DNA of 20,000 nucleotides, from IMG/VR virus record IMGVR_UViG_3300025789_000001. The stretch is one strand, 5' to 3'. A model generated the notes under the pieces. The model did no database searches, was not told the origin of the DNA, and worked only from the letters and a program-made list of their open reading frames with translations. Each line of letters begins with the position of its first letter. Positions within the stretch are counted from its first letter, which is position 1. Positions 1-20,000 of this stretch are shown here, piece after piece. The stretch comes from an uncultured virus (IMG/VR IMGVR_UViG_3300025789_000001). Taxonomy: Duplodnaviria; Heunggongvirae; Uroviricota; Caudoviricetes. A program made the translations under genes and the position numbers.

Positions 1-411
1 CAACAGGCAGAACGCCCAAAAGCATGGTCTTTGCCCGAATTGTTACCTGAACCAGACAAGCAAGCAGGTTTTTCTTATCGATGGGTTAGGGTTTCGATGC
101 TAAACAACGCTGACCCCCGTAATCTTTCATCAAAATTGAGAGAAGGCTGGGAACCAGTCAGAGCTGAAGAGCAACCGAAATATGGAATGTTAACCGATCC
201 AGATAGTCGCTATAAGGACAATATCGAGATTGGTGGTTTATTACTCTGCAAGATTCCTGAGGAATTTGTGAAAGCAAGGATGGATTATGAGGCCAACCAA
301 ACCCAATCAAATGCAGAGGCAGTAGATAATAGTTTTATGAGACAAAGTGACACTCGGATGCCTCTCTTCCAAGAGAGAAAATCTACAGTTAGCTTTGGAA
401 AAGGTTCTTAA
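1..411 (+). CDS. Conserved phage head-module protein upstream of decoration/capsid genes (5'-truncated by window edge)
   Basis: Frame 1 is open from base 1 (QQAERPKAWSLPELLPEP...), so the TTG at 31 is probably not the true start. The YRWVR...KLREGWEPV...IEIGGLLLCKIP pattern is one I recognise from genes preceding gpT-like capsid genes in aquatic phages. Confidence 0.75.
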   Translation, partial: QQAERPKAWSLPELLPEPDKQAGFSYRWVRVSMLNNADPRNLSSKLREGWEPVRAEEQPKYGMLTDPDSRYKDNIEIGGLLLCKIPEEFVKARMDYEANQTQSNAEAVDNSFMRQSDTRMPLFQERKSTVSFGKGS

Positions 412-430
412 TTAATTTAGGAGATTTAAT

Positions 431-1300
431 ATGGCTTATCCTACAGTTTCGGCCCCTTACGGCCTAAAGCCAGTTAACCTGATCGGTGGTCGTGTATTTG
501 CGGGTTCTACCCGTATGTTCCCTATCGTGAATGGTTACAGTACTAGCTTGTTCAACGGTGACGTTGTAGCAATCGGTACTGGTGCAAACATTGGTAACTT
601 AGTATCTTCAACATTGGCATACAATGGCTCTTCAGCTGTTGCTGGAACAATCGGTGTATTTGTTGGTGCCGAGTATTCTACAACTGGTGGCCCAATCTAC
701 GGTAAAAACCGCTATCAATTCTGGCAAGCAAGCACTACTGCTCCAGATGCAATCGGTTATGTAGTAGATGATCCTCAAGCTGTGTTCCAAACAGTTGTAT
801 TGGCTAACCCAGCTGGTACAGGCGGTTCAACAACAATTCAGTACATTAACCCAGCTTTCGTTGGTTCTAATGCTTACTATATTGGTGCTGCTGCTGGTAA
901 CACTGGTTCTACAACTACTGGTGATTCCGCTGCTGGTATTGCAGTTTCTGCATCAGCAACTGTTTCAACACCTATTACAACTTCAGCACCATTCCGTATT
1001 GTTGGTTTAGTTCCTGCTTCAGCTGTTACTGTGACCCAAAATGCTACATCTTCTAGCACAACGATCACTTTATCTGCTGCTAACACCGCTATCCAGCCTG
1101 GAATGGCAGTATCTGGCCCTGGCATTACCCAAGGTTCAAATACTTATGTAACCGCTGTATCAGGTACTACTGTAACTATCAACAATGCTGTAACAACAGC
1201 ACAGTCGACAGCTGCACAGTTTTCTTTCACTGGCTACCCAGAAGCATTAGTAACATGGAACTTCGGTTACCATAGCTACTTCAATGCCACTGGTGTTTAA
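431..1300 (+). CDS. Putative capsid decoration/cement protein with inserted beta-rich module
   Basis: 289 aa; strong SD (TAGGAG) upstream; lies immediately before the major capsid gene; Gly/Ala/Thr-rich; APYGLKPV, GVFVG and VVDDP motifs. Function inferred from position. Confidence 0.65.
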   Translation: MAYPTVSAPYGLKPVNLIGGRVFAGSTRMFPIVNGYSTSLFNGDVVAIGTGANIGNLVSSTLAYNGSSAVAGTIGVFVGAEYSTTGGPIYGKNRYQFWQASTTAPDAIGYVVDDPQAVFQTVVLANPAGTGGSTTIQYINPAFVGSNAYYIGAAAGNTGSTTTGDSAAGIAVSASATVSTPITTSAPFRIVGLVPASAVTVTQNATSSSTTITLSAANTAIQPGMAVSGPGITQGSNTYVTAVSGTTVTINNAVTTAQSTAAQFSFTGYPEALVTWNFGYHSYFNATGV

Positions 1301-1315
1301 TTAAGGAGCATTTAA

Positions 1316-2218
1316 ATGGCTATTTCTCGTGCACAACTACTAAAAGAGTTGCTTCCTGGATTAAACGCATTGTTTGGTCTTGAGTATGCTCGTTATGGTG
1401 AAGAACACAAAGAGATCTATGAAATCGAGACCTCTGAGCGTTCTTTTGAAGAAGAAACAAAACTGTCAGGCTTCTCAGCTGCTCCAGTCAAAAACGAAGG
1501 CCAAGCCATCGCTTATGACAACGGACAAGAAGCTTGGACAGCTCGTTACAACCACGAAACTATCGCTTTGGGCTTCAGCTTGACTGAAGAGGCAATCGAA
1601 GATAACTTGTATGACTCGTTATCTGGTCGCTATACCAAGGCTTTGGCTCGTGCTATGGCTTACACCAAGCAAGTTAAAGGTGCTGCTGTATTGAATAACG
1701 GCTTTAATAGCTCTTTCACCTATGGTGATGGACAGCCTTTGTTCTCAACAGCTCATCCATTGATTTCTGGTGGAACCAACGCAAACACCCCATCTACTCC
1801 TGCTGACTTGAACGAAACCGCATTGGAAAATGCTGTTATTCAAATCGCTGCTTGGACTGATGAGCGTGGTCTGTTGATCGCTGCAAAACCTAAGAAATTG
1901 ATTGTTCCACCTGCACTCCAGTTCGTTGCTACTCGTTTGTTAGAGACAGAACTCCGTGTTGGTACAAACAACAATGACATCAACGCAATTAAGAACAACG
2001 GTTCTGTTCCAGAAGGTTACACAATTAACCACTTCTTGACCGCAACCAACGCATGGTTCTTGACCACTGATGTTCCAAACGGTTTGAAGATGTTTGTTCG
2101 TACCCCATTGCAAAACAGCATGGACGGTGACTTCGATACTGGTAACGTGAGATACAAATCTCGTGAGCGTTACAGCTTCGGTGTTTCTGACCCATTGGGC
2201 GTATACGGTTCATACTAA
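1316..2218 (+). CDS. Major capsid protein (HK97 fold, Mu gpT-like family)
   Basis: 300 aa; SD TAAGGAG; N-terminus MAISRAQLLKELLPGLNALFGLEY and C-terminal GDFDTGNVRYKSRERYSFG are characteristic of this capsid family; followed by a terminator. Confidence 0.9.
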   Translation: MAISRAQLLKELLPGLNALFGLEYARYGEEHKEIYEIETSERSFEEETKLSGFSAAPVKNEGQAIAYDNGQEAWTARYNHETIALGFSLTEEAIEDNLYDSLSGRYTKALARAMAYTKQVKGAAVLNNGFNSSFTYGDGQPLFSTAHPLISGGTNANTPSTPADLNETALENAVIQIAAWTDERGLLIAAKPKKLIVPPALQFVATRLLETELRVGTNNNDINAIKNNGSVPEGYTINHFLTATNAWFLTTDVPNGLKMFVRTPLQNSMDGDFDTGNVRYKSRERYSFGVSDPLGVYGSY

Positions 2219-2241
2219 AATACTCTCGTGAGGAGTTTTGG

Positions 2242-2269
2242 CCCCGCCTTAAAAAAGCGGGGTTTTTTT
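2242..2269 (+). terminator. Rho-independent terminator after major capsid gene
   Basis: CCCCGC (2242-2247) pairs with GCGGGG (2257-2262), followed by a T7 tract, 23 nt after the capsid stop. Confidence 0.85.
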
Positions 2270-2280
2270 ATTTAAAAGCG

Positions 2281-2308
2281 TTGTTAATATTTAAAAATGT
2301 AGTAAAAT
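2281..2308 (+). promoter_or_regulatory. Putative sigma70-type promoter
   Basis: TTGTTA (2281-2286), 16-bp AT-rich spacer, TAAAAT (2303-2308). It lies right after a terminator, and the predicted start (~2315) coincides with the 5' end of the structured element. Confidence 0.5.
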
Positions 2309-2315
2309 CATCATA

Positions 2316-2391
2316 TCTGGGTATTTCGCTTATGCCACCACTGCCCCAGCAGACGATGCAAAGATCGGCATAAGTACTTTTGCATAAGGAG
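2316..2391 (+). ncRNA. Structured, doubly pseudoknotted RNA element; candidate Mu-gpT-DE-like motif
   Basis: Pairings visible by eye: GCTTATGCC 2328-2336 with GGCATAAGT 2367-2375; CTGC 2341-2344 with GCAG 2349-2352, whose loop CCCA is complementary to TGGG 2318-2321; ATGCAAAG 2356-2363 with TTTTGCAT 2378-2385. The position downstream of a gpT-like gene matches my recollection of the Mu-gpT-DE motif; not verified by a covariance model. Confidence 0.65.
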
Positions 2392-2397
2392 TCCATT

Positions 2398-3111
2398 ATG
2401 GGACGTAGTACATTTGAAGGTCCAATTCTCTCTGGTGATAACCGTTTCGGTCCAGTTCGTGACGTTGGTTACGCAGATTTAATTCAATCAGCTTTACTAG
2501 ATTTTTCAGTAACAACAGCTAATACTGCTAACTACGGTGGCGGTTCTAGAGTTTTTGTTGCTTCAAACAATATTCCTAATAGTGCTGCAACTATCTACAC
2601 GCCACAAAATGGTGTTTATAGCACTAACGGACCTACAGCTGCTACAGCTCCAACAGCTGATGCAACAACTACCGTGTACCGTGGCGTAGTATTTTATTTG
2701 CCATACGGTTCTAATATTACTGACGTTATTCTTGATATTGGCACAATTCCAAAAGATACTGCTGGTACTCCTTTGGCAGTAACAGCTATTCAACCATACG
2801 TTTCTAACAACTTTGCAACTTCTACTGGTGTTTATGGCACATTTGCTAACATCTCTAGTCCAGCTACACAGCGTTACACAGCAACTTATGTTGGTACACA
2901 ATTGCCAAATGCAAGCTCTACATTACAAGATTTCCAAAATTTACAACCTGGTACACAACCTACATGGTTCTCACAAGTGGTTGTAACTTTGGCAATGACT
3001 ACATCAACTGCTGGTTTATCTTCTGGTCAGATTGAAGTATCGTTACGTTATAACCAGCTTGATCTGAACATTGGTAACAGTACAACTTATCCATATGGTA
3101 ACTTTGATTAA
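2398..3111 (+). CDS. Putative virion (minor head/decoration) protein
   Basis: Start reassigned from 2380 to ATG 2398 because AAGGAG lies at 2386-2391. 237 aa; MGRSTFEGP resembles the MxxTTFSGP N-terminus of post-capsid genes in related phages; beta-rich, Thr-rich. Confidence 0.65.
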   Translation: MGRSTFEGPILSGDNRFGPVRDVGYADLIQSALLDFSVTTANTANYGGGSRVFVASNNIPNSAATIYTPQNGVYSTNGPTAATAPTADATTTVYRGVVFYLPYGSNITDVILDIGTIPKDTAGTPLAVTAIQPYVSNNFATSTGVYGTFANISSPATQRYTATYVGTQLPNASSTLQDFQNLQPGTQPTWFSQVVVTLAMTTSTAGLSSGQIEVSLRYNQLDLNIGNSTTYPYGNFD

Positions 3112-3121
3112 TAGTCTGATT

Positions 3122-3143
3122 GGGGTCTTCGGACCCCTTTTTT
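3122..3143 (+). terminator. Rho-independent terminator with cUUCGg tetraloop
   Basis: GGGGTC-TTCG-GACCCC followed by T6. Confidence 0.9.
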
Positions 3144-3163
3144 AAAAAATCTAAGGAGCTAAT

Positions 3164-5731
3164 ATGGCGTGGGACTTACTAAATTTCTTTGCACCCCTAA
3201 ATCAACAGGGTGGCAATGCACAAACTGGTGCTATGGGAACTCAAACTGCGAGTACCCCTTGGACTGGTATTGATGGTGCAGCTCAATTTGTAGCACCGCA
3301 ACGTCTGCGTGACGTTGTAGGTAAGCTCAAAGTTTCACAATCGCAAAACATTTATGATGCCGACTTTGAGTATGGTGTTCAGCCTTTGCGTTGGGAACAA
3401 TTCATTAATAACGTCTCTGGACAAGCCTATATTGTTCAAAACCCAGGTTTAGGTGGCGTTTCAATGAACATTGGTGGAGGCAACACTCCAGGTGACATTA
3501 CTATTCGTCAATCACGCCCATATCACCGTTATCAGCCAGGTAAAACCATGTACATGGCTTCTAACGTCAACTTTGGTGCCTCTGTATCTGGTCAGACCCA
3601 GCGTGTTGGTATTTTTGATGATTCCAATGGAATTTTCTTTATGCAAACTGGTCCGTCTGGTGGATCATTAAACCCTTATGCAATGAACGTAGTTATTCGT
3701 TCTGATGCTGGTGGATTGCCAACAGATCAAGTTATTCCAATGGATCAATGGAATGGTAATAAAAATATTATCAATGCAATTGACTGGACTAAAGTTCAGA
3801 TGATTTGGATGGAATACGCTTGGTATGGTGCTGGTGCACTTCGTTGGGGTGTAACAATCAATGGCGAGCCTTGGGTTCTGCATCAAATCGGTATAGCTAA
3901 CGCTGTAGTTAATGGCGTTAAACAAGTTCAACCTTGGAGCCGTACTGGTAACTTGCCTGTTCGTTATGAACAGCGTGATAACGGCAGTTCTGCTGCATCT
4001 TTAATGACACACTATGGTGTTTCAGTATTGATTGAAGGTGGTATTGATAAACAACGTGGATTTACCTATTCATATGGTAATGATGCTAAAACTCAAAACC
4101 GTACTGTTCCTGCATCCGCAGTTCGTTATCCAGCTTTATCATTCCGCATGAGAGCTGTTGGTACAGATATTTTTGATCAAACTAACGCAGCAGCAACTGG
4201 CGGTAGCCCAACTACTTTGTCTATTAGTGCAGCAACTCCAGCTATTAGTTCTGTTGTTGGTCAGCCTAATGGCGGTCAATCTTTGGTTACTTTTGCTTCA
4301 GCACACGGTTATACAGTAACTAACCCAGCTAATGCAAACAGTGCTGCTCAATACATCACTTTAAGTTCATTTACTGAAACAGCTACTATTGCTTCTGGTA
4401 ACTATGCGTTTTCTGGCACTACAAGCCCTATCGTAACTGTTACTACAGCAGTTGCTACTGGTGCATTGCAACCTGGCATGACATTATCTGGCACAGGTAT
4501 TGTTGGTACACCTACAATTGTTGCTCAGTTAACTGCTACCAGTTCAGCTGTTGGATCACAAGCTTACGCAAGTGGAGGTGCTGCTGGTTCTAGCGTTGTT
4601 GTATTAGCAGCTGGAACATCATTTGCAGTGGGCCAGTTAATTGCTGGTACAGGTATTGCTCCAAGTACTTATATTCAAGCTGTTAACGGTGCAACAATTA
4701 CTGTAACTAAAGCATTTACAGCCCAAGTATCTGGCACTGTAACTTCTTATGCACCTGGTGGTCTTGGTACTTACTCTATAAGTGCTGCCCAATCTGGTGT
4801 AACAGGTACATTAACAGCTACCACTACTTACGCTGCTCAAACATGGCTCATCCAGTCCGTTCCATCAACAACGACTATGGTTTTGCCAATCCAGTTAGTT
4901 AACGGAGCAACATTGACTTCTACTCCAACAGCAACATATTGGGGTGCAAATCAATGGGTTGGTAAGTCTGTTTACTACTTGGCTAGTTTGCCAGCTATCA
5001 GTACTATCTCAAACCCAGCATTGACTACAGTTGCAGGTGTCAATAACTACTCATCTACTATTACATTTGCCTCAGTGCATAATTTAAAAACAGGTGATGT
5101 AATCGTTATTAGTGGCTCTACACCAGCGTATATGAACGGTCAGTACTCTGTTACTGTAACTTCAACTACAGCTGTGTCAGTAAGCTGGGGTTATTTTGCT
5201 TCTGCTCCTGCAAACTATACATCTGGAGCTAGTGCAGTAAGTCCTTATACAGGTCGTATTACATCCAATACAACCAGCACAATTACATTCCAAGATGTAG
5301 TTACTGGTTTGCCATTGGCTAATGGTCCTGCATCTGGAAACAGCTATCAGATTGGTTTGATTGATCGTGGTCAATTATTGCCAGCTACATTGCTATTGAA
5401 CTCTTCTGCTACTTGTTTGGTTGAGTTGATTTCTAGTACTCCTACTAACCAGCTGTCTTTAAGTCAAGCTAACTTTGTTCCATTAAGTACTTTGGGTTCA
5501 TACAACTCATTTGCTGAACAAGATTTGTCTGCTACGACATTGGCTGGTGGTGAGGTTGTATATGCGTTCTCTACTCCTCCTAACGGCTTGCAACAGCTTG
5601 ATTTGAGTAACTTCTTCCCTGTATTGACAAACATTAAAGGTAACGTAGCTGACATTTTGACAGTTGCTGTGACTTCTTCTGCTGGTGCTACAGTCCAGGT
5701 AAACGTAGTTGCTCAGGAAGCGATGGCTTAA
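3164..5731 (+). CDS. Large multidomain virion protein (YQPGK-type beta-sandwich domain plus multiple inserted beta modules)
   Basis: 855 aa; SD TAAGGAG; N-terminal RYQPGK...RVGIFD...WYGAG..R motif seen in phage structural proteins; Thr/Ser/Ala/Gly-rich central region with repeated modules. Confidence 0.7.
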   Translation: MAWDLLNFFAPLNQQGGNAQTGAMGTQTASTPWTGIDGAAQFVAPQRLRDVVGKLKVSQSQNIYDADFEYGVQPLRWEQFINNVSGQAYIVQNPGLGGVSMNIGGGNTPGDITIRQSRPYHRYQPGKTMYMASNVNFGASVSGQTQRVGIFDDSNGIFFMQTGPSGGSLNPYAMNVVIRSDAGGLPTDQVIPMDQWNGNKNIINAIDWTKVQMIWMEYAWYGAGALRWGVTINGEPWVLHQIGIANAVVNGVKQVQPWSRTGNLPVRYEQRDNGSSAASLMTHYGVSVLIEGGIDKQRGFTYSYGNDAKTQNRTVPASAVRYPALSFRMRAVGTDIFDQTNAAATGGSPTTLSISAATPAISSVVGQPNGGQSLVTFASAHGYTVTNPANANSAAQYITLSSFTETATIASGNYAFSGTTSPIVTVTTAVATGALQPGMTLSGTGIVGTPTIVAQLTATSSAVGSQAYASGGAAGSSVVVLAAGTSFAVGQLIAGTGIAPSTYIQAVNGATITVTKAFTAQVSGTVTSYAPGGLGTYSISAAQSGVTGTLTATTTYAAQTWLIQSVPSTTTMVLPIQLVNGATLTSTPTATYWGANQWVGKSVYYLASLPAISTISNPALTTVAGVNNYSSTITFASVHNLKTGDVIVISGSTPAYMNGQYSVTVTSTTAVSVSWGYFASAPANYTSGASAVSPYTGRITSNTTSTITFQDVVTGLPLANGPASGNSYQIGLIDRGQLLPATLLLNSSATCLVELISSTPTNQLSLSQANFVPLSTLGSYNSFAEQDLSATTLAGGEVVYAFSTPPNGLQQLDLSNFFPVLTNIKGNVADILTVAVTSSAGATVQVNVVAQEAMA

Positions 5732-5732
5732 T

Positions 5733-5978
5733 ATGAAAACTCCTGCTTGGCAACGCAAAGAGGGCAAAAACCCTAAGGGCGGTTTAAATACCAAGGGGAG
5801 AGCTTCTTATAACAAGGAACATGGTGCTCATTTAAAAGCACCACAACCTGAAGGTGGTAGCCGTAAAAAATCTTTCTGTGCTCGCATGGAAGGCATGAAA
5901 AAGAGATTGACCAGTGCGGAAATTGCTAATGATCCAAACAGCCGTATTAACAAATCATTACGCAAATGGAAATGCTAA
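5733..5978 (+). CDS. Small basic conserved phage protein (possibly DUF6321-like)
   Basis: Start reassigned to ATG 5733, just after the upstream TAA. 81 aa, AWQRKEGKNPKGGLN...RKKSFCARM...LRKWKC. Family name is from memory. Confidence 0.65.
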   Translation: MKTPAWQRKEGKNPKGGLNTKGRASYNKEHGAHLKAPQPEGGSRKKSFCARMEGMKKRLTSAEIANDPNSRINKSLRKWKC

Positions 5979-5979
5979 A

Positions 5980-6228
5980 ATGAGCGAGATTGACCCAATT
6001 AAAACTGCTAGAGAACTAGCTACTCATGCAAATGATATACAGCATCTTCAGGCAGATATGGATAAACTGGTTAAAGACATGGAAGAAGTTAAGCAGTCTT
6101 TAGCAGACATTCAAAAGATGCTTGGAGAACAGGCCTCAGCCAAAAAAACTTTACACAATGTTTTAACTCTAGGCGCTGGTTTAGCAGGTGGTATCATAGT
6201 ATGGATTCTTGATAGGTGGTTTAAATAA
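5980..6228 (+). CDS. Coiled-coil protein with C-terminal transmembrane segment (XhlA/holin-like architecture)
   Basis: Start reassigned to ATG 5980. 82 aa with a heptad pattern followed by hydrophobic VLTLGAGLAGGIIVWIL. Confidence 0.6.
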   Translation: MSEIDPIKTARELATHANDIQHLQADMDKLVKDMEEVKQSLADIQKMLGEQASAKKTLHNVLTLGAGLAGGIIVWILDRWFK

Positions 6229-6875
6229 TGCCTAGCAAAAGTAAAAAGCAACACAATTTTATGGAAGCAATCGCCCATAATAAAGCGTTTGCCAAAAAAG
6301 TAGGAGTGCCTCAATCAGTTGGTGAGGATTTTGTAGCAGCCGATAAAGGCAAACATTTTAAAAAAGGTGGAATTAACATGAAAAAACGTAGCGTAAACCC
6401 AGCGATGGCAATGATGGCAGCTCGTGCTATGCCAACCCCTCCAGCTCCAGGGCCAGCTATGGCTCCTGCAGGCGCAATGCCAGGCGGCATGAAGCACGGT
6501 GGTTTGTCAAAAGAACACCATAAACATTTGGCTCATCACCATTTGGCAATGGCTGAACATCATATGAAAGAACATGAAGGACATCACAAAATGAAGAAAA
6601 TGGCTTCTGGTGGTAAAGCAGAATCTATGGGACTACGTTCCATGAAGGAAGATGTTGAGAAGGGTTCTGACAAACACGGTAAATTTGGTGAAGCTAAAGT
6701 TCAAAAGACTGGCCACACTAAAGGTAAAAATCTTGGCGATGCAGGCAAAAAAGAGCCAATTGAATCAGAAAAAAACATGAAGTCATTTATGAAAAAAATG
6801 GCTAAAGGTGGTTCTACTTCTAGCCGTGCAGATGGCGCAGCTATTCGTGGCAAAACAAAAACCAAATATTGTTAA
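6228..6875 (+). CDS. Basic Lys/Met/His-rich low-complexity protein with four hydrophobic-x-x-GG motifs
   Basis: 215 aa; TAATG coupling; contains FKKGG, MKHGG, MASGG, MAKGG, a His-rich block and C-terminal RADGAAIRGKTK. Confidence 0.7.
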   Translation: MPSKSKKQHNFMEAIAHNKAFAKKVGVPQSVGEDFVAADKGKHFKKGGINMKKRSVNPAMAMMAARAMPTPPAPGPAMAPAGAMPGGMKHGGLSKEHHKHLAHHHLAMAEHHMKEHEGHHKMKKMASGGKAESMGLRSMKEDVEKGSDKHGKFGEAKVQKTGHTKGKNLGDAGKKEPIESEKNMKSFMKKMAKGGSTSSRADGAAIRGKTKTKYC

Positions 6876-6888
6876 TTAGGAGAAGTAT

Positions 6889-7083
6889 ATGAAAAACATG
6901 GTTAAAGAGCACATGGAGCCAGAATCAGGCCCAGACATGAAGCGTCATGATGAGTTCATTTCTGAGCATGAAACAGAAACCCATAAGCATCACAAACATC
7001 ATTTCAAGAAACACGCTGAAGGTCACAAGCATCACATGGATCATGTAGAAGCTATGTGCTACGGTGGTAAGGCTCACAAATGA
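6889..7083 (+). CDS. Small His-rich protein
   Basis: 64 aa with 14 His; SD TAGGAG; ends MCYGGKAHK. Confidence 0.7.
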   Translation: MKNMVKEHMEPESGPDMKRHDEFISEHETETHKHHKHHFKKHAEGHKHHMDHVEAMCYGGKAHK

Positions 7084-7340
7084 GAGCCAGTCGTGGTATG
7101 GGTGCGGTAAACCCATCCAAGATGCCGAAAAAGAAGGTTATCGTAAGACAAGATAACCCAGAAGATGTTGATGTGTATGCCAAAGGCGGCCAGGTTTGGG
7201 ATAAACCTCGTCCTAAAGAATTAGGAAAGCCCAAGAAATTATCTTCTGCTAAAAAGTCAAAAGCAAAAGCAATGGCTAAAGCAGCTGGTAGACCTTACCC
7301 AAACCTAGTTGATAACATGAGAGCAGCAAGGAAAAAATAA
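7080..7340 (+). CDS. Small basic protein
   Basis: 86 aa; ATGA overlap; internal YAKGG; C-terminal AGRPYPNLVDN motif. Confidence 0.7.
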   Translation: MRASRGMGAVNPSKMPKKKVIVRQDNPEDVDVYAKGGQVWDKPRPKELGKPKKLSSAKKSKAKAMAKAAGRPYPNLVDNMRAARKK

Positions 7341-7519
7341 TGGCTGAAAAATGGATACAAGGTGCTATTAAGAAAGCGGGAGCTCTTCGTAAAGCACTAG
7401 GCGTTAAGGAAGGTCACACCATTCCTGAAAAAAAACTTGCAGCAGCTGCTAAAAAACCTGGCAAGCTAGGTCAACGTGCTCGTTTGGCTGAAACCTTAAA
7501 AGGTTTTAAGCATAAATAA
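7340..7519 (+). CDS. Small basic protein, 59 aa (absent from ORF track)
   Basis: MAEKWIQGAIKKAGALRKALGVKEGHTIPEKKLAAAAKKPGKLGQRARLAETLKGFKHK. It fills the gap exactly, with TAATG overlaps at both ends. Confidence 0.8.
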   Translation: MAEKWIQGAIKKAGALRKALGVKEGHTIPEKKLAAAAKKPGKLGQRARLAETLKGFKHK

Positions 7520-8478
7520 TGGCTACTACAGGGACATCCGTATTTGACCTAAGCATGAACGACCTCATTGAAGAGGCGTTTGAAAGGTGCGGTGTCGAAC
7601 TTCGTACAGGTTATGATTTTAGAACTGCAAGACGGTCTCTTAATATTTTGACCGTTGAATGGGCCAACAGAGGTATCAATCTGTGGACCATCGAAGAAGG
7701 CCAGATCCCCATGAATACGGGTCAAATTACCTACCCCCTGCCTGTTGATACCATTGATTTGTTAAGCCAAGTAATTCGTACTGGCACATTACAAAACCAG
7801 ATTGATATCAATATTAGCCGTATTTCCGAGGACACTTACTCGACTTTGCCTAACAAGCTGGCACAGGGCAGACCGATTCAGGTTTGGATTAACCGACAAT
7901 CTGGTCAAACTAACCCTACTAATTACACTTTATACGGTAATGGATCGACTACTGGAATTAGTGCTACAGATACGACTATTCAGCTAAATCAGTCCGATAT
8001 GACGGGTTTGGCTGCAACAGGCTATATCCAGATAGACAATGAGATTATTTACTATCCAAACGTCTCTACAACTGCTCCACAGCTCTTAAATTGCTACAGG
8101 GGACAGAATGGTACAACCGCAGCTGCGCACACCACAGGGTCCTCTATTAGCGTTGTAAACCTGCCTTGTATTAATGTCTGGCCTACTCCAAATTCCCCAG
8201 GAAGCCAATATACCTTTGTGTACTGGCGTATGCGCAGAATTCAAGATGCTGGCACTGGTATTAATACCAATGACATCCCATTCCGTTTTATCCCAGCTTT
8301 GGTTGCTGGACTAGCCTATTACCTATCTTCTAAGATTCCTGGAGTTGATCCAAATCGCATTCCTATGCTAAAACAGGATTACATGGATCAATGGACTTTG
8401 GCCTCAGAAGAAGACCGTGAAAAGGCTTCTATTCGTTTTGTCCCCAGAATGTCATTTTATGGAGGTCATGGAAGATAA
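7519..8478 (+). CDS. Putative head-tail adaptor/tail tubular-type protein with inserted domain
   Basis: 319 aa; helical N-terminus (LIEEAFERCG...ARRSLN...EWANRG), GRP and WPTP motifs, helical C-terminus (LVAGLAYYLS), consistent with podoviral adaptor proteins. Confidence 0.6.
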   Translation: MATTGTSVFDLSMNDLIEEAFERCGVELRTGYDFRTARRSLNILTVEWANRGINLWTIEEGQIPMNTGQITYPLPVDTIDLLSQVIRTGTLQNQIDINISRISEDTYSTLPNKLAQGRPIQVWINRQSGQTNPTNYTLYGNGSTTGISATDTTIQLNQSDMTGLAATGYIQIDNEIIYYPNVSTTAPQLLNCYRGQNGTTAAAHTTGSSISVVNLPCINVWPTPNSPGSQYTFVYWRMRRIQDAGTGINTNDIPFRFIPALVAGLAYYLSSKIPGVDPNRIPMLKQDYMDQWTLASEEDREKASIRFVPRMSFYGGHGR

Positions 8479-8774
8479 TGGCTACCCCTGAAGAAGTACA
8501 AAAATCTAAAGATGAAGTATCTAGAATAGCCGAAGAACACAAGGCTAAAGTAGATGCTGAGCGCCCACGCACCTATGCTGAAAGGCTTCAGGATATGGGT
8601 TATTACGATAAGACTCCAAAAGGAAACACCCCTAAAGTTGGGGGAGGGGCTGGTTATGTCCCAGGAACAAATAATCCATTTAACCCAGATAGTCCATTGA
8701 ACCGCAAAAAAGGCGGCATTATTCGTGGTCATGGCATAGAAAGTAAAGGTAGGACAAAAGGTAGGTTTGTCTAA
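8478..8774 (+). CDS. Small protein with KKGG motif and RGxG tail
   Basis: 98 aa; TAATG coupling at both ends; ends RKKGGIIRGHGIESKGRTKGRFV. Confidence 0.65.
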   Translation: MATPEEVQKSKDEVSRIAEEHKAKVDAERPRTYAERLQDMGYYDKTPKGNTPKVGGGAGYVPGTNNPFNPDSPLNRKKGGIIRGHGIESKGRTKGRFV

Positions 8775-9208
8775 TGCCAAATAAATACTCGTCAGGTAAA
8801 TGGGCGATTGCCGAATGTGACCGATGTGGTCAGCGTTATAAGTTGTCTGAGTTAAAAAAAGAAGTAATTAAGACTAAGTTATATAACATTAAGGTATGCC
8901 CTGAGTGCTGGGATCCAGATCAGCCTCAGTTGAGTTTAGGTTTGTATCCTGTGAATGATCCTCAGGCGGTCAGAGAACCCCGCCCAGATGTGAGTTATCA
9001 GGTTGGTGGCACATACGGTCTTATGACAAATCCATATGATCCAAATGTCAACAATATTGATAACCAAGGCTATTCCACAGATGGTAGTAGACAGATACAA
9101 TGGGGGTGGAACCCTGTAGGTGGTGCAAGTTATTTTGATAGTTACCTTACTCCAAATTCCTTGCTTCCTGTAATAACCATAGGTACAGTAACTATTTCAA
9201 CGACTTAG
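8774..9208 (+). CDS. Conserved phage protein with putative C4 zinc ribbon
   Basis: 144 aa; CDRC...CPEC followed by DPQAVREPRPD. Confidence 0.7.
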   Translation: MPNKYSSGKWAIAECDRCGQRYKLSELKKEVIKTKLYNIKVCPECWDPDQPQLSLGLYPVNDPQAVREPRPDVSYQVGGTYGLMTNPYDPNVNNIDNQGYSTDGSRQIQWGWNPVGGASYFDSYLTPNSLLPVITIGTVTISTT

Positions 9209-9218
9209 GAGTGATAAA

Positions 9219-9563
9219 ATGGCAATGCAAAAACAACGTGGCATTAAAACTGGCGATCCCTTTGAACCAAAAAATGCAGAAGACAATATGAAAAAAGGCG
9301 GTAAAGTTATGGAAAAAGAATCTAAAGCAGAAATGCGTAAAGAAGAAAAAGCTGACAAAAAGCAAGATGTTAAGCTAATTAAGAAAGCTTTCAAAGAGCA
9401 TGATGCTCAAGAACATCCTGGCAAACACACTAAACTGGCTTTGAAAAAAGGCGGTGACGTTAAAAAAATGGCTAAAGGTGGCGTAACTGGCAAAGAAATG
9501 AAAGCCGTTGGTCGCAATGTAGCCCGTGCTATGAACCAAAAATCCAGCTCAAGAGGTCGTTAA
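9219..9563 (+). CDS. Lys-rich small protein with three hydrophobic-x-KGG motifs
   Basis: 114 aa; SD AGGAG; contains MKKGG, LKKGG, MAKGG. Confidence 0.7.
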   Translation: MAMQKQRGIKTGDPFEPKNAEDNMKKGGKVMEKESKAEMRKEEKADKKQDVKLIKKAFKEHDAQEHPGKHTKLALKKGGDVKKMAKGGVTGKEMKAVGRNVARAMNQKSSSRGR

Positions 9564-9564
9564 T

Positions 9565-9876
9565 ATGGCAATCGCAAAAAATGTAAAACCTACTACCAAG
9601 AATAGCCCAAAGGTTACTATTGGTAAAAACAAATTTGCAGAACCAGCAGATGCTTACGCTAATCCGCACACCAATACTGAGAAACATATTACTGGTCAAG
9701 AAGTAATGGATCGTGGTGAGTATGCTCATACCAAGGCCGCTAAAGATGTTACTTTGCAAGACCCAATTAAGAGTGGCGTTAGCTACGGTGAGTCCAAAGT
9801 CAAGACTTCTGGTATTGAGATGCGTGGAGCTGGAGCAGCTACCAAAGGCCGTATGTCCAGAGGACCAATGGCATGA
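9565..9876 (+). CDS. Small basic protein with RGxGAAxKG tail
   Basis: 103 aa; ends GIEMRGAGAATKGRMSRGPMA. Confidence 0.7.
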   Translation: MAIAKNVKPTTKNSPKVTIGKNKFAEPADAYANPHTNTEKHITGQEVMDRGEYAHTKAAKDVTLQDPIKSGVSYGESKVKTSGIEMRGAGAATKGRMSRGPMA

Positions 9877-10061
9877 TTGAAATTAAAGATTTAACCCAAT
9901 TAGAAATAGAAATTATTATTAATGGTCTTCGTAAGTCTTTTCCTATGGAATCTGTAGAAGAATTGGTTAATAAATTAAGAAATCAAGCCATTCCTCAGAT
10001 TTTGGCAGCAAAAGCAATTGAAGAAGCAAATAAAAACGCCCAATCAGAAGAAGCTAAATAA
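9873..10061 (+). CDS. Small helical hypothetical protein
   Basis: 62 aa; overlaps both neighbours (ATGA, TAATG). Confidence 0.6.
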   Translation: MIEIKDLTQLEIEIIINGLRKSFPMESVEELVNKLRNQAIPQILAAKAIEEANKNAQSEEAK

Positions 10062-11017
10062 TGAACTATTCGCAGTTATGGGAAAACATACAGTCTTACG
10101 CTGAAAATACTGAGGCTTTATTCGTTCAGAATATTCCAGTATTTGTGCAAGAAGCAGAAGAACGGATTTATAACTCTGTTCAGATTCCTGCTTTGCGTAA
10201 AAATGTTACTGGAACCGTAACTGCTGGTAATCAATATTTAGCTTTGCCAAATGATTATTTGTCTACTTTTTCATTTGCAGTTATTGATTCTTCAGGTAAT
10301 TACAAGTATTTGTTAAATAAAGATGTTAACTATTTAAGAGAAGCATACCCAGGGTCAACAATAACTAACGGTACAAATCAAGGATCTCCACAAGGCCTTC
10401 CTTTGTACTACGCTTTATTTGGTCCACAAAATGGATATGTAGGTGCTGATGTTACTTATTTGACGTATATGTTGGCTCCTACACCAGATCAAAATTACAC
10501 AGTAGAAATGCATTATTTTTACTATCCTGTATCTATTGTTCAAGGTGTAGTTACTGCAGGCAACATTACGGCTGGCTCTGGTTATACCAATGGATTCTAT
10601 CCAAATACATATTTAACTGGTGGATCTGGTGCTGGTTGTTTGGCTGACATTACTATTTCTAACCAATCTGTGTCAGCGATATCTATAAAAACTGGTGGAA
10701 ATTTTTATGTAGTTGGTGATGTATTAACCCTACCATCATCTTTTTCTGGTGGAACAGGATCTTCTGCCGCCTCTTTTTCAATAACATCTGTAAATAATCC
10801 AAATGGTGTTTCTTGGCTAGGTGATAACTACGATCCAGTACTATTTTATGGTTCAATGCGGGAAGCTATGATTTTCATGAAAGGTGAACAAGATATGGTC
10901 ACTTATTATGAAAAAATGTATCAAGAAGCCATTGGCCAATTGAATCGACTTGGAACTGGTCTTGAGCGTGGTGATGCTTATCGTAATGGTCAAGCAAGAA
11001 TTATGGTGAAACAATAA
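10061..11017 (+). CDS. Second putative adaptor/tail-tubular-type protein with inserted domain
   Basis: 318 aa; MNYSQL...FVQEAEERI, YLALPNDYL, G.P.YYA, LAPTPD...VEMHY, and SWL...YDPVLFYGSM.EA pattern typical of phage connector-type proteins. Confidence 0.6.
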   Translation: MNYSQLWENIQSYAENTEALFVQNIPVFVQEAEERIYNSVQIPALRKNVTGTVTAGNQYLALPNDYLSTFSFAVIDSSGNYKYLLNKDVNYLREAYPGSTITNGTNQGSPQGLPLYYALFGPQNGYVGADVTYLTYMLAPTPDQNYTVEMHYFYYPVSIVQGVVTAGNITAGSGYTNGFYPNTYLTGGSGAGCLADITISNQSVSAISIKTGGNFYVVGDVLTLPSSFSGGTGSSAASFSITSVNNPNGVSWLGDNYDPVLFYGSMREAMIFMKGEQDMVTYYEKMYQEAIGQLNRLGTGLERGDAYRNGQARIMVKQ

Positions 11018-11475
11018 TGGCAATAGTTCAAGGCTCTTGTAATGTCTTTGCTCAAAACCTTTTAAATGGTAATGAGAACTTTACGACTGGCACTTACTAT
11101 ATTGCCTTATATAACGCCAATGCTAATTTAAATTCGGTAACATCTACTTATACCAGTGTAAATGAAGTAACTGGTACTGGGTATACCGCTGGGGGTCAAC
11201 CTTTAGTAATTACCACGGTTCCTACACTTAACCAACAATACAACACAGCTTATGTGTCTTTTGGCAACGCTGTTTGGAGTCCAGCATCGTTTACTTGTAG
11301 GGGTGCTTTAGTTTACAATTACACTACAAAAGCAGCCTGTTTTGTATTAAATTTTGGTTCAGATAAGACCTGCAACAATAGTTTTACAGTGCAGTTCCCA
11401 GCAGCGACTTATTCGTCTGCTATTTTAACAATCAGTAGCTATACGGCTGCAAATGTAGTAAGTTCTGGAGATTAA
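11017..11475 (+). CDS. Putative tail/fibre-associated structural protein
   Basis: 152 aa; IALY, NEVTGTGYTAGG, RGALVYN, VLNFGSDKT motifs seen in phage tail proteins. Confidence 0.6.
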   Translation: MAIVQGSCNVFAQNLLNGNENFTTGTYYIALYNANANLNSVTSTYTSVNEVTGTGYTAGGQPLVITTVPTLNQQYNTAYVSFGNAVWSPASFTCRGALVYNYTTKAACFVLNFGSDKTCNNSFTVQFPAATYSSAILTISSYTAANVVSSGD

Positions 11476-11477
11476 TT

Positions 11478-12086
11478 ATGCATAAAGAAATTGGAAGCTG
11501 TGGAGATAGTGCTATAGCAACATTACAGGCCAATGTGACCATTCCAGAAGGAATGGGAATTGAAGGATATTGGAAAGCTGAATGTCGTGATAAAAACGGC
11601 AATCTTAAATGGGTAGAAGAATTTCCTAACTTGGTTGTAGCTGTAGGCAAGCAATTAATGCTTGATACTTTATTGCGTACTTCTGGTACATATACAACAA
11701 CTGGACCATTCTTAGGATTGACTAATGCTACGTTAACTCCAGCTGCAACAGACACTATGACGACTTTAGTTGGTGGTGGTAAAGAGTTTACAGCTTATAC
11801 GGTTGGTGGTTCAGCAGTGCGTGGTACAGCAGTATTTGCTGCTTCTTCATCATCTGGTTCTACTCCTTCTAACGTAACAACATCAACAGCAACTGCTATT
11901 ACTTACACCATTACTGGTGCTGGTGGTACTGTTTATGGTTGTTTCTTGGTATTGGGTTCTGGTGCAGTAAGTACTCAAAGTAATACAGGTGGTACTTTGT
12001 ATTCTGAAGGAAACTTCTCTACAGCTAAAGTTACAACTGCTGGCGATACAGTAAGCGTTACATATAGCACAACCGCTACAAGTTAA
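11478..12086 (+). CDS. Putative tail structural protein
   Basis: 202 aa, Thr/Gly/Ser-rich; NLVVAVGK...GDTVSVTY; located among fibre genes. Confidence 0.55.
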   Translation: MHKEIGSCGDSAIATLQANVTIPEGMGIEGYWKAECRDKNGNLKWVEEFPNLVVAVGKQLMLDTLLRTSGTYTTTGPFLGLTNATLTPAATDTMTTLVGGGKEFTAYTVGGSAVRGTAVFAASSSSGSTPSNVTTSTATAITYTITGAGGTVYGCFLVLGSGAVSTQSNTGGTLYSEGNFSTAKVTTAGDTVSVTYSTTATS

Positions 12087-12096
12087 GGAGTCTTAA

Positions 12097-14601
12097 ATGG
12101 CTCTAGTCGTTTATGACCGAGTTCAGGAGACTACGGCAACCACTGGCACAGGGACAATAACCCTCGGTGGTGCTGTAGCTGGATATCAATCTTTTGCTGT
12201 TGTAGGAAACGGAAACACTACTTTTTACTGTATTGTTAATGGATCTACATGGGAAGTTGGTATTGGAACTTATTCGACTACTGGACCAACTTTAGCTCGT
12301 ACTACCGTTTTATCTAACTCTTCTGGTACAACTTCGCCAATTACTTTATCTGGTGCATCTAACGTATTTGTTACCTATCCATCTGAAAAGTCTGTAAACC
12401 TTGATGCTTCTGGCAATGTAAGCCCTTTAGGTACTATTGCTTCTGGTGTTTGGCAAGGATCCACAATACAGACTGCCTATGGCGGTACTGGCGTAACAAC
12501 TTCTAGTGGTGCAAGTTCCAACGTATTGCGTGATGCTAATTCCAACATAACAGCCAATAACTTTTTAGCTGGATATACATCCACCACTTCAGCTGCTGGT
12601 ACAACAGTTTTAACGGCTGCCTCTACTTATTATCAAAAATTAGCTGGCAGTACAACCCAGACATATCAACTTCCGATTGCAACTACGTTATCAAACGGTG
12701 CAGCATTTATTTTTGATAATGATTCAACTGGTGTAATGACTATTGTTGATAGTGCTTCTGGTGCCGTAGATACTGTTCAGCCAGGTGCTTTAGATTATAT
12801 TTTCTTAGAAGATAACAGCACATCAGCAGGTTCTTGGGGTAAATATTCTTTTATTCCTGGAACTTATGATTTTGCATTAACTACAGCATCATTTGGTAAC
12901 GCTACTATTTCTAGTGCGGTTTGGAATGGTACAACAATTGCAACTGGTTATGGTGGCACAGGATTAACCACTTTTGCAGCTGCCAATAACGCTATTTATT
13001 CCACGTCAGCTTCTGCCCTAGCAGCTGGAACTTTACCTATTGCTGCTGGTGGTACTGCCGCTACAACATTTACAACCAATGGTGTTATTTACGGTAATAG
13101 TACAAGTGCACTTGGTGTAACTGCTGCTGGTACCACTGGTCAAGTGCTGATTGCTACTACTGGTGCTGCTCCATCATGGGGTGCAATTCCATCTACAGCT
13201 GCGGTTACTTCCATTACTTTTGGAACTACTGGATTAACACCGTCTACGGCTAGTACTGGTGCAGTTAGTGTTGCAGGTACTTTAAGTGCAGCAAACGGTG
13301 GCACAGGTGTAGCAAACGCAAGCGGAAGCACCATTACATTGGGTGGTAGCTTAACTTATTCTGGTGCTTTTACTCAGACTTGGACAAGAACAGCTAACAC
13401 ATCATTAACACTTCCTACAAGTGGAACAGTAATTTCCACAGGTACAAATATGGCTGCCAACCCAGTTACGGGTACGCCCTCATCTACCAACTTTTTGCGA
13501 GGTGATGGTACTTGGAGCACTGCGGTTACATCAGTAGCTCAATCGTTTACTGGTGGTTTAATTTCTGTTTCTGGTTCGCCTGTTACCACTTCAGGTACTT
13601 TAGCCCTTACAGTGGCTGGTACTTCTGGTGGTATACCTTATTTCTCTAGTGCTTCTACTTGGGCATCTTCAGCCGCTTTGACAGCCAACGGAGTTGTTTA
13701 TGGTGGTGGAGCAGGCGCAGCTCCTGTAGCAACAGCAGCAGGAACTACAGGTCAAGTATTAGCTGCAACAACTAGCGCAGCGCCAAGTTGGACTAATATC
13801 TCAAGTCTTGCAATTACCTCAGTTTCAGGCACGACCAATCAGATTACCGCCTCTACAACTTCAGGTGCAGTTACTCTTAGTTTGCCAACTAGCATAACAA
13901 CTGGTCAATATATTGCCAATCAATCCATTTCAGGGTCAGCAACTCAAGGTGCTTTTGCTTATGGAACTTTAAATGGTTCTGATACTGGAATATTTGCTTC
14001 TTACCAAACTTCTATTGCTGGCTATGCCTACATGGCATTGCAAAATACTAGCAGTAATGCCGCTGCTACTACGGATATTGCTTTATATAACGATACTGCT
14101 TCCTTAGGCAAATATATTGATATTGGTATTAATTCAAGCGCATTTACAGGAACAGGCAACTTTAGCCTTGCAAATGCTGGTTATATTTATACAAATGGCG
14201 GTGATTTAGCACTTGGAACTTACAGCGCTAATGGTATCCATTTTATTGTAAATAATGGCGCTACTGATGCCATGACTATTAGTTCTGCTGGTGTTGTTTC
14301 TTTGGGAACAGCACTTGCAGTTGGCTCTGGCGGTACAGGATTGGCATCTTTAACAGCCAACTATATTCCTTATGGTAATGGTACAAGTGCTTTCCAGTCG
14401 CTTTCTACGTTTACTTTTGATGGGACAACCCAAGCAGCTCCTGTTCAAAGAGCAAGCCAAGGATTTTTTGTTAATGCTAATACCAATACAGCATCTTATT
14501 CTCTTGCTGCTGGGTCCAATATGGTAAGTGCTGGGCCATTTACTGTAGCTACAAGTACAACTATTACTATAGCTACTGGTTCTCGTTGGGTGGTTGTGTA
14601 A
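12097..14601 (+). CDS. Tail fibre protein
   Basis: 834 aa; SD TAAGGAG; N-terminal DRVQET.TTGTG...WEVGIGT anchor motif; repeated xGGTG units, GQVL...APSW twice, FLRGDGTW; C-terminal SAGP...GSRWVVV. Confidence 0.8.
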   Translation: MALVVYDRVQETTATTGTGTITLGGAVAGYQSFAVVGNGNTTFYCIVNGSTWEVGIGTYSTTGPTLARTTVLSNSSGTTSPITLSGASNVFVTYPSEKSVNLDASGNVSPLGTIASGVWQGSTIQTAYGGTGVTTSSGASSNVLRDANSNITANNFLAGYTSTTSAAGTTVLTAASTYYQKLAGSTTQTYQLPIATTLSNGAAFIFDNDSTGVMTIVDSASGAVDTVQPGALDYIFLEDNSTSAGSWGKYSFIPGTYDFALTTASFGNATISSAVWNGTTIATGYGGTGLTTFAAANNAIYSTSASALAAGTLPIAAGGTAATTFTTNGVIYGNSTSALGVTAAGTTGQVLIATTGAAPSWGAIPSTAAVTSITFGTTGLTPSTASTGAVSVAGTLSAANGGTGVANASGSTITLGGSLTYSGAFTQTWTRTANTSLTLPTSGTVISTGTNMAANPVTGTPSSTNFLRGDGTWSTAVTSVAQSFTGGLISVSGSPVTTSGTLALTVAGTSGGIPYFSSASTWASSAALTANGVVYGGGAGAAPVATAAGTTGQVLAATTSAAPSWTNISSLAITSVSGTTNQITASTTSGAVTLSLPTSITTGQYIANQSISGSATQGAFAYGTLNGSDTGIFASYQTSIAGYAYMALQNTSSNAAATTDIALYNDTASLGKYIDIGINSSAFTGTGNFSLANAGYIYTNGGDLALGTYSANGIHFIVNNGATDAMTISSAGVVSLGTALAVGSGGTGLASLTANYIPYGNGTSAFQSLSTFTFDGTTQAAPVQRASQGFFVNANTNTASYSLAAGSNMVSAGPFTVATSTTITIATGSRWVVV

Positions 14602-15506
14602 TGTTTGGTTTATCTACCTTTGCTCAAACGCCTTTTGCTGCATTAGGTGGCGGAAATCAATTTGTTTTTTCAATTACAGAAAATTTTGGAGCAGCAGATA
14701 GCAATACACAAACCTGGTCGTTTTTACAATCTTTAACCGAACCGTTTACTGCTGGCGATGTTAATTCTGAAGCTGGATTATTTTTTGAAAGCATAGTAGA
14801 AACCCTAACTTCAAATGATTCTAGTACTCAGCTAAGTGCTTTTTTACAAACCCTTACTGAAAACTTAAATCCAGCAGATACTCCTACTATTGCAGCACAG
14901 TTTTCCGTCAATGATACCGAAAACATAGGGGCTGGAGATTCTAGCGTTCAATACTTTGCAGCCAAGCAGACTGACACAGAAAATGTTAATTTAGGGGATT
15001 CAAATACCCAACAGTCAGCATTTTTACAAACCAAAACTGAAAATTTTATACCTGCAGATACGGTTTCAATTGCTGCTCAATTTAATTCCGCTATTACCGA
15101 AAATTTTGTGGCAGCCGAAATAGATTCAATTGCTGCTCAATTTAAGTCCGCTATTACCGAAAATAGCACGGTGGCCGATATAGCAGCTATTTTTAGTGTT
15201 TTCTATTTAAGTATTGTAGAAGATTCTAAACCCGCAGACTCTGCTATAGCTATAAATCATTTTGCATTAGCTATTACAGAAACCTTTAGTCTTTTAGATT
15301 CTAGTTCACAGCAATCAGCGTTTTTAGAGTCAATTCTTGAAAATTCTTACCTTTTAGATGCATTAGTCACTCGTGGTTGGGTAAAAATTAATGACAACGG
15401 ATTGTCTACATGGAACAATATTAACAATACAGGAAGCGTTAATTGGACTATAATTAATGACACTCAAACCCCTGTATGGACCCCTATTAACAATTCTCAA
15501 GGGTAG
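14601..15506 (+). CDS. Acidic repeat protein, putative fibre/shaft component
   Basis: Start reassigned to ATG 14601 (TAATG overlap). 301 aa; about 12 tandem 20-aa repeats; four C-terminal Trp repeats. Confidence 0.7.
   Translation: MFGLSTFAQTPFAALGGGNQFVFSITENFGAADSNTQTWSFLQSLTEPFTAGDVNSEAGLFFESIVETLTSNDSSTQLSAFLQTLTENLNPADTPTIAAQFSVNDTENIGAGDSSVQYFAAKQTDTENVNLGDSNTQQSAFLQTKTENFIPADTVSIAAQFNSAITENFVAAEIDSIAAQFKSAITENSTVADIAAIFSVFYLSIVEDSKPADSAIAINHFALAITETFSLLDSSSQQSAFLESILENSYLLDALVTRGWVKINDNGLSTWNNINNTGSVNWTIINDTQTPVWTPINNSQG
15065..15164 (+). repeat. 40-bp direct repeat with 60-bp period
   Basis: TTCAATTGCTGCTCAATTTAA(T/G)TCCGCTATTACCGAAAAT at 15065-15104 and 15125-15164; 39/40 identical. 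Confidence 0.9.
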
Positions 15507-15509
15507 TTT

Positions 15510-16841
15510 ATGGCATCACAATATACAACCAGCTTAAAAATACAAGAAATTGGTAATGGTGAACAGTCTGGCACCTGGGGATCAACCACAAATACAAACT
15601 GGACGTTAATAGAACAAGCCGTAGCTGGAGTGGCATCTATTACGATGTCCAATGCTAACTTTACATTACAGACCCTAAATGGCGTTTCTCAGTCTCCAGA
15701 TGGCAGAAGTGCAGTTTTAATAGTAACTGGAACAAATTCCGCAGTTTATCAAGTAATAACTCCATTAGTTTCAAAGACTTACATTGTATCTAATCAAACT
15801 ACAGGAGGATATGCTATTACCATTGGAGGCGCTACGGGATCGACAGTTACTATTCCAAATGGTACTACAACATTAGTTTATTGTGATGGGACAAACTTTT
15901 ATTCTGCTTTGTCTGGATCTACTGGAAACTTTATTGTAGGCGGCAATTTAACCGTTCAAGGTAATTCTTCTCTTTCTAACGCAATTTATACATATCCAGT
16001 AGCAACTAGCACTTCATCTACTATATCTGGAACTGTATTGACAATTGGTGGAACGGTAACTGGAACTTATTTTGTAGGCCAAATATTGTATGGAACAGGC
16101 ATTACATCAGGAACCTATATTACTTCTTTGGGTACTGGAACTGGACAGGCTGGAACATATAATATCAGTGTTTCTCAAACCATTTCTTCAGGACAAGCCA
16201 TCAATGGATATGCTGGTTCTTCACTAATAAATCCATATGTTTCAAACAACTTAAGTGTATATGGAGCAGCTAAAATTGGTGGTGTATTAACTGTTGCTAG
16301 TGATGCTTTGTTTACTGGTACTGGTGAAATTGCACTTCCTTCAGGAACTTCTGCCCAGAGATCTGTATTACCTAATTATGGTATGTTCCGATATAACACA
16401 ACAACCAATCAGTTTGAAGGATATAACGCTCAAGCTGGTTCTGCTATTTCCAGCATTACTTTTGTTACCACAACGGCTACTTTAACTACATCCACAAGTC
16501 ATGGACTATCTACGGGTGCTGTAGTTACTATTTCGGGGGCATCCCCAGCCGCTTATAACGGTACATTTAGTATTACAGTTACAGGAACTACAACATTTAC
16601 TTACACAATGGCTTCAAACCCAGGGGCAAATGCATCTCCAGTAGGTAGCTATACAACTGGATATTGGGGTCAAGTAGGTGGCGGGGCACAGGCTCAAGGC
16701 GTTGTCTACGAAAATGGACAGACCATTACTTCTAACTATACAATGACATCTGGAAATAATGGTGAATCTGCTGGACCAATTACGGTAGCAACAGGTATCA
16801 CAGTTACTATACCAACTGGCTCACGTTGGGTAATCGTTTAA
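15510..16841 (+). CDS. Tail fibre protein (second)
   Basis: 443 aa; N-terminal GEQSGTWGSTTNTN anchor motif; LPSGTSAQR...GMFRYN..TNQFEGY fibre motif; C-terminal SAGP...GSRWVIV. Confidence 0.8.
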   Translation: MASQYTTSLKIQEIGNGEQSGTWGSTTNTNWTLIEQAVAGVASITMSNANFTLQTLNGVSQSPDGRSAVLIVTGTNSAVYQVITPLVSKTYIVSNQTTGGYAITIGGATGSTVTIPNGTTTLVYCDGTNFYSALSGSTGNFIVGGNLTVQGNSSLSNAIYTYPVATSTSSTISGTVLTIGGTVTGTYFVGQILYGTGITSGTYITSLGTGTGQAGTYNISVSQTISSGQAINGYAGSSLINPYVSNNLSVYGAAKIGGVLTVASDALFTGTGEIALPSGTSAQRSVLPNYGMFRYNTTTNQFEGYNAQAGSAISSITFVTTTATLTTSTSHGLSTGAVVTISGASPAAYNGTFSITVTGTTTFTYTMASNPGANASPVGSYTTGYWGQVGGGAQAQGVVYENGQTITSNYTMTSGNNGESAGPITVATGITVTIPTGSRWVIV

Positions 16842-16850
16842 GGAAAAATT

Positions 16851-17240
16851 ATGGCAGGCACACTAGTCGCAAACACAATTAACACCGATACAGGTCTATT
16901 TAGCACCAATAATGCTTATGCTGGTATTGCTAAAGCATGGGTAATGTATGGGGTAAGTGGTACAACACCCACAATTACTCAATCTTTTAATGTAAGTTCA
17001 GTTACTTATGTATCTACTGGAGTTTTTACAGTTACATTTGCCACAGCCATGCCTAATGCAAATTACGCCCCAATTGCAACAGCATCAATTAATTCAGCAT
17101 CAAATTCTGTTATTTATAGTTGGCTATTTGGAAATGGGTATAACGCCCCTTCAACAACATCATTTAATATTAGTTATTTGAATCAAGGTCAAAGTTTAGA
17201 TAACCCGAAATATGCTTCTGTTGCAGTATTCAGTTCATAA
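16851..17240 (+). CDS. Small fibre-tip/receptor-binding module (AKAWV type), paralog 1
   Basis: 129 aa; MAGTLVANTI...AKAWV...SFNVSSVT...G.FTVTFATAMPNANY. Confidence 0.6.
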   Translation: MAGTLVANTINTDTGLFSTNNAYAGIAKAWVMYGVSGTTPTITQSFNVSSVTYVSTGVFTVTFATAMPNANYAPIATASINSASNSVIYSWLFGNGYNAPSTTSFNISYLNQGQSLDNPKYASVAVFSS

Positions 17241-17250
17241 AGGATAAATC

Positions 17251-17640
17251 ATGGCAGGAACAATAGTCGCAGATACAATTCAAGATGGTGCTGGTAATAG
17301 CACAGCAATGGATAATGCCATTTATGGTAGTGCAAAGGCTTGGGTTACATATAGTTTAACAACTCAAACTATATTGGCATCTTATAATGTAGGTTCAGTT
17401 ACCTATAACAGCACAGGAAATTTTACAATTAATTTTACTAATGCTTTAGCTGATGCCAATTATTGTGTTACAGCTTGTGCTACTTCTTATAACCCAAGCG
17501 ATATTAATAGAGAATTAATGATTTGTGGTTCAAACGGTTCTCCTTTTCAAAAAACAGCATCAGCATTAAGAATGATTCAAGGTTATGGTAGCAATCCTGG
17601 AAACGATGTTCAACCCGCTTGTGTAGCAGTATTCAGATAA
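17251..17640 (+). CDS. Small fibre-tip/receptor-binding module (AKAWV type), paralog 2
   Basis: 129 aa; MAGTIVADTI...AKAWV...SYNVGSVT...GNFTINFTNALADANY; clearly aligns with the previous ORF. Confidence 0.6.
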   Translation: MAGTIVADTIQDGAGNSTAMDNAIYGSAKAWVTYSLTTQTILASYNVGSVTYNSTGNFTINFTNALADANYCVTACATSYNPSDINRELMICGSNGSPFQKTASALRMIQGYGSNPGNDVQPACVAVFR

Positions 17641-17653
17641 AAAAGGAAAAAAA

Positions 17654-18058
17654 ATGACCCAAGTAATAATTTTTAAAAATGATAATGGCAATGTTTCTGT
17701 AACAACACCAACAGGTGAATTGCCTATTGGTGAAGTATTAACAAAAGATTGCCCTGCTGGTGCAATTATTGTTGATGATTCTGTATTGCCTACTGGCTCA
17801 GATGCTCAATTCTTTGATGCTTGGGAATTATCAGGCTCAACAGTAACAGTAAACTTTACTAAAGCACAAGCTATTAAACTAGCCCAATTCAATGCTGCTG
17901 CGGTTCAAGTAGCCCAAAAGCGTCAATTAAATACATTAGCTGGTATTGCTAATGCTGTATCTGATGCTGACTTTACTGCGGAACTAACGGCTGGTCGGGC
18001 AAGCATTGCATCTGCTACAACGACTGCACAACTCGTTGCAATCGCTAATCCTGTTTAA
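17654..18058 (+). CDS. Putative tail fibre assembly chaperone
   Basis: 134 aa; KDCPAG...IVDDS.LP...FFDAWE motif, located after fibre-tip genes. Confidence 0.5.
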   Translation: MTQVIIFKNDNGNVSVTTPTGELPIGEVLTKDCPAGAIIVDDSVLPTGSDAQFFDAWELSGSTVTVNFTKAQAIKLAQFNAAAVQVAQKRQLNTLAGIANAVSDADFTAELTAGRASIASATTTAQLVAIANPV

Positions 18059-18067
18059 GGAATAATT

Positions 18068-18499
18068 ATGTCAGTATCTTTATATGGTAGTGGTCAGACA
18101 GTATTGCAGGTAGTTTCGTCTACTTATACATCTTCTTTTGGAACAAGTAGCACATCTTTTGTTTCAACAGGATATTCTGCATCTATTACCCCTCAATCCA
18201 CCACAAGCAAAATTTTAGTTTTAGTTACAGGTGGCATGGTATCAACTGCATCTGGTCAAACCATGACAGGAACAATTTATAGAGGCTCTACAAATCTTGG
18301 AGATTCCACAAGAGGTTTAGTTGAATACTATGTAAGCGGAACTTTGCAAGCTCCAGCAAATATGGGAATTGTTGATTCTCCTTCAACAACTTCTTCAACT
18401 ACATATACTATTTATGCAAAAACTGGAGGCGGTACTGCAACATGGAATATTGACCCATGCGTAGGTTCTATTATATTAATTGAAATTTCAGGAAGCTAA
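18068..18499 (+). CDS. Small fibre-tip module (VLQVV type)
   Basis: 143 aa; VLQVV, SITPQSTTSKILV, DSPSTTSSTTY and LIEI motifs common in aquatic phage fibre genes. Confidence 0.6.
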   Translation: MSVSLYGSGQTVLQVVSSTYTSSFGTSSTSFVSTGYSASITPQSTTSKILVLVTGGMVSTASGQTMTGTIYRGSTNLGDSTRGLVEYYVSGTLQAPANMGIVDSPSTTSSTTYTIYAKTGGGTATWNIDPCVGSIILIEISGS

Positions 18500-18500
18500 T

Positions 18501-18749
18501 ATGGCAACAATTATTGACGCAATTTTTGCTTTAAATTCAACTATTGTTACTGTGCGTGGTAATGTCGCATACGACAAAAACGAACAAGTAGTTCAATACG
18601 ACCTAGCTGCTGCACAAGCTAAATTGGTAGAACTACAAGCTGCCGAAGCAAAAGCTGAACAAGCTGCTAAAGACGCAAAGGCTTCTGCACTAGCTAAACT
18701 AACAGCATTAGGACTAACACAAGCTGAAGTAACTGCACTTTTAGGATAA
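18501..18749 (+). CDS. Putative fibre chaperone, small helical protein
   Basis: Start reassigned to ATG 18501. 82 aa ending KASALAKLTALGLTQAEVTALLG. Confidence 0.55.
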   Translation: MATIIDAIFALNSTIVTVRGNVAYDKNEQVVQYDLAAAQAKLVELQAAEAKAEQAAKDAKASALAKLTALGLTQAEVTALLG

Positions 18750-18751
18750 CT

Positions 18752-18931
18752 ATGAACTTTACATTTACTTGGATTATGGACAAATTAGGCTATATGCCTA
18801 AGATTGATATGGAAATTGGTAAAGTGGTTGAGCCTTGGTCTTTTCCTGTGGAAAAAGAAACTATTAAAAAACAGGTAAAAAAGAAACCAACCGTACAAAA
18901 AGCTACTACCCGCAAAGCCAAAAAAGTGTAA
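18752..18931 (+). CDS. Hypothetical 59-aa protein with Lys-rich tail (absent from ORF track)
   Basis: MNFTFTWIMDKLGYMPKIDMEIGKVVEPWSFPVEKETIKKQVKKKPTVQKATTRKAKKV. SD-like TAGGA upstream; fills the gap between neighbours. Confidence 0.7.
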   Translation: MNFTFTWIMDKLGYMPKIDMEIGKVVEPWSFPVEKETIKKQVKKKPTVQKATTRKAKKV

Positions 18932-18932
18932 T

Positions 18933-19169
18933 ATGGAATGGCTAAAACAGTTAGTAACAGGAAAAGATAATAAGACCCACGATATTGCTCGTTGGTCTTG
19001 GGTTACTACTACTATTGCCACAATCATAGGTGCTGCCTGGAATGCTGTTCATGGTGGTGTTATGGATTTAATGCAATTTGCACAAGCAATAGGAATCATT
19101 TCTGGAGCACATGGAGCATCGGTAATGATGAAGCAAAACTCAGAACCTGATGCATCGGATTCAAAATGA
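18933..19169 (+). CDS. Holin-like membrane protein
   Basis: 78 aa; two hydrophobic segments and a polar C-terminus; adjacent to the spanin gene. Confidence 0.55.
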   Translation: MEWLKQLVTGKDNKTHDIARWSWVTTTIATIIGAAWNAVHGGVMDLMQFAQAIGIISGAHGASVMMKQNSEPDASDSK

Positions 19170-19573
19170 TTTATGGAAATTACATCAAAATTCTATTACT
19201 TATTGGTCTTGTATGCGGTGTGTTTTTCGCTGGCTGGCATACTAGGGATCGTGATTTTACTATTTACAAAGATCAAGTTCGCATTGCATCCGAAAAACAA
19301 CAAGCGGAAAACGAATCAATCCAGAAACAACAAGCATTAGTTACCAAAGGAATACAAGATGAATATGATGCGAAACTTAGTCTTTTGCGCCAGTATTATG
19401 CTAACGGGGTGCGGAACAACAATGGTTCCAGTCCAGTGTCCAGCATTTCCTCAACCTCCAAGCTCTCTGATGCAATCACCGCCTACAATCAACTTGCTTC
19501 AGATTGCGCAGCCACAACCCTCCAAGTAGTTACGCTCCAGCAATGGGTTAACGAACAATTAGGTATTAAATGA
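19166..19573 (+). CDS. Inner-membrane spanin (Rz-like)
   Basis: 135 aa; N-terminal TM (ILLLIGLVCGVFFAGW), coiled coil, Ser-rich linker, C-terminal helix with Cys; hosts an embedded lipoprotein ORF. Confidence 0.8.
   Translation: MIYGNYIKILLLIGLVCGVFFAGWHTRDRDFTIYKDQVRIASEKQQAENESIQKQQALVTKGIQDEYDAKLSLLRQYYANGVRNNNGSSPVSSISSTSKLSDAITAYNQLASDCAATTLQVVTLQQWVNEQLGIK
19359..19529 (+). CDS. Outer-membrane spanin (Rz1-like lipoprotein) embedded in +1 frame of Rz (absent from ORF track)
   Basis: MNMMRNLVFCASIMLTGC-GTTMVPVQCPAFPQPPSSLMQSPPTINLLQIAQPQPSK, 56 aa. SD AAAGGA at 19346-19351; lipobox LTGC with Cys codon at 19410-19412; Pro-rich mature part. Confidence 0.85.
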   Translation: MNMMRNLVFCASIMLTGCGTTMVPVQCPAFPQPPSSLMQSPPTINLLQIAQPQPSK

Positions 19574-19785
19574 GAAAAGAGCAATTAGCCGCTTGGGTTA
19601 CTTTGATTGCTACTTTTACTTTATGTGTAACGGTAGTAGCTATGGTAAGCGTGTTTATGATGGGTTTTTTTGACCCTCAAGTAGATAACAATAAGTTATT
19701 TGAAATAGTCGGACCAGCTTTTCAAACTATTGTAGGTGGCTTTATTGGATTAATTACAGGTATTAAAATAGGTTCAGACGAATGA
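19570..19785 (+). CDS. Second holin-like two-TM protein
   Basis: 71 aa; two long hydrophobic segments; ATGA-coupled to the endolysin. Confidence 0.55.
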   Translation: MRKEQLAAWVTLIATFTLCVTVVAMVSVFMMGFFDPQVDNNKLFEIVGPAFQTIVGGFIGLITGIKIGSDE

Positions 19786-20000
19786 AACCAGAACAATTAA
19801 CACAGCTTGGTATTGATGCGGCCAAATGGTATACGCCATTAATAGATATGTTTGCTCGCTACAACATTAATACCGTTCAACGCCAAGCATCTTTTATAGG
19901 ACAGTGCCAACATGAGTCAAACAATTTCAGAACTTTGGAAGAGAACCTTCATTACTCTGCCGATGGACTTATGCGTACATGGCCCTCAAGATTTCCTAGT
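19782..20000 (+). CDS. Endolysin, glycoside hydrolase family 19 (3'-truncated; absent from ORF track)
   Basis: MKPEQLTQLGIDAAKWYTPLIDMFARYNINTVQRQASFIGQCQHESNNFRTLEENLHYSADGLMRTWPSRF... The F.GQ..HES...LEENL.YS pattern is the phage GH19 catalytic motif. Confidence 0.85.
   Translation, partial: MKPEQLTQLGIDAAKWYTPLIDMFARYNINTVQRQASFIGQCQHESNNFRTLEENLHYSADGLMRTWPSRFPS

What the first reader, a model, noticed from the sequence alone, without database searches (positions are those of the whole stretch)
2316..2400. Doubly pseudoknotted RNA abutting the RBS of the post-capsid gene
Seen: about 70 nt hold four interlocking helices. These are a 9-bp stem (2328-2336 with 2367-2375) enclosing a CTGC/GCAG hairpin, whose CCCA loop can pair with upstream TGGG (2318-2321), and an 8-bp helix (2356-2363 with 2378-2385) that crosses the main stem. 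The last helix ends one base before the AAGGAG SD (2386-2391). Known: a bioinformatically defined motif of unknown function, Mu-gpT-DE, was reported downstream of gpT-like capsid genes (recalled, not verified). Inference: here the element lies beyond the capsid terminator and behind its own promoter, so it looks like a 5' leader of the next gene rather than a capsid 3' element. It could be a translational switch, a protein-binding autoregulatory site, a nuclease-resistant cap, a ribozyme or a virion-assembly RNA.
Basis: partly seen in the sequence, partly recalled or inferred. Interest (0 to 1): 0.8.

Follow-up and report, generated by a model that had tools for sequence, protein, structure and literature searches.

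The report
Phage kissing-loop leader over ribosome site
The first 70-odd bases of the message for a capsid-decorating protein in a very abundant group of lake and ocean phages fold into a conserved, doubly knotted RNA that clamps onto the ribosome landing site, so it most likely controls when or how much of that protein is made; it is an uncatalogued, larger relative of a known orphan RNA motif.

Summary
Real. The four helices exist and covary across relatives. Comparison corrects the fold: A 5 bp, B 9, C 3, D 6 (not 8), plus a lone pair C2354-G2363 and a 3-bp hairpin (2377-2379/2386-2388) that buries half of the SD, so D is a loop-loop kiss. The element starts just after a conserved -10 box, travels with the downstream putative cement/decoration gene when endonucleases insert after the capsid gene (18 of 56 loci), and was seen before no other gene. 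It fails the Rfam Mu-gpT-DE model but shares its core and genomic slot; hybrids link the two. In sister forms the same loop pairs with the start codon (7 of 7 independent changes) or the SD itself. Best reading: cis-acting control of translation initiation (0.7), most likely protein-switched; the ligand is not shown. The phage is HTVC023P-type; cultured HTVC023P and HTVC027P carry the element. This scan already reported the family on other DNA at least eight times. New variant of a known orphan motif.

The parts
1316..2218 (+). Major capsid protein gene (Mu gpT-like / Phage_capsid_4), HTVC023P-type phage
   Evidence: Pfam PF25209 E 9e-14, PF10124 E 2e-10; phrog_371; 61-64% identical to HTVC023P/HTVC027P capsids
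2240..2269 (+). Intrinsic-terminator-like hairpin (2240-2247/2257-2264) and U tract after the capsid gene
2281..2308 (+). Sigma70-type promoter candidate (-35 TTGTTA, -10 TAAAAT); predicted start about 2315, 1-3 nt before helix A
   Evidence: 9 of 12 matches; count in the region not above chance; positional conservation of TAnnnT 12-18 nt before the first helix in 77 of 95 window-type and 118 of 140 Mu-gpT-DE-type members vs 5 and 3 in control windows, 59 of 93 in a held-out set; start site not measured
2317..2349 (+). Helix A (pseudoknot 1): 2317-2321 pairs with 2345-2349, burying the predicted 5' end
   Evidence: Cognate 5/5 WC match in 95 of 97 members vs 78 of 6614 non-cognate combinations; predicted from the core alone in 93 of 106 held-out hits, the other 13 being chance matches
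2328..2375 (+). Helix B (main stem): 2328-2336 with 2367-2375, small internal loop 2337-2339/2365-2366
   Evidence: 11 of 11 alignment pairs show two-sided changes
2340..2364 (+). Conserved core: A2340, helix C 2341-2343/2350-2352, A2353, lone pair C2354-G2363 closing an 8-nt loop, A2364
   Evidence: Nine invariant columns in 74 sequences; middle pair of C: T-A 55, A-T 38, G-C 2, C-G 2 of 97, 14 joint changes on a capsid tree; lone pair C-G 143, U-A 34, U.G 2
2356..2385 (+). Helix D (pseudoknot 2, loop-loop): 2356-2361 with 2380-2385
   Evidence: 6/6 WC in 89 of 97 vs 493 of 7412 non-cognate; 6 of 6 pairs with two-sided changes in a sequence-only alignment
2377..2388 (+). Hairpin F: 2377-2379 with 2386-2388; presents the 3' strand of D as its loop and pairs the first half of the SD
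   Evidence: WC in 133, 134, 127 of 141 vs shuffled means 68, 116, 96; CUU/AAG 82, CUC/GAG 22, GUG/CAC 14, ACC/GGG 5, GCG/CGC 3; 3/3 in 86 of 88 held-out members
2386..2391 (+). Shine-Dalgarno AAGGAG
   Evidence: Sequence; an SD 4-mer begins 0-1 nt after D in 111 of 141 members
2398..3111 (+). Regulated gene, 237 aa, putative capsid cement/decoration protein with the family N-terminal peptide M-x-x-(S/T)-T-F-x-G-P
   Evidence: No Pfam, PHROG or PDB sequence hit itself; its family profile matches the ~150-aa family (hhalign probability 97), whose profile weakly hits solved cement/decoration proteins 7dn2 E 0.013, 26de E 0.027, 8cjz E 0.77; homologs annotated 'cement protein' and 'minor capsid protein' in GenBank
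3122..3143 (+). Terminator-like hairpin after the gene, suggesting a monocistronic unit in this phage

Best explanation
A cis-acting 5' leader that controls translation initiation of the capsid cement/decoration gene. The gene has its own promoter; the transcript begins almost at helix A and folds into a compact unit (three-way junction of B, C and a lone pair, with two loop-mediated pseudoknots). The output element is the 8-nt loop that kisses hairpin F: docked, it locks the first half of the SD in F and puts a bulky fold where the 30S subunit must sit (OFF or low); undocked, the 3-bp F stem is too weak to hold the SD (ON). SHOWN: the fold by covariation, its fixed link to this gene's 5' end, and that the same loop targets the SD flank, the SD or the AUG in different subfamilies. 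INFERRED: transcription start, that docking represses, and that it is switched. I commit to a phage-protein-dependent switch as the most likely trigger (about 0.4 of all probability; candidates are the major capsid protein/procapsid, another conserved head gene product, or the conserved N-terminal peptide of the cement protein), which would hold back cement until heads exist; a ligand-free dampener is the next most likely (listed as a rival).
For: Loop partner always lies in the initiation region: directly 5' of or overlapping the SD; start codon in Mu-gpT-DE type (loop -5: start +5 is G:C 120, C:G 19, other 2 of 141; 7 of 7 phylogenetically independent pairs, p 0.016); start codon in hybrids (G:C 92 of 92; C:G 8 of 8 xCCCAA loops), with the SD in a separate hairpin (75 of 82 vs 14% of shuffles); the SD itself in further subfamilies (9 CUCC loops; 52 of 53 CCUAG-type loops pair upstream of the AUG, over CUAGG-AG). 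In Mu-gpT-DE type the SD is also the 3' strand of the main stem. Element stays with the gene across insertions (18 of 56 capsid-picked loci). All 93 held-out structured hits precede this gene family (89 by rule, 4 by eye). In HTVC027P infection (PMC12753301 Table S3) the leader-bearing gene gp62 is the earliest of 11 late genes checked (9 h/15 h level 0.45 vs 0.14 for the capsid gene) and exceeds capsid mRNA at 9 h, as expected if the message is made before heads are. Downstream proteins range from 57 to 246 aa and share only the N-terminal peptide, so a ligand would have to be that peptide or another conserved factor.
Against: No expression, probing, ribosome or binding data; no ligand identified. 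In the window-type form only half the SD is paired, in a 3-bp stem, and 12 of 141 members have no SD 4-mer within 10 nt of D. No conserved mutually exclusive alternative fold was found. Kissing loops are usually stable without ligand (PMC10907184 passage), and D here is a perfect 6-bp helix, which fits a static structure as well. The HTVC027P timing is one phage, mRNA only, and other late genes without the leader also rise early (0.23-0.35). The HTVC027P element was recognised by eye and missed by my model. The cement identity rests on weak profile hits; the fold job did not finish.
Confidence: 0.7

Rival explanations
1. Static, ligand-free dampener or timer (a sub-case of translational control): the fold simply sets a fixed initiation rate so that cement matches capsid output from a separate promoter.
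For: Perfect D helix, few conserved unpaired bases (three A's), free exchange of helix sequences, two architectures switching at least 5 times on the capsid tree.
Against: A plain hairpin would do; retention of a six-element tertiary fold with invariant junction adenosines and fixed spacings suggests recognition by something.
Confidence: 0.2
2. Main role is a nuclease-resistant 5' cap that stabilises an abundant late mRNA.
For: The first helix begins 1-3 nt after the predicted start in both types; helix A ties the 5' end into a pseudoknot.
Against: Does not explain why the loop tracks the start codon and SD by covariation; Mu-gpT-DE type lacks helix A and has only a 4-bp 5' stem. Could be a second function of helix A.
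Confidence: 0.12
3. A small-molecule or ion riboswitch (sub-case of a switch) using the junction as aptamer and the D kiss as expression platform.
For: Works like the env8 cobalamin riboswitch, where a hairpin carrying the RBS docks by a kissing loop (PMC10907184 passages); compact, multiply knotted, directly at the SD.
Against: No Rfam riboswitch match; only three invariant unpaired nucleotides; found only before one virion gene, which gives no metabolic logic.
Confidence: 0.08
4. A self-cleaving ribozyme of a new class.
Against: No match to any ribozyme model in Rfam; strand order differs from HDV-like folds (recalled topology); the 5' end is already set by a promoter; few invariant unpaired bases; D pairs with a start codon in sister forms.
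Confidence: 0.03
5. A stand-alone RNA used in virion assembly (pRNA-like) or a 3' element of the capsid message.
For: Sits next to the capsid gene; Rfam files Mu-gpT-DE as an sRNA.
Against: No terminator after it; contiguous with SD and AUG; separates from the capsid gene by up to 1.6 kb but was never seen apart from the cement gene; lies beyond the capsid terminator.
Confidence: 0.04

Closest known systems
Mu-gpT-DE RNA, Rfam RF03012 (53 positions, typed 'Gene; sRNA'; accession confirmed in PMC7657543; origin in Weinberg et al. 2017 recalled, the supplement could not be read)
   Same: Same slot (same capsid family, up to 83% identical to the window's capsid; terminator; -10 box; motif; M-A-x-T-T-F-x-G-P gene). 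Same core order: stem B, A, C-x-G helix, A-C, 7-9-nt loop, G-A, stem B'. Same loop pairs into the initiation region. Hybrids carry the window's A/B/C with a Mu-gpT-DE-like loop pairing to AUGG.
   Different: Window form has a 9-10-bp B (vs 4 bp), a 5' pseudoknot A through the loop of C (vs a variable hairpin), and its loop kisses hairpin F just 5' of the SD (vs the start codon, with the SD inside B'). No cross-detection by either covariance model. The Rfam model ends at AUG and shows the loop unpaired.
Translational riboswitches with interdomain docking, e.g. env8 cobalamin riboswitch (L5-L13 kissing loop; PMC10907184 passages)
   Same: A hairpin that carries ribosome-binding sequence docks by a loop-loop helix onto a structured 5' domain.
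   Different: No B12 box or other aptamer signature, no Rfam match, 72 nt only, no ligand known; SD is in the stem of the docking hairpin rather than its loop; controls a virion gene.
Protein-binding pseudoknot operators: E. coli alpha operon/uS4 and rpsO/uS15 (PMC10931766 passages), T4 gene 32 leader (PMC10690425 passage)
   Same: Pseudoknotted leader at or over the RBS that controls initiation; the rpsO family also varies in whether the knot embraces the SD and AUG or lies upstream of them.
   Different: No sequence or topology match shown; the gene product is not a known nucleic-acid-binding protein and only its first 12-16 residues are conserved; binding untested.

Membership tests
Mu-gpT-DE (RF03012) | Covariance-model score at or above 49 bits | tested here: not met
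   No hit in the window at gathering or E<=10, none in 20 homolog loci, best 12.6 bits elsewhere in 5 related genomes and not at the element in G001 and G005; true members score 61-75 bits
Mu-gpT-DE (RF03012) | Downstream of a Mu gpT-like capsid gene and upstream of the same gene family | tested here: met
   (116 of 120 Mu-gpT-DE-pattern loci hold the capsid)
Mu-gpT-DE (RF03012) | Core A-CxG...CxG-AC-loop-GA flanked by an outer stem | tested here: met
   Invariant columns of alignments A1 and A2
Mu-gpT-DE (RF03012) | 4-bp outer stem CCUG/CAGG whose 3' strand is part of the SD; variable hairpin loop in P2 | tested here: not met
   Window has a 9-bp B ending 10 nt before the SD and a fixed 6-nt loop used by pseudoknot A
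Polynucleobacter-1 RNA (RF01718) | Covariance-model match | tested here: not met
   0 of 5 genomes including the window's own at E<=10
Known self-cleaving ribozymes and riboswitch classes in Rfam 15 | Model match | tested here: not met
Self-cleaving ribozymes | Site-specific self-cleavage | not testable with these tools
   Needs a cleavage assay
Translational riboswitch / protein-binding operator | Cis location in the 5' leader with structure overlapping SD or start codon | tested here: met
Translational riboswitch / protein-binding operator | Specific ligand binding that changes initiation | not testable with these tools
   No binding or reporter data available
Translational riboswitch / protein-binding operator | Transcribed from a start just upstream of the structure | tested here: inconclusive
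   Conserved -10 spacing; RNA-library contigs of relatives cover the leader but cannot show starts
phi29-type packaging RNA (recalled) | Independent transcript with its own 3' end | tested here: not met
   No terminator between element and CDS; SD and AUG follow directly

The most novel reading that the evidence does not exclude
The element and Mu-gpT-DE form one widespread class of phage assembly-sensing translational switch: a conserved RNA junction is recognised by a head protein or assembly intermediate, and a modular kissing loop, retargeted in evolution to the SD flank, the SD or the AUG, couples synthesis of a freely exchanged capsid decoration protein to the state of head assembly in one of the most abundant phage groups of oceans and lakes.
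Probability: 0.3. Interest if true: 0.85.

Novelty: new variant of a known kind. Interest (0 to 1): 0.6.

Why it matters
It gives an orphan Rfam motif a testable function and shows that its model stops short of the helix that matters (the pairing with the start codon). It adds at least two uncatalogued sister folds. [quoted passage not shown] How dsDNA phages match decoration-protein output to capsid output from a separate promoter is little studied (own knowledge); a structured-RNA switch would be a new answer. The 72-nt six-element fold is also a good structural target. Within this scan the family is a repeat finding.

Tried and rejected
Rfam scans of window, homologs and hybrids: no relevant match. 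Polynucleobacter-1 considered from memory, rejected. Single-strand MFE gives no significant z-score and cannot show pseudoknots. A sliding-window descriptor scan of the own genome missed its own positive control and was discarded; the covariance model finds one copy. A scan for a U-A version of the lone pair in Mu-gpT-DE type gave 3 chance hits, so that pair is untested there. Two rows (L472, L473) can be read as a C.A mismatch at the lone pair and were dropped by the stem filter. Independent-pair test for the middle pair of C had only 3 supported pairs (p 0.25). No leader-to-coding-region covariation in the window type among the top 32 pairs. No antisense partner longer than 12 nt elsewhere in the genome. 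The loose A/B/D test had no negative control and is used only for the insertion list. RNA runs: only contigs of relatives with small word shares (10-13%), no ends, strand or level. One search was a malformed pattern and gave nothing. Literature: 'Mu-gpT-DE' occurs in one listed work; searches listed no description of this element; PMC10690425 supplements were searched for five short motif strings and 'gpT' in 6 files without a hit, but 3 files (including the two largest) could not be searched, so that survey of 10,006 viral candidates may hold it; the PMC5737381 supplement could not be read.

Full report
1. Observation. The nested fold is unremarkable (z about -1.1 to -1.5), but a descriptor of the four-helix topology fitted 0 of 3000 dinucleotide shuffles (descriptor made from the element). 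Rfam 15 has no match in the window at gathering score or at E up to 10 over 2150-2500.

2. Setting. The window is the end of a complete 70,690-base virus record. The upstream gene is a Mu gpT-like major capsid protein, 61-72% identical to those of HTVC023P, HTVC027P, DSL-LC04 and Yong1/MinM2. A terminator-like hairpin (2240-2269) follows it, then a sigma70-like promoter candidate (2281-2308), the element (2317-2388), a 237-aa gene, and a second terminator-like hairpin (3122-3143). The host is unknown; MAG bins holding relatives are taxonomically scattered. One copy of the element is found in the genome.

3. Conservation and corrected fold. Loci were fetched by capsid (80; 50), by the downstream protein (80) and by DNA patterns (each stopped at 120 rows, so counts are lower bounds and pattern-picked sets are biased). 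Of 303 distinct starts of the downstream gene family with enough upstream DNA, 160 carried Mu-gpT-DE-type RNA, 114 the strict window type and 29 were printed as others, by eye all variants of one of the two. Among 97 distinct strict members, helix A had a 5/5 cognate partner in 95 (non-cognate 78 of 6614) and D a 6/6 WC partner in 89 (non-cognate 493 of 7412). In a sequence-only MAFFT alignment of 74 members, 86.9% of cells pair (shuffles 63.9; slid controls 31-41) and 22 of 25 pairs change on both sides; A is under-counted there by misalignment. On a capsid tree the middle pair of C changes 14 times, each time on both sides. Corrections: G2349 belongs to A, so C is 3 bp; D is 6 bp. A lone pair C2354-G2363 closes the loop that presents D: a scan that fixed the 3' partner as A and left the 5' base free returned mostly U in the same register; totals C-G 143, U-A 34, U.G 2 (two ambiguous rows dropped), with U-A in 13 different loop sequences. 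A 3-bp stem F flanks the 3' strand of D (WC in 133, 134, 127 of 141; shuffled means 68, 116, 96; five pair types; pair-state changes 21, 11, 16 against 37, 19, 22 for independence; the flanking fourth to sixth positions do not pair). D is therefore a loop-loop kiss, and F pairs the AAG of the SD. Held-out check: a metagenome scan fixing only the core gave 120 loci, 12 too short, 106 distinct; 93 had helix A, 88 of them also B and D, F was 3/3 in 86 of the 88, and all 93 preceded the same gene family (89 by rule, 4 by eye); the other 13 lacked A, B, a 6-bp D and the gene. Only nine positions are invariant, three of them unpaired adenosines.

4. Which gene does it belong to? Of 80 capsid-picked loci, 56 held the downstream gene start; in 18 of these, 400-1600 nt with endonuclease-like or other ORFs separate it from the capsid stop, and the element lies at the gene, not at the capsid. 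A TAnnnT box starts 12-18 nt before the first helix in 77 of 95 window-type and 118 of 140 Mu-gpT-DE-type members (controls 5 and 3; 14 of 23 insertion loci). HTVC027P encodes no RNA polymerase (PMC12753301 passage), which fits host-type promoters. The start site itself was not measured.

5. Relation to Mu-gpT-DE. RF03012 (53 positions) does not detect the element, and my model R1 does not detect Mu-gpT-DE loci. True Mu-gpT-DE RNAs occupy the same slot in the same phage group and share the core. Their loop, unpaired in the Rfam consensus, is complementary to the start codon region: G:C 120, C:G 19, other 2 of 141 at loop -5 / start +5, tracking Met-Ala versus Met-Gly in 7 of 7 independent pairs on the capsid tree (p 0.016); their SD is the 3' strand of the outer stem. 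The two types switch at least 5 times on that tree (3 forced by well-supported branches; FastTree). Hybrids exist that have the window's A, B and C but a loop pairing with AUGG (4-6 bp): 92 of 92 loops with G at -5 have C at +5, and 8 of 8 xCCCAA loops have G at +5; their SD region folds into a hairpin in 75 of 82 (shuffles 14%); R1 detects them, RF03012 does not. Seventeen of 106 rows in the first hybrid set had no 4-bp WC target. In further subfamilies the loop pairs with the SD itself. PMC7657543 lists Mu-gpT-DE with 9 (Rfam) and 11 (ZWD) pairs (supplement rows); I could not see whether the ZWD structure includes part of this pairing.

6. The regulated gene. 258 complete downstream proteins run from 57 to 246 aa, fall into several C-terminal families and share mainly the first 12-16 residues. 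The window's family aligns with the 150-aa family (probability 97), whose profile hits solved cement/decoration proteins weakly (E 0.013-0.77, 3 of the top 4 hits); GenBank labels agree. So 'cement/decoration' is probable, not shown. In the HTVC027P time course (PMC12753301 Table S3 rows gp55-gp65), gp62, which carries the element by eye, reaches 0.45 of its 15-h level at 9 h against 0.14 for the capsid gene and 0.23-0.35 for neighbours.

7. Mechanism. Shown: a six-element fold, at the 5' end of this gene only, whose variable loop always pairs within the initiation region. That convergence is the main argument for control of translation initiation (0.7). Inferred: docking of D stabilises F and blocks or slows 30S loading; something switches it. 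A phage head protein is the likeliest trigger (about 0.4), because the junction is conserved while helices and the protein's body are exchanged, and because the message appears before the capsid message; a static dampener (0.2) and a small-molecule ligand (0.08) are the other ways to the same output. 5'-end protection (0.12), ribozyme (0.03) and free assembly RNA (0.04) are weaker.

8. Known systems. It works like docking-type translational riboswitches (PMC10907184 passages) and pseudoknot operators for uS4, uS15 (PMC10931766 passages) and T4 gp32 (PMC10690425 passage), but is a member of none by any test run. It is a relative, not a model-defined member, of RF03012. Papers seen: PMC5737381 passages only, supplement unreadable; PMC7657543 passages and supplement rows; PMC10690425 passages and 6 of 9 supplement files; PMC9599517 passages, no mention of non-coding RNA terms; PMC12753301 passages, section 12, Table S3 rows; others as search listings only. 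Searches listed no description of the element; the unread supplements may hold it.

9. Verdict. Real, well supported by covariation, a new variant of a known orphan motif with a testable function. The scan's notes show the same family reported from at least eight other windows; these are unchecked AI notes and are not counted as support. Interest 0.6.

Noticed in passing
18 of 56 capsid-picked loci, e.g. L010, L011, L022, L030, L071: The gap between the capsid terminator and the leader's promoter is an insertion hot spot for HNH-like and GIY-YIG-like endonuclease ORFs (labels from recalled motifs) and other small ORFs, 400-1600 nt.
   Followed up: partly
G002:C1 ends (L021 and L587): One record carries capsid, endonuclease, leader and downstream gene at both ends with different sequences; probably a chimeric assembly of two strains rather than a true second copy.
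   Followed up: partly
L456:2904-3007 (phage Yong1, capsid 71.5% identical): This relative lacks the element but has a GC-rich leader with a stretch complementary to its SD region that competes with a long hairpin, possibly an independent solution to the same control.
   Followed up: no
window 2398-2445 and homologs: The downstream gene family keeps a 12-16-residue N-terminal peptide while C-terminal parts of 40-230 aa are exchanged, like a capsid anchor carrying interchangeable surface domains.
   Followed up: partly
window 31-411 and 431-1300: Two head-operon genes before the capsid gene have no named family (phrog_36003 unknown function; Atlas 'hypothetical'); they are candidate ligands for the leader.
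   Followed up: partly
window 5709-7340 and 9219-9876: A run of small Lys/His/Met-rich ORFs, one with DUF6321, sits among the structural genes.
   Followed up: no
window 2222-2236: A second small hairpin lies between the capsid stop and the terminator; not seen to be conserved.
   Followed up: no
L288, L333, L386: Mu-gpT-DE-type members with a UUG start codon have a loop base that extends pairing to the first U (3 of 3).
   Followed up: partly
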